Origin: an uncultured Hormoscilla sp.
GTDB lineage: Bacteria; Cyanobacteriota; Cyanobacteriia; Cyanobacteriales; Desertifilaceae
Direction of reading: 5' to 3'
NCBI GenBank assembly: GCA_963921275.4
Contig: OZ001293.3
Location: 2,816,001 to 2,880,000 of the forward strand
Length of the DNA stretch: 64,000 bases
A model generated the notes under the pieces. The model searched no databases, was not told the origin of the DNA, and saw nothing but the letters and a program-made list of their open reading frames with translations. The number at the start of each line of letters is the position of its first letter. The first letter of the stretch is position 1. A program made the position numbers and the translations under genes. Shown here one piece after another: positions 1 through 64,000 of this stretch.

Positions 1-1
1 T

Positions 2-1303
2 AATCGAGGACGGGGTACGCTGAAAATGGCGACGGGAAGTGGGAAGACGATTACGGCACTGGCGATCGCCTCGGAATTATACCAAAAGATTGGCTTACAA
101 GGGTTAATTGTAGTCTGTCCCTACCGCCATCTTGTTTCTCAGTGGGCGCGAGAATGTGAGAAGTTTGGTTTAGAACCAATCTTAGCTTTTGAGAATGTTC
201 ATAATTGGCAGAGTCAACTCTCCATGCAGCTGTACAATCTCCATGGGGGCAATCATCCCTTTGTGACTGTTATCACTACTAATGCTACTTTAAGTAAAGA
301 CGGGTTGCAATCCCAGTTGAGCTATTTTCCCGAAAAAACTCTGATTATTGGGGATGAAGCCCATAACTTGGGATCGCCGAAATTAGAGGAGAGTTTACCT
401 TGTAACATCGGGTTGTGTCTGGCTTTGTCGGCTACGCCGGAAAGGCGTTACGATGAGTCTGGGACTGATGCGATATTAGATTATTTTGGTCCGGTTTTGC
501 CCCCAGAACTGACCTTGGCAGATGCAATAAATCAAGGGGCATTAGTCCGCTATCTTTATTATCCAGTTTTGGTGCCCCTCACGGATGATGAAGCCTACAG
601 CTATGCCCAGTTAACTACTAAGATCGGGTGGAATTTATCTAAATTGGATGGCAATCTTGCCTTAGAAATGGCATCAAATGATGAGTTGAAAGCTTTATTT
701 ATGCGACGGGCCCGGTTAATTGGCGCAGCGGCCAATAAGTTAGATGCCCTCAGGCAGGTGATGCGCGATCGCCTGCATACTACTCACACCTTATTTTACT
801 GCGGGGATGGTGGGACCGAAAGCTCTATGTCGCGGCGCAGCAGTCGCCAACTCACAGCTGTAGCGCGAATTTTGGGAGGAGAATTGGGCTATCGGGTAAA
901 TACTTACACGGCCTCAACACCCTTAGCAGAGAGAGAAAAGTTGCGCCAACAATTTGAAAGCGGGGAGTTGCAAGGTTTAATTGCTATTCGCTGTTTAGAC
1001 GAAGGAGTAGACATTCCCGCCATTAGAAATGCGATCATTCTGGCCAGCAGCAGCAACCCGCGCCAGTTCATTCAGCGGCGGGGACGAGTTTTGCGCCCGC
1101 ACCCTGGTAAGGAACGGGCGACTCTATTTGATATGATTGTGAGGCCGCCAGAGCTGGACCGCAAGACCTGGGATGTAGAACGTAACCTGCTGCACAAGGA
1201 ATTGCGCAGGTTTGTGGAATTTGCCGATTTGGCAGATAATGCAGAGGAGGCGAGAGCAAAATTGCTCGCACTTCAGAACAAATATGAATTGTTTGATGTT
1301 TGA
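2..1303 (+). CDS. SF2 DExH-box helicase/restriction-type ATPase, resembling the DNA phosphorothioation-associated restriction enzyme family; 5' end lies outside the window
   Basis: Frame open from base 2 (NRGRGTLKMATGSGKT). Walker A ATGSGKT, DEAH, SAT, LDEGVDIP and QRRGRVLR helicase motifs. Confidence 0.8.
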   Translation, partial: NRGRGTLKMATGSGKTITALAIASELYQKIGLQGLIVVCPYRHLVSQWARECEKFGLEPILAFENVHNWQSQLSMQLYNLHGGNHPFVTVITTNATLSKDGLQSQLSYFPEKTLIIGDEAHNLGSPKLEESLPCNIGLCLALSATPERRYDESGTDAILDYFGPVLPPELTLADAINQGALVRYLYYPVLVPLTDDEAYSYAQLTTKIGWNLSKLDGNLALEMASNDELKALFMRRARLIGAAANKLDALRQVMRDRLHTTHTLFYCGDGGTESSMSRRSSRQLTAVARILGGELGYRVNTYTASTPLAEREKLRQQFESGELQGLIAIRCLDEGVDIPAIRNAIILASSSNPRQFIQRRGRVLRPHPGKERATLFDMIVRPPELDRKTWDVERNLLHKELRRFVEFADLADNAEEARAKLLALQNKYELFDV

Positions 1304-1316
1304 TGTCCGTTTTCAT

Positions 1317-1510
1317 CTCGTTCCCAGGTTCTACCTGGGAATGCTCTCGGGAGGCTCTGCCTCCAGTCCCAGCAGTAGGAGGCTCTGCCTCTGCTCATCT
1401 CGTTCCCAGGTTCTACCTGGGAATGCTCTCGGGAGGCTCTGCCTCCAGTCCCAGCAGTAGGAGGCAGAGCCTCCTACTGCTGGCATTCCTTGACAGAGCT
1501 AGGGAACGAG
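1317..1510. repeat. REP-like palindromic dispersed repeat with an internal 82-bp tandem duplication
   Basis: Ends CTCGTTCCC...GGGAACGAG; internal hairpins GTTCCCAGG-CCTGGGAA and GAGGCTCTGCCTC; unit repeats at 1314 and 1396. Relatives near 19893, 20985, 23451, 25312 and 61187. Confidence 0.75.
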
Positions 1511-1539
1511 GAAAAATCTTAAATCCAAAATGGTATGAT

Positions 1540-1791
1540 ATGGAGAGGACATTTGACTATTCAGAGGGTTTTCCAGAAGTTGTTATCTCAACTGTTTTAG
1601 CTGAAAATCGTTCGGACTATAATCAAAATGCGGGTCTCAAGGAGGTGCAAGAGCCAATCGTTAGTGCTGTGCCGGAAGTCCGCAAAATTATTGAGCGGGT
1701 CTTGGAGCTGGAAAAAGATAAGCTCTATATGAAGGTTCCCAAATATATTAATGATGATATCCTGCAAATTGTTAAGGAAGAAGTGCAATGA
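1540..1791 (+). CDS. Small hypothetical protein coupled to the SMC-like ATPase
   Basis: ATG at 1540 (MERTFDY...), downstream of the repeat; its stop overlaps the next start (ATGA, 1788-1791). Confidence 0.65.
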   Translation: MERTFDYSEGFPEVVISTVLAENRSDYNQNAGLKEVQEPIVSAVPEVRKIIERVLELEKDKLYMKVPKYINDDILQIVKEEVQ

Positions 1792-3854
1792 GGTTGAGGT
1801 CGATTATACTCTGTAACTTTCGTCAGTTTTATGGCAAGACTGAAGAAATTTTTTTGGCTAGCGGTGCTACGAATATTACGATCATTCACGGCAATAACGG
1901 GGCGGGGAAGACCACCCTGCTGAATGCTTTTACCTGGGCCTTGTACGAGAAGTTCAGTGCGGCTTTTACTTCTCCCCAGCAACTGGTGAACAAACGGGCC
2001 CTGCATGAAATTAAATCAGGTAAACAGGTTGAATGCTTGGTGGAAGTTGCCTTTTATCATGATAGCAGGCGCTATCGGGTCAAGCGCATCTGTCGCGCCT
2101 ATAAGAAAATGAATGGCATTGAATACAGTCCGACAGAGTTGTCGATGTGGGTGGCCGGAGATGACGGACGCTGGATGCCTACTCATCAAAACCCGGAGGA
2201 TATTATCGGACGCATTTTACCCCCCAGTTTACATCAGTATTTCTTTTTTGATGGAGAGCGCATAGAGCATATTTTTCGGGATAATCGGAAAACGGAAATT
2301 GCTGATGCTACTAAGGAGTTACTGGGTGTAGAGGTGTTTGATCGGGCCCTCAGGCACCTGAAGGCTGCTAGCAAAAGCTTGGAAGAAGAATTAGGAAACC
2401 TCGGGGATCCGCAAACCCAAAAGCTGCTGCAAGATAAGCTGAAATTAGAAGAACAGGGCGATCGCATCAGCAAGCGGCAATTGGAAATTGCTCAGGAGTT
2501 AGAAAAGCACCAGGAATTAAAAAGAACCATTAACAGTCGGTTACTGGAGCTAAGTGGTGCGAAGGAGTTACAAGACCGGCGTGCTAGCCTAGAAGCACAA
2601 GAAAAGCATCTCCGCGAACAGTTGAAACAGGCGAAAGTAGGGATCAAAAGAGCGATTAATACTAAAGAATACAGCTTTTTGCTATCAGAGGCAACGGCGG
2701 AATTTAGAACAATAGTCGAGCAACTGCGGCAGAAAGGAGAGTTACCGACGGGAATTACGCAACAATTTGTCCGGGAGTTACTCAAACAGCAGCGCTGCAT
2801 CTGCGGTGGGGACTTAAAAGAAGGCACCCATGGCTTCGATACGATCCAATCATGGATAGAGAAAGCGGGAATTGCCGATGTAGAAGAAACAGCCATTCGC
2901 ATGAGCGCCCAAATAGAAGAAATTGACAAGCAGGCTCCCGAATTTTGGCGAGAAGTGGACAGACAGCAAGGGAATGTCAAGCAATGGCGGGCGGAACTTT
3001 CGCGAGTGGAGACGGAGATGGACAATTTGAAGAACAAGCTGAGAACGAACCCCAATGAGAATATTCAGCAGTTGCAACAGCGCTTGGATGAAATTGAAGC
3101 CAAAATCAGTCAATTGCAAAGAGAAACGGGAGCCAACCACCATAAGCTAGATAAGATTAAAGCGGACATTGAGGTCAAGGTCAAGCAGATGGCCAAGCAG
3201 CAAACGAATGAGCAGAAGCAAGCTTTAGCCCAGCGACGGGTGGAAGCGACGGTGGACGCGATGAAGCGGATCTCGGAAGTTAAGAATCGTCTAGATAAAC
3301 AGTTTCGCTGGCAATTGGAACAGCGGGTGCAAGAGATATTCAGTCAAATTTCCTTTACTCCCTACATTCCCAAGCTGTCTGAAAAATACGAACTGACCCT
3401 GGTGGAGAATACAACTAAGTTAGAAGTACCCGTGGCCGCCTCTACGGGAGAAAACCAGATTCTCAGCTTGTCATTTATTGGCGGGATTATCGATCGGGTG
3501 CGGGAGTGGAGTAAAAGCAAGATGCACATGGGACCCGATAGTAGCACATTTCCGATGGTCATGGATTCGCCCTTTGGCAGTTTGGATGAAATCTATCGCC
3601 GCCAGGTAGCTTCATCTCTGCCCCAATTAGCAAATCAGCTAGTAGTTTTAGTCACGAAAACCCAGTGGCGGGTGGAGGTCGAAGAAGAAATGACTCCTAG
3701 AATTGGCCGGGAGTACCTGTTGGTATATAATTCGCCGAAACCAGATTGTGAGGAAGATAGCATCCAGTTAGGGGGAGTGAGTTATCCTTTAGTCAGACGC
3801 AGTCCGAACGAGTTTGAATATACTGAGATCGTCGAGGTAGAACGTCATGGTTAG
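1788..3854 (+). CDS. SMC/Rad50-like coiled-coil ABC ATPase (DndD-like)
   Basis: Walker A GNNGAGKTT, FFFDGE, central CICG zinc-hook, signature ASTGE, Walker B/D-loop VMDSPFGSLD, long coiled coils. Confidence 0.85.
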   Translation: MRLRSIILCNFRQFYGKTEEIFLASGATNITIIHGNNGAGKTTLLNAFTWALYEKFSAAFTSPQQLVNKRALHEIKSGKQVECLVEVAFYHDSRRYRVKRICRAYKKMNGIEYSPTELSMWVAGDDGRWMPTHQNPEDIIGRILPPSLHQYFFFDGERIEHIFRDNRKTEIADATKELLGVEVFDRALRHLKAASKSLEEELGNLGDPQTQKLLQDKLKLEEQGDRISKRQLEIAQELEKHQELKRTINSRLLELSGAKELQDRRASLEAQEKHLREQLKQAKVGIKRAINTKEYSFLLSEATAEFRTIVEQLRQKGELPTGITQQFVRELLKQQRCICGGDLKEGTHGFDTIQSWIEKAGIADVEETAIRMSAQIEEIDKQAPEFWREVDRQQGNVKQWRAELSRVETEMDNLKNKLRTNPNENIQQLQQRLDEIEAKISQLQRETGANHHKLDKIKADIEVKVKQMAKQQTNEQKQALAQRRVEATVDAMKRISEVKNRLDKQFRWQLEQRVQEIFSQISFTPYIPKLSEKYELTLVENTTKLEVPVAASTGENQILSLSFIGGIIDRVREWSKSKMHMGPDSSTFPMVMDSPFGSLDEIYRRQVASSLPQLANQLVVLVTKTQWRVEVEEEMTPRIGREYLLVYNSPKPDCEEDSIQLGGVSYPLVRRSPNEFEYTEIVEVERHG

Positions 3855-3979
3855 TGCATATAGGTGCAAAATCATGAAGTGATCGTGGGATAACTTTATA
3901 TGTAGTTAGTTATAGTAGGGTGGGCATTGCCCACCTGACTAGTATAAGATAGGAATCATGCAAGTAATCGGAGTCCGTG

Positions 3980-4175
3980 ATGAGTAACTCTGTATCTTGA
4001 CAAAAGGCGATAGAGTATGTGGAAGCGCTTTGGATAGAAGACGAAAGGGAAATTGCCAATAAGGCAGGATGGTGACGCTAGCAGCAATTCAAGCAGGTAC
4101 GGCAAAGCGGGGTACTCTAGATCAATTTCTAGCTGATTTACTTGGATGTTGAATGAGAACTAAGCAATTCAAAAT
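3980..4175 (+). pseudogene. Degraded small antitoxin-like gene remnant
   Basis: Broken frames resembling cyanobacterial antitoxins (MSNSVS*QKAIEYVEAL...TLAAIQAGTAKRGTLDQFLADL). Confidence 0.35.
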
Positions 4176-4320
4176 TCTTTCTTTCTCATTTAAAATTGGG
4201 AAAGTATTTGGGAACAAGGAGCGAGCGATGTCTCCTGGGTAGTACGAATAGTGCTCCCAGGAGACATCGAAGCGGATCGGCCTATGCAATTTAAATGCAC
4301 GACAATTGAGGTAGAAGGTC

Positions 4321-5285
4321 ATGGTTAGTGCAGAATTGACTGTGGAACATGTGGTGACGGATACTTGGGTGCAGGCTAGCTGGGAATAATTTATGGCGCT
4401 AGCTGATAATCCAGCTTATAATAAGGGGAGGTTCTATTACGATCAGGGTGACATGAGAATTGAAATGTCACCAGTAGGCTATAGTCATGGTCAGGATAAT
4501 GGGGTAGTATACTATATATTGCTCCTTTATGCAACGATCGAGAATATCCGGATTAAAGGAGTGGTAAACACCAGTTTGAAAAGAAATGTAAGTTTCCTTA
4601 CACCGACATGGACAAATACCTATGGGAGCTGCTATGGCAATGGGCAAAAAGAAGGCATCCCAACAAAACGGGCAAATGGATTGCCAGTAAATATTGGGCC
4701 ATAACCGGGAAAGACCGGTGGAGGTTCACGGGCAAATCAAAAGAAAATGGAGAAATAAAGCTAAACCGGCACTCTGAAACTGAGATAATCAGACACACAA
4801 AGGTAAAAGGGACAGCTAGCCCGTTTGACGGTAACCTAGTCTACTGGAGCCAGAGATTAAGAAAGAGCCCGGACGTAAGCACGAGAGTGATTAACCTACT
4901 CAAGAGGCAGGAGGGCAAGTGCCAGCATTGCGGACTAACGTTTAAGAACGGCGACAAATGGGAAGTGGACCACATTCTGCCAACCTCACTGGGAGGAAAG
5001 GACTGGTACTCCAACCTACAGTTGCTACACGATTACTGCCATGATTATAAGTCTGCCAGGGATGGCAGCAAAGGCCGTATCCATGACAAGGATGACGAAA
5101 CTGAGGAGCCGGATGAGGTGAAAGTCTCACGTCCGGTTTTGAAGACGAGTCGGTACGGTGACGTACTGGCTTAGTTTAATAACTTTGAACCGCCTGCTTT
5201 GGTGGTGGAAAATGCAGCATCTTCTCTTAGGGATGATTTGGGACGGAAGCGGTTACTATAGGAAGGGTTGGGAATGCAAGAATAT
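4321..5285 (+). pseudogene. Uma2-family endonuclease pseudogene interrupted by a group II intron remnant
   Basis: MVSAELT...ASWE*FMALAD...RIEMSPVGYSHGQDN at the 5' end; resumes after 5180 as NFEPPALVVE...DDLGRKRLL*EGLGMQEY. Confidence 0.75.
4590..5180 (+). mobile_element. 3' remnant of a group II intron (maturase X C-terminus + HNH endonuclease, RNA domains V and VI)
   Basis: ORF 4608-5174 with WAKRRHPNK and CQHC...DHILP...NLQLLH. Domain V GAGCCGGATGAGGTGAAAGTCTCACGTCCGGTT at 5106; domain VI ends TTTAAT at 5180. RT domain absent. Confidence 0.9.
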
Positions 5286-6215
5286 CCCAAGGTGATCGGG
5301 GGCTACCACATAGCGGAAAAACTAGGAGTACCGGGATATTTATGCCTACTATTTCCCTGCTACGTCCCCACCGCCGCCTTTGCTAACCCCATCTTTCCGG
5401 ACTGGAAACTAGGAGGTTGGTACAACAAACTGACATACAAAATCGTTCCCTGGATGAGTTTTACCTATCGGGATTTAGTGAATAGCTGGCGGTCCGAAAG
5501 CTTGCAGTTACCGCCGACTCGATATCCAGTAGGTAACTTGGTAAAAACTAACGGAAAACCGGTTCCAGTTATGCATTGTTACAGTCCCCTGGTTGTGCCA
5601 AGGCCCGATGACTGGGGGGAAGGGGCGATCGCGACCGGATACTGGTTTCTGGAACCGCCAGCGGATTGGCAACCCCCAGAGGAACTGATAGAATTTCTAG
5701 CAGGGGGAGAGGCTCCAGTTTACGTAGGATTTGGTAGTATGGCGGGGCGAGACACGCAAAAATCAACCAAACTTGTCTTAGAAGCCTTGGCAAAGTGCGG
5801 TCAGCGGGGGATAATAGCCAAAGGTTGGGGAGGTTTGGAGGCGTATGAACTGCCAAAAAACATCATTCAGGTAGAAGCAGTGCCCCATAGCTGGTTATTT
5901 CCCCAAGTAGCAGCGGTAGTGCATCACGGAGGCGCGGGAACCACAGCAGCGGGGTTGCGTGCGGGTAAACCGACAGTTATTTGTCCGTTCTTTGGGGATC
6001 AACCCTTTTGGGGGAAGCGCATTTATGAGTTAAAAGTCGGTGCTAAACCTATTCGGCAGAAAGTATTGACAGCGGACAAGTTAGCAGCTGCTATTAATGA
6101 AGTTATCAGTGATGAATTAATGGGCAAGAGGGCGCGGGCCCTGGGCGAGAAAATTAAAGCAGAGGATGGAGTGGGGCGGGCCGTTGATTTTATTGAGAGA
6201 CAGAGTCATTCGTAG
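5283..6215 (+). pseudogene. GT1 glycosyltransferase (sterol 3-beta-glucosyltransferase-like), N-terminally truncated
   Basis: VYVGFGSM, HHGGAGTTAAGLRAGKP and PFFGDQPFWG motifs. The N-terminal region is missing, and the first ORF residues (GMQEY) belong to the Uma2 tail. Confidence 0.75.
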
Positions 6216-6232
6216 TGTATTAAGAAACCAGG

Positions 6233-6345
6233 GGCGTTGCACAATCACGGGATGATGGGCATAGTTGCAGCACTTTTAAACTTAGAGTACAAGCAATTTT
6301 CTGTTATGTGCAAAAAAGGGCATTATCCCCAAAATGTGCAACGCC
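6233..6345. mobile_element. 113-bp MITE, family A, copy 1
   Basis: TIR GGCGTTGCACA...TGTGCAACGCC; 8-bp TSD AAACCAGG. Confidence 0.9.
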
Positions 6346-6925
6346 AAACCAGGTTTTTTGTCAAAACCTGGTTTCTGGGCTACCGCTGAATATACCCGCC
6401 GCACAATTGAGATGCATCGGGTTTACTCCGGGAAGTATACTTTGAAAGGGATTGCGCTGCGCGCACCGACAGGCTACCGGTCCTACGCGAACGACTTGCG
6501 CTTAAAGCATTATTGGTGTCATTGCGAGGGGGGGATCTGGCAGCAGTAACGAAGGTTCGCACTATCAGACCCCCCCGTAGCGCTACGCGCACTTCGTAAA
6601 AGCGCAGCGGCGCGACTCAGGAGCGCTAACGGGGGGGACGTTACTCAAAAAGCACAAGGATATCTCAATTACCCCCCCTCGCTTAGACAATTCTTTACTG
6701 CCTTCATATGCGCAGTTTATGACCGTTCAGAGTATAGTTACGCTTTAGCGCCTTCACGCAACAACAAACAACCACCTGACTAGGACATCGGTCAAGTATT
6801 GTCAGAAACCGGGTTTCTGCCGTAGTTATTAACGAGGTAGTGGGTCATAAGTAGTGATTTTAGTGCCTGAAACCCAGGGCTCCCCGTAGTGGGATCACTA
6901 CATCTTGACCACTATCGGTATATAA

Positions 6926-7300
6926 GGTAGTGATAAATATGTAGTGATGAAATTACATACCTCTATGGAAATCTTTACCTCCTGTTTATCGACAATGTGC
7001 GGGCGGTGTCTCCTGAGTAGTGCGACTAGCGATCTCAGGAGACACCGTTTGTTATACAGATTTATGGGAAGCATATAACAATGTAATTCCCAAAAAACGT
7101 CATGGTAGGTAAAGAAAGCGGAAAAACTAATCATATTGAAAGGTTAAATAACACAGCAAAGAATTAGTCGATTGGTTCGTCAAACATTATCATTTTCAAA
7201 GAAGACCGAAAATCCCATCGGAGCGATTTAGTATTTTGTGCATGATTACAATAAATGTCTATCGGGATAGATGGTACATCACTACATGTTTATCACCACC
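6926..7300 (+). mobile_element. Internally deleted IS1-family element
   Basis: TIR GGTAGTGATAAATATGTAGTGATG / CATCACTACATGTTTATCACCACC; InsB remnants (TDLWEAY, TNHIERLNNT, RLVRQTLSFSKK). A further IS1-like end lies at about 6893-6916. Confidence 0.8.
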
Positions 7301-7581
7301 TACAGTTTTTGGGAAAAGCCTGGTGAATTGGCCACCTAAAAAAAGTATAATAGGTAATGTGATCGACAATTGGCAACTGATAACAGACAGGCGATCTGGG
7401 CCCGTATAGGAGAAGGCAGGCAAACCCTGCTGGCGGTGGCAGGGCAGATCCCCTGGGCCGGGAACCCTGGCAAGGGAGAACCCAAGACTGGGCAATAAGG
7501 TGATATGATGATTTAACTGATAACTGACGGGCAGGCGATCCGCCCGCCCTACGCATCCGACAAGATAGAGAGAAGAAAACC

Positions 7582-8220
7582 TTGGGTATAGAACTGCGCA
7601 GTTACGTATTAATCGACAGCTTACAGCCTCAGCACGCGGCTTACATGGGAACGGTGGCGATCGGGTTTTTACCCTTGCCGGGAGATACGTCCCTGTGGGT
7701 GGAAATTTCACCGGGGATTGAAATTAACCGGATTACGGATGTGGCGCTGAAATCAACTTCTGTCCGTCCGGGGGTGCTGTTTGTAGAAAGACTTTATGGT
7801 TTGCTAGAAGTGCATTCCATCCGCCAGAGTGATACGCGCACTGCTGGCAAGGCAATTCTTTCGGCCCTGGGAGTGCGGGAGTCCGATCGACTCAAACCGC
7901 GCGTGATTTCTAGCCAAATTATCCGCAACATTGATGCGCACCAAACCCAACTGATTAATCGTAACCGGCGGGGACAGATGCTGCTAGCAGGGCAAACTCT
8001 GTACGTGTTAGAAGTGCAGCCTGCTGCTTATGCGGCCTTGGCGGCGAACGAGGCCGAAAAAGCAGCCTCGATTAATATACTTCAGGTGCAGGCCGTGGGT
8101 AGCTTCGGACGCCTCTACCTGGGGGGAGAAGAACGGGATATTATCGCAGGTTCTCGTGCAGCCCTGGAGGCGATGGAAAGCATTTATGGCCGCGTTCCAA
8201 CCAGCGATCGCAAGGAATAA
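7582..8220 (+). CDS. ccmP: Carboxysome shell tandem BMC-domain protein CcmP
   Basis: [23 protein letters not shown]...[11 protein letters not shown]...[13 protein letters not shown]; 212 aa tandem BMC. Confidence 0.9.
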
Positions 8221-8334
8221 AGCACCATTTTGATTGTTCTGATTGGTTCGCTTTGCAAAGCTTAAATTGTGGTAGCGCCTTCATTTACAACCCCTATCCA
8301 AAGGAGGATCTGCCAGGGAACACGCTGCGCTATT

Positions 8335-9720
8335 AGCTACTCTGCGAGAATGTTGAACCTCTGACGATAGTTGGAAAATTTGTCGTTCACCACCTTAGCA
8401 TCGAGTCCAAACTGCTCCAGGGAGTATCGATGAATGCCATGTTTGTGCTGTTGATTGGAGCTGAGCCATCCCTTGATGTTTTCTTCCATAGTCAGAGTAA
8501 AGTCGTAGCCAAAATACTCGTATATTTGACGTACAGTCGCGATCGGGTCTTGCAGGAGGTCGCTGTATTAGACATCGTAGAATTGGCCTCGATCTGCGGT
8601 CTCTCTTACTTTCATTCCATGCTCCATTCCATTCGCCAATATATTGAGGCACTCCTCGCCTAAGGCTTTGAGATCCACATGATTAGTAAAGAATCCGCGA
8701 CCTAAAGCGAAGAAACTGCAAATAGATGGCAGCATCTTTAGCGGATCGCGGTGTGTTTGAATGATACGAGTATCTGGGAAAACTGTCATTAGAGCATTCA
8801 GACTGTATAGGTGTGTGGGTGCTTTGAGAAGCCAGCGATCGCGCCTTACGCGCCACCCTAAGAGTTGGAGTTGCTGCCGAGAGTATCGGTAGGAAGCAAT
8901 CATATCCTGCTTCTCCAGCCAATCCCCATAGGACGGCAAGTTAGCTTCAATCATAAACCAGTAGCTAGCAAACCCATGGGCCAATAGCCTCTCGCATTCT
9001 TCTGGTCCTGTGGGATTGAACGTATGGGCAACAGCCCGCTTGGTCTTGCCGTTGACCCATTTGACATACTGTTGTGTTGCTCGGATCCGGGGGTCGTTTT
9101 CACAGGTTTGAGAGTCTGGCGGAGGCGAAGGACTCATGACTTCCCATAGGTGTAGCCACCGACAAGTCGGATCTTGAGACAAAAGGTTATGAAGTAATGT
9201 GGAGCCAGTTCTGGGTAATCCTAGGATAAACAGCGGTTAGATAATCGGCACCTCTAGAGCGTCGGTCCAGTAGAGGGGGTTGACAAAAAAAGAAAATGTG
9301 TATATGCCCGCTCGCCCGTTCAGTAGAACAGATTTTGGATAAAATCATGATGTCCAGAGGGAGTGAAGGCCAGATATAAATACGAGAATATACTTATTTT
9401 TCGGACATACACAGTAGTTGAAATTTGTCAAGTATTATTAATGGACCGACGCTCTAGGATTTCGGGGTAGCGTTTGAAATCGGACTGCATCCGCGATTTA
9501 CCAACAGGCGAATGCAGGTCTTTCGCATCTGCGATCGACCAAAAAAGCTCAAAGAAGCTTCTCGATCCCGGGATGCGATCAATATGCGCAGGGGTATTCA
9601 AAATTCTTCATCTCCCCAGTCAGACAAATTGGTTTGGCGTTGTGCCGCCGACAAAAGCGACTCTTCTGTCAGGGTCGCCAAGGGCAGGCCAATTCTGCTC
9701 AGGCTAATTCCGGCCCAGTC
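8335..9720 (-). pseudogene. Sulfotransferase pseudogene (stops, frameshifts, MITE insertion)
   Basis: PLFILGLPRTGSTLLHNLL (PAPS-binding), WLLKAPTH and IIQTHRDP motifs. The N-terminal part (LSDWGDEEF...RYPEI) lies beyond the insertion. Confidence 0.8.
9254..9457. mobile_element. ~200-bp MITE (family C) inside the sulfotransferase
   Basis: CTAGAGCGTCGGTCCA...TGGACCGACGCTCTAG inverted ends; removing it with one CTAG restores RYPEILEVPII. Confidence 0.8.
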
Positions 9721-10096
9721 GAGTAAGCGATACCATAAAGAGCGATGCTGCTACGCAGCCGCTACGCGAACGGACTGCTCAAAAGTGGATAGTGAATTTG
9801 TTATATCGGCCATCAGTTTTGCTTCCCTTTTGCTTCCATCTGCCCCTGCTGCTGCGCTGCCCCACGGTAGATATTGATTTCTACTCCGTTGTTCGTAGCA
9901 TCCGCTAGCTTTGCCAACGCCTGCGATTGCGCAGCACGCTTGCGCGATTGCATCTCGTGGGCATCGAGGCGATCTGGTTCTACCTCCAGGATAACATCAT
10001 TTAACTACTGAAAATATTTTTAATCTGGTGGGAGCATGTCAACTTTTATCGTGAGTAATTGCTGATATCCCAACCTGTCAACTCCACCTACACTTG

Positions 10097-11596
10097 TCAT
10101 TTGGGCCTTTTAATTCCACCACTTCGCTTAACCTCAAATCCATAACGATAAATATCAGGCATATTAATCCGCCCATCAGAACGGCTTTCAATAATTCCCA
10201 GTTGCAGTAAATACTGCAACAATTCTGACGGGTTTAATGTGGGGGGCTGTTTCTCTGGTTTTTCACTCCATTCTGTGGATTTCAGTTTGTTCGTCAAATC
10301 AGTTTTTGCTATAGGTACTTTGATACCTTTTAAGCTGGACTTTATATCTTCTAGCCAAGGATATTCTTCATGTGCTAATTCTCTAATTCTATCTTTTGAC
10401 GTATCCATTAGTGCCCCTTGCAAATCCGAAGGCTCTAGTAATTTTTCAGTCATACTTTTTGATTCTATTTTTGATAAACTTCGCTCCCCAGCCAAAGAGA
10501 ATAGCTTTAAAAATGAGCGTGGTGCCATTCTACCTCCAGCATCTTTAAGGTGGTTAGGAATCCAACGATATGTATACCCCTTCCTGGGGTTGCTACCCAT
10601 GTATTTACCCACCATTTTTTCCATGAGTAATTCAAAATTTGATTCATCCAATTTTGGTAGTATACCCAGTGACGGATGACCTTCAGAGATTAGACCCGGA
10701 ACATCACTTAAATAATCGGTCATTTCCTGTCCAGAGTTGGCTAAGCGCTTCACAAGTAACTGATACAACCATGGCGCCTTCCACTCCAGACTAATCTGGT
10801 ATCCTTGTAGCTTAGAGGCATCAGGAAATCCTAAAAAATCCTCACGAAACAGGTCTGTACGTAAAAAAATCTTTGGTCGTATCCGTTCCCAACGACGCCA
10901 CCGATCCAGCCAAAATGCCAACAGTTCGCGAATAGGGGCAGCCAGTTCGAGATAAGATAGCACTAGCCTATCTAGTTCATCATATATGACAAATAGCCAC
11001 CGATCGGTTTCGATCAATTCGGAGTCTAACCGATCCAGAGCATAATTCAGCTTTTCCAGATTCTGGCGGGCAAGTGGCAACCAGTCTGATAGCAAAGGTA
11101 GCTGGTTAGCCAAAGCCGTGCGAATTGCCTCTGGTATCCCATCACATATACTATTTAGTGCTTCTTTTTTTTCTTGAAGCATTACCCCCAACATCAACCC
11201 AATCCAGAAAGTACGCCAATCGATTCGATCTGCATTTTTCATCCCTGCTTCTACAGTCTCTGGCGTGGGGAATATTTTGCCCTTTTGTTTTGTCCGGCCA
11301 TATCCCGCTATCCATATTGTACTATCCAAAGAGGGTAAAGCCCTAATTTGCATATTTTCTACCAGCGTTTTGCGTCCGTCTCTATTTCCTAGTAAACGGA
11401 ATAATTCTGTCTTGCCAACACCGCGTCCTCCTAATATCAGTAATGCGTCCAGTTCCAAAACTCTGCGGTAATCCGGTACGGGGAGAAAGTTTTTCAGGAA
11501 AACTGTCTCATTATCGCTCTCATGCTCTGCTATTCCCCGTCCTGGTGCAATAGCAACCATTAGTTCCAGCAGTTTCTTTTTATCATAGTCTCTCAT
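10097..11596 (-). CDS. STAND-like P-loop ATPase with predicted C-terminal helical/winged-helix region
   Basis: Walker A LILGGRGVGKT, Walker B LFVIYDELD, KIFLRTD, PRSFLKLF. Likely start MRDYD at 11596 overlaps the upstream stop (ATGA). Confidence 0.75.
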   Translation of the reverse strand: MRDYDKKKLLELMVAIAPGRGIAEHESDNETVFLKNFLPVPDYRRVLELDALLILGGRGVGKTELFRLLGNRDGRKTLVENMQIRALPSLDSTIWIAGYGRTKQKGKIFPTPETVEAGMKNADRIDWRTFWIGLMLGVMLQEKKEALNSICDGIPEAIRTALANQLPLLSDWLPLARQNLEKLNYALDRLDSELIETDRWLFVIYDELDRLVLSYLELAAPIRELLAFWLDRWRRWERIRPKIFLRTDLFREDFLGFPDASKLQGYQISLEWKAPWLYQLLVKRLANSGQEMTDYLSDVPGLISEGHPSLGILPKLDESNFELLMEKMVGKYMGSNPRKGYTYRWIPNHLKDAGGRMAPRSFLKLFSLAGERSLSKIESKSMTEKLLEPSDLQGALMDTSKDRIRELAHEEYPWLEDIKSSLKGIKVPIAKTDLTNKLKSTEWSEKPEKQPPTLNPSELLQYLLQLGIIESRSDGRINMPDIYRYGFEVKRSGGIKRPK

Positions 11597-12963
11597 GTTA
11601 CCACCTCCTTTTTCAATTTCCGCCCAAACATTTGGCAAAGTCGTTCTGCTATATTTTCATAGGGTTTGCCAGTCAACAGGCTCACAATCCCAGCCCTGGC
11701 TGACTCGGAACTTGAATTTTCCGAGAATAAAGCAATTTCTCTACGCAGTGTACTCTGCCAATCCAAGACAACTGGCCAAAAAGGAGCATCCGGATCGTTA
11801 GAGTTCGGAATATCATCACTTTCATAGTAGTAGTTTTCTTGAAAAACTGTATAGGCTCGATCGCGAAAATCTTGCAATTCCTGCTCTCTGGTAGGCATTT
11901 CTAACCCAGGAGCCATAGCATGGCACAGCAGCACGGGAAGCGGTTCTCGTGCCTGAGGTCTTGCTAGGGCTAGGCGACGAATAACGTGAGTTATTCCGGC
12001 CCAGCTTTGGCGAGATTGGGTGCCAAATATAACCGCCCCATGTGCCAAAGAAGCGATCGCCAATCCGCCAATATCGTGGAATCCTGCTCTAGCATCTAGC
12101 AGGATAAAATCTAAGGGCTTAGCTGCACCTTGCAGTTCCTTCAGCATTTCCCCCAGCGTTTCAGGTACTTGATTATTGACCAGGTTCTGGAAATCCAATC
12201 TCGCCAACTTTTCCAGATATTGCTCGTTTACAGTTCCGGCTGGCAGTAAACGCAGTGTTTCCCCCCGATCGCCCAGCAGTATTTCATCGTTGATCGATCG
12301 TAAATGGGTGCGTAACCGCCAATTACTCTTTTGAATTTGTTTCTCTAACAGGTAATCAATAACACCAAACATATCTGAAGTATCTGAAAAAAAGATTGTG
12401 GATAGACCAGGAGCCTCAAGATCCAAATCTATTATCGCCACCCGATGACCTTGACGAGCCAAGGTAAGGGCTGTCCCCACCAAGGCCGTTGTGCGACCAA
12501 CACCCCCCTTAAAGGAAAAGAATGCTACAATTGCAGGTTTATGTCCCCGATCGACTAAATCCTGTGCCCAAGGTGGATTACCTGCATCTTTATTAGTCCA
12601 TGCTTGTTTAGCAAGGTGGCGTTCTAGTATATACCAGTCAAGTTTATTACCATCATCCCAGTCTGCGCGAACCCTCTCGGAAGTAATGACCTCAATCAAG
12701 GCTTGATAACCATCCTGTTCGCCTTCTGGCAACCAGATATCTTCGCCATAGTAGGGACCGAGTTTTTGGGCAAGGCTGTCATGCAAATTAGCTATGGCTG
12801 TATCTTCCAGAGCCCCCACCGGTTCCAAGAAAACCCTAATCTTACCTAAAACATCACGGATTATGGTTATAGACTGAAGATGCTGTGTCAGTTGGCTCTC
12901 TATGGTAGGTTCCCGAAAGCATTCGATTACCTTATCAAAGGTTTCACTGAAGGTTATGTCCAT
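11593..12963 (-). CDS. ParA/MinD-superfamily ATPase, KGGVGR variant, with ~140-aa N-terminal extension
   Basis: Deviant Walker A FFSFKGGVGRTT, IIDLDLEAPGL, LLPAG, ILLDARAG. Confidence 0.85.
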   Translation of the reverse strand: MDITFSETFDKVIECFREPTIESQLTQHLQSITIIRDVLGKIRVFLEPVGALEDTAIANLHDSLAQKLGPYYGEDIWLPEGEQDGYQALIEVITSERVRADWDDGNKLDWYILERHLAKQAWTNKDAGNPPWAQDLVDRGHKPAIVAFFSFKGGVGRTTALVGTALTLARQGHRVAIIDLDLEAPGLSTIFFSDTSDMFGVIDYLLEKQIQKSNWRLRTHLRSINDEILLGDRGETLRLLPAGTVNEQYLEKLARLDFQNLVNNQVPETLGEMLKELQGAAKPLDFILLDARAGFHDIGGLAIASLAHGAVIFGTQSRQSWAGITHVIRRLALARPQAREPLPVLLCHAMAPGLEMPTREQELQDFRDRAYTVFQENYYYESDDIPNSNDPDAPFWPVVLDWQSTLRREIALFSENSSSESARAGIVSLLTGKPYENIAERLCQMFGRKLKKEVVT

Positions 12964-12966
12964 CCT

Positions 12967-13398
12967 CTAAAGTTCCCTACTTGAAATTCTCCCGTCCAGA
13001 ACCAGTCTGGTAACAATCTCCCTATAGATCTCATTTGCTCGCGATACCGCTGCGATTGCTTGATTCTCTGTCCAAAGGCCAGACTGGGCATAGCGTCGTT
13101 CTGGATGATTTTGAGCCAGAACTGTTTCAGTTGTCCGTGCAGTTGCTGGTTGCATGTCCAGCACCGGATACATAACTTTTAGCCGCGACATAGCCTTGCC
13201 TTCAAGTTCTTCTAGATCGTGGCCGTATTTTTTAACTGCTGCCGGGTCTCGATCTAAGTATATCTCAACTAAGACCTTAAAGGCACATTCTACCACATAA
13301 CCCGCTAAGTAAACCGCGTTGTCCCACCGCTCAGCATTTCGTAAATTAAATGCATCATTTAAATGTCTTCCTGCTGCCTGCGAAAAAGACTCTTGCAT
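12967..13398 (-). CDS. HEPN-domain-like protein
   Basis: 143 aa, helical, with HLNDA..L...RWDNAVYLAGYVVECAFK, GHDL..L and ERRY pattern typical of HEPN; 3 nt from the next start. Confidence 0.7.
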   Translation of the reverse strand: MQESFSQAAGRHLNDAFNLRNAERWDNAVYLAGYVVECAFKVLVEIYLDRDPAAVKKYGHDLEELEGKAMSRLKVMYPVLDMQPATARTTETVLAQNHPERRYAQSGLWTENQAIAAVSRANEIYREIVTRLVLDGRISSREL

Positions 13399-13445
13399 AA
13401 TTACTCTTTATCTTGACTTTATTCTCTCCCTTCTCCCTTCTCCAT

Positions 13446-14285
13446 TTACTTTTTATCGCTTTTATACCTTAGGTATTCACTCGCAAATGCGATCGCCCCC
13501 GATACTATAATCAGGAGCACACTCAGGGCATTAATATCCGGTTTCACCCCAGTTCTAATCCGGCTAAATATTTCCATTGGCAAGGTATTGTAACCGCTAC
13601 CTGCCGTAAAGCTAGAAATCAGAAAATCGTCCATGCTGAGGACGAAGGCTAACAGACCACCAGAAACAATCCCTGGCACCAACTGGGGCAATAGGACTTG
13701 CAGAAATGCTTGTGTTGGTGTCGCGCCCAAGTCTAAAGCTGCTTCTTCTAAATGTGGGTCTAAATCTGCTAACCTCGTCGAAACCACCAGGGTAATGTAA
13801 GCTAGGCAAAAGACAATATGAGCAGCTACTATAGTCCAGATGTTTAAGGGAATGGCAAACACTGCTAAAAATACTATGGTCGCCACCGCGATCGCAATAT
13901 CGGGAACAATCAGGGGTAGGTAGGATATGCCCCGGTACAAGGACTTTCCGGGAAATTGATATTTCGATAACCCCATCGCCATCAGGGTACCCAAAACTGC
14001 GGAAATTCCTACTGCCGAAAAGGCAACAATTAAGCTATTTTGCAGGGATGTGAATATCCGGCCATCATTAAATAGTTTCAGATACCACTCTAGGGTGAAT
14101 CCTGACCAACTCGCGCTATAGGCAGACTTGTTAAAACTATAAACCACAAGTACCAGGATGGGCAGGTACATGAAAACAAACATCAGCAGCGTCAAGCTTA
14201 GCTGCCATGATACTTTAATTTTACCCTTCTTTTTTAACATCTCTACAGGTATTTCTTCCTGGATTCGCGTCAAAGTATCTGTCAT
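13446..14285 (-). CDS. potC: Spermidine/putrescine ABC permease PotC
   Basis: YLPILVLVVYSFN, EEAALDLGA (EAA loop), LSMDDF, TLPMEIFS. Confidence 0.85.
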   Translation of the reverse strand: MTDTLTRIQEEIPVEMLKKKGKIKVSWQLSLTLLMFVFMYLPILVLVVYSFNKSAYSASWSGFTLEWYLKLFNDGRIFTSLQNSLIVAFSAVGISAVLGTLMAMGLSKYQFPGKSLYRGISYLPLIVPDIAIAVATIVFLAVFAIPLNIWTIVAAHIVFCLAYITLVVSTRLADLDPHLEEAALDLGATPTQAFLQVLLPQLVPGIVSGGLLAFVLSMDDFLISSFTAGSGYNTLPMEIFSRIRTGVKPDINALSVLLIIVSGAIAFASEYLRYKSDKK

Positions 14286-14291
14286 GGCTTG

Positions 14292-14444
14292 TTAATTCTT
14301 ATTCTTCGTGCTTTTCATGCTTGTGGGGTCGCCATATTTAATTAACAGCCCGATCGCCAGACTGACGGCCAAAATTACCACCATACTCAGGGCCGAGCCA
14401 AATCCCCAATTCTGGGTAGCCCCCAAAAACTGATTATAGATCAG
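14292..14444 (-). pseudogene. potB: C-terminal remnant of the PotB permease
   Basis: LIYNQFLGATQNWGFGSALSMVVILAV...; the rest of the gene is deleted. Confidence 0.8.
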
Positions 14445-15555
14445 TTACTTCTTGTGGTAATGGTACTATGCTTTCGCATTTTGCTAGCACCTGCTGGGGC
14501 GGGAACAAGGTGAGATTTTTCCGGAGTTTCTCCGGCAGCTTCTCGTAGGCTATCTGATTGGCCGTGGCAAAGTTTAACCGCTTAGTAATCTCTACTCCGA
14601 CTGCTGGTTGCAGCATAAAGTTAATCCAGGCATAGGCACCATCAGGATTAGGTGCCGCTTTGGGAATTACCACGGTATCTGTCCACAGAGAAGACCCACT
14701 GCTGGGGATCGCATAACTCAGGTTTGGATCGGAATCTATCATTTCACTAGCGTCTACAGAGTAACCCATGGCAATTAACAGATCCCCTGTCAATATTTGC
14801 GGTCGCCATGCGTCTGAGGTAAAGGAGGCTATGCTCGGTTTTAGTTCCACTAACCTGTCATAGGCTGCTTTAATTTCCTGTGGAGAAGTTGAGTTATAAG
14901 AATACCCCAGCATTTTCAACGTCGCACCCATTACTTCCCGCACGTCATTGAGTAAGGTTATCTGGCCCTTTAGTTCCTGCTTGTTTTCCCAAAGGTAACT
15001 CCAATCATTCGGCTGTGATTGCGCTGCGCGCACGCTACGCGAACGCAGCTTCTGGCTGTTGTAAATCAGACCTGTCGTTCCCCAGCTTACAGGTATACTG
15101 TGGCGGTTTTGAGGGTCATAAACAGGATTTTTATAATTCTCGAACAACTGGTTTAGACCTTCTATCCGTGACAGGTCTAGTTCTATCAACAGATTCTCTT
15201 CTACCATCTTCTCAACCATGTAGTCCGAAGGGTAGATAATGCTATAAGCCCCACCTCCACCTGCTAGCACCTTTGCCAGCATCTCCTCACTGGAAGACAT
15301 TACATCCGCGATCGCCTTGATGCCTGTTTGCTGGGCAAAGCTATCAAACAGGTCATCATCTGTGTAGCCTGCCCAAGTGTATATATACAGCTTGTTAGCA
15401 TCTCCTGGGCTAGTGCTCGCTGTTGGTCTGACATTGGCTAGAGTCCAGCCACAGCCTGACAGGGTCGTGGTTGCCAATGCTGCTGCTGACAATCCCAAGA
15501 ACCTACGCCTTGTCAAGGTACTTCTGCTTTTCTGTAATCTCTCTGTCTGAGACAA
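14434..15555 (-). CDS. potD: Spermidine/putrescine-binding protein PotD (Tat/lipoprotein signal), C-terminus clipped by deletion
   Basis: TRRRFL...LSGC, LYIYTWAGY, IIYPSDYMV, WGTTGLIYN, AYAWINFML; ends abruptly in the potB remnant. Confidence 0.8.
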   Translation of the reverse strand: MSQTERLQKSRSTLTRRRFLGLSAAALATTTLSGCGWTLANVRPTASTSPGDANKLYIYTWAGYTDDDLFDSFAQQTGIKAIADVMSSSEEMLAKVLAGGGGAYSIIYPSDYMVEKMVEENLLIELDLSRIEGLNQLFENYKNPVYDPQNRHSIPVSWGTTGLIYNSQKLRSRSVRAAQSQPNDWSYLWENKQELKGQITLLNDVREVMGATLKMLGYSYNSTSPQEIKAAYDRLVELKPSIASFTSDAWRPQILTGDLLIAMGYSVDASEMIDSDPNLSYAIPSSGSSLWTDTVVIPKAAPNPDGAYAWINFMLQPAVGVEITKRLNFATANQIAYEKLPEKLRKNLTLFPPQQVLAKCESIVPLPQEVTDL

Positions 15556-15629
15556 TATTTTTTCATCATTGCTATTTTAACACATTCTATCTCGTTTATC
15601 TGCTGATTTTAACGAGCCTTGACAATTAT

Positions 15630-16748
15630 TCAAGCAGACAAAGCCAGGCAGTCCGTCGCGTCCCAGTAGACGTATATAGGGGTATTAGGTCTTGGCAGAG
15701 AAGCACGGTTGGGCAGTAAGACTAGCAGGCGATCGCCCGAGAGCAATTCCACAATATAATGCACGTGAGTGCCCAGGAACATACTGGTTTTCAGGCGTCC
15801 CTCAAAGCAGTTGGCGCGTCGGTCGGGTTTCTGCAGACTCAGATGAATCTTCTCTGGGCGGACACTCACCACCACTTGCTGGGACTTGTCAGTCAGAGCT
15901 GAGTGCTGTACGATAATTTTTAGCTTCTTATCTGTCTGCACCTCCATGCCCGACTGGTCTAGGTTAACAATCCTACCGCGAAACAGATTCGTATCTCCGA
16001 TAAAATCCACGACAAAGGGCGTCTGGGGATACTCGTAAATTTCGCTGGGCTCGCCCACTTGTTCGATTTTACCCTCCCGCATCACGGCTATGCGGTCTGA
16101 CAGGGAGAGGGCTTCTTCCTGGTCGTGAGTCACCATAATGAAGGTCAGCCCCAATTCTTGATGCAGATTAGAAAGTTCTACCTGCATTTCCTTGCGCAGC
16201 TTCAGATCCAGGGACCCTAAGGGTTCATCTAGCAGCAGCACAGCCGGTCTATTTACCAGGGCCCGGGCTAAGGCTACCCGTTGCTGCTGTCCGCCGGATA
16301 GCTGGGCGGGAAACCGATGGGCAAAAGCTTCCATCTGCACGAGGGTGAGGGCTTCTCCAACCCGATCGGCTATTTGGGCATTGGTCAGCTTTTTAATCCG
16401 CAGTCCAAAGGCAATATTCTCCCGGACATTCATGTGGTTAAAGAGAGCATAGCTCTGAAACACGGTGTTCACAGGACGGCGGTAAGCGGGAATCTGGTTA
16501 CTGAGCTGGCCCAGAATCAAGACTTCCCCAGCCGAGGGCGTCTCAAATCCAGCGATCAGGCGCAGGGTTGTGGTTTTGCCACAGCCTGAGGGCCCGAGAA
16601 TCGAGAAAAATTCCCCTTGACGGATCTTCAGATCGACTCCCCATACAGCTGTTTCGCCATTGAACACCTTAAATACCTTGCGCAGTTCAACATCGAACTC
16701 CACATCTGTTTTCGTTCTGGCGAGCGGGCGTGTAACGGTTTGAGACAT
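15630..16748 (-). CDS. potA: Spermidine/putrescine ABC ATPase PotA
   Basis: GPSGCGKTT, LSGGQQQRVALARAL, LLLDEP, C-terminal TOBE-like region; start MSQTV. Confidence 0.88.
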   Translation of the reverse strand: MSQTVTRPLARTKTDVEFDVELRKVFKVFNGETAVWGVDLKIRQGEFFSILGPSGCGKTTTLRLIAGFETPSAGEVLILGQLSNQIPAYRRPVNTVFQSYALFNHMNVRENIAFGLRIKKLTNAQIADRVGEALTLVQMEAFAHRFPAQLSGGQQQRVALARALVNRPAVLLLDEPLGSLDLKLRKEMQVELSNLHQELGLTFIMVTHDQEEALSLSDRIAVMREGKIEQVGEPSEIYEYPQTPFVVDFIGDTNLFRGRIVNLDQSGMEVQTDKKLKIIVQHSALTDKSQQVVVSVRPEKIHLSLQKPDRRANCFEGRLKTSMFLGTHVHYIVELLSGDRLLVLLPNRASLPRPNTPIYVYWDATDCLALSA

Positions 16749-16901
16749 GTGGCAACCTCCTGAGCAGCGATGCCCCCCGCTGGGTATATTTAAAATTATA
16801 TCATATTTATACATCTTTGTCAACAGACCCAGTTCGAGAGTATATGCGGACGGGTTCTGTGATTTTTGTGAGATTGAAATCCCAGACCTGGGTTTATTTT
16901 A

Positions 16902-17913
16902 ACCTAAGTTGCGACCTATTAAAAAAAATATGAATTACCCACTTAGACTTTACAGATATTTGGGATATTTCGTAGCTTTTGATACAAAATTATATTTTTT
17001 TTGTGCTAGACGGCGGGTTGGCTGTTTATAGGTTATAATGTACTAAAATAATAGTTAATTGCTGGGGGATGTAGATGATGGAAGATATGATTACAACAAT
17101 TTTTGTTCTTTGTGACGAGCTACTAAAAGCGTTAAATATAAAAGAAGATCCACAAGTAAAAATGAACAATGCCGAAGTGATGACAGTCGGATTAGTTGCT
17201 GCATATTTTTTCGGAGGACACCACGATCGCTCTTGTCAATTTATGGTCCAACACAAGTATATAAAAAATCTGTTAAGTAAAAGTAGGTTCAATCGTCGAT
17301 TACACAATATTGAGGAACCAATTTGGATGTTTTTCTTCCAAGTTATAGCTCAAACATTTAAAGAGCTCAATCCGGGTCAAGAATATATTCTTGATAGTTT
17401 CCCGGTGCCAGTATGTGATAATATTAGGATTGATAGATGCCAAATTTATAACAAGGAAGAATATCGAGGGTATATTGCCAGTAAAAAACGTTATTTTTAT
17501 GGATTAAGAGTTCATATGTTGGTAAACAAAAATGGAAAGCCAATAGAATTTTATCTAGATCCTGGTAGTTATAATGATGTTAAAGTTTTGCAATCTTTTG
17601 GCTTTGACTTACCATCAAATTCAATAGTTTATGGAGATAAAGCTTATAATGATTATCAATTAGAGGATTTACTAAAAGAGTCGTCAAGTATAATGTTAAA
17701 ACCTTTGCGAAAAAAGAACTCAAAAAGAAAAGAATCTTCTTGTTTTGAATATATACAAAAAGTAACAAGAAAACAAGTTGAAACCTGTTTTAGTCGAATC
17801 ACCAATTTGTTTCCCAAGTCAATTCATGCTGTTACATCTAAGGGATTAGAGTTGAAAATAATTCTCTTTATCATAGCTTTTTGTATCCAATTTTTATAGG
17901 TCGCAACTTGAGT
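16902..17913 (+). mobile_element. Complete IS982-family insertion sequence
   Basis: IR ACCTAAGTTGCGACCTAT / ATAGGTCGCAACTTGAGT; 7-bp TSD TATTTTA; about 1 kb and AT-rich. Confidence 0.9.
17075..17899 (+). CDS. IS982-family DDE transposase
   Basis: SRFNRR, ILDSFPVPVC, YFYGLRVH, GDKAY, RKQVETCFS. Confidence 0.9.
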   Translation: MMEDMITTIFVLCDELLKALNIKEDPQVKMNNAEVMTVGLVAAYFFGGHHDRSCQFMVQHKYIKNLLSKSRFNRRLHNIEEPIWMFFFQVIAQTFKELNPGQEYILDSFPVPVCDNIRIDRCQIYNKEEYRGYIASKKRYFYGLRVHMLVNKNGKPIEFYLDPGSYNDVKVLQSFGFDLPSNSIVYGDKAYNDYQLEDLLKESSSIMLKPLRKKNSKRKESSCFEYIQKVTRKQVETCFSRITNLFPKSIHAVTSKGLELKIILFIIAFCIQFL

Positions 17914-18066
17914 TATTTTATCTATCTGACCTCTGTACGGGAGTAATTTAGGATTTTTTTATTGGTAATTTGGCCCGGGGTCGTTAAGATGCATACTTGA
18001 AATCTCACTCTCATAGCCTACGGACACAGGAAGCCCTGAGGACGAGGCCGTGAGAACAATCAAGCC

Positions 18067-19875
18067 ATGACCTTAGTAAAATATAACTCGCGCAGCTTTC
18101 TGAGATCGACGCGCCGCACTGTTGGAAGTTATTACCAGTCCCTGGTGCTGATGTTGCTGATCGCGACCGCGATGATCGGGGGGATTGGCACCCGCTTGGT
18201 GCAGCTACAACTGATTGCAGGGCACAGCAACCTGGAAAAAGCAGAGCGAAACCGGATTCGCCTGATTCCTAAACAACCGGAACGGGGCAAGATTCTCGAT
18301 CGCCAGGGCAGAATCTTGGCCTCGTCTCGTCTGTCTTACTCTCTCTATCTGTGGCCGCCAGCGACGCGGAATCGCCAATGGCTTGAGATAAAAGCACGCC
18401 TGTCTAAAATTCTGTCAATCCCGTCAGCAGAAATTCAACAGCGGGTTGATTGTGCCTTGGGAAAGTGCGAAAGGGGCGATCGCTCGGTTTATACTTCTCG
18501 GTATCTGTTGCGGATTGCCCGAAATCTGACCCCTGCACAACTGACAGCTTTTATGGAATACAAAGACTCTCTCAAGGGCATCCTGGTAGATCCGGAAGTC
18601 ATCCGGGAATATCCCCACAAGCAATTGGCAGCCCACGTGCTGGGTTATACGGGCCAGATGAATGATGAAGACCTGAATAGGCTTCGAGACCGGGGGTATC
18701 GCATGGGAGACGAGATCGGTCAGATGGGAGTAGAGGCGGCCTTTGAGTCCCAGCTGCGGGGAAAATGGGGCGGTCGCCAGGTGTTGGTGGATAATAAGGG
18801 TGAGGTAGTAGATATTCTGAATTACAAACAGCCAACGCGGGGGCAGGATCTCTATTTAACCCTGGATCTGGATTTGCAAAAGGCTGCGGAGGCGGCTTTG
18901 GGGAATAAAAAGGGGGCAATAGTGGCCCTGGACCCGGAGGATGGTGCGATTTTGGCGATGGTCTCTCGTCCGACTTTTGACCCGAATATCTTCTTGAGTC
19001 GGATTAGTGAAAAAACTTGGCAGCAGTTGCAAAGCCAGGATGACCCTTTTGTTAACCGGGCTCTCCAGGGGTTTCCACCGGCTTCTACTTTCAAGATTGT
19101 CACCACCACTGCGGCCCTGGAGTCGGGCAAGTTTTCGCCTTATGCGGTTTTGCCTACTTATCCCTATATTCGGGTGGGGCCAATTCTGTTCTGGGATTGG
19201 AACCGGGAAGGGTTTGGCTGGCTGGGATTTCCCGGTGCGATGGCTTGGAGTAGCGACACGTTTTTTTATCAAGTAGGGCTGAATGTGGGTGGACCTCCTC
19301 TGATCGAGTGGGCCCGCAAGTTTGGCTTTGGGGAAAAAACGGGAATTGAGTTGGCTACGGAAGAGGCTTCTGGACTGGTAGCAAATCGGCGCTGGAAGGA
19401 GTTGGAACTGGCAGAAGACTGGTATCACGGGGATACTGTGAATATGTCGATCGGTCAGGGGTATCTGCAAGCTTCGCCTTTGCAGGTGGCGGTGATGTTT
19501 GCGGCGGTGGCTAATGGCGGCTATCGGGTTAAGCCTCATTTGCGGCAGAATTCCGAGGCGCAGAATTCCCGAGTGTCTTTGGATCTGAGTCCCTCTACTT
19601 TGGAAACTCTACAAATAGGTTTGCGCTGGGTGGTGACTTGGGGCACTGGGACGGTGATGAATGTGCCAACTCTGCCGCCGACTGCGGGTAAGAGTGGCAC
19701 GGCAGAAGACCCTCCCCGTAAGGTTCATACTTGGTTTGGTGCCTATGGGCCTCTGGATAAACCGGAAATTGTGGTGGTGGCTTTTGGTGAAAATTCTGGT
19801 GGCGGTGGCGGTAGCTTTGCTGGCCTGATCGTGCGTCTGGTGTTGGAGGCTTATTTTAAGCTAAAGGATAATTAG
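18067..19875 (+). CDS. mrdA: Penicillin-binding protein 2
   Basis: N-terminal TM, RGKILDR, PASTFK (SxxK), SSD (SxN-like), KSGT. Confidence 0.9.
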   Translation: MTLVKYNSRSFLRSTRRTVGSYYQSLVLMLLIATAMIGGIGTRLVQLQLIAGHSNLEKAERNRIRLIPKQPERGKILDRQGRILASSRLSYSLYLWPPATRNRQWLEIKARLSKILSIPSAEIQQRVDCALGKCERGDRSVYTSRYLLRIARNLTPAQLTAFMEYKDSLKGILVDPEVIREYPHKQLAAHVLGYTGQMNDEDLNRLRDRGYRMGDEIGQMGVEAAFESQLRGKWGGRQVLVDNKGEVVDILNYKQPTRGQDLYLTLDLDLQKAAEAALGNKKGAIVALDPEDGAILAMVSRPTFDPNIFLSRISEKTWQQLQSQDDPFVNRALQGFPPASTFKIVTTTAALESGKFSPYAVLPTYPYIRVGPILFWDWNREGFGWLGFPGAMAWSSDTFFYQVGLNVGGPPLIEWARKFGFGEKTGIELATEEASGLVANRRWKELELAEDWYHGDTVNMSIGQGYLQASPLQVAVMFAAVANGGYRVKPHLRQNSEAQNSRVSLDLSPSTLETLQIGLRWVVTWGTGTVMNVPTLPPTAGKSGTAEDPPRKVHTWFGAYGPLDKPEIVVVAFGENSGGGGGSFAGLIVRLVLEAYFKLKDN

Positions 19876-20555
19876 ATATGAAGCTACCACGCCCGAACCC
19901 GTTCCCAGGCAGAGCCGTGGAAACGAGGGGTCCGGCTACATGAACTAAGCCCGCCTGCGCGGGCTTAATTACTTGCATCACCAGATGCACTCGGCTATCA
20001 ACTACAAGTGAGCGCACCCGTTGCCAACTCCCTGAATTTTCTTAATTGGGATAATTTCTTTTTGGCAATTCTTTTAACTCAATTGAGCATCTGTTAATCG
20101 CGTTTTTTACCCTGGCAATGGCTTCTAAAATTACCAATAAAGAAGTATTGAATTGTATGGATTATAAGAGGTTTTTAATTCTGACTTGTCCGATGGTAGC
20201 AGGAGATATAATTCCTTGGTATCCCGCTATGAATTTGTTCCGGAGCGCCCCAACTATATGATTGGTATTCTATTTTTCAGCAAGTACGGTATGCTTTGTG
20301 GGAATTAATATTATAATTGAAGTCTGAGAGCCCTTTTTTGCGGGCGATCGCTTTCTGTTCGGGGTATGGGGTGCCGGTTGTCGCCTATGGGGCTGGGGGC
20401 GAGGTTATATAGTAGGGGGGGTCTGGGGAAGAGCGGGCTTCAGTGCGCTGAAAATGGGCTTCCACTGGGCTCCGGGTTGGAGCGCCATTGGGAAGGGTTT
20501 GGCTCGAATATGGCTCGAATAGGGCCCGCTAATGGCTCGACTCAGACGAGGGTAT

Positions 20556-20605
20556 GGCTCGACTTCGGCTCGACTTCGGCTCGACCTCGGCTCGACCTCG
20601 GCTCG
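20556..20605 (+). repeat. 11-bp tandem repeat GGCTCGACYTC
   Basis: About 4.5 copies, with looser GGCTCGA units upstream. Confidence 0.7.
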
Positions 20606-20703
20606 GGTATCTGGTGTCACACTTTTTGTGTGAGCGAACTCACATGCATGGGTGGGGAGGGCGGCTATTATGGGCAGGAGCGATGGACGATAATTTCTGT
20701 ATA

Positions 20704-20858
20704 ACTTCAGTTCTTACTTACAAACCGAAGGCACCGTTAGGGATCCAAAATGCGCGACAGTTGCCTTGTAATTTACCACAAAACGGCTTTTTGATACAAA
20801 TCAATTTGGCAAAATTGCTGTCAGAGAGGTCAAAAATTTTATAAGTAGCAAATTTGGT
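20704..20858. mobile_element. Degenerate IS982-type MITE (family B)
   Basis: Internal similarity to 40743-40906 (CCTTGT.ATTTACC.CAAAAC.GC; GCTGTC.G.GAGGTC); flanks TCTGTATA/TATGTATA. Confidence 0.6.
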
Positions 20859-21199
20859 TATGTATAGGCAGAAATTAGCACGCTTGAGGCACTATCGAGC
20901 GGCCATAGTAATGCTTGTACATATCTGAATCGATCGGATGTTGATGCTGTGTTTCCGGGCACGTAGGGCCACCGAAGACACAGCCCGAACCCGTTCCCAG
21001 GCAGAGCCGTGGGAACGAGGGGTCCGGCTACTCGAACAAAGCCCGCCTGCGCGGGCTTTCAGAAAAAAGAGGGCGATCGCCAGTTATTGGCCAGTCGCCG
21101 TTTTGAACAATTGGTGACAGTTGAGAAGCCCGGTTTCGCAGGAGAAACCGGGCTTCTGGATCTATCTGAGTCAAAGGGATAGCCAAAACCTGCTAAACC

Positions 21200-21526
21200 C
21201 TATTGAACTTTTTCAACTTTCCTGATCCTCGATGTCTTTCCGTTAGTCGGGTTGCTGATGTGGGTCCAATAATTGGAGCTGTTGATTGAAATCAAGACCT
21301 CTTGACCATTATTAACCCCGATACTGTTGTAGTACCAAATAAAGTAACGATTTCCATTACGAGGAGATTTTACCATTACTTTGTAGGTACTTCCATCCCG
21401 ACCAAAACTTCGGAGAAATGTGAAAGAGACAGTGTCAGCAAGGGCTGGGCGGACGAGGGTTGGGACAGAAGTTGCTGGAATCAATACGCTTCCGATCAAT
21501 GCTGGAATCAAAAGTTTGTTATTCAT
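21200..21526 (-). CDS. Small secreted hypothetical protein
   Basis: Signal-peptide-like N-terminus ending PALA; 108 aa. Confidence 0.55.
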   Translation of the reverse strand: MNNKLLIPALIGSVLIPATSVPTLVRPALADTVSFTFLRSFGRDGSTYKVMVKSPRNGNRYFIWYYNSIGVNNGQEVLISINSSNYWTHISNPTNGKTSRIRKVEKVQ

Positions 21527-21771
21527 GAGCTGTTCATCTGTTCGTAGGGGTGCATCTCAATGCATGATATTCGTAATCCATTTGTTGGGTTTCGTGCCTC
21601 AACCAAACCTACGAATAATGCTCCAGGATTGAAGTTTCCTGGTTTCCTGGAGCATTAAAATCAATTATTTAGAGCATCGGTTAAGTTGTCTCAAAAACTG
21701 GGTTTCACGCGCGTGTTATCAACAAAATATTGACATTATCAAGAAATAAACCCGGTTTCTTGACAGACTAT

Positions 21772-22014
21772 CTAAGAGGTCCAATCGCTCAGGTCAAAGT
21801 TTCCATCATTGCTATCGCTATTCCCATTGCCGGAACCAGAGCTAGCAATGGCGGCTCCACCAGCTAATCCAACATGAGGAAGACCAATTGCAGTCATCAC
21901 AGTTGCAAAAGCCACACCGCCTACAACTTTTCCGGCAACGTTAAAGGCAGTCTTCCCTGCTTCGATCTTTAGTTCATCTTTAACGCTTCGATAATTTTGG
22001 TATTTTTTCGACAT
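21772..22014 (-). CDS. Small glycine-rich membrane protein
   Basis: RBS AGGAG; hydrophobic glycine-zipper-like segment. Confidence 0.55.
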   Translation of the reverse strand: MSKKYQNYRSVKDELKIEAGKTAFNVAGKVVGGVAFATVMTAIGLPHVGLAGGAAIASSGSGNGNSDSNDGNFDLSDWTS

Positions 22015-22272
22015 CGGTTTAACTCTCCTGTACAGTTTATGTTCAGATTGACAAGTTCAGCGTCTCTGGGATTGATAGCTTACTGCTAAACTTGCTATCT
22101 ATATTTAGTCTAGCCATCCAGACTGGACAGTGCCTATAGCAAAAAAATAGCAATTAAATATCAATTTAGTCGCAGCTTTGATATTTAATTGCTATTTAAT
22201 TATCCTTGACAGTTATCCTGATGCTCTGTTATAGTATTTATAGTAAGGATGGAATCAGGAGAGGAGTAGCAT

Positions 22273-23397
22273 TGATGAGGCCGCTAGCTCAACTACGCCA
22301 GGAGTTCTTGGAATCCATAGCCGGAAAATACTTAAACGATTCTTCCCGAGAGGTCCAGAGAGTATTTATGACTAGATTCGCCTATGATAATCAGTTCAAG
22401 AAGAATGACGATCTGGCTAAAACTCTGGGAAAAGAGCCTGTCACTTTTCCCAAACAGTTGAGTGCTGTATACCAAGCGTTCGCCTTGGATGCTGGTCCGA
22501 TCGATGGTAGAGGGGCAAGAAAACAAAAGGCACTGGAATTATTCCGTTGGTTGTGGAACGATCGCTTCCCTGAGTAGCAAAAGCACCAGGGAATTGTCCC
22601 GCAAGCCGGTTCAACACAGAACGGGCATGTGGTTGGAGGATCCAGAGGGAGCAACTGAACCAAAACGCAAATTGACGATCGAGTTGCAAGAGATTAGAAA
22701 TATAGGTATGGTCAAGAGTAAGACGAAAAAGGAGCTGGTTCTCGATATCGATCAACTTACCCTGGAAGAGCTACAGGCTATTAACGAACTTCTGAAAAAA
22801 CTGGCGGGCGATGACTCAATGAAAATTGAAGGAACCAAGCAAGGTAGTGTTGTCCTAGTATTGGGAGGTTCCGAAGCAGGTCTCGATCGCCTTGAGTATC
22901 TGGTAAAATCAGGACAGCTCACGGAGTTGTTGGGAATTCCGATTAAGGAGATCCGGGACGAGAAACCGGTAACATTGAGCCAGTGGTTTCGGGGGATCTT
23001 TGAAGCTGGTTGGCAGCAGGTGGAAGATTTGCTGACTCCACAGCAGTTAAGTGCAACTGTGTGGAGCGATCGCCTGGAACGTGCTAAACTGATTAACTGG
23101 AGGGCTGACTTACTCAGTCACGCTGTTGTTTTACTCGTCAACCTGAAGCGGGAGAGCGAAGATATTGTTACTGTCAGACTCAAGCTGTATCCCACCGGCG
23201 AGGACAGTTATTTACCAGAAAATCTCCAATTGCAGGTACTGGTTGATGCCGATGGCGAGGAGGAGGTTTTTGAAGAGGTTACGGCCAGAAGTGCCGATGA
23301 ATGGATCCAATGTACGTTTGATGCCGAACCAGAAGATGAATTTACTGTTAGACTGGTATTGGGAGAGGCGATCGCCACAGAAAAATTGGCGGTATAG
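22273..23397 (+). pseudogene. DUF1822-family protein with N-terminal helical/HTH-like region, disrupted near 22575
   Basis: RBS GGAG; premature TAG at 22575; C-terminal LSQWFRGIFEAGWQQVEDLL...YLPENLQL typical of DUF1822. Confidence 0.65.
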
Positions 23398-23756
23398 TTG
23401 ACAAGATGTTGTCGGATGGGTTAAGGTAATGGAAGGTAGGATTCCGTTCTCTCGTTCCCTGACTCAGGCAGGGAACGCGCATCTAGAGGCTCAGCCTCCG
23501 GAGGAAATAAACGAGAGGCAGATATGGCAGAAGATGCATTGACTGTTAGACTGGTATGAGGAGAGGTGATGGTCACAGAAAAATTGGCGATCTAGTTGAC
23601 AAGATGTTGTCGGATGCGTTAAGGTAAGAGAAGGAAAGAACGGTAGTAGGGTTGGTGAGGGGTTGGGTAAGGGGCCTCAACCCAACCGACGAGAGGGTCG
23701 TGAGACAAACCAACCGAGATAGAGAATATTATTGATAAGGGGGAAGGGGGAAGTTA

Positions 23757-26127
23757 TGGCTAAGTTGGTTAACATATATAGATGTAATTTTGACGATGGG
23801 TTCTCGGTAAGAGCAGAAATAAAGGAAAAATATGACAGATAGCCAGTCTCCTCGGAACGGGCGATCGCCTCTGACAGGGGCAGATTACCAGCAGCGCCAT
23901 ACCTGCGGGAAAAAATCGGCAACTGGCAGAACATATATCAGAAGGTAGTCTCAAAAAATTTCGATCTAAAGCGACAGGCTTCTGTTACGAATTCTAGGGA
24001 TGAAGAAAAGGCTAAGAAAAAGGCTGGTGATGATTGCAGGAAAGTGACGGCAGATTTGAAAAGTAGCTTGAATGGGTGGCTGGAAGAGCGGGAATTTCGT
24101 CCCATAGATTCGTTGTTGCGCAACCACTTAAAGGCAGATAAGGAAATTTGGGTGCTGCTGGAAACGGATAATCATTGGTTGCGAAAACTGCCTTGGCAGG
24201 AATGGACGCTAATCCGGGATTTTCCCCAGGCAGAAGTTGCCCTCAGTTCGCCTAAGTTTCAGAGAGTGAAGCAAGTAGCAGACTCCGAGTCAAAGAAGAA
24301 GACAAAAATTTTGGTAATTTGGGGATATTATAACGAAAATAAAGGAGAACCACAGGCAATTGAGGAACAAGCACGGGCAATTGAGGAACTGGCACAAAAG
24401 ATAAATGCCGAGGTTACCTGGCTACACCAACCGTAACGAAGGGATTTAGATGAACCTATGGAAAAAAAAGTGGGATATTCTATTCTATGGAGGACATGGT
24501 GACACCTCGGATAAGGACCAGGTAGGTAAAATTAGAATTAACAAAGAAGATTGGCTAAAAGTATCGGATATCAAGAATCATCTCAAACGAGCGATAGATT
24601 ATGGGTTGAAGTTGGCTATTTTTAATGCCTGCGATGGCTTGGGATTGGCATATCAGTTGGCGGATGGGGAAGATTTACATTTGCCCCAGGTGATTGTGAG
24701 GCGGGATTGGTTGCCAGTTCCTCTAGCGCCTCTATTTTTAAAGGGCGTTGCACAATTACGAGATGATGGGCATAGTTGCAGAAGTCTTAAACCTAGACTA
24801 CAAGCCAGTTTCAGTTATGTGCAAAAAAGGGCATCATCCCCAAAATGTGCAACGCCTTTTAAAGTATTTTCTGGAAGAATTTACTCAGGGCAAGTCTTTG
24901 TATGCTGCGGTGAGGGAGGCGCGGGGGCGGTTACAGATTTCCGAGGATGAATATCCCGATGAATATCCCTGTGCCAGTTGGTTGCCCGTTATTTGCCAAA
25001 ACCCGGCTGAAACTTCCCTGACTTGGCAGATGTTGGGAGGTATTCCTGCTTGTCCCTACCAGGGGTTGCGGGCTTTCGGGGAAGAACACGCACCTTTTTT
25101 CTTTGGGCGAGAGGCATTTACAGAATTGCTGGGACCAGCGGTGAGAAGAAAATCCCTAGTGGCAGTTATTGGGGCTTCCGGGAGTGGCAATTCTTCGGTG
25201 GTTTTTGCCGGTCTTATTCCTGGTTTGCGAGAGAGGGGAAATTGGCACGTTGTTTCTTTCCGTCCTGGCAAGCGTCCGTTTGAAAATTTGGCTGCGGCAC
25301 TGCAACCACTCCTGGTTCCCAGTCTCAGGCTGGGAACGGCACCAGAGGCTCTGCCTCCAGATGAGGGGAGGGGAGGCTCTGCCTCGGGAGGTGCGTTCCC
25401 AGGTAGAACCTGGGAACGAGATGGAGGAGATGGTGAAGGAAATGGATGCAGGGGAACAACAGCTTTTCTTGGATTGTTTGCTGAAAGCGGTTAAGGGTGC
25501 TGCTTGCTTTACTCTCCTGATAACGTTGCGGGCTGATTTCTATGGATATGCCATGTCTTACCGTCCTTTTGCTGATGCGTTGCAGGGTGCTTGTCATAAC
25601 CTGGGTCCGATGAAACGGGAGGAACTCTCCGATGCTATTGTTTTGCCTGCCTCAAGCTGAACGTGCAGCTTGAGGCGGGTTTGCAGGAACGCTTGATTAA
25701 TGAATTGGATGTGGCAGGTAACAATTTACCTTTGCTGGCCTTTACTTTGGAACAACTGTGGTATAAACAGAAAAATGGTCTGCTGATTTATCGGGCTTAT
25801 GATGAGATTGGCGGAGTAGAAGAGTCTCTGGGCAATCATGCGGAAAATGTTTATTTGCTGTTGAGTGAGCCCGATCGTGATCGGGCCCGGCGAGTATTCG
25901 TGCAGCTAATTCAGCCTGGTGAAGGGACGCAAGATACCCGCAGGTTGGCGACTCGCGCTGATGTGGGTGAAGAAAATTGGGATTTGGTGACGCGGTTGGC
26001 GTCACAAGAGGCGCGGTTGGTGGTGACCGATCGCAATCTTGTTTCTGGGGAAGAAACTGTGGAAATTGTCCACGAGGCGCTGATTGGCGGTTGGGAACGG
26101 TTGAAAAAGTGGATGGACGTTGAGTAA
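23757..26127 (+). pseudogene. CHAT-domain + nSTAND NTPase pseudogene, C-terminal repeats lost
   Basis: LPWQEW, FYGGHG, IFNACDGL (CHAT); CPYQGLRAF, FFGRE, GASGSGNSS, TLRADF, LPLLAFTL, VHEALI (nSTAND); several frameshifts and insertions. Confidence 0.85.
24744..24856. mobile_element. 113-bp MITE, family A, copy 2
   Basis: Same TIR; 8-bp TSD TTTTAAAG; excision restores PLFLKYFLEEF. Confidence 0.92.
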
Positions 26128-26140
26128 TTTGGTCGTGAAT

Positions 26141-26536
26141 TTATGGAATATCGCAGTAAAAGGATGTTGCAACTGAAACCTTATTCTCAACAAAACACGT
26201 CAGGAGCTTTTTCGTAAGCACAAAAGCATTAGTAAAGACTTCAATGAACTCAAACCCATTATTACTGGCGTGAACAATGTAGTCTGGGAGATGTTTGACG
26301 ATAGTAGGTTCTCCGCTAATAAACTGAATTTTTTTACAGTTCATATTGGCTGCTTGAGTGATGATCTCCAGATACTTTTGAGGAGATAGAATGTTCTTTG
26401 TTTCTGGATTGGGGCCTGATTCAGCGTAACAATGTACGCATTCCATGTTACACAAAGAAGTTAACTCTAGCCAAATAAAATCTAGTTCTCCTTTAATCAC
26501 AACATTTGGTAACTCTTTAATTGCAGTAACTGTCAT
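26141..26536 (-). pseudogene. Radical SAM protein, 3'-truncated
   Basis: RBS GGAG; WLELTSLCNMECVHCY (CxxxCxxC), SGEPT, VFTN; ends after about 130 aa, head-on with the truncated nSTAND gene. Confidence 0.75.
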
Positions 26537-26568
26537 TTTTGATCTCCGTAATTGCATTACAGTGCGTC

Positions 26569-26872
26569 TATAGCGGATTGCATTCGGATGAGGTACAGAA
26601 GAACCCGCTATCACTGGCAGTGCCAAGCAAGGGATGTATCTCAAGTGAAATCCAGAGCAGGTAGTCGCCGGTGAGCGACTGTAGGTTTGTACCTGGCGAT
26701 CGACTGTAGGTCTGCACCTCAAGTGAAACTCGGAGCAGGTAGTCGCCGGTGAGCGACTGTAGGTTTGTACCTAGTGCTCGACTGTAGGTCTGCACCTCAA
26801 GTGAAACCCAGAGCAGGTAGTTGCCGGTGAGCGACTGTACATCTGTACCTCGTCGGAATGCCAACCGCTATA
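26569..26872. mobile_element. MITE-like element (family D) with three internal 78-bp tandem units
   Basis: ~31-bp imperfect TIR TATAGCGGATTGCATTCGGATGAGGTACAGA / TCTGTACCTCGTCGGAATGCCAACCGCTATA; units start at 26641, 26719 and 26797. Confidence 0.7.
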
Positions 26873-27075
26873 TTTCTATCTTGCTAGCCGTGTCTACTTT
26901 TGGTGGATCATATTGAGATCACTTTTGAGATCACTTTTTTCAGGTTCCAGATGATCTATAATTGATCTAAATAAAGGAACAGATGATCTTCTGTACAAGG
27001 GAGCGCTATTTTGAGGTCGGTAAAATCGCCGAAAGCATTACTATACAAGGCTTTGGTGAATTAAAAAATTTCATG

Positions 27076-27180
27076 ATAGCGGTTTTCACCCTAGTGAGGT
27101 ACATCTCTGACAGGGCACTATTGGCACAAAAACGCTGAAGACCTATTGTTATGCACATCATCAGCTTGAAAAATGCTATA
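27076..27180. mobile_element. Short relative of family D
   Basis: ATAGCGGTTTTCACCCTAGTGAGGTACA...GAAAAATGCTATA. Confidence 0.5.
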
Positions 27181-27262
27181 GTTATCAAAAAAGGTCAGTC
27201 TATCGCATCAAAACCTTGCTGAGCAAGGCTTACAGCATTAAACAGATTAAGCGAAGAAAGGC

Positions 27263-28770
27263 ATGGCAAATACTCTCAAGTTATCTGAACAGGGGTTTGA
27301 ACTGGTGGAGGCAGCGCGAAAAAGGAAGGGCTGGAATGCTCAAGAGGATAAATGGTTTTTAGAAGCTAAGGTTGGCCCAGGTACCTTGAAGCGCTTCAGA
27401 GCAAGGCAGCCAGTTCGGCGTGAGAATTTTATTAGTTTTTGCAAGGCAGTCGGAATCGAGAACTGGGAAGATGTTGCTGAAAATCCTCAACTAGCAGTAG
27501 GAGATATCAGACCAGACTTCTTCGCTTACCACAAGGCTTGGGTTGGTAGAGACTCTCTAGTAACTCAATTAAAAGAGAAGCTAGAAGACTCTTGTCGTAT
27601 ATTAATACTCCTCGGAATCACGGGAATTGGGAAAACAGCTCTGGGTGAAAAACTAGCACTCGATCTATCGGCTCTGTTCGGGGGGGATTGGAAAAACAGG
27701 TTTCGTAGAGTAAATTTCGATCACAAAATAGGAGATACTCCTAAATCTGAAGATTTTGTTGATGTCGCCAAGGGATGGTTAAAATCATGGGAATACAATC
27801 TTAATCTAGAAGATATTCAGCCAGAAAATTTACTGCAAATTTTGCTTAAACACCTAGATGAAAATATAGTTTTTATAGTAATAGATTCCCTTGAAGAGTT
27901 ACTTACTGGTAATGAGAATGAGGGTTGGGGAGATTTTGTTGATAAATGGTGGGGTATTTTTTTTCGGGCTGTACTGTCTAGGGAATCTTTTTCAAGTCGA
28001 ATAATAATTACGTCTCAGGATTTACCATCCAAAATACCTCATTCTCGCTACTCAAACTTTTATCATTGTGAAGTTATTTACGGATTAGAAAAGCCAGAAC
28101 AGGAAGCATTGTTCAAAATAACCGGGTTTGAGATTGATGATGGATCTTCAGATTTACCCATATTAATGCGATGCGAATTGGAAGTGCTTACTTAGGGCAT
28201 CCTCTTACTTTAAGGGTCATAATAGGAGAGATATAGGAGAGATATAGGAGAGATATAGGAGAGATATGGAAATCTTTTGATGGAAATGTAAATGCTTATT
28301 GGAATGAGGTTGGTAAAGTAGAAAAAGTAGAAAAAGTAGAAAAAGATGTAGCAGAAGCAAAAGAAAACCTTAAAATAGTTGGAGAGAGTGACAATTGGGA
28401 ATTACACAAATTAACAATGGTTTTGCGTAAAGTTTGCAAAGAAACGATAGGAGAAGCTTTTAAACGCCTGAAGAAATATTCGCCAGATGGGTATATGCTA
28501 ATTTGTTCTAGTTCAAAATATCGAATTCCATTCAATAAAGAAGGATTTATGATTTCGTTTATGTATCTGAAAAAGGCTTTTCTTAAGCAGGATTGTGATA
28601 GCAAACGTCAAGAAAAAACACTAAAGGATTTACAAGATCGTTACCTTGTTGAGGAGTCTATTGAAAACAACCATAAAGTTTTTGGACAGCACAATTTAAT
28701 CCGTAGTGTAGCTTTGAAATGTAATAAGCAGTTAAAAGAAGAGTTAAAAAGCAAATACAATCTCAATTAA
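27263..28770 (+). pseudogene. HTH + NB-ARC/STAND ATPase, frameshifted
   Basis: N-terminal HTH-like region, WVGRD, GITGIGKT, IVIDSLE, IITSQD, then GHPLTL in another frame after an ATGCG duplication (~28166) and ATAGGAGAGAT x4 (28222-28265). Confidence 0.75.
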
Positions 28771-28854
28771 TATAATATGGCAAACGATCGAAGTAAAAAC
28801 TTTTTGAAAGTTTAAATATAAAGATAACCCCAGAAGAAATCTCCATAGATTCAT

Positions 28855-29721
28855 ATGAAGACTATGCTGCTGTTGAACTTAACAAAATACGCTCCACCTT
28901 CTGATGATAACTTAACAAAAGTAAACGGTTATTTGCTTTCTTTTGGCCATCTTATTGATGCAAAAGATTGGTCAAGAGCAAGGGATGTGATTAGGTTTAA
29001 GTTGAATGACGATAATCATGTAGAGTTATGCGATCAAATAGCGATTTGGGGAGAATATTCAAAGGCATTAAAATATTATGAAAAAATTCTTGGAAAGATT
29101 GATGCAGATACTGATGTTTTCTGCCTGAATGGTATGACCAATATTTACGGTAATCAAAATGAATTTGAGGAGGGAATTAAGTATGGCGAAAAAGCTTTAG
29201 AAAAAGCTAAAGAAATTGGTAATATTTATATGGCCGCACAGTTAGCATTTAACATTGCCTGGTGTTATAATTCTCGAAAAAAATATATCCAGGCTACCGC
29301 GTTATATAACGAATCTTTAGATTTTGCACGCATGTCAAATAATAAATTCGTTGAAGCTAGAGCTTTAGAGGGTTTGTCTACTGTCAACCTATATTTAAAA
29401 AATTACGATCGGGCTATTTATTATGGACATGCAAGTTTAAAATTAGCAGAAAGTTACGACAATCTTCTTGCAAAGACAAGTTCTTTTTTGATATTAGGTA
29501 TTAGTTATCTATCTAAAAACAATTATGAACAAGCAATTCAATATACTCAGGAAGGAGTCAATCTAGCTTGCCAATCTAGTGCTCCATGTAATGAAGCATG
29601 GGGTTGTAATTTTGAAAAGATCTATTTCAAAATGGAAAAATATGAAGAAGCAGAAAAGTATTTGCAGGAAAGTTTGGATATTTTCAAAGAGCTTGGTAAT
29701 TATCGTGGTCAAAGTGCTTGA
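28855..29721 (+). CDS. TPR protein (possibly degraded), AT-rich
   Basis: Repeated A..Y...AL..A helices. Confidence 0.6.
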   Translation: MKTMLLLNLTKYAPPSDDNLTKVNGYLLSFGHLIDAKDWSRARDVIRFKLNDDNHVELCDQIAIWGEYSKALKYYEKILGKIDADTDVFCLNGMTNIYGNQNEFEEGIKYGEKALEKAKEIGNIYMAAQLAFNIAWCYNSRKKYIQATALYNESLDFARMSNNKFVEARALEGLSTVNLYLKNYDRAIYYGHASLKLAESYDNLLAKTSSFLILGISYLSKNNYEQAIQYTQEGVNLACQSSAPCNEAWGCNFEKIYFKMEKYEEAEKYLQESLDIFKELGNYRGQSA

Positions 29722-30039
29722 AACTTTGTCTAAGGTATTCAGTGAGATTAGTGCCTACATTGAACAGAATAATCCAGTTGGGTTTCGTGCCTCAACCCAA
29801 CCTACGAAAAAATTCATATTATCCCAGACTAGCTTAACAGACCATGTTTTTAGTCGGTTTTCAACCTACTTGAGCTATTAGCCGGCGCTATCCCCCGGGT
29901 AGTGCGACTATGATGTCTTGGGGGTAGTGCGATTAGCGCGTCCCCTGGAGGGGGGACATCAAGCTCCCGGGGGATAGCGTGGGTTTGCCGGGATAAAGGG
30001 ACAGATGAAAGATCTCTCCAAACGCAATTAGCTAATATC

Positions 30040-32271
30040 TTAAGGCACTTCGATCGGGATCAGGGACTGTTCGGGAACCTGTTCGCGGAACAGTCCCTCG
30101 GAGGAAAGCACTAACACCAAGCGCAGGGGCCAATCTGGAGGTACGTGTAAATCTGCCCAGGGAACTGCTATTTCCAAACAATCCTGGAAAGCTACTTGGG
30201 CGCGGCTGGAAAGATTATACCATTGATAAAATTCCCTGGCCTCTTGAAACCAACAAGATTGCTCTCGCAAATCAATCCCGAGATGGTGATGGAACAGATA
30301 GTTCGCAGGGGCAACATCAGGCACGTCTATCAGAGGCATGGGACTGTTTGTCATCGGTCGATCGGGATAGAACCACAGCAAGTTCAACTGGTCGGGCAAA
30401 TCTTTACTCGGTTGCACGCCACTCTTAAAATCTACCCGGAGATAAAAGTTGAGGTGATCGACTCCATACCAGAGGCGCTGGATAACAGAACTTCGATGCA
30501 TGGTACCCCGCGCGCCGCCAATTTCCATCCGTCCCGCTTTATCCCACTCTTGTTCATCGACAATGCCATCGATAATGGGATGGATAAAGCTTTCCGGTTG
30601 ATGGTCTCCTCTGACCTCGTGAAGTTCCACAGGACTCCTTAACTCTGAGGGAACGGGTTCGTTCAATGCCTCGTAGATAGCAATCAAATGTTCGCGAAAA
30701 AGTTGGTCAAAAATAGCATCCTGGTTGGAAGAATGACCTTCCCCAAACCACCAAAACCAGTCAGAACCTTCGGCGGCGTAGAGGGCCTCCCAAACTTCGG
30801 GATTATTTTCTGCCGTTGCCTCGGGATGCTTCGCTAAAACTTGCCTCGCTGCTGTCAGCAAGTCCCAGGCGCGGTTTTTCGCCTTGTCTCCGATCCAAGT
30901 AGTGAAGCTGCCATCTACCCAAGAACCGCTGTGTAACTTTTCCGCTGGGATGGTTTCTAGGGGTGGGAATTGCTCGATAAATTCCGATACAGTTACTAAC
31001 TTCAGATCCTCGTGATGCGACAGGCGATCGTACAGGTTTTCTAAGAATAGCTTGCCATCTTGCTGATAGAATTCCCAGCAGTTTTCTCCATCTAAGGCAA
31101 TGGTGACTAACCAGGGTTGTGTCAGTTCCCTGCCGCCATCACCCTGTCTGTGGATCAGACTGCGCCCGATCGCCTGCAAATGTCCCACTAAATCAGCAGC
31201 AGCTTCAGCCGGTTCCATCCCCGCATAGGTAAAGCCGATCAGATCGGACAAGCGGTGGTCTCGGAAGACGATCGCCAAATCTCCAAAAGGCGTCGGCAAG
31301 CGATAAGGTTGATAGAGGTACTCTGGTTCCAGGACATTTCCCGCCTCATCTCGATGAAAGAAATGGTGGAGAGTCCAACCCAAAACCGCTTCATCCGAAC
31401 ACAGCCACTTAAACCCTTGTTTCGCTACATCTGGTAAAATCGCCGGACTGACAGATTGTTCTGAAGGCCAAAGTCCGCGCGGTTCCCGTCCGAACCTGTC
31501 TTTATACATATCCCAGGCTTTTTGTAAATGCCTAGGAATATCTGAGGCCCATTGAAATCTTTCTGCGGGCAAAGTCATATTAGGCACCGCCACCCGACCC
31601 GCATTTGTATCCGCCAGTAAGGGTAAGATCGGATGAGTGTAAGGAGTTGTCATCACCTCCAACTGACCTGCATCTTGCATTTTCCGATGTTGGGGGACTA
31701 TCCGACCTAATATTTCCCGCTGCTTAGAATATATCCGCTGTCGATCGCCCAAAGTAAAATCTTTACCCTGCTTTAACCAGCCAGCAATATCCGGGTCATC
31801 CCAGAACAGCGGGTCAAACCATGCCAGATTATGCCAAGCTAACAAATCATTGTAATCTGCTGCTTGCCAATTTTGCATACACCAAGTGCGTCCCTCTTCT
31901 TGGCGCTGATTATATAGTTGGGCGTAACGGGGATGAGGATCGATGAGAGTATGGTGATTGGCATCAAAGAAATGCTCAATGATATATTTTCGCTGTTTTT
32001 CATCCAGCTTTTCTGCGGGCATCAGGGCCAGGTCCAAGTAAGGATCGAAAGCTGTACCAGCTACATAATCATCAATTTGCATCATCAGCGAGGGCACCAA
32101 ATTCACTGTCTGATGTAGTTTTGGGTAATTCTCCAGCAACAGCACCAAATCTAGATAATCTTTTGTACCATGTAAGCGCACCCAGGGTAAACGATAGCGA
32201 TCGGCCACCCGGCTTTTGTAGAGGGGCTGATGCTGATGCCAGATAAAAGCGATATAAAGGGGATGAGACAT
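30040..32271 (-). CDS. Glycoside hydrolase family 57
   Basis: WHQHQP, HPILPLL, GLWPSEQ, IALDGENCWE, AEGSDWFWW. Confidence 0.92.
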   Translation of the reverse strand: MSHPLYIAFIWHQHQPLYKSRVADRYRLPWVRLHGTKDYLDLVLLLENYPKLHQTVNLVPSLMMQIDDYVAGTAFDPYLDLALMPAEKLDEKQRKYIIEHFFDANHHTLIDPHPRYAQLYNQRQEEGRTWCMQNWQAADYNDLLAWHNLAWFDPLFWDDPDIAGWLKQGKDFTLGDRQRIYSKQREILGRIVPQHRKMQDAGQLEVMTTPYTHPILPLLADTNAGRVAVPNMTLPAERFQWASDIPRHLQKAWDMYKDRFGREPRGLWPSEQSVSPAILPDVAKQGFKWLCSDEAVLGWTLHHFFHRDEAGNVLEPEYLYQPYRLPTPFGDLAIVFRDHRLSDLIGFTYAGMEPAEAAADLVGHLQAIGRSLIHRQGDGGRELTQPWLVTIALDGENCWEFYQQDGKLFLENLYDRLSHHEDLKLVTVSEFIEQFPPLETIPAEKLHSGSWVDGSFTTWIGDKAKNRAWDLLTAARQVLAKHPEATAENNPEVWEALYAAEGSDWFWWFGEGHSSNQDAIFDQLFREHLIAIYEALNEPVPSELRSPVELHEVRGDHQPESFIHPIIDGIVDEQEWDKAGRMEIGGARGTMHRSSVIQRLWYGVDHLNFYLRVDFKSGVQPSKDLPDQLNLLWFYPDRPMTNSPMPLIDVPDVAPANYLFHHHLGIDLREQSCWFQEAREFYQWYNLSSRAQVAFQDCLEIAVPWADLHVPPDWPLRLVLVLSSEGLFREQVPEQSLIPIEVP

Positions 32272-32275
32272 AAGA

Positions 32276-32308
32276 TAGTTCGCAGTTCGTAGTTCGTAGT
32301 TCGTAGTT
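32276..32308. repeat. STRR heptamer repeat (TAGTTCG)n
   Basis: About 4.5 copies. Confidence 0.7.
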
Positions 32309-32468
32309 CCTCACAGCGCTGCGTTTAAACGGGTGCATCTGGTATAAAGTCCGCGAACTCTATTGACCAATAACCCATATTAAAACATTAAAAACGTCAA
32401 AGGCAAAAGAAACAGAGCCGATTCTTTTGCCTTTGAACTACAGAAGCCGAGAATGGTTTTACCTTAAA

Positions 32469-32738
32469 TTACAGCACTTGCTCCACTTCAGCAATCTCGG
32501 GGATGTACTCTCGCAGGCGGCGCTCAATTCCCATTTTCAGAGTCATAGTAGAGCTAGGACAAGAACCACAGGCACCTTGTAGCCGCAGTTTGACAACGGG
32601 ACCGTCAATCTCTGTCAACTCTACATTACCGCCGTCAGCCATCAGATAAGGGCGCAGTTCATCCAGAACCGCTTCCACGTTCTCGGGTGTGAGTTCCAAT
32701 GGGCCTTCTAATGGGGCTTCTAATGTTGCTTGAGACAT
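32469..32738 (-). CDS. nfuA: NifU C-terminal domain (Nfu-type) Fe-S scaffold
   Basis: [14 protein letters not shown]...[11 protein letters not shown]. Confidence 0.88.
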
Positions 32739-32809
32739 AGTTACCTCTAATTACTTTATCCAATTCCGATTCGATCCTAGCTTATTCCCTAGAAATAGAC
32801 TGTTAATTT

Positions 32810-33460
32810 CTAGACCTTAGCTGGTTGGTGAAGCTTCACGTTAGAGTAGTCAAACACCGTGGTTGTCAACTCACCTTGGCGATCAGTGCGGATCTGCTGA
32901 TGTGTCATCAGGTAGTAATCGCCAATTTGGGAGTAGGTGTCTTCAAATTCCACTGACTGGATAGTATCACCTGTCTGGGAATTGCGGAAGACAGCATCAT
33001 ACCGAGTTGGCAAATAACCGGCACCCGTATCCAGGCACTCGTGAGTATCAATAACAAAGGTCATCTCACCCATTACCCGATAGACGTAGCAGATCGTGCG
33101 ATCGCGAATTTTGTAATTCGACCCCATCGCCGCGCCGTCAACCATAATTTCTACAGCCCCCGTGCTGTCTGTTGCTCCAGTGGTAAAGATATTTTTCCCG
33201 TGGGCCTGCTCGAAAGGCGTGCGTTTGCGGTGGGTAATGACATCATTGAGCTGGTTCAATATCCCCTTTTGCACCTCTGGGTCAGGGATACCAGAGACCT
33301 CTACAGTCAGGTCGTGGTTGATGCCGATCTTGCCAGTGTAGACTTCGTCACCTTGCTGGACCTGGATATCGGCGCTGTAACCAGGGAAATTATCATCCCA
33401 GGTATAACGGTTTTCGTAAGCGGCGCGAAATAAGTCGCGAGCAGCTTGTGGTTCCCTCAT
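32810..33460 (-). CDS. DUF3386-like conserved cyanobacterial protein
   Basis: ARDLFRAAYENRYTWD.NFPGY. Confidence 0.75.
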   Translation of the reverse strand: MREPQAARDLFRAAYENRYTWDDNFPGYSADIQVQQGDEVYTGKIGINHDLTVEVSGIPDPEVQKGILNQLNDVITHRKRTPFEQAHGKNIFTTGATDSTGAVEIMVDGAAMGSNYKIRDRTICYVYRVMGEMTFVIDTHECLDTGAGYLPTRYDAVFRNSQTGDTIQSVEFEDTYSQIGDYYLMTHQQIRTDRQGELTTTVFDYSNVKLHQPAKV

Positions 33461-33489
33461 CTCTTGCAGGATCTCCTTGGACTTCTATA

Positions 33490-34590
33490 TTATTTATCAG
33501 CCATCGCGAAGTTAGCGAAGCTGAGCTGATTAACCTTATCCCACCCATAAACCTGGGCGCGAAAAGCCTTCCACTGTTCGTAGACTTGTTTAAAGGTAGC
33601 GTCTTTACTGGTATCTTCTTCATATAAGTCAAAAGAGGCCCGTTCGGCTGCTTGCAGAATTTCGCGAGAATAGGGCCGCAGCTGGGTGCCACCAGCAACC
33701 AAGCGTTTCAGGGCCGCACCGTTTTTGGCATCATACTTAGCTAGCATATTCATATTCGCCTCAAAGGCAGCGGTCTGAAAAATTTCCTGATACTCTTTGG
33801 GTAGCTTGGACCAAGCAGTTTTATTCACCTGCACTTCTAAGGTAGGACCTGGCTCCCACCAGCCCGGATAATAGTAAAACTTCGCCGCTTTATGTAAACC
33901 CAGCTTCTCGTCATCGTAGGGCCCAACCCACTCAGCAGCATCAAGAGCCCCTCTTTCCAGGGCCAGAAAAATCTCCCCTCCGGGCAGCACCTGAGCATTC
34001 ACCCCCAAACTGGCCATCACCTTACCCCCTAGTCCGGGGATGCGCATTTTCAGTCCCTTCAGGTCTGCAACTGCTTGAATTTCCCGCTTAAACCAGCCTC
34101 CCATCTGGGTGCCGGTGTTACCAGCGGGAAAATTGATCGCATTGAAGTCAGCCATTATTTTCTGCATGGCCTCCAGTCCGCCGCCGTGGTACAGCCAGGC
34201 ATTTTGCTGCTGGGCCGTCAGACCAAAGGGCACAGCAGTGCCAAAGGCCAGGGCATGATTTTTGCCAATATAATAATAGCTGGCCGTGTGACCGCATTCG
34301 ACAGTCCCTTGTTGGACAGCATCGAGCACTTGTAATCCCGGCACGATCTCGCCACCAGCAAAGGGAGTAATGGTAAAGCGTCCGCCAGTCATGTCAGAGA
34401 CCCGATCGCACACCGTTTGGGCCCCTCTGAAGATCGTATCGAGGGATTTAGGCCAGCTGGTTGCCATTCGCCATCTGAGATTGGGCAGATCGGAGCTAGC
34501 AGTCTCAACCGAAGGACCGCTACAAGCTCCTATTGGTGCTACCGTAGCAGCACCAAGGGCACCGTTGCGAAGAATTGTTCTGCGTTTCAT
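33490..34590 (-). CDS. TRAP transporter substrate-binding protein (DctP/TakP-like)
   Basis: MKRR Tat-like signal, [39 protein letters not shown]. Confidence 0.88.
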
Positions 34591-34789
34591 AATGGTCAAG
34601 AGAAGCACGAATAATTAAACTACTAGCAGATTTTGTTATAGTAGCTACATTTAACTGGAAATACGATACTTCACTAGTTAGCGAGTTGTAGAATTACTGG
34701 CTAAAATGAGAACCTACCGGAGAAAAATATTTGCTGGTTAGTGCTTCTCTGGGGGAAAATGACGAGCGATTTGACCAATAGACAATTTC

Positions 34790-35245
34790 ATGCTTAACGT
34801 TCTTGCTGCCCGGTGGGGTCGCCTCTCGGTAGTCACCACGGTTTTACTAGCCATGGGTATGAGTGCGGGGGCAGCTTTGGCGCAACTGCGGATATATAAT
34901 CCCAAACCCCTGCCATTCAGCAATGAGATTACAGATACCCTCTCGGACAATGATATTCCCACTGGCCAGGGTGGGTTTGCCAGAGACTACACGGTGATCT
35001 TAAAGGAGGGAGACCAGATCACCATCGACCTGACTAGCGACCAGTTCGATACGATCGTCACGTTGCTGGATGCCAATGGCTCGACGGTGGCGGAAAATGA
35101 TGATGGTCCCGACGGTAGCACCAACTCTCTGCTGTTTGCCCGGATCGTCGAATCTGGTAGCTATATTGTCCGAGTGCGAGCCTTTGGGGAAAAGCGGGGT
35201 GGCAACTTTAGCCTGAAACTGACCCGCCTCCGCCCAGTTCTCTAG
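34790..35245 (+). CDS. Secreted pre-peptidase C-terminal (PPC) domain protein
   Basis: Signal peptide; GDQITIDLTSDQFD...ENDD...SGSYIVRV. Confidence 0.75.
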   Translation: MLNVLAARWGRLSVVTTVLLAMGMSAGAALAQLRIYNPKPLPFSNEITDTLSDNDIPTGQGGFARDYTVILKEGDQITIDLTSDQFDTIVTLLDANGSTVAENDDGPDGSTNSLLFARIVESGSYIVRVRAFGEKRGGNFSLKLTRLRPVL

Positions 35246-35305
35246 TTCCTGGCACCGGCGCTCCGGTGCCGAAAAAAAATTTTTTGGTTAAATGGGAAAA
35301 AAGGG

Positions 35306-35334
35306 TTGTCAACTCAGATCGAGAGTGTTATATT
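35306..35334 (+). promoter_or_regulatory. Sigma70-type promoter for tRNA-Phe
   Basis: TTGTCA-17 nt-TATATT, preceded by A/T tracts. Confidence 0.55.
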
Positions 35335-35359
35335 AGGTAAAGCACGAAAAAAAGAGTGC

Positions 35360-35432
<73 letters not shown>

Positions 35433-35540
35433 TGTTTATCGGACATCTTCGCCCACCAAGCTTTTCATCGGGCCTGCTCTCTCTACTACCGGTGGCTATC
35501 TGTGCGGAGAGGGGGCGATCGCCCGTTTCTCAACCTGCTG

Positions 35541-36008
35541 CTAAAACTTAATATTTTTCCACTCCCGTGCTTCGGCAAACAGTCTCAAATGTTTGACATT
35601 TTTAGTAGCAACAACAACGTATTGACCTGGATATTCTTCAGTGAGGAGTTTCCAGTGAGCAGAGATAATGATATCTGCATCAATATTTTTATTGTCTGCT
35701 GTCTGCATTCCTTGACTCCGCGCCTCAGCCCAAAGTTGAGCTGCTTCTTTCATTACTTTTTTAGTCAGGGGTAAAAAACAAATAATTTTTTGCAGCGTAT
35801 CTAGCCTATCTATCCCGGCAACATTTGGCTTTGTCATTGATGCTAGAAGTAAACCTCTCCTGACTTCATAATCGCAAATATCTGAAGTTACTACAGATGC
35901 GCTTCTAGCAAGCAAACTCTCAAACCATTTTTGACATTCTTTTGCTTCTCCAGTATTTTGGGGCGACGCCACTAACCCCAGTATTCCCGTGTCTAATAAA
36001 ACAATCAT
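35541..36008 (-). CDS. PIN-domain (VapC-like) toxin
   Basis: LLDTGILG, DYEVRRGL, DADIII, VATKNVKHL. Confidence 0.85.
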   Translation of the reverse strand: MIVLLDTGILGLVASPQNTGEAKECQKWFESLLARSASVVTSDICDYEVRRGLLLASMTKPNVAGIDRLDTLQKIICFLPLTKKVMKEAAQLWAEARSQGMQTADNKNIDADIIISAHWKLLTEEYPGQYVVVATKNVKHLRLFAEAREWKNIKF

Positions 36009-36682
36009 TATTCTGAGTAAATTTTATGCCCTGGCAGGCGCGTACTATCAACAATTTCCTTAAAATATTCAAAATAGATTTCTCTTTCCTTTGCTTCTTC
36101 TTCTGTGACTTCTTCTTCCAGCCATCCTCTTATTATGGCGATCGCCGCTTGATTTTTTTGCAATTGTTCCTCTGGAGTGCGTCCTTGATGTTTCACAAAT
36201 GGGGTCAACTCATTGTCGAAGCGGTTGACTATCTCCCCTAATACATGAGATTTACTTTTCGATCGCATGTATTGCAAGAGCGATGCAGTACCTCCTTCGT
36301 AAGCAGCAGCCAGTTCGGCATTGAGGGGGTTTTCCTGGAGGTAAAGCAGTTGCAAGTTAGCCAGTTGGACCATTGCCTCTGGCAGGTTGGTTATTTTGTT
36401 TTCCGAGATGTCGAGCACTTGCAAGTTAACGAGTCGTCCGATCGCCTCTGGCAGGCTGGTTATTTTGTTTCCTCTGAGGTTAAGCACTCGCAAGTTAACC
36501 AGTAGTCCGATAGCTTCTGGCAGGTTAGTTATTTGGTTTTCTTTGAGTTCGAGCTTTTGCAAGTTAGGGAGTTGTCCGATCGCCTCTGGCACCTCGGTGA
36601 GACCTAACTTATTGAGGCCTAGTGCTATCCCCTCATCTCGCCGTACTTGTTCGATGCGCTGCTCTGCTGCCTCTATTGCCAT
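36008..36682 (-). CDS. LRR N-terminus (Roco-type) fused to an antitoxin-like C-terminus
   Basis: About four 23-aa LRRs (LPEAIG.L.NL..L.L..N.I) and cap ENPLNAELAAAY, then NQAAIAIIRGWLEEE...FKEIVDSTR; 1-nt overlap with the PIN gene. Confidence 0.7.
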   Translation of the reverse strand: MAIEAAEQRIEQVRRDEGIALGLNKLGLTEVPEAIGQLPNLQKLELKENQITNLPEAIGLLVNLRVLNLRGNKITSLPEAIGRLVNLQVLDISENKITNLPEAMVQLANLQLLYLQENPLNAELAAAYEGGTASLLQYMRSKSKSHVLGEIVNRFDNELTPFVKHQGRTPEEQLQKNQAAIAIIRGWLEEEVTEEEAKEREIYFEYFKEIVDSTRLPGHKIYSE

Positions 36683-36876
36683 CGCTTTTCCTCCTCACTA
36701 CTCTTCTCAACCGGATGCCATACTTTCTGCTCTTTCGGGAATATCTATCTTCTACTATCCCATTTTAACTAACTCCCTCCGCCGCTGTCAAGGTATTAGG
36801 GTAAGTAGCCCTATCCGTTCCGCTGCCACCCCCATGATAGCATGGTGAGCGATCGCCCCATCCCCAGGTCGGCGAT

Positions 36877-38297
36877 TTAACTGTACTCATCTTCATACTG
36901 AAATTGCGGATGTACCCAAAGAAATTCGCGGCGCTTGTTTTGCACCCGCACTAAGCCCCCAAAGCTTGGGTCTTCTTTCTTTAAAATTGCGTGTAGTTCG
37001 CGCAATATCGCCCCTTCCGCCCGCACTGCGCCATCGAGACCTTCCCATTCCGGTGCATCCTCAGACCCTTCCAGTAGTTTATCACTTCCTTCTATGGTAG
37101 CATCAAGAGTCTCTTGAGAGAGTTCCAGTTCTGCTTCTATGGCAGCATAAGCCGCTTCATCCAGAACCGCTTTAGTAGCAGCGCCTGCTACTAAAGCACT
37201 AAACTTAAGGTTGTTGTCATTATCTTGAGAAATGGCTTTGCCTTCACTAGCCACTTTCGTGGTAAATATAACTCATAGACCCCTTTCTTATTCCCTTCAG
37301 GATTTAAGGCCGGGAGTGGCAGACGGGAGTGTTCGCACCACAGGGTGAGTTTGTATTTGCGGCCCATCCATTTCGGGAAATCGAAAAATCCCGGCTCAAG
37401 GGGCTGGAAACTGAACAGTCGGGGACCGTCTTTCGCTTCATCCAAGAGTATCTGCTGGAACTGAGTAAATTGTAAATCAATTTGACTCAGTATTGCCTGC
37501 TGTTCCCTGCTGAATTGCGGTTGGTCCTCTTGGCTAGCGAGTTGGCGGATGTCTTGCAATTTTTCTGTCTGTTGGGAGTCGAGAGTGACTGGAGGGCTCC
37601 CTGAAGATGGCCCATTCCGTAATAAACTATCAATATTTACCCATCCATCGCATCCCAACAAGTCGCAAAGATATTCATTTTGACCTTTATTTTTGAATTT
37701 AATCAATCTTTCTACTTCAAACAGTCCGTACTCCTATACTCTAGCAAGGCCCGACCATTGTAATCATCATCCAGCAGCAGACCTCGTTTCCAATGTACGC
37801 TATCTTCGTAGTTTGCCCGACCGAGGGAATATTTATGCAGGCGCACGATTAATTAATAAAACAGTCCTTCGGCATTAGCGGAATTTCCGTTTTCATCGAC
37901 AATACGACAAATTTGCTGCTTTTCTTCATGGCTTTTGAGTTTATGGCCCCAGTTTGCTTCTAGTTTCTCCCCGGGGCGCTTATCCGACACCAACTGCGCG
38001 ATCGAGCTAGTCTCCCCGGGTTTTCCACTGGACGGATCTACCACGCGATAGGATAGGTCGAAGCGTTCCCTCAACTTCCGGAATATGGGGTGTAACTCTA
38101 AGGGATAGCGTTCCGTTTCCTCTCGATCGGGGGTTGTGCCACAACAGGTTCAGACGGCTAAAATCAACTAAACCCTGCCTTTCCAGGATTTCCTTATCGT
38201 CCAGGACGAAACTAATTGCTTTTGCCAACCAGTCCAGTTTGAGTATGACGATATTTTTCAGAAGAGGATCCTGATGATAATAAATGAGATTACCCAA
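36877..38297 (-). pseudogene. COR-domain remnant of a Roco (LRR-Roc-COR) protein
   Basis: LG.LIYY..D..L...VIL..DWL.KAISFVLDD, ERFDLSYRV, LWCEHS, GGLVRVQNKRREFLWVH; several frameshifts. Confidence 0.7.
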
Positions 38298-38775
38298 GGT
38301 ATGGGAGGAGCAGGAATAAGTCTGCTTCTTCCCGGTCCATCTCCTGTTCTGCGCACAGTTCGATTGGCAGAAACAGAATGGCCGAGGGTAAAGGGAGAAT
38401 TATTAACCACTCTGGCAACTCATGATGAATGGAGCGCTGGGAAAGCAAAGATCGAAATTTTCCTCCATGAGGGGATGCTGGATGAGGCGATCGCAATTGT
38501 GGATAATTTCCGTTATTGCGATGACCGAATCATTCACTTGGGTGATGGAAGCTACCGCAGCCCACCGTCCTGATTGGGTGATCGAAAATGCCTGTAGTCG
38601 AGCCATATCTATTATGAACGAGAAAAAGGCAAAATATTACGATGAGGCCGTTGGCTGGTTGAAAAAGGCGAAGGCAGCCTATCTGGCATCGGGACGAACC
38701 AAAGAGTGGTCTACCTATTTAAGTGAGTTAAGGAAGAAACACGCTCGCCAGTACAAGCTGATGGGATTACTCTAA
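38290..38775 (+). pseudogene. C-terminal fragment of a SWIM zinc-finger-associated protein
   Basis: IEIFLHEGMLDEAIA...HRPDWVI...KAKYYDEAVGWLKKAKAAY...YKLMGLL; frameshifted and 5'-truncated. Confidence 0.6.
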
Positions 38776-39183
38776 ATGAACTAAATAGGTAATTTTGTGG
38801 GAGCATCTCTGCACTCAAATCCCCCAATTGGTATGATAATTCCCGCTCTAGGGGACGGGTGAATGGCAATTAGATAACCACAGGCAAAAATTATGGTCGC
38901 CGGTGAAAAAAAGCGCGAATTACACCAGTCCGAGTGAAGATTGGGCCCACAGCAGGTAAAAATTAGGCAAAAAGATAGATATAGAAGCCAAAAGCCAGAA
39001 GAGTTATGCTAAAAGGAAAAATCATTAAACCGCAATAGGCGATCAGGCTCGGTCGATGGCGGTGGTCCCGGCACCAGTCGAGACGAAGGGGATGATTCGG
39101 GAGCTATAACCCACTTTTAACCAACAGGGTCTAGTATGAGAAAGTGCATTGATACTGGTGGCAAACGCTGAGCGGACAGAAAC

Positions 39184-39923
39184 ATGAAAGCACCATTACC
39201 CGATCGCGAATCTCAGAGAATCGCACAGCTTTTGCAGTATGGGATTCTCAATCCAACAGCGGAAGTGGATTTTGAAGATTTCACCCGTTTAGCAGCCCTG
39301 ACTTGTGGCACCCCCATGGCGGCCATCAGCATAGTATGGCGGTACGGGGTTAGGATTGACAATTTGCAAGGAGTTAGTAACTCTTTGGGGAGGGAAAATT
39401 GGCATCAAGTCTCAGCTAAATCAAGGGTCGGAATTTTGGTTGACATTGCCTTGCTCTAAACAAACCACCTCGCGGAATGCGGTGCCAGATGTGAGCTATC
39501 TGACCGATCGGCGGCTGTTAGTGGTGGATGATAATGCTACTAATCGCAAGGTCGTGCATTATCAAGTGGCTCCTTGGGATGGTATGCGATGAGGCGGAAA
39601 ATGCAACTGTTGCTTATGAAATGCTAGAGCAGGCTGCCGAGGAAAATCACCCTTACGATCTGGCTCTGATCGATATGCAAATGCCAGAAACTGATGGCAT
39701 GACTCTCGGAGAACAGATTAAGGCGAATTCAAATCTAGCAGGGGTGCCTTTGGTGATGTTCACTTCCACGGAGCGACGAGACAAAGTGCGGCACGCGCTC
39801 GATATCGGCTTTGCGGCTTATCTAGTCAAACCGATCAAAGCCTCCCGCTTGTTTGATACGTCCGATCGCCAATCATTTTCGCGATACATATTTATTTTTT
39901 TTCAGCGGTTTCCACAAAAATAG
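39184..39923 (+). pseudogene. Hybrid histidine kinase remnant (GAF, HATPase and receiver fragments)
   Basis: MKAPLPDRESQR..., [50 protein letters not shown]. Confidence 0.75.
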
Positions 39924-40209
39924 AATGCAATGAGTACCGGTCTTCACATCTTATGAATTGGTTTACTCTCTTTAATAGTGAGTTGAAGCTGTGATGCTTC
40001 AAATTGCATAATGCAAAATGATCATCAGCTCTGAAATTATTATGGGTAAAGGGTTGCCACGATTTTACCCTTATACCCAGTGCCCGTAGCGCTAGCCCAA
40101 ATATGCAGTGAGCGATGCGCGACAGCTTATCAACCTGAAAAACGCTGTAATCCTTGTTTTCTTTTCGGTTAACACTCTCAAAATCTGGACTTCATCAAGT
40201 CTACAACTG

Positions 40210-41240
40210 CTATAATATTAAATTATGCTTGCTAAATAGAATGTTAAAAACAAGGGAGCTTTCATAATAGCTTCCAAGAGGTAATTTAACTAACTGCCTA
40301 CTCTTGTCTTCGGTGATTAAATAAGTTTCATATCCTAATGAATTCATGAATTCTCTCAGTTCTGTTTCATTCGTGCCCATTTGTCGCAATCCAAATCTGT
40401 TAATCTCGCAAATAATCTAGCCCACATCATACTTTGAAATTGTATTTACTGCTCCCTTTATCACATCAAGCTCTGCTCCTTCAGTATCAATTTTCATCAT
40501 TTTTATCTGACCGATATTTTCTTGCTGGTTGAGAATATCATCAACTGTATATAGTTGAGAATTCTGCATTATTTGCTTCTCCCTACTTTTTTTATTGAAT
40601 GCATGTTTCCCTACATCCCACAAAGCATGACCGCCATCATTATCTTGATTGTAAAATATTTGTGTTTGCTTCGTTTCCGAACCAATAGCCAGATTAAATA
40701 CACTGACACTGTTGTTTAAGTTATTAAGACTAATATGTTCTAACCTAAGTTGCTACCTATAGAACCTCAACTCCTTGCAAAGCGCCAAAATCAGCCAAAA
40801 TCAGCCAAAATTACCTTGTGATTTACCCCAAAACAGCATTTTGGCGAATAAATTTACCAAAATGGCTGTCTGGGAGGTCGCAATTTTTATAGGTAGCAAC
40901 TTGAGTTATGTTCTAATATTTTTTTATAATTTTCTATTTCTGGCTCAAAAGCAAAAACTTTACCTGCGCTACCCACTATTCTTGCAGCTATAACTGAATA
41001 ATATCCAATATGAGCGCCTATATCTACAAACACGTCACCTTTTTGTAGATATCTGCGAATTAATCTAAAGGTTGATTGCTCATATACTTCACCTTTTTCT
41101 GCCGAGTCAAGCATCATTTTTTGAGTCATTTTATTAGAGTCTAGGAATAGCTTTATTTCTTGATTTTTTTGTCTAATAGAGTTGTCTTCCCACCATTCTA
41201 AGATGATAACTTTTTTATGATTATTTTCTGGATTTTTCAT
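40210..41240 (-). pseudogene. FkbM-family methyltransferase disrupted by a MITE and a nonsense codon
   Basis: FVDIGAHIGYYS, FAFEP, MKIDTEGAE; TAG at 40417. Confidence 0.85.
40743..40906. mobile_element. 164-bp IS982-type MITE (family B)
   Basis: TIR ACCTAAGTTGCTACCTAT / ATAGGTAGCAACTTGAGT, one mismatch per end versus the IS982 at 16902; 9-bp TSD TATGTTCTA. Confidence 0.9.
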
Positions 41241-41429
41241 TATATTTTTCCCTCTAAATCATTGCCCAATATCTGTTCACCAGTAATCACATTTACCTTA
41301 ATTTTTATATCTTTGGCAACCCAATAGCTCTGTTCGAGGCTCCTTTGCTGTAAGTCGGAGTGGTTATGTCACTTTACCTGTTTCTGATCTAGACTACATC
41401 AAATTATATCGGTATTCCGCAAGATAGTC

Positions 41430-41813
41430 CTATACCCGCGCACCAGCACGTTCCGCCACAAAATTCAGCGCATTCCGACAAGCGTTGTACTCTTGGTTTG
41501 TGGTCGGCAACTCATCACCGGTCTTGAAACTCAGCGATCGCAGCACCGCATTGACACCGGTGGTGGCATTGGAGACAAAGGCCAACTCAGTCTCGTCAGC
41601 ACCGACAAACGCCCCTAACTGACAGCGAGCATCATCCAGCAGCGGTTCCAAATCCCGAACAAAAAAGCCTACAGGATTGCGCTCCAACTGAGATCGCCAA
41701 TATTGCTGCCGTTCTAGTACCGGTAGCGGACAGGCCCCAAAAGATCCATGATTGAGATAGGCCAATGTTGGATCGAGGTACCAGAACTCCCTCCAATCAG
41801 TTTCCTGATACAT
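41430..41813 (-). pseudogene. Class V aminotransferase (isopenicillin-N epimerase-like), 3'-truncated
   Basis: YLNHGSFGACP, FVSNATTGVN; only 127 aa. Confidence 0.8.
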
Positions 41814-41980
41814 AAGTACATAGATAAAATTATTTTGATATTTTTCCCAGCCGTCAATTCCAGAGAAGTTAAATCCCTGAAAGCCTTATGAGATATGGCT
41901 TGATCGCCCTAATCACCCTGCCCGTTCGCGCTTTTCCACAAATCTAAAAATCATTTTGCACAACTCCTTATCTGTTTAAA

Positions 41981-42318
41981 CTCCCCAGGCTGGATTCGAA
42001 CCAGCGACCAATCGGTTACACTTATCCCCACGTTTCCGCAGGGGGCGGACTATCTCATCATCCTGATGGGATGTCGGGCGCTTGTGGGATTTATTGGACA
42101 GGCTCCTCATCCCTAGTCTCTGCACCTTTCTGGCTACCTGTGGAAACCACCGCCTTTCGCCAGACTTGGCTCAGGATTACCGGCATCCTAAATGCTACGG
42201 CTTCCCTGAATTCACCCGATTTTCCACTATTCGTTACCGAATAGCGCTGCTAAGTCATCGATGCAGCACTTGCATCTGTTCCAAACAGCCGATCGCTCTA
42301 CCGCTGAGCTACTGAGGA
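41981..42318 (-). tRNA. trnN: tRNA-Asn(GTT), split by a group I intron
   Basis: Exon 1 42318-42285 TCCTCAGTAGCTCAGCGGTAGAGCGATCGGCTGT plus exon 2 42018-41981 TAACCGATTGGTCGCTGGTTCGAATCCAGCCTGGGGAG give a 72-nt cloverleaf with anticodon loop CTGTTAA. Confidence 0.93.
42019..42284 (-). ncRNA. Group I self-splicing intron (IC3-like), 266 nt, no ORF
   Basis: P AATTCAGGGAA, Q AATCCTGAGC, R GTGCAGAGACTA, S GAGATAGTCC; 5' exon ends in U and intron ends in G; IGS TTAGCAGC. Confidence 0.92.
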
Positions 42319-42330
42319 TTGACATTTACT

Positions 42331-42360
42331 AATGTAGCAAGACTCGATCTGATTTGTCAA
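42331..42360 (-). promoter_or_regulatory. Sigma70-type promoter for tRNA-Asn
   Basis: TTGACA-18 nt-TACATT on the minus strand, with an upstream A/T tract. Confidence 0.6.
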
Positions 42361-42387
42361 CCCTTTTGGAAAAAAAATTTTTTTTTC

Positions 42388-42930
42388 CTATTTCAGACCC
42401 ATCCGCAACTGGGCGAGACGCGCTTGAGTGCTGGGGTCTAGGGATTTTACCATAAATCTGCTAGATGATTTTTTGGCTGGTAACTGGTGCCGGCCCACCT
42501 TACTGGTCATTGATGCCACCTCCGAGGCCAACTGAGTTGCGGAAATGCATTCTGCCCCATATCCCACCACCGTCACTTGCTGAACTTGGTCTGAGGTGAC
42601 CGCGATTATTCGCTGCCGGTACTTCCGCACATCGTCGCGAAACTTGGCACAGGTTATCTCTATATAAGAATCTGCTGTTTAGCCAAACTCAGTGTAATGG
42701 ACCGATAAGTTTTCCGTCACCACCTCGCGAGTCTTGGGGGTGTAATGAGCATCAAACACCAGGATAATCTCAAAACCCTGCCAGGCACTGTAATTAGTTA
42801 ACACCTCAACCAGCTGCTCGCGCGCCGCCTGTAGACCGTGGCGCGCGAGGGTCTTTTGCAGCGAAGTCCATGCTCCGATCACGTTGTAGCCGTCCACCAG
42901 CACAACTGCTTTTGGTAATGCCCGTCCCAT
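42388..42930 (-). pseudogene. NYN-domain (YacP-like) RNase with an in-frame stop
   Basis: LVDGYNVIG, LVFDA, G*TADSYI, VTSD; TAA at 42679. Confidence 0.8.
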
Positions 42931-43449
42931 TGCTTTACATACTTATGGTTTAAATTCCTTTATATTTATTATTGCATTTTTTGTAGCGTTTTGTTAATTA
43001 CTCTTGACAAATTAGCCTACATTTACTTGTCAGTGGTCAGTTGTTAGTTGTCATATCTTCTCCGGGTAATTGCCCACACTTCCCGATCCCCCCAGGGTAA
43101 GCGCAAGAATCATGCTTGGGGCATCTATTATCAACTATCATGATAATGATTGCCTTCTTCTTGCTAATCTGGATCGCACATCGCGAGGACATCTCCACCT
43201 AATTTCAAGCACTGGTAACCGATCGCCTACACCTTACGCTGATACTAGATTGCGTCCAAAGTTGGTTAGGGTTCCACCACCCCCTCTATCTCTGGCATTA
43301 CCCAGTCACACAAGATCGAGGCTGGATGAATAGAGTAGGCCATTTGCAGTCCTTCTTTTCGGCGAACTAGCTCAAATCCCAAGTTTAGCAGCACCCTATC
43401 AATCGTTTTGAAGTTAATAAATCGCCACTTTACTTTAGTCCCCACAATA

Positions 43450-43960
43450 TTATCTTACCACTCCCTTGCCGCTGCTAGCAACTGTAATTATCTTTTTGTT
43501 GGCATTGCGTTTTTGCTCTTTGGACGGCCACTGGAAATGGGGATATAAGGGCGATCGCCATTGTTTTCGGTAATACCGTAATTGTGCCAATACTTCATCA
43601 GGTATATTGATTGTTTTTGCCAGACCAAAATATTTTTCCAGTAAGTGCAAAATCCCGAGCGCCCGTTGCATCGGCACTGGGTTACTCATCACTTTTATCG
43701 TCGAACCACTTTCTGCGCCTTTGATAAGTTTTTTTTCTGTCTTCATAAGATTCTGGATAATCCCAAGTAATATTTCCGATGGGGATCACTTTGCGGACAT
43801 CCAAATCCGATATTCCTCCTACCGCCGCGCCCCATCCCGCCAACTCCGCATGATGGGATTTACATAGAATCAGTCCCGTACCCTGGCGAGGCCCTATTCT
43901 CAGCATCTGTCCCGACTGGAACTGGAGCAACACTGGATTTTTTAATTGGATCTTGTTCAT
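43450..43960 (-). pseudogene. Conserved cyanobacterial hypothetical protein, frameshifted
   Basis: Two overlapping ORFs (43682-43960 and 43450-43746) that read as one protein. Confidence 0.45.
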
Positions 43961-44299
43961 GGTTAATTTTTGATTTTTATTTTTTTTTTAAACAGGTTTT
44001 GCCTGGTCACGTCTTTCGCCATCAACCAGGAAATCTGCCCCGTTTTTTCTGATTACACCCCTTACTTACTCATTTTATCTTGCTCTGAGAGGAGAATCAT
44101 CCCTATTTCTACGCAATATCTTCACTTCTTAACAATTTTTAACTCCAATTCCCGAACAAACTTTCCGTGGCCCGCTTCGGCCTCTGTTGCCGCCAACTGG
44201 CTTCGATAAAAATACTTCCCAAAAAAATCTTTGTCAAGATTCCCCGAAATGATAAAATAAAAAGCTAATTGATTTAGGTATAAATTGGTAATACTGGCA

Positions 44300-44893
44300 G
44301 TGAACACACCTACCCACGCCATTGTCAATCTTAGCCTTCTCGGCAAACTGCCGCTGTCGCAGTTTAATCTACCGATTGTTATCGGCGGAATTATACCTGA
44401 CCTACCCATATTTGTTTTTTACTTCTGGGCCAAATTTGTCGGGAAATTACCAGAAAGTCAAATCTGGTCGAAGGCCTACTACCAACCGCTGTGCCAAAAT
44501 GCAGTAGCTCTATTTCATTCCATTCCCCTGGCTGTCATGGGATGGATAATTGGCTACTATGGGGGTTGGCAGACTATGCAAATCCTGTGCCTGAGTTTAA
44601 TACTACATTCCCTACTCGACTTGCCAGTACATAACTCGGACGCCCACCGGCACTTTTTCCCCTTCAGCAATTATCGCTTCATCAGTCCCCTCTCCTACTG
44701 GGACCGAGAGCATTATGGGAGCATAGTCGCCCTGATAGAATTATTGCTAGTTATAATTGCCACCTGCAATTGCTTCAGCTTTGTCCAGTCGGTGGTGGGG
44801 AAAGGACTAATGCTGGCAGTAAACCTATTTTACTTAATAGGCTATATCTATTTTTACGCCCGTTCCGGCCCGTTCAAGAGCGGCGAATATTAA
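44300..44893 (+). CDS. Membrane-bound metal-dependent hydrolase-like protein
   Basis: GTG start [36 protein letters not shown]. Confidence 0.7.
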
Positions 44894-45770
44894 AGCAACA
44901 CCATTCTTGGCGACGCCAGAGAGCTGCTACAATCCAGCCATGTTGCTCCAGCGTATCTGCCACAGGTTTAACTTGCTCTAACAGGACGCCACTAATAATG
45001 CCCCAAGTAGTAGGTTTGACTAGAGCCTCTAACTGGGGTACGATGTCAATAATCACTTCTGCGAGGATATTGCAGGTAATCCCATCCACTGGACCGGATG
45101 TAATTTCCAGCAGGCGCGAGATCCCACCGCGCTTGACATCGAGTAACTCATGACCCATCTGATTGAGATGACCATTGCTGCGAGTCGCGCGCACTGCCAT
45201 AGGGTCAATATCAACAGCATAGACCTTACTGGCGCCCAAGAGAATAGCGCCAATGGAGAGAATGCCCGAACCGCAGCCAATATCTGCCACTATCCTAGAA
45301 TCTCCGGTCTCATCTAAACCCAGACGCATTTCTAAAGCTTCTAGACATAGCTGAGTTGTCTCATGACCGCCCGTACCAAAAGCCACTCCTGGGTCCAAGC
45401 GCAATATCAACCGGTCCGATTCTCCTGGCACGGGCAACCAGGCCGGGTAGATTAAAAAGCGATCGCCAATTTTCAGAGGATGCCAATATTGCTTCCAGCT
45501 ACTAGCCCAGTCTTCCTCATCGATCAGATGCCACTGCAGTGCTGGCATTGTACCCGAAACCATCTGGGCATCCTGTTGCTGCCAAAGAGACAGAGCCGCC
45601 AAGTCTAGCAGTTGAGCATCTTCTTGAGGCAAATAAGCTTTCACTAGAGTAGCATTGCCTTTGATTTCACTGCTTGTCCCTTTACAGCCAAACTTTTCCA
45701 GACGCCAGAAGATTAAATCTTCCCAAACTGGTTCACAGAAAATCTGAATTTCCCACCAATGATTTGCCAA
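44874..45770 (-). CDS. prmA: Ribosomal protein L11 methyltransferase
   Basis: [47 protein letters not shown]. Confidence 0.93.
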
Positions 45771-46002
45771 AATCGCGCCAAGCCCTCATCCACCACATAA
45801 GAGTCAATCTTATCCCATTTTCGATGCACTCTCCAGAGATTGCCGCACGGAAGGCGGTTGTTGTGTCTCTTGGGAGCGCTACCGCACAAAAGGGGAGACA
45901 CAGCTCGGTAGTTGCTAGCATTTATCGGAGATGGTATCAATCGAGCGAGCAATTACGATCGTATTTGTCGTATTCGATCGAGAATTCTACCATCGTTTCA
46001 GA

Positions 46003-47583
46003 TTAAAGAGTTACCGTGTAGGCATCACGAATTCCTGGCACCTTTGAGATCTCATCCAAAATTCCTTCTGGTAGGGGGTCATCGAGGCTCAACACCATCA
46101 CCGCATCACCGCGCACAATTTGGCGACCGACCTGCATACTAGCGATATTGACATTAAAACTGCCCAGCAGGGAACCGATCTTACCAATCAGCCCAGGCAT
46201 ATCCCGGTGGCGGGTGAACAGCATATAGTTACTGGGAGGAACATTGATCGGGAAACCATCCACATTTGTGATGCGAATTTCACCATCTCCCAACAAAGCC
46301 CCCGTGACCGTATGATCTCCCAAAGAACCTTTAGCTTCCAGATGCAAGGAGCCAGTGTAATCCTTTTTGGAGGGATCTCGGGTTTCAATCACGTGAATTC
46401 CTCGTTCCTGGGCTTCAATGCTAGCATTGACATAATTAACCCGCTCTCGCAAAGCTTGAGACAGCAGACCCTTCAAGGCCGCTACCACCACTGGCTGACT
46501 TTGATTAGTTGCCAATTCTCCTTGCAGGCGCACATCCAGGAAATCAACCCTACCTCCGGCCAATTGGCCTACTAGCTTACCGAGGGTTTCCGCCAATTGC
46601 AAGTATGGTCTGAGCTGTTCGAGGGCATCGGGGTGCAGTCCGGGAATATTTACTGCCGATCGGGCGGGTAGGCCCAGCAGCAGATCTCGAATTTGCTCGG
46701 CTACATCCACGGCCACATTCTGTTGAGCTTCAGTGGTGGATGCTCCCAGGTGGGGAGTGAGGACAACTCCTTTATCAATGTCGCGCAAGGGCGAGTCACC
46801 CAAAGGTTCCGTTTCATAAACATCTAGGGCAGCACCAGCAATTTTACCTGACTGAAGCGCCTCTGCCAGGGCCGCCTCATCGATTATACCACCCCGAGCA
46901 CAGTTAATAATCCGAGCCGTTGGCTTCATTTTCGCCATTGCTGCGGCATCGATCAGGTGAGTCGTTTCTGGGGTTTTGGGGATATGGAGGGTAATGTAGT
47001 CCGCTTCTTGTAGCAGCACATCCATTTCTACCAGACGGCAGCCTAGCTGATCGGCTCGTTCTCTAGATATAAACGGATCGTAAGCCAACAGTTTCATACC
47101 CATGGCCTTGGCTGCGGTGGCCACATGGGAGCCAATTTTGCCCAAGCCAACTACGCCTAGAATTTTCTTATATACCTCAGTACCGATAAAGCTTTTACGG
47201 TCCCATTGACCGTTTTTGAGGGATTGGTTAGCCTGGGGAACGTGGCGCGAGAGAGACAGCATCAGGGCCAGGGCATGTTCGGCGGCAGCTATAGTATTGC
47301 CTTCCGGGGAGTTGACGACTACAATTCCTTTACGGGTAGCAGCTGGGACATCCACATTATCCACGCCTACACCGGCTCTGCCAATGATTTTCAGCTGTTC
47401 TCCAGCTTCGATCATCTCCTGGGTGACGCAAGTCCCCGATCGGATCATCAGAGCGTCGTAGTCGGGGATAATTTTGACTAATTCCGCCGGTGGCAGACCG
47501 GTTTTAATGTCTACCTGGGCAACTTGGGAGAGGATATCGATTCCAGCTTGGTCAATGGAGTCAGAGACTAGAACTTTAGGCAT
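46003..47583 (-). CDS. serA: D-3-phosphoglycerate dehydrogenase
   Basis: MPKVLVSD, GRAGVGVDN, GLGKIG, NCARGG, TPHLGAST, C-terminal ACT domain. Confidence 0.95.
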   Translation of the reverse strand: MPKVLVSDSIDQAGIDILSQVAQVDIKTGLPPAELVKIIPDYDALMIRSGTCVTQEMIEAGEQLKIIGRAGVGVDNVDVPAATRKGIVVVNSPEGNTIAAAEHALALMLSLSRHVPQANQSLKNGQWDRKSFIGTEVYKKILGVVGLGKIGSHVATAAKAMGMKLLAYDPFISRERADQLGCRLVEMDVLLQEADYITLHIPKTPETTHLIDAAAMAKMKPTARIINCARGGIIDEAALAEALQSGKIAGAALDVYETEPLGDSPLRDIDKGVVLTPHLGASTTEAQQNVAVDVAEQIRDLLLGLPARSAVNIPGLHPDALEQLRPYLQLAETLGKLVGQLAGGRVDFLDVRLQGELATNQSQPVVVAALKGLLSQALRERVNYVNASIEAQERGIHVIETRDPSKKDYTGSLHLEAKGSLGDHTVTGALLGDGEIRITNVDGFPINVPPSNYMLFTRHRDMPGLIGKIGSLLGSFNVNIASMQVGRQIVRGDAVMVLSLDDPLPEGILDEISKVPGIRDAYTVTL

Positions 47584-47810
47584 GGTCTGGTTTTCGTTCT
47601 GGTAATGGGGATACTTTACTATTTTTAGACCCTGCCGATGTCTCCCGGGAGCGCTAACCGCACTACCCGGGAGACATAGCACGGTAATTGTGCAGATATG
47701 GGGCAGGCAGGGGTCGCAACAGTAGGATATTCTAGCGCTAAAGTGGTCAAGAGGATACCACTAGATTTTTTAGCTTTCGACTTCGTTTCGTCAATTGTGC
47801 AATCTCAATA

Positions 47811-48320
47811 ATGAATTATCTCATTGCAGTGTTAAGCGATCGCCTGCAGGCAGAAGCGGCCTACTCGGCTTTAGAAAAGGAGGGTTTCCCCCTGTCTCAA
47901 GTTACGCTCCTGGGGAGGGGGTACAAGAGTGCCGATGAGTTTGGTCTGATTGACCCCAATCTACAAGCCGTGAAGCGAGCGAGACTGATGTCATACTGGC
48001 TAGTCCCCTTTGGCTTTTTCGCTGGGGCTACATTCAGTCTCATCACTGGCTTAAATACCTTTGCCTGGGCGGGTGAATTCGGCAATCATGTCATTGGGGG
48101 CTTGTTAGGTGCTGGATCTGGGGCTCTGGGTGCTGCTGTTGTCGGTGGCGGGGTGAGCTTAATTACTGGTGGCGATGCTTTACCCTACCGCGATCGCCTG
48201 AATGCTGGCAAGTACCTGATTGTGGTCCAGGGGGCTGCAAGTCTTACCCGCAAGGCGACAAGCATCCTGCGCCAGTTTGAACCGGAGAACATTCAGGACT
48301 ATGTGGATCTTGAGAGTTGA
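47811..48320 (+). CDS. Conserved cyanobacterial membrane protein
   Basis: MNYLIAVLSDRLQAEAAY...two glycine-rich TM segments...LNAGKYLIVV. Confidence 0.7.
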   Translation: MNYLIAVLSDRLQAEAAYSALEKEGFPLSQVTLLGRGYKSADEFGLIDPNLQAVKRARLMSYWLVPFGFFAGATFSLITGLNTFAWAGEFGNHVIGGLLGAGSGALGAAVVGGGVSLITGGDALPYRDRLNAGKYLIVVQGAASLTRKATSILRQFEPENIQDYVDLES

Positions 48321-48347
48321 CTGGTCGCGTAGGACCGCTCGTTTGCC

Positions 48348-48457
48348 TGTCAGTGGTTAGTGGTTAGTGGTTAGTGGTTAGTGGTAAACTGACAACCGAC
48401 AACTGACAATTAACAACTAACAACCGACAACTGACAACTAACAACTAACAACTGACA
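48348..48457. repeat. Inverted STRR heptamer arrays (AGTGGTT)n / (CAACTRA)n
   Basis: Opposed heptamer tracts that could form an imperfect hairpin. Confidence 0.7.
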
Positions 48458-48501
48458 TGGTATATGCTATAATTACCAGCAATTTAGTAGGATAAAAGCT
48501 C

Positions 48502-48870
48502 ATGAGTACAGATAGACTAGACCGGATTGAAGCCATTTTAGAACAGATGGCAGTTCAACGAGAAGCAGATCGCCAGGAGATGAGAGCACAACGAGAAGCA
48601 GATCGGCGGGAAATGGCAGAGTTAAGATCGACGGTCACATCCCTGGTGCAGACAGTTGAGTTACATCAGCGTTACCACGAGACAAGTCAGCGCAACTTTG
48701 AAAAAATTATGATCGAGATCAGAGAAATAAAAGCTGAGATCAGAGAAATTCAAGCTGAGATCAGAGAAATTCAAGCTCTGATCTCAAATATGCAAGCTGA
48801 GATCAGAGGTTTGCAGGTGGAGAACCGTCGGATTTTAGAGCGAGTGTTTGGTCCTGACTTCGATGTCTAA
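48502..48870 (+). CDS. Coiled-coil hypothetical protein, copy 1
   Basis: MSTDRLDRIEAIL; QREADRQEMRA and EIREIQA repeats. Confidence 0.7.
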   Translation: MSTDRLDRIEAILEQMAVQREADRQEMRAQREADRREMAELRSTVTSLVQTVELHQRYHETSQRNFEKIMIEIREIKAEIREIQAEIREIQALISNMQAEIRGLQVENRRILERVFGPDFDV

Positions 48871-49058
48871 ACAGATAGATAGGGTGGGATGCAGATGTGG
48901 TAGTGAATGAGAAAAGATGTTACCAAGGGAAGAACAGCTCAAAACTGTAGAAAATTGGGAAGGGGTGGCGCGATCGATGTCCAACTGAAAAAAATTGATA
49001 AGGGACAAGGCACATAGGATCTAGTAGAATAATTAGCAAGAAATTAGGAGAAAAGCTC

Positions 49059-49439
49059 ATGAGTACAGACAGACTAGACAGGATTGAAGCCATTCTCGAA
49101 CAGATGGCAGTTCAACGAGAAGCAGATCGGCAGGAGATGAGAGCACAACGAGAAGCAGATCGGCAGGAGATGAGAGCACAACGAGAAGCAGATCGGCGCG
49201 AAATGGCAGAGTTAAGATCGACGGTCACATCCCTGGTGCAGACAGTTGAGTTACATCAGCGTTACCACGAGACAAGTCAGCGTAACTTTGAACAAATAAT
49301 GATCGAGATCAGAGAAATACAAGCTGAGATCAGAGAAATACAAGCTCAGATTTCAAACATGCAAGCTGAGATCAGAGGTTTGCAGGTGGAGAACCGTCGG
49401 ATTTTAGAGCGAGTGTTTGGTCCTGACTTCGATGTCTAA
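49059..49439 (+). CDS. Coiled-coil hypothetical protein, copy 2
   Basis: Near-identical to copy 1 but with different repeat counts. Confidence 0.7.
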   Translation: MSTDRLDRIEAILEQMAVQREADRQEMRAQREADRQEMRAQREADRREMAELRSTVTSLVQTVELHQRYHETSQRNFEQIMIEIREIQAEIREIQAQISNMQAEIRGLQVENRRILERVFGPDFDV

Positions 49440-49485
49440 ACAGATATATAGGGTGGGATGCAGATGTTGTAGTGAATAAAAATAG

Positions 49486-50265
49486 ATGTTACCAAGGGAA
49501 GAACTGCTAAAAGCTGTAGAAAATCGAGAAGCGGTGGCGCGATCGATCGATTTGGCGGACCAGGCGATTAAAACCTGGGAGGTGGTGCTGACGGATTTTC
49601 TGAAACCACCGGTATTGGCTGAGTCCCAGCAGGTGTTGGGACAGTTAACGGAGGTGCAGCTAGTAGCTTGGGGTGGCTATCCGCAAGCGGAACGGAAAAG
49701 ATTGGCGATCGCCCGAGAAGAAATTCCTTTAGACTCTACTAACATTGAGGTGATAGCTTTAGAGATTGCGGGCAATTTCCTGTTTGATACGGCCAGTCAT
49801 CGGGATTTTCTGGGTGCGATGCTGGGAATGGGGATTGTGCGGGAAAAAACTGGCGATATTATTGTGCTGGGGGAACGGGGGGCACAGGCGATCGTGGTGC
49901 CGGAGATGGTAGGGTTTCTGGAGATGCATTTGATTAAGGTGCGATCGGTGCCAGTGACAACTAGACGCATTGAGTTGAACGAACTGAGGATTAGAGAACC
50001 GAAGCAGAAGCAGTTAACTACGGTAGAGGCGTCTCTGCGGTTGGATGCGATCGCCTCAGCAGGGTTTGGCATGTCCCGCAGCAAAATGGTAGATATGATT
50101 AATGCTGGAGACGTGCGAGTCAACTGGAAGGAAGTCACCAGCAGTTCTTATCAGGTCAAACCCGGAGATTTAATCGCCATTCGCGGTAAAGGACGCCTGG
50201 AAGTGGGCGAAGTTAGCGTCACCAAAAAGCAACGCTATAGTCTCGGACTGACGCGCTTTATGTAA
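49486..50265 (+). CDS. Photosystem II S4-domain (YlmH-like) RNA-binding protein
   Basis: MLPREELLK, GGYPQAER, HRDFLGAMLG, EASLRLDAIASAGFGMSRSK. Confidence 0.9.
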   Translation: MLPREELLKAVENREAVARSIDLADQAIKTWEVVLTDFLKPPVLAESQQVLGQLTEVQLVAWGGYPQAERKRLAIAREEIPLDSTNIEVIALEIAGNFLFDTASHRDFLGAMLGMGIVREKTGDIIVLGERGAQAIVVPEMVGFLEMHLIKVRSVPVTTRRIELNELRIREPKQKQLTTVEASLRLDAIASAGFGMSRSKMVDMINAGDVRVNWKEVTSSSYQVKPGDLIAIRGKGRLEVGEVSVTKKQRYSLGLTRFM

Positions 50266-50540
50266 GTTGCGAATGGCTAATTGCTAATTGCCTATTAAAA
50301 ACTGACAACTGACAATTAATCATTAATAAAGGACAAAGCTTTTCCTATTATACAGTTAAGTCGGGTGCATCTCAATATTAGTAGGAACTGCCATATCACC
50401 AGATGCGCAGGCACTGTCCGCTCTTTCTGAGAGGCCCTCCCATGGCTAGCGCCCCCAGCGTAGCGCCATCGGATGCCTGAAGCATCATCCAGCGCATGTT
50501 CCAGGCATCGTGGTCATCGGGTTTGATTTCTATCGTTTTG

Positions 50541-53500
50541 TCATAGGATGCGAGCGTCCCTTTGTTTTGCCCGGTCTCGCGCTCGCATGGCTTCTATCAC
50601 CTCTTCCATCTTCTCGCAGTTCGTCTTGTAGGACTCCAAACGAAATAACAGAGAACTGGCTTTGATTTCTATCGCTTTGTCATAGGATGCGATCGCCTCA
50701 TCATACCTTGACAACTGATACAGCGCATTGCCACGGTTGTTCCAGGCGTTCCAGGCATGGTATAAATCTGGTTTGATTTCTATCGCTTTGTCATAGGATG
50801 CGATCGCCTCATCATACCTTGACAACTGATACAGCGCATTGCCACGGTGGTACCAGGCATAGTGGTCATCTGGTTTGATTTCTATCGCTTTGTCAAAGAA
50901 TGCGATCGCCTCATCATACCTTGACAACTGATACAGCGCATTGCCTCGGCGGATGTACCAGGCATCGTGGTCATCTCGTTTGATTTCTATCGCTTTGTCA
51001 TAGGATGAGATCGCCTTATCATGCCTTGACAACTTCCCCAGCACCTTGCTACGGTTGTTCCAGGCTTCGTGGAGATCTGGTTTGATTTCTATGGCTTTGT
51101 CATAGGATGCGAGCGCCTCATCATGCCTTGACAACTTCCTCAGCGCAATGCCACGGTTGTTCCAGGCTGAGTGGAAATCTGGTTTGATTTCTATCGCTTT
51201 GTCAAAGGATGCGAGCGCCTCATCATGCCTTGACAAGTTCTCCAGCGCATTGCCATGGTTGTACCAGGCTTCGTAGTCATCTGGTTTGATTTTTATCGCT
51301 TTGTCATAGGATGCGATCGCCTCTTCATACCTTGACAACTCATCCAGCGCAATGCCCCGGTTGTTCCAGGCATCGTAGTCATCTGGTTTGATTTTTATCG
51401 CTTTGTCATAGGATGCGATCGCCTCTTCATACCTTGACAACTGAAGCAGCGCATAGCTCCGGTGCCACCAGGCTGAGTGGAAATCTGGTTTGATTTCTAC
51501 CGCTTTGTCATAGGATGCGAACGCCTCATCATACCTTGACAACTCATCCAGCGCCTTGCCACGGTTGTACCAGGCATTGCCCCAGATGTACCAGGCTTCG
51601 TCGTAATCAGGTTTGAATTCTTCCTTAATATCAGGTTTTATTTCTTCCTCAAGCGTATCATAATACCTTGACACCCTCGCCCCATACTGCCTCCGCTGCT
51701 CCTGCTGCCTCCGCTGCTCCCGCTGCTCCCGGACCCGGGCGTTCCAGGCTTTGCGGTCACGTCGCCAGGCTTCGTAGTCATCTGGTTTGATTTCTATCGC
51801 TTTGTCATAGGATGCGATCGCCTCATCATACCTTGACAACTGATACAGCGCCTTGCCCCGGTTGTTTCAGGCTTCGTAGTCATCTGGTTTGATTTCTATC
51901 GCTTTGTCATAGGATGCGATCGCCTCATCATACCTTGACAACTCATCCAGCGCCTTGCCCCGGTGCCACCAGGCTGAGTGGAAATCTGGTTTGATTTCTA
52001 TCGCTTTGTCATAGGATGCGATCGCCTCATCATACCTTGACAACTGATACAGCGCCTTGCCCCGGTTGTTCCAGGCTTCGTAGTCATCTGGTTTGATTTC
52101 TATCGCTTTGTCATAGGATGCGATCGCCTCATCATACCTTGACAACTCATCCAGCGCCTTGCCCCGGTGCCACCAGGCTGAGTGGAAATCTGGTTTGATT
52201 TCTATCGCTTTGTCATAGGATGCGATCGCCTCTTCATACCTTGACAACTGATACAGCGCCTTGCCCCGACGCCACCAAGCTGATTGGTCATCTGGTTTGA
52301 TTTCTATCGCTTTGTCAAAGGATGCGAACGTCTCATCATACCTTGACAAGTTCTCCAGTGCATTACCCCGGTTATACCAGGATGGGTGGTCATCTGGTTT
52401 GATTTCTATCGCTTTGTCATAAGATCCGATCGCCTCTTCATGCCTTGACAACTTCCCCAGCGCATAGCCCCGGCGCCACCAGGCTGGGTGGTCATCTGGT
52501 TTGATTTCTATCGCTTTGTCATAGGATCCGATCGCCTCATCATACCTTAACAACTTCTCCAGCGCATTGCCACTGTGCCACCAGGCTGAGTGGTCATCTC
52601 GTTTGATTTTTATCGCTTTGTCATGGGATGCGAACGCCTCATTATACCTTGACAACTTCTCCATCGCCTTGCCCCGGTTGTCCAGGCATCGTAGTCATCT
52701 GGTTTGATTTCTATCGCTTTGTCAAAGGATGCGATCGCCTCATCATACCTTGACAACTGATACAGCGCCTTGCCACGGTGCCACCAGGCTGAGTGGTCAT
52801 CTGGTTTGATTTCTATCGCTTCGTCAAAGGATTCGATCGCCTCATCATACCTTGACAACTGATACAGCGCATAGCCCCGGTGCCACCAGGCTGAGTGGTC
52901 ATCTGGTTTGATTTCTACCGCTTTGTCAGAGGATGCGAACGCCTCATCATACCTTGACAACTGATACAGCGCATAGCCCCGGTGCCACCAGGCTGAGTGG
53001 TCATCTGGTTTGATTTCTACCGCTTTGTCAAAGGATGCGAGCGCCTCATCATACCTTGACAACTGAAGCAGCGCATTGCCCCGGTTGTACCAGGCATCGT
53101 AGTTATCTCGTTTGATTTTTATCGCTCTGTCATAGGATGCGATCGCCTCATCATACCTTGACAACTGATACAGCGCCTTGCCCCGGTTGTTCCAGGCTTC
53201 GTAGTCATCTGGTTTGATTTTTATCGCTTTGTCATAGGATGCGATCGCCTTATTATACCTTGACAACTGAAGCAGCGCATAGCTCCGGTGCCACCAGGCT
53301 GAGTGGAAATCTGGTTTGATTTCTACCGCTTTGTCATAGGATGTGAACGCCTCATCATACCTTGACAACTCATCCAGCGCCTTGCCACGGTTGTACCAGG
53401 CATTGCCCCAGATGTACCAGGCTTCGTCGTAATCAGGTTTGAATTCTTCCTTATCAGGTTTGATTTCTTCCTTAAACGTATCATACCTTGACACCCTCGC

Positions 53501-54699
53501 CCCATACTGCGTCCACTGCTCCCGCTGCCTCCGCTGCTCCCGCTGCTCCCGGACCCGGGCGTTCCAGGCTTTGCGGTCACGTCGCCAGGCTTCGTAGTCA
53601 TCTGGTTTGATTTCTATCGCTTTGTCATAGGATGCGATCGCCTCATCATACCTTGACAACTGATACAGCGCCTTGCCCCGGTTGTTCCAGGCTTCGTAGT
53701 CATCTGGTTTGATTTCTATCGCTTTGTCATAGGATGCGATCGCCTCTTCATACCTTGACAACTGAAGCAGCGCATAGCCCCGGATGTACCAGGTTCCGTG
53801 GTAATCTGGTTTGATTTCTATCGCTTTGTCATAGGATGCGATCGCCTCATCATATTTTGACAACTGATACAGCGCATTGCCCCGGTTATGCCAGGCTGAC
53901 CAGTCATCTGGTTCGATTTCTATCGCTTTGTCATAGGATGCGATCACCTCATCATACCTTGACAACTGAAGCAGCGCCTTGCCCGGTGCCACCAGGCTGG
54001 GTGGTCATCTGGTTTTATTTCTATCGCTTTGTCAAACGATGCGAACGCCTCTTCATACCTTGACAACTCATACAGCGCCTTGCCCCGGATGTACCAGGCT
54101 TCGTAGTCATCTGGTTTGATTTTTATCGCTTTTTCAAAGGATGCGATCGCCTTATCATACCTTGACAACTCATACAGCGCCTTGCCCCGGTGCCACCAGG
54201 CTGGCTGGTCATCTGGTTTTATTTCTATCGCTTTTTCAAAGGATGCGATCGCCTTATCATACCTTGACAACTCATACAGCGCCTTGCCCCGGTGCCACCA
54301 GGCTGGCTGGTCATCTGGTTTTATTTCTATCGCTTTGTCAAACGATGCGATCGCCTCATCATACCTTGACAACTCATACAGCGCCATGCCCCGGATGTAC
54401 CAGAGATCGTGGTCATCTGGTTTTATTTCTATCGCTTTGTCAAAGGATGCGAACGCCTCATCATGCCTTGACAACTGAAGCAGCGCCATGCCACGGTGGT
54501 TCCAGGCTTCGTGGTAATCTGGTTTTATTTCTATCGCTTTGTCAAACGATGCGATCGCCTCATCATACCTTGACAACTCATACAGCGCCTTGCCACGGTT
54601 GTTCCAGACATCGTGGTCACCTATATCTCGTTTGATTTCTATCGCTTTGTTATCGGATGCGATCTCCTCATCATACCTTGACAAGTTCCTTATGGACAT
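50541..54699 (-). pseudogene. Giant TPR-array gene (~35-40 34-aa repeats), broken into four ORFs
   Basis: 102-bp units (W..RG.AL..LSRYDEAIASYDKAIEIKPD); breaks at ~53983 (-1 C), ~52680 (-1 T) and 51867 (TGG>TGA). Confidence 0.85.
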
Positions 54700-55013
54700 A
54701 ATACCTCCAGACTTTGATTTGACATTTTCAAGCTAGGCACTGCTTTGCTGCCCATTTGACTGGGTAGCAACTTTGACAATGCCTCATATTTCATGAACCC
54801 GACAAATAAGACACCTCTATCTTTTTTTTACCAAGACAATCCTGCTTTTGGTTTACGCGGAACAGGCGCGATCGCCGCCCATTGGCAATTAAGTTAGCCC
54901 CTGCGGTACGGAACCGGTGTGGACTGGCGCCGCAACTGGGCAATTAAGTCAGTCATAGGCAAAACCTCCCTTATCTTTCATGATTTCTATATCGTAGGGG
55001 TCAAGTTGAGCGG

Positions 55014-56290
55014 TTAGGCTTTCCTTAAAGTTATCATAACTCCGTTTCTCCCGATCGTACCACCAAGAGTACTTTTTTTTGAGGGCGATCGCCTCTTGGG
55101 GGGTGCTGGCGATCGCCCCCTATCTGGTATAAATAAGTCACCAAGCACCGGCAGCCGGACCGATGCGGGTATCACAGCTACTTTCCCCCAAGCTATTGGC
55201 ATCTGTGTTAAACTTTGTTTTGCTTGACAGGTAAGGCTCCCGATGTGAACGACTCTTCCGTACCCGAGCACGACACTTTCGTGCCACCCGACCACGCGCA
55301 CTGCGCCCACGCTGCCCGACGCATGTTCCTCTAAGGACACTGTCTGCTCTCTCAGAGAGGCCATTATCTCCATCATCCCCATTATCTCCATCATCTCCAT
55401 CATCTCCTCGGATGCCTGAAGCTGTGCTTCCAGGGAGGCGATCTCCTCTAATGACGACTCCTGCAATGACTGATATTCCTCTATCCGATACGACAATTCC
55501 TCAAGCAACTCCTCTATCAGAGTTGCTTGCGCTTCCAAATCCTGCTGCAATGGCTCATAATCAAATAAGATTTGACAATTTAATATTGCTACCTCTGCTC
55601 TTAATGAGGATAATTCTCGGTTTCGCTCTTGTAACCTCCGATCGCCCCTCAGTTTGTCTGTAAATAGTGTTGCGGCACTGGGGCCTAAGTTAGTCATAGG
55701 CAAAACCTTCCTTACCTTCCATGTCATCTCCATTATTCCCATCATCTCCATCATCTCCATCATCTCCATCATCTCCTCGGATGCCTGAAGCTGTGCTTCC
55801 AGGGAGGCGATCTCCTCTGATGACGACTCCTGCAATGACTGATATTCCTCTACCCGATACGACAATTCCTTTTGCAACTCCTCTATCAGAGTTGCTTGTG
55901 CTGCCGAATGCTGCTGCAATGACTCATATTCTGATTTTTCCGGAACGGTGCGCAGTACCCGAGACGACAATTCCTCTATCCTGGAGTGCAACTCTTCTAG
56001 AAGAGTTGCTTGCGCTTCCAAATCCTGCTGCAATGGCTCATAATAAAATAAGATTTGACGATTTAATTCTGCTACTTCTGCTCTTAATGAGGATAATTCT
56101 CGGTTTTGCTTTTGTAACCTCCGATCGCCCCTCAGTTTGTCTCTAAACAGTATCTCTATCGGGGATAATTCTGCCCCGGAGTTCTATATAGATCGTAACA
56201 GTTGGGCTGCTTGGCTGGTGTTACCTTGCTCTAGGGCGGTGTCGAACTGGCACCGCAACTCGGCAATTACATTCTCGATCCTTGTTACGG
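55014..56290 (-). pseudogene. Acidic coiled-coil protein with an internal duplication, degraded
   Basis: Blocks 55360-55660 and 55750-56140 are near-identical; (ATGATGGAG)n microsatellite; stop near 56040. Confidence 0.5.
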
Positions 56291-56304
56291 CACTGGGGCC
56301 TAAG

Positions 56305-57233
56305 TTAGTCATAGGCAAAACCTTCCTTACCTTCCATAATTTCTACATCGTATGCGTCAAGTTGAGCGATTAATCTTTTTTTAAAGTTATTATAGCTCTG
56401 TCGGGAGCGATCGTACCACCAAGAGTACTTTTGCTTGAGGGCGGCTACTTCTTGTGGAGTACTGGCTATCAGAGAACCGCGATAGGTAGGGTGAAATTCC
56501 TGAATCACCACCCGGTCTACAACCTCCAGTTTATTAATGAAACAAGACTCGTCCGCTGGTAAGGTGGGCAATAATGGCGTGATGGTAACAGAGAATTTGA
56601 TTTCATGACCCTGCTTATAAAGAATATTATAGCGGAGATTGCTGATGGCTTTGAGTCGGGCCGTGATGCTGGGCGATCGGCCTTCAAAATCCTGCTTCAC
56701 CTCTTCGCTGCCAGTGGAATACTCATATTAATTCGCAGTCGCTGAAACTGACAGAGAAGATCGATATCTCTGGTAATGAGGGGACTGCGAGTTTGGATGA
56801 CCAGTGTAGGTTGATAGGCCACCATTACTTCTAGCAACTGGCGAGTCAGTTTTTCTCGGCTTTCAATGGGTTGATAGGGGTCGGTGACCGTACTCATGTA
56901 AATGCTAGGGGGGCGATCGGCCCGCAGACGGTCTGAAAAATCGGGATTTTTCTTTTTTCAGCGGTTCTTGTTTCAGCGATCGAGTTCCTTCTTTAAGAGT
57001 TCAACAGCATTTTGCTTAACAATCACCTAATTACCCCAATCTTGCTGCATTTGAGGGTTGCGGCCTTCAGCCGCAGCATAGCAATAGCTACAGCCATATT
57101 GGCAACCCCGGTAAGGATTGAGGGTAAAATCGTAAGCCTTGATGAATCCTGTGGGTTTATTGAGTAGTGTTGTCGAATTACAGATAGAGACCTTAGCGTT
57201 ACCAAACGCTTGAGACTGTTGTGAATGAACCAT
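56305..57233 (-). pseudogene. Radical SAM protein (SplB/Rv2578c-like), frameshifted
   Basis: LNPYRGCQYGCSYCYA, MSTVTDPYQPIE, QTRSPLITRDIDLL, ITPLLP. Confidence 0.8.
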
Positions 57234-57302
57234 AGGTTTGTTAGGTTTGTTAGGTTTGTAGTAAGGACTAAAGTCCTTACCTGACGATCGGCCAAGATGA
57301 TA

Positions 57303-58826
57303 TTAAAGTGAGTAGAGTTCCCCGTATTTCTGCTGGATGTAGCTGATAAAGGGGGAGATGGTCACGTCGCTGCCGGTGACGCAGTTAATTAATTCAGTTG
57401 GGGTCCATTTGCAACCATGTTGGTAGATGTGCTCTTTTAACCAATTATGCAGCATTCTGTAGTCACCATTGTTAATTTTTGCGGAAATTTCTGGTTGTGC
57501 TTTGAGTGCGGCTTGATAAAACTGGGCGCTCATGAGGTTGCCGAGGGTGTATCCTTGGAATAAGCCCCCGATCGTGTCACCGTACCAATGGACATCTTGC
57601 ATCACTCCTTCGCTGTCAGAGTCAGGAACGATGCCGAGGTCGGACCTGTAACGTTCATTCCAGGCTTCGGGAAGGTCGCGCACTGCTAAAGTGCCTTCTA
57701 GTAACTGTAATTCTAGATCGAAGCGAATCATTACATGGAGGTTGTAGGTGACTTCGTCGGCGTCGGTGCGGATAAGCGATCGCTCCACTTTATTAATGGC
57801 CCGATAGAATGTCTCCAGAGAAACATTTCCTAATTGACTGGGGAAAAATGCTTGCAGTTGGGGATAGAAGTGGGTCCAGAACTGACGACTGCGTCCCACC
57901 AGATTTTCCCACAGTCGCGACTGACTTTCATGGACGCCAGTGGAAGCGCCATTAGCGAGGGGCGTAGCTTCAAAGGCGGGGTGGATACCTTGTCCGTACA
58001 AAGCATGACCCATTTCGTGAATAGTGCTGAAGAATGCTTCCGCCAAATCATTTTCGTTGACGCGGAGGGTGATGCGCACGTCCCCAAGACCGAAAAAGGT
58101 GGTAAAAGGATGAGGGGTTTTGTCTAGACGCCCCCGCCCGAAGTCATAGCCCAATTTTTCTATTACCTGATGGCAAAAGGCTAGCTGCTGGGTTTCGGGG
58201 AAATGTTGGTGCAAGCAAGCGTCGTCAGCAAATGGTTGGGAAGTGATTTTTTCCACGATCGGGACTAGCTGCTGGCGCAACTCGGCAAATAGCGATCGCA
58301 CTGTTGCTGCTTTCATACCATAATCCGCCCGATCGATCAGCGGGTCGGCGATATGATCATAACCACCGAAGAAGTTAGCATATTCGCGGCTAAATTCCAG
58401 GGTTTTTTCCAGGTAAGGCTGTACGGCGGCAAAGTTATTTTCCGGTCGTGCTTTCGCCCAAGCATTGTAGGAGGCGGCGCCATGGCTGGAGAATTTGGCC
58501 ATGAAGTCGGAGGGGACTCGCACCGCTTGATCGTAGTTGCGGCGGGTGATCCGGATCAAGCCAGCTTCAGCAGTTTCGTAGGGGAGGCTTTCTTCATAGG
58601 GGCGCAAGTTTTCTAGGAGTTGATCGATCGCTTCTGAGGTAAACTTTTCGTGAGCAATTTGGTGGAGGGTGGCCATTTGGCGTCCTCGTGCGGCTGCGCC
58701 TCCTGGGGGCATATAAGTAGCCTGGTCCCAGTCTAGCACGGACGCTGCGGCATTGATATCATGGATTTCGGTAAGGCGAGATTTCAGGTCTGCCAATTTC
58801 GGTTCAGTTTTAGCCAGAGTTTGCAT
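57303..58826 (-). CDS. Carboxypeptidase, M32 family
   Basis: WDQATYMP, HPF, HEMGH, HESQS, IRTDADE, QDVHW. Confidence 0.93.
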   Translation of the reverse strand: MQTLAKTEPKLADLKSRLTEIHDINAAASVLDWDQATYMPPGGAAARGRQMATLHQIAHEKFTSEAIDQLLENLRPYEESLPYETAEAGLIRITRRNYDQAVRVPSDFMAKFSSHGAASYNAWAKARPENNFAAVQPYLEKTLEFSREYANFFGGYDHIADPLIDRADYGMKAATVRSLFAELRQQLVPIVEKITSQPFADDACLHQHFPETQQLAFCHQVIEKLGYDFGRGRLDKTPHPFTTFFGLGDVRITLRVNENDLAEAFFSTIHEMGHALYGQGIHPAFEATPLANGASTGVHESQSRLWENLVGRSRQFWTHFYPQLQAFFPSQLGNVSLETFYRAINKVERSLIRTDADEVTYNLHVMIRFDLELQLLEGTLAVRDLPEAWNERYRSDLGIVPDSDSEGVMQDVHWYGDTIGGLFQGYTLGNLMSAQFYQAALKAQPEISAKINNGDYRMLHNWLKEHIYQHGCKWTPTELINCVTGSDVTISPFISYIQQKYGELYSL

Positions 58827-59079
58827 TTTGGTTTTAAGTTCGACAATCTTTATTATAGCAGTTACCGGAGATTAGGGATGACGCAAGAACTGATTTATTT
58901 AAAGAATTTCATCATGGCCGGACGCTACTGTATAAGCTTTTTTTGAGAATTCTGGAAATGCAACCGACCGCTTCTACTGCTATGCTAAATATATTAGCGC
59001 AGACCATTGAGCAAAAGCAAGCGGTCCGTGATGCTGCCTGTACAAGTGTTGAAGAAGTAAAAAGGAGTTGGAACCTACC

Positions 59080-59274
59080 ATGAATGTGGAACAAAAAATC
59101 CCTGATGCAGAGACGAGAAGACGAAATGTTGAGCGGTTACGGGAAAGCAACCGACAGTTGGATCTTTTCGGTCTGGCACTGGATGAATTGATTGCGATGG
59201 CAGAAGTGGAACTCTGTCGCCAACGTCGTCAACGTATGGAACGCAAGTACAATGGTGCAAAACAAGAGGAATAA
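59080..59274 (+). CDS. Small hypothetical protein
   Basis: 64 aa with AAGGAG upstream; preceded by a DUF29-like 5' remnant at 58878. Confidence 0.45.
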   Translation: MNVEQKIPDAETRRRNVERLRESNRQLDLFGLALDELIAMAEVELCRQRRQRMERKYNGAKQEE

Positions 59275-59393
59275 AGTGGTGTTGTCAGAAGGCGATCGCC
59301 CACTAAAAAGGCGATCGGCCTGTAGTCAAAACGGTTTTTGTGTTATCATCAGATAGAGGCCGATCGGCCATTAGCAAAAGAAGCAGTAGATTT

Positions 59394-59720
59394 ATGGAAT
59401 CAGTAATTAAGGAACATATCGAAATCACGCCGGGAGTGTGCGGGGGTAAGCCCCGCATTGCCGGACATCGAATTCGCGTGGAAGATATTGTGATCTGGCA
59501 CGAACGGATGGGTCTTTGCCCTGACGAGATCGTGTATCAATACCCAACCATTAATCTAGCTGATGTGTATGCAGCTTTAGCGTATTATCACGACCATATG
59601 GATGAGATTCTGCAACAGATAGAAGAGGAAAAAGCTTTTGCAAATTCAATGAAAGAGAAAACTCCAATTCCTTCTCTAGTTCAACAAAAGTTAAAGGTTC
59701 TCAATGGCAAGAACGATTAG
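59394..59720 (+). CDS. DUF433 antitoxin-like protein
   Basis: IEITPGVCGGKPRIAGHRIRVEDI...LADVYAALAYY. Confidence 0.88.
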   Translation: MESVIKEHIEITPGVCGGKPRIAGHRIRVEDIVIWHERMGLCPDEIVYQYPTINLADVYAALAYYHDHMDEILQQIEEEKAFANSMKEKTPIPSLVQQKLKVLNGKND

Positions 59721-60039
59721 ATTCCACTTGGATTAAAATGTCAACAATTTTGTCGCTGATGGCTTGCGACGGCGCGGAGTTGATGTTACAACAACCCCAG
59801 AAGCTGGACTAATTGGTGCCTCATCTGAGGTGCAACTTGCGTTTGCATTCTCTCAAAATAGAGTAATTTTTACTCAGGATAATGACTTTATGCGCCTGCA
59901 TTATGCGGGAGTAAACCATGCTGGCATTGCTTACTGTATCAAGGAAAGTCGAACGATTGGAAAAATTATTCGAGGATTATCTATAATTTGGGAGGTGCTC
60001 GAACCCGAAGAAATGCTGGGACGGGTTGAATACCTGTAA
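59704..60039 (+). pseudogene. DUF5615 PIN-like toxin with a nonsense codon
   Basis: MARTIRFHLD*NV (TAA at 59734 where DE is expected), RVIFTQDNDF, HAGI. Confidence 0.8.
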
Positions 60040-60324
60040 TTGGCATAGGCGATCGCCCACGAAAAAGGCGATCGGGGGTCAACACTGCCGTTAGTTTGGA
60101 AGCCCCCCTCGCTCCGGACAGGTTGTTAACCGAGAAGTATTGTGACCACACCCGTTTCTCCAACCTTTGCCTGGTGGTAACTCTTGCGCAATAGTTTCTC
60201 CAACCAAGGCCGGGTTGGCCTGGTGGTAACTCTTGCGTAATAGTTTCCCTAACCTTGTGGGCGGGCGATCGGAATTATCGCTCTCCGCGCATACTTTTCT
60301 TTCGCTAACCGGTTTTAACCACTA

Positions 60325-60537
60325 GGAGGACGAGAAACCTAAGCAGATCCCTCTTCTCCCAGGGTAGGGAGGACGAGAAACCTGAGCAGATCCCTCTTCT
60401 CCCAGGGTAGGGAGGACGAGAAACCTGAGCAGATCCCTCTCCTCCTAGGGTAGGCTGAAGATAAACCTGAGCAGATCCCTCTCCTCCCAGGGTAGGCTGA
60501 AGATAAACCTGGGCAGATTCCTCTCCTCCCAGGGTAG
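60325..60537. repeat. Tandem array of five 42-43-bp units
   Basis: Core AAACCTGAGCAGATCCCTCTYCTCCCAGGGTAG with linkers GGAGGACGAG (x3) and GCTGAAGAT (x2). Confidence 0.85.
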
Positions 60538-60684
60538 TGAGGACAATGCGGGGATAGGAAATTCTCAATTTGCCATTCTCAATTTGCCATTCTCAATTCC
60601 TCAATGTCTAGCGTCGGAACCGAGGCTAACGCCTGCTAGAAGAGTACAAGCAAAAGCAGGCGGCTTGCAAGACATCCGTATAAT

Positions 60685-61032
60685 TTACATAGGCTGGCTC
60701 TCGAGGGCGGTATGCTTTAGAAGCCTGCCTTGCAACTCACTCATATATAAAACCTCGTACTCATTGACAAGTTCTGCTTGCAGTTGCTGCCACAAACTAA
60801 TCCCCTCTTGCTCAAAAGCTAGACGTTCCTCTTCACTAGCGAAATCGGACGATCGGGGGTCATCCCAATTCATAATCCTATCATAAATATTTTGCCACTG
60901 GATTAACCGTTCGATAGTTGCAGCACTCAAAGGTAACTCAGCGGGATGAGGATTATCAATTAAATCATTATCTTCATATTCCCACAGGGGATAGCAGTCG
61001 TACTCAGCCATCAATTTAATCTGTTTAACCAT
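60685..61032 (-). CDS. Hypothetical protein
   Basis: IKLMAEYDCYPLW...LPLS...W...F..EG..LW.QLQ.EL pattern; start MVKQ. Confidence 0.6.
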   Translation of the reverse strand: MVKQIKLMAEYDCYPLWEYEDNDLIDNPHPAELPLSAATIERLIQWQNIYDRIMNWDDPRSSDFASEEERLAFEQEGISLWQQLQAELVNEYEVLYMSELQGRLLKHTALESQPM

Positions 61033-61379
61033 CACTATCTCGGCAATTAGGGTGTCTCTATCCAATTATTATCCCTTTGGACTAATATCTCACTCCCGTA
61101 ATCATCCGCCGTAGCTATTTGTTCGGTTTCGTACTCTTGCACGGCAAATCTATTGTAACATCTCTGGCAGTGTAAATCTTACACCCGAGGCAGAGCCTCT
61201 AGAGTCCGTTCCCTGCCAGAGTCAGGGAACAAGATAAACTAACATCTTACACCGAATCTTACACCGGAGGCGGAGCCTCATTCGCCCGTTCCCTGCCAGA
61301 GTCAGGGAACGGGCGAATTGCGCGATCCGAAGTGCGCGACGCCGGAAATTCTCAATTTGCCATTCTCAATTTGCCATTC

Positions 61380-62516
61380 TCAATTCTCAATTTGCCATTT
61401 GCCATCAAGAAATGCCTGAAAGCGCTTATTCTTGCGCAGTCTTTCTAAATCTGGGTCTGTTTTTGCTGCTGGCAAATATTTCCCAGAATTCCGCTTGATT
61501 ACCTCTGATATATGCTCCACTGCCAATTTAATCTTCCCCATGAAAGCATAGCAGTAACCCGTGTTGTAAATCCCATTCACGTGATCGGGTTTTATTTCCA
61601 AAGCCTTCTGAACGCTTGCTAAAGCATCTTTATACTTCCCCAGCTTCGTCAAGGCATAACCGCGATTGTCCCAGGCTTCGTAATTATTTGGATCGCATTC
61701 GATCGCCTTATCGTAACTAGCGATCGCCTCTTTTACCCGATTCATTTTCCGCAGGGCCAAGCCTCTATTATTCCAAGCGTGAGTTTCTTGGGGATTTATT
61801 TCGATTGCACGATTATAACAATCTAGTTCTTCTTGATGCTGTTCCAGCTTAGAAAACACTATCCCCTTGTTAATCAAGCTTGACAGGTGCTGGGGGTTAA
61901 TTTCTAGAGCCTTGTAAAAAGTCGCGATCGCCTCTTCGTTGTTGTCCATTGCCATCAAGCAGCAGCCGTAATTAAACCACAATTCCGGGTCATTCTGATT
62001 AATCTTCAATGCTTTTTTATAACTTTTCACGGCCGGCTGGAAATTGCCTAAATTCACGAAAGCATTGCCCCTGTTCCCCCAGGCTTTGTAGTCCTCGGGG
62101 TTAATTGTTCCCGCTTGGTAATAACTCTCTATCGCCTCTTTATTCCGCCCCAACATGACTTCGCAATTCCCTTTTTCCGCCCACGCTTCGTAGGACTTAT
62201 CCTTAATTTTTATTGCTCTTTCAAAGCTGAAAAGCGCCTTTTCCACCTTTCCCCAATCCCGCAGGACAATACCTCTGTTAAACCAGATCCTCTCGTCATC
62301 TGGATTAAACTCCAGCGCCCGATCGAAGCTATCAAGAGATTCCGAGTAACGCTGTAAATGTCCCAGGGCCAAAGCCCGACAAGCCCAGACATCAGGAACA
62401 AAGGGCCAGTCCTTGACCAGACTATCAAAATGGGCATACGCTGCTTCAAATTATCCCGATCTTAAACAACGTAATCCTTCTTTGTAACTTAGATCGGCTT
62501 CAAAAGGATTTGGCAT
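61380..62516 (-). pseudogene. TPR protein with an early in-frame stop
   Basis: MPNPF...RSG*FEAAY (TAA at 62451) in frame with ORF 61380-62372; C-terminal AKTDPDL. Confidence 0.7.
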
Positions 62517-62592
62517 TTTTTTATTTCCAATTACGATTTATTCAGGTTCAACAGACAGTAAACTCTTAAACATCTTTCGCTTTTTGGTGAAA

Positions 62593-62705
62593 GGCGTTGC
62601 ACAATTACGGGATAATGAGCATAGTTGCAGAAGTCTTAAACCTAAACTACAAGCCAGTTTCAGTTATGTGCAAAAAAGGGCATCATCCCCAAAATGTGCA
62701 ACGCC
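62593..62705. mobile_element. 113-bp MITE, family A, copy 3
   Basis: Same TIR; 8-bp TSD TGGTGAAA. Confidence 0.9.
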
Positions 62706-62713
62706 TGGTGAAA

Positions 62714-63741
62714 TTATTCTCGGTCAATTACCTGTTGCAAGTAGGCCAGCGACTGCTGAATCGCAATACCCCGGACCCACCAGGCTTCGTGGTCATCTGG
62801 TTTGATTTCTATCGCTTTGTCATAGGATGCGAGCGCCTCTTCATACCTTGACAACCCATACAGCGCAATGCCCCGGTTATACCAGGCATCGTAGTTATCT
62901 GGTTTGATTTCTACCGCTTTGTCATAGGATGCGATCGCCTCTTCATACCTTGACAACCCATACAGCGCAATGCCTCGGTTATACCAGGCATCGTAGTTAT
63001 CTGGTTTGATTTCTACCGCTTTGTCATAAGATGCGATCGCCTCTTCATACCTTGACAAGTCCTTCAGCGCACAGCCCCGGTTGTTCCAGGCTTCGTCGTA
63101 ATCTGGTTGATTTCTATCGCTTTGTCATAGGATGCGAGCGCCTCATCATACCTTGACAACTCATCCAGCGCAATGCCCCGGCTGTACCAGGCTTTGTGGT
63201 AATCTGGATTGATTTCTATCTCTTTGTCATAGGATGCGAGCGCCTCATCATACCTTGACAAATTCCTCAGCGCAATGCCCCGCATGTACCAGGCTTTGTG
63301 GTAATCTGGTTTGATTTCTATCGCTTTGTCAAAGGATGCGATCCCCTCTTCATACCTTGACAAGTCCTTCAGCGCACAGCCCCGGTTGTTCCAGGCTGAG
63401 CAGTCATCTGGTTTGATTTCTATAGCTTTGTCATAGGATGCGAGCGCCTCATCATACCTTAACAACTCCTCCAGCGCAATGCCACGGCCGTTCCAGGCGA
63501 AGTGGAAATCTGGTTTGATTTCTATAGCTTTGTCATAGGATGCGAGCGCCTCATCATACCTTGACAACTCACACAGCGCATTGCCCCGGTTGTTCCAAGC
63601 TGAGCAGTCATCTGGTTTGATTTCTATCGCTTTGTCAAAGGATGCGAGCGCCTCATCATACCTTGACAACTCACACAGCGCATAGCCCCGTTGGCAAAAG
63701 TCAAAAGCAATGTCATCCAGTAATTCTGAGTCACCAGCCAT
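62714..63741 (-). pseudogene. TPR-array gene of the same repeat family as 50541-54699, frameshifted near 63107
   Basis: 102-bp units; one T missing in ATCTGGTTTGATT. Confidence 0.8.
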
Positions 63742-64000
63742 AAATCAACAATCCCCTAAGTTTGTGCAGTCTCGATATCATCATAGCACATGCAGTCAAA
63801 ATGTCAAGCCCTCTATTTTATCGAGTTCCCGGTTACCATCCTGACGTTACCCAGCATAACACATCTGCCAAGCCGTTGAGTGGTGTGCAGCGCCACCCAA
63901 CCTACGACAGTATGTTACCCAGCATCTACCAGTCGGTCCGTAACCCCGGTCGCGCTATATCGTACCATACCCAACTGCCCAAACTGGGGAAATGCCACTG

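Follow-up and report, generated by a model that had tools for sequence, protein, structure and literature searches.

The minus strand of a 64,000-nt stretch of genome from an uncultured Hormoscilla sp. (hereafter the window) holds the two halves of a tRNA-Asn gene, separated within the anticodon, which raises the question of whether this gene is functional and how the intervening segment would leave its transcript. Joining the exons at 42318-42285 and 42018-41981 by script gave a 72-nt product that ARAGORN reads as tRNA-Asn(gtt), reproducing the exon coordinates and the clean tRNA put forward in an initial annotation. Exon 1 (42285..42318, minus strand, 34 nt) comprises the acceptor 5' strand, the D arm, the anticodon-stem 5' strand and C32, U33, G34 and U35; exon 2 (41981..42018, minus strand, 38 nt) supplies U36, A37 and A38, the anticodon-stem 3' strand, the variable loop, the T arm, the acceptor 3' strand and the discriminator G, with no CCA encoded at its 3' end. 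The acceptor strand TCCTCAG of exon 1 pairs with exon 2 at 7/7 positions, and the joined body is a cloverleaf with a GUU anticodon, starting with U1 in exon 1 and ending with G in exon 2. G73 is an identity element of tRNA-Asn. A passage of PMC5733544 describes U1 as conserved in cyanobacterial tRNA-Asn and tRNA-Gln, with G1 in other isotypes. Within the 64-kb window, ARAGORN in default mode reported no other tRNA-Asn. Judging from sequence, we consider it very probable that a Hormoscilla-like filamentous cyanobacterium has here a functional tRNA-Asn(GUU) gene, split at 35/36 by a 266-nt ORF-less group I ribozyme. We infer that the intron is spliced out in vivo without protein help and that the gene may be the only tRNA-Asn gene of the genome.

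The insert (42019..42284, minus strand, 266 nt) lies between anticodon positions 35 and 36, follows a U (42285, which is U35) and ends in G (42019), as first described. It matched RF00028, whose gathering score is 50 bits, at 42273-42026 (minus strand) with 84.9 bits and an E-value of 3.5e-20, covering model positions 1-253 of 253; the claim of a group I core thus holds over the full model length. The RF00028 match, together with helices supported by covariation, places the conserved catalytic core in the insert, namely P3-P8 with the P3/P7 pseudoknot, J4/5, J6/7 and J8/7. GCUGU at the end of exon 1 (42285..42289, minus strand) forms the 5' strand of P1, and the internal guide sequence UUA-G-CAGC (42246..42253, minus strand; UUAGCAGC at 42253-42246) contributes GCAGC as its 3' strand and UUA as the P10 partner of the exon 2 UAA. 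Through the pairing of GCAGC with GCUGU, U 42285 meets G 42250 in a U·G wobble, the mark of the 5' splice site, and UUA (42251-42253) pairs with UAA (42016-42018) over 3 bp; the wobble, P10 and the guide coordinates are all as the initial annotation had them. The intron-internal GUGCUGC gives a 7-bp pairing with the guide, and Rfam aligned its first helix there, but we rejected it as P1 and took the exon pairing. This mimic was found solely in the window and Hormoscilla copies, the other 13 aligned relatives having no conserved counterpart, and because of this confinement we treat it as incidental.

Upstream of the guide, on its 5' splice site side, stands an L1 hairpin, GAUGCA-AGUGC-UGCAUC (42260..42276, minus strand; -7.3 kcal/mol). 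Its presence had been correctly noted, but such a hairpin is no special insertion, being the normal state in the family: every cyanobacterial relative but one has a lineage-specific hairpin in L1. Further along the minus strand lie P2 with its GUAA (GNRA) tetraloop (42227..42244, assigned by covariation), the 5' strand of P3 with P4, P5 and the P6/6a/6b domain (42124..42219, placed by RF00028 and the alignment) and the 5' strand of P7, GAGACUA with a bulged A (42114..42120), which agrees with the Rfam consensus AGACUA and pairs with 42047-42052 to form the guanosine-binding helix. An extra hairpin of 28 nt (42086..42113) is inserted between P7 and P3' relative to the Rfam consensus. The 3' strand of P3 (42074-42080), P8 (42059-42073), J8/7 (42053-42058) and the 3' strand of P7 (42047-42052) were likewise placed by RF00028 and the alignment. 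The terminal segment (42019..42046, assigned by covariation) contains P9.0, P9 with a GAAA tetraloop (42026-42043) and the omega-G at 42019, which follows a 2-bp P9.0 (42045-46 with 42020-21). The intron has no sense-strand ORF of at least 60 aa and therefore no endonuclease ORF of that size, in line with the ORF-less state originally claimed; an antisense ORF of 77 aa has no Pfam match.

Conservation of this structure was assessed on an alignment of 15 cyanobacterial sequences, in which RNAalifold, run without any supplied model, recovered the anticodon stem, P1, P2-P6, P8, P9 and P9.0; P7 was added to the consensus by hand before the pairing statistics. Over P1-P9 in these 15 sequences, 98.3% of the paired cells can pair, as opposed to 27-43% with slid partners, and 26/78 pairs are compensatory, with both sides changed, a value reached in 0/500 shuffles. 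Changes on both sides affect 4/6 pairs of P2, 6/6 pairs of P9 and 3/5 stem pairs of the extra P7/P3' hairpin; one of the two P9.0 pairs covaries, and the 6 pairs of P7 are all invariant. The L2 loop (GUAA in the window) and the L9 loop (GAAA) are kept as GNRA in 15/15 sequences. The P1 pairs (columns 8-12 with 77-81), including the U·G, are present in 15/15 cyanobacterial sequences, which for P1 as for P10 is conservation rather than covariation, because parts of exon 2 were set by the survey pattern and the end of exon 1 by the finder. P10, which spans 2 bp in most cyanobacteria and up to 4 bp in Clostridia, is beyond the reach of covariation, its exon strand being invariant. Cyanobacteria, Clostridia, one Omnitrophica metagenome-assembled genome (MAG) and the archaeal copy all keep UAGCAGC or something close to it. 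At the P7/P3' site, 56/57 aligned relatives have a segment of 18-63 nt (2 nt in L062), and the extra hairpin is absent from the Clostridia lineage. The window and Hormoscilla copies differ at 14 positions, of which 6 fall in paired columns, and the pair is kept in the window in 6/6. This two-sequence comparison by itself shows no extra constraint, since the intron identity of 95.8% is not above that of the flanks (94.6-96.2%). As read from its sequence, the window intron is structurally intact, with every tRNA and intron helix kept.

Based on these features, splicing could proceed as follows. Transcription would be driven by the gene's own sigma-70-type promoter, after which the P1-P9 core would fold, with GCAGC paired to the GCUGU of exon 1 and the intact exon anticodon stem flanking P1. 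An external guanosine would attack after U35; the terminal G (42019) would then occupy the P7 pocket while the guide UUA holds the exon 2 UAA in P10. Ligation of the exons would yield the loop CUGUUAA, to be followed by RNase P processing, 3' trimming and CCA addition. Within this main explanation, a refinement holds that the intron is real and removed in vivo but needs a protein cofactor or chaperone, a variant that its short P1 (only 5 exon pairs in the window copy) and P10 would favor, as would the extra P7/P3' hairpin. Small bacterial tRNA introns of like size, such as those of Azoarcus and Anabaena, self-splice in vitro. With a complete core, a score well above the family threshold, conserved GNRA loops in L2 and L9, and a similar-sized bacterial tRNA intron, that of Azoarcus, described as self-splicing in vitro in a passage of PMC13168695, we regard a dependence on protein as unlikely, if still of some weight.

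The surroundings of the gene bear on whether it is in use. A predicted sigma-70-type promoter, TTGACA-18-TACATT with a TG extension (42331..42360, minus strand, 10/12 matches), has a -10 hexamer that ends 13 nt before the start of the tRNA; three promoter-like sites occur in 1 kb against 1.0 expected. A TTG[A/C]CA ... TAnnnT pair, read by eye, lies upstream in 16/16 cyanobacterial relatives with enough flank. The promoter proposed earlier is therefore present and recurs in relatives, giving the gene its own predicted start. A Hormoscilla MAG matches the window at about 95% identity, and the flanks can be aligned to Floridaenema, Phormidium and Microcoleus as well. The same intron occupies the orthologous, syntenic locus in Hormoscilla, Floridaenema, Phormidium, Microcoleus and Tychonema, and these syntenic copies in five genera, together with at least 94 species-level genomes from many phyla, contradict the earlier view of an unusual cyanobacterial locus.

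One could object that, in a genome undergoing symbiont-type erosion, the split gene is redundant or in decay, is inefficiently spliced and is backed by another, uninterrupted tRNA-Asn gene. Both neighboring genes do look broken, a YacP/NYN gene being present as two ORFs and an aminotransferase as a fragment, and no ORF of at least 200 aa lies within the 7.6 kb that surround the tRNA (36.7 to 44.3 kb of the window); the region being in erosion, a recent inactivating change invisible in the sequence is possible. Split and intact genes also coexist in at least one of the 117 loci listed in our survey, since in a Clostridia MAG (L039) an intact tRNA-Asn lies 1.5 kb away from the split one. Decay is nevertheless hard to reconcile with an intact promoter, with window helices that are all intact and keep pairing at 6/6 paired-column differences from Hormoscilla, and with a split gene kept at an orthologous locus across several genera and closed by a perfect acceptor stem in 94/94 complete loci listed. 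Moreover, ARAGORN found no intact tRNA-Asn adjoining any cyanobacterial copy, as was the case for the 64-kb window. We thus consider a decaying copy very improbable and retain the functional split gene.

The initial annotation had predicted that standard tRNA finders would miss the gene, and neither ARAGORN in default mode nor the Rfam tRNA model reported it; across the family, default ARAGORN found 0/94 split genes. The intron mode of ARAGORN did detect the split gene but shifted it by 2 nt and called it 'tRNA-Thr (tgt) i(33,266)'. This output, which likewise follows a U and ends in G, would place both splice sites 2 nt upstream (U33^ ... G^UGUAACC) and yield tRNA-Thr(UGU), a register that we exclude with near certainty because its U pairs in P1 with an A of the guide sequence and not with G, while the Asn U·G register is kept in 15/15 cyanobacterial and 14/14 Clostridia sequences, and because the tRNA body is of the Asn type, with U1 (conserved in cyanobacterial tRNA-Asn according to PMC5733544) and a discriminator G in 94/94 complete loci listed.

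The Asn register at 35/36 is shared by a wide set of genomes. Our survey pattern, which fixes parts of exon 2, matched at least 117 loci in species-representative genomes, and 94 of the 117 listed hold a complete tRNA-Asn split at 35/36. For the acceptor-pair test, exon 1 was located by its D-arm motif alone, and a separate finder tested acceptor and anticodon-stem pairing; the acceptor pairs across the split at 7/7 positions in 94/94 complete loci listed, with 24 stem haplotypes and a discriminator G in all. The two tRNA halves have thus evolved in concert. The pattern is not fully specific, given that L088 is an uninterrupted tRNA-like gene with the loop CUGGUAA; L054, L065 and L077 have ample flank and no exon 1 by the motifs used, and 19 further loci, with at most 300 nt of upstream sequence, were not judged for exon 1. 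Carriers among the loci listed include Oscillatoriales cyanobacteria, Patescibacteria, Nitrospirota, Clostridia, Chloroflexota and one DPANN archaeon, the latter with the intron in the tRNA-Asn gene of a Pacearchaeota MAG (L098). Microcoleus vaginatus HSN003 (CP031705.1) and Phormidium sp. R1S1 (CP143273.1) are examples of carriers whose genomes are complete. The patescibacterial carriers include Saccharibacteria, Doudnabacteria and Nealsonbacteria, so that the occurrence mentioned in the initial annotation has its counterpart in sequence.

Among 20 phylogenetically spread loci, 16 reached the RF00028 gathering score and a 17th was recovered with laxer filters. Rfam gave no match in 2/2 Clostridia inserts tested, even at E<=0.01, and a cyanobacterial profile HMM matched 6/29 Clostridia inserts, weakly; their putative assignment to group I rests on a consensus fold of their own (14 of 29) and on common guide and P7 motifs. 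In a quick tree search on the columns of a cyanobacteria-built profile, leaving aside 23 Clostridia-type introns, the Rfam-recognized L010 and 13 rows below 24 bits, the cyanobacterial introns form one group on a branch that is not strongly supported (SH-aLRT 87). Early genome papers on Saccharibacteria (TM7) reportedly may mention an interrupted tRNA. In open-access PMC and bioRxiv texts, no account of a group I intron in tRNA-Asn came to light, Patescibacteria included, and the supplement of PMC8172020 gave no match. The 35/36 tRNA-Asn introns are thus apparently a large, multi-phylum and undescribed family.

Mobility is suggested by the genes that some members carry. An HNH endonuclease gene sits at L1 in some relatives, L1 measuring 305-351 nt in those that bear an ORF; among 8 ORFs from the intron 5' end, 4 score as HNH above the Pfam cut-off and 3 more below it, and one relative gave a LAGLIDADG_2 match of 90 bits. 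The HNH and LAGLIDADG genes of these relatives make homing the most likely way in which the family spread, with vertical inheritance thereafter in the Oscillatoriales clade, where the window copy is without an endonuclease gene. A blastn search of the intron against plasmid and phage collections gave no match. A broader reading, which we put forward only tentatively and hold to be somewhat less probable than not in its entirety, is that the family is old, pan-prokaryotic, unrecognized and mobile; that it comprises at least two structural lineages whose HNH and LAGLIDADG endonucleases are aimed at the Asn anticodon loop; that it constitutes the third cyanobacterial tRNA intron family after Leu and fMet and the first group I introns in archaeal tRNA genes; and that it interrupts the sole tRNA-Asn gene in many hosts, including this cyanobacterium, making Asn decoding ribozyme-dependent and leaving annotations silently without tRNA-Asn.

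As default finders miss split genes, such genomes will seem to have no tRNA-Asn, and this apparent loss distorts completeness checks and codon-usage work on Microcoleus, Tychonema, Nitrospira, Patescibacteria and many gut Clostridia. In carriers that have no tRNA-Asn gene other than the split one, translation would depend on a ribozyme. The classical tRNA hosts are few (Leu, fMet, Ile and Arg), and the family extends them by one tRNA and by an insertion site within the anticodon itself, at 35/36. Its copies occupy a single site in different phyla, some with no ORF, some with HNH and some with LAGLIDADG, so that homing into a tRNA anticodon loop can be studied on natural examples. The archaeal copy is relevant to a long-standing question, namely why all tRNA introns of archaea are spliced by proteins.

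Among known systems, the cyanobacterial tRNA-Leu intron cuts after U34. Like the Asn intron, it is small, mostly ORF-less, situated in the anticodon loop after a U and passed down with its hosts, and its precursor fold includes the exon anticodon stem; an anticodon-stem requirement is named in the title of Zaug et al. 1993, as given in the reference list of PMC3984707. The Asn intron differs in host tRNA and in site, with its cut after U35, and its family has the extra P7/P3' hairpin that is absent from the Rfam consensus. The cyanobacterial tRNA-fMet intron resembles it as an anticodon-loop intron with an endonuclease gene in some copies. It differs in host gene, and its endonuclease has another fold, whereas those of the Asn family are HNH and LAGLIDADG. 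The fMet intron was reportedly found to be sporadic by Paquin in 1997, while the locus of the Asn intron is syntenic throughout a clade of Oscillatoriales. The host gene of the fMet intron, too, is missed by tRNAscan-SE, according to a passage of PMC8450103.

The introns of Azoarcus tRNA-Ile(CAU) and Agrobacterium tRNA-Arg(CCU), both IC3, share with the Asn intron a compact anticodon-loop ribozyme whose P1 uses the last exon nucleotides. They have GNRA loops in L2 and L9 and follow position 36, after the anticodon, whereas the Asn intron splits the anticodon at 35/36 and has 266 nt, an L1 hairpin, P6a/6b and the extra P7/P3' hairpin. Subgroup IC3 is defined by a compact tRNA anticodon-loop intron with GNRA L2/L9 and no P7-P3' helix, a helix there marking subgroup IA; as measured against this definition, the window intron is compact and has the GNRA loops, but its 28-nt hairpin occupies the P7-P3' site. 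The Azoarcus intron is given as 205 nt in a passage of PMC13168695. Finally, the archaeal group I introns of Nawrocki, Jones and Eddy (2018) resemble L098 in coming from DPANN and other archaea and from a covariance-model search. All 39 reported there are, according to a passage of PMC6125680, in rRNA genes, whereas the host of L098 is the tRNA-Asn gene of a Pacearchaeota MAG.

The minus strand of the window carries a tRNA-Asn gene in two parts, a 34-nt exon 1 (42318-42285) and a 38-nt exon 2 (42018-41981; CCA not encoded), separated by a 266-nt insert (42284-42019) that is preceded by U and ends in G. ARAGORN called the script-joined exons as a 72-nt tRNA-Asn with anticodon GTT, in agreement with the clean tRNA proposed in the initial annotation. 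That annotation had also expected standard finders to miss the gene, and indeed it was absent from the window's Rfam tRNA-model matches and from the default ARAGORN output, in which a tRNA-Phe was the sole call. The intron mode of ARAGORN, which had been suggested as a check, found the split, but its register was off by 2 nt and named the gene tRNA-Thr(tgt). We rejected this register: in P1 it sets its U opposite A, not G, and the tRNA body has U1 and a G discriminator. In the available text of a survey of 61 cyanobacteria, U1 is conserved only in tRNA-Asn and tRNA-Gln (PMC5733544).

The promoter described earlier upstream of the gene was found at 42360-42331 (minus strand) as TTGACA-18-TACATT with a TG extension; the scan gave three promoter-like sites over 1 kb against 1.0 expected, and no terminator-like site. 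Both neighbours look broken, which suggests local gene decay: a YacP-like NYN gene within 42388-42930 (minus) is divided into two ORFs matching profile positions 1-74 and 93-165, and a 127-aa ORF at 41430-41813 (minus) matches only positions 41-116 of the 371 of a class-V aminotransferase profile. No ORF of at least 200 aa was found between 36.7 and 44.3 kb of the window. Elsewhere, 5103-5180 (plus) matches group II intron domains 5/6 (Rfam RF00029, 58.5 bits; RF04357, 62.4 bits) between ORFs for an AAA/SMC-like ATPase (1788-3854) and a glycosyltransferase (5268-6215), neither a reverse transcriptase; it may be the end of an ORF-less or truncated group II intron.

The insert matched the Rfam group I intron model RF00028 over its entire length (42273-42026, minus; 84.9 bits, E 3.5e-20, gathering score 50), which bears out the group I core read from the sequence by the initial annotation. 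Both pairings that it had assigned to the guide sequence are present: exon GCUGU (42289-42285) pairs with GCAGC (42250-42246) as P1, with two further pairs beyond an internal loop and the U·G wobble (U 42285, G 42250) at the 5' splice site, and UUA (42253-42251) forms a 3-bp P10 with UAA of exon 2. On the same strand follow P2 (42244-42227, GUAA loop), P3, P4, P5 and P6/6a/6b (42219-42124), the 5' strand of P7 (GAGACUA, 42120-42114), an extra hairpin outside the Rfam consensus (42113-42086), P3' (42080-42074), P8 (42073-42059), J8/7 with P7' (42058-42047), P9 (42043-42026, GAAA loop) with P9.0, and the omega-G (42019). As annotated, the intron is ORF-less, with no sense-strand ORF of at least 60 aa; an antisense 77-aa ORF had no Pfam match.

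The hairpin in the P1 loop, L1, is present (42276-42260, minus; GAUGCA/UGCAUC, -7.3 kcal/mol), but its earlier description as an insertion did not hold, as a lineage-specific hairpin occupies this place in every cyanobacterial relative but one. GUGCUGC in its loop and 3' arm (42260-42272, minus) could replace the exon as partner of the guide sequence, forming 7 bp, and would then set a C-G at the position of the splice-site U·G. This is where Rfam places the first helix. In the 15-sequence alignment described below, the mimic is restricted to the window and the Hormoscilla copy, and we regard it as incidental and not as P1; it could compete with P1 formation.

Support for the fold came from an alignment of 15 distinct cyanobacterial-clade sequences with exon flanks of 12 and 10 nt. 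Without a model, RNAalifold recovered the anticodon stem, P2-P6b, the extra hairpin, P8, P9 and P9.0, with compensatory changes at 26 of the 73 consensus pairs, the P1 U·G wobble in all 15 sequences and a covarying 2-bp extension of P1. With P7 entered manually, 98.3% of 1164 cells were paired, compared with 27-43% when the 3' partners were slid by 1-3 columns, and 26 of 78 pairs had changed on both sides. In pairing, compensatory counts and covariation score alike, the observed values were reached by none of 500 shuffles; further pair types were not distinctive (148 of 500 shuffles equally high). For P1, P7, P8 and most of P3, which show no variation, the support is conservation only. Between the window and Hormoscilla introns, 14 positions differ, six of them in paired columns, and the pair is kept in the window in all six.

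We surveyed a collection of one genome per species for the 3' half of tRNA-Asn from position 36, preceded by G instead of the T35 of an uninterrupted gene. At least 117 loci matched. In 94 of the 117 listed, a structure-aware finder placed an exon 1 ending in CUGU 202-898 nt upstream; 19 of the other 23 have at most 300 nt of upstream sequence. Motif search found no exon 1 in L054, L077 and L065 despite ample flank, the last being the second DPANN match (Woesearchaeota). One match, L088 (Binatia MAG, 362-438), was a false positive, an uninterrupted tRNA-like gene (ARAGORN: tRNA-???) with an Asn-like anticodon stem that fitted the pattern because of a chance G in its CUGGUAA loop. Going by record title, the 94 listed split loci comprise Bacillota (29, Clostridia), Cyanobacteriota (23: Microcoleus, Tychonema, Phormidium, Floridaenema, Hormoscilla, Oscillatoriaceae and one Thermostichales), Saccharimonadota (8), Nitrospirota (6), Chloroflexota (4), Doudnabacteria (4), one archaeon (Pacearchaeota) and 19 from other Patescibacteria, further bins and singletons (Elusimicrobiota, Omnitrophota, Bipolaricaulota, Binatota, Gemmatimonadota, Melainabacteria and proteobacterial bins).

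To compare the two halves, exon 1 was located from the D-arm motif alone, with acceptor pairing unused. All seven acceptor pairs form across the split in 94 of 94 listed genes, in 24 stem haplotypes, and all have a G discriminator. Compensatory changes in two halves that lie 200-900 nt apart would be difficult to account for if the exons were not ligated to give a functional tRNA, and this co-evolution provides the strongest, if indirect, evidence for splicing in vivo. The initial call of a tRNA-Asn intron was right, and the window's copy looks splicing-competent.

Of 20 loci spread over the phylogeny, 16 had an RF00028 match that reached the gathering score and lay where the intron was expected. 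Under laxer filters L018 became the 17th (76 bits), and two Clostridia loci gave no score; the cyanobacterial MAG L062 reached 41 bits because an ORF splits its intron. A profile HMM built on the cyanobacterial alignment matched 70 of the 94 listed introns (E<1e-3); it missed L010, although Rfam recognised it, and 23 introns of the Clostridia type. The introns appear to fall into two structural lineages. The P7-P3' segment measures 18-63 nt in 56 of 57 aligned relatives, L062 having 2 nt. Clostridia introns (214-248 nt) have a P7-P3' spacing of about 4 nt and their own fold, computed on 14 of the 29: P1, P2 with a GAAA loop, P3, P4/5, P6, P8 and two 3' hairpins, with the P1 U·G in 14 of 14 and compensatory pairs at 24 of 73. 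Because helices between P7 and P3' mark subgroup IA, and not the IC3 of classical tRNA introns, we left the subgroup assignment undecided.

The intron of the window shares 95.8% identity with its counterpart in a Hormoscilla sp. MAG (L002), 86-87% with those of Floridaenema and Phormidium, and about 78% with those of Microcoleus and Tychonema. Over 3.8 kb, its flanks match the Hormoscilla contig at 94.6-96.2% identity, and they are also alignable to Floridaenema, Phormidium and Microcoleus; the split locus is therefore orthologous across these genera. The initial annotation had considered it unusual for cyanobacteria; we found no earlier description, but it is not singular, given its orthologs and the cross-phylum family. 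A quick maximum-likelihood tree was computed for 58 introns (leaving out 13 below 24 bits and 24 without a profile match). In it, a branch that is not strongly supported (SH-aLRT 87) set apart the 23 cyanobacterial introns, the window and one other bin; the six Nitrospirota introns formed one group. The labels required 11 changes (minimum 9, shuffled mean 23), which fits mainly vertical descent within phyla after an older spread, with an alignment that the cyanobacteria-built profile may bias.

Default ARAGORN found no further tRNA-Asn in the 64-kb window. Over 412 kb of relatives' loci it detected none of the 94 interrupted genes and one intact tRNA-Asn, in the Clostridia MAG L039 (GTT, 1949-2024), about 1.5 kb downstream of the interrupted copy; intact and interrupted alleles can therefore share a genome. 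A contig end is close to many of the Clostridia copies, and L012, one of these Clostridia copies, adjoins a 5S rRNA gene, as expected for rRNA-tRNA arrays. The Saccharibacteria MAG CAYYQK01 has complete interrupted copies on separate contigs (L052 and L057; introns of 223 and 271 nt); either the bin is mixed or it holds two interrupted copies. In a second MAG, CAZYQT01, two pattern matches (L045 and L107) each lie too near a contig end for exon 1 to show.

Eight long variants (507-640 nt) from Nitrospirota, Saccharibacteria and other Patescibacteria, Melainabacteria and one further bin contain an ORF whose start lies 2-60 nt into the intron. Four ORFs passed the Pfam HNH cut-off (L009, L047, L064, L070) and three matched below it; that of L014 had no Pfam HNH match, with an HNH motif visible by eye. 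In seven of the eight, L1 is enlarged to 305-351 nt (L070 is outside that alignment), which locates the HNH-type gene in L1, the site of the window's 17-nt hairpin. The cyanobacterial L062 (898 nt) instead has a LAGLIDADG_2 gene (90 bits) in the region of the extra P7/P3' hairpin, and the alignment shows this hairpin displaced. The family thus has classic homing-type members, and the window's copy is an ORF-less descendant of this partly endonuclease-bearing family.

The Pacearchaeota locus L098 (100-295; MAG contig JBAZNI010000001.1, 565 kb) is an archaeal-type tRNA-Asn with a G1-C72 acceptor, split at 35/36. Its 225-nt insert matches RF00028 at 78 bits and shares the guide sequence of the window's intron, GUUA-G-CAGC. 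Since all 39 introns in the available text of a 2018 survey of archaeal group I introns lie in rRNA genes (PMC6125680), L098 may be the first in an archaeal tRNA.

Searches of the full-text literature, subscription papers being outside their scope, yielded no account of a bacterial or archaeal tRNA-Asn that carries a group I intron. The text available of the cyanobacterial tRNA survey gives only Leu and fMet introns as previously known and adds 'introns' of 22-49 nt in other tRNAs (PMC5733544), which are too short for group I ribozymes. Likewise, as far as their available text goes, the tRNAscan-SE 2.0 paper and preprint mention fMet and Ile2 only (PMC8450103; 10.1101/614032), 'Asn' does not occur in a review of bacterial group I introns (PMC3984707), and Lui et al. 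2021 cite a private communication that some tRNAs of their complete genomes 'had Group I introns', isotype unstated (PMC8172020); three supplements of the latter had no match to either 'intron' or 'Asn'. The practical weight of the tRNA-Asn intron lies in genome annotation. The window's copy belongs to a large cross-phylum family whose host gene and site are without a description that we could find, and the element itself is of an ordinary type, a group I intron in a tRNA anticodon loop.
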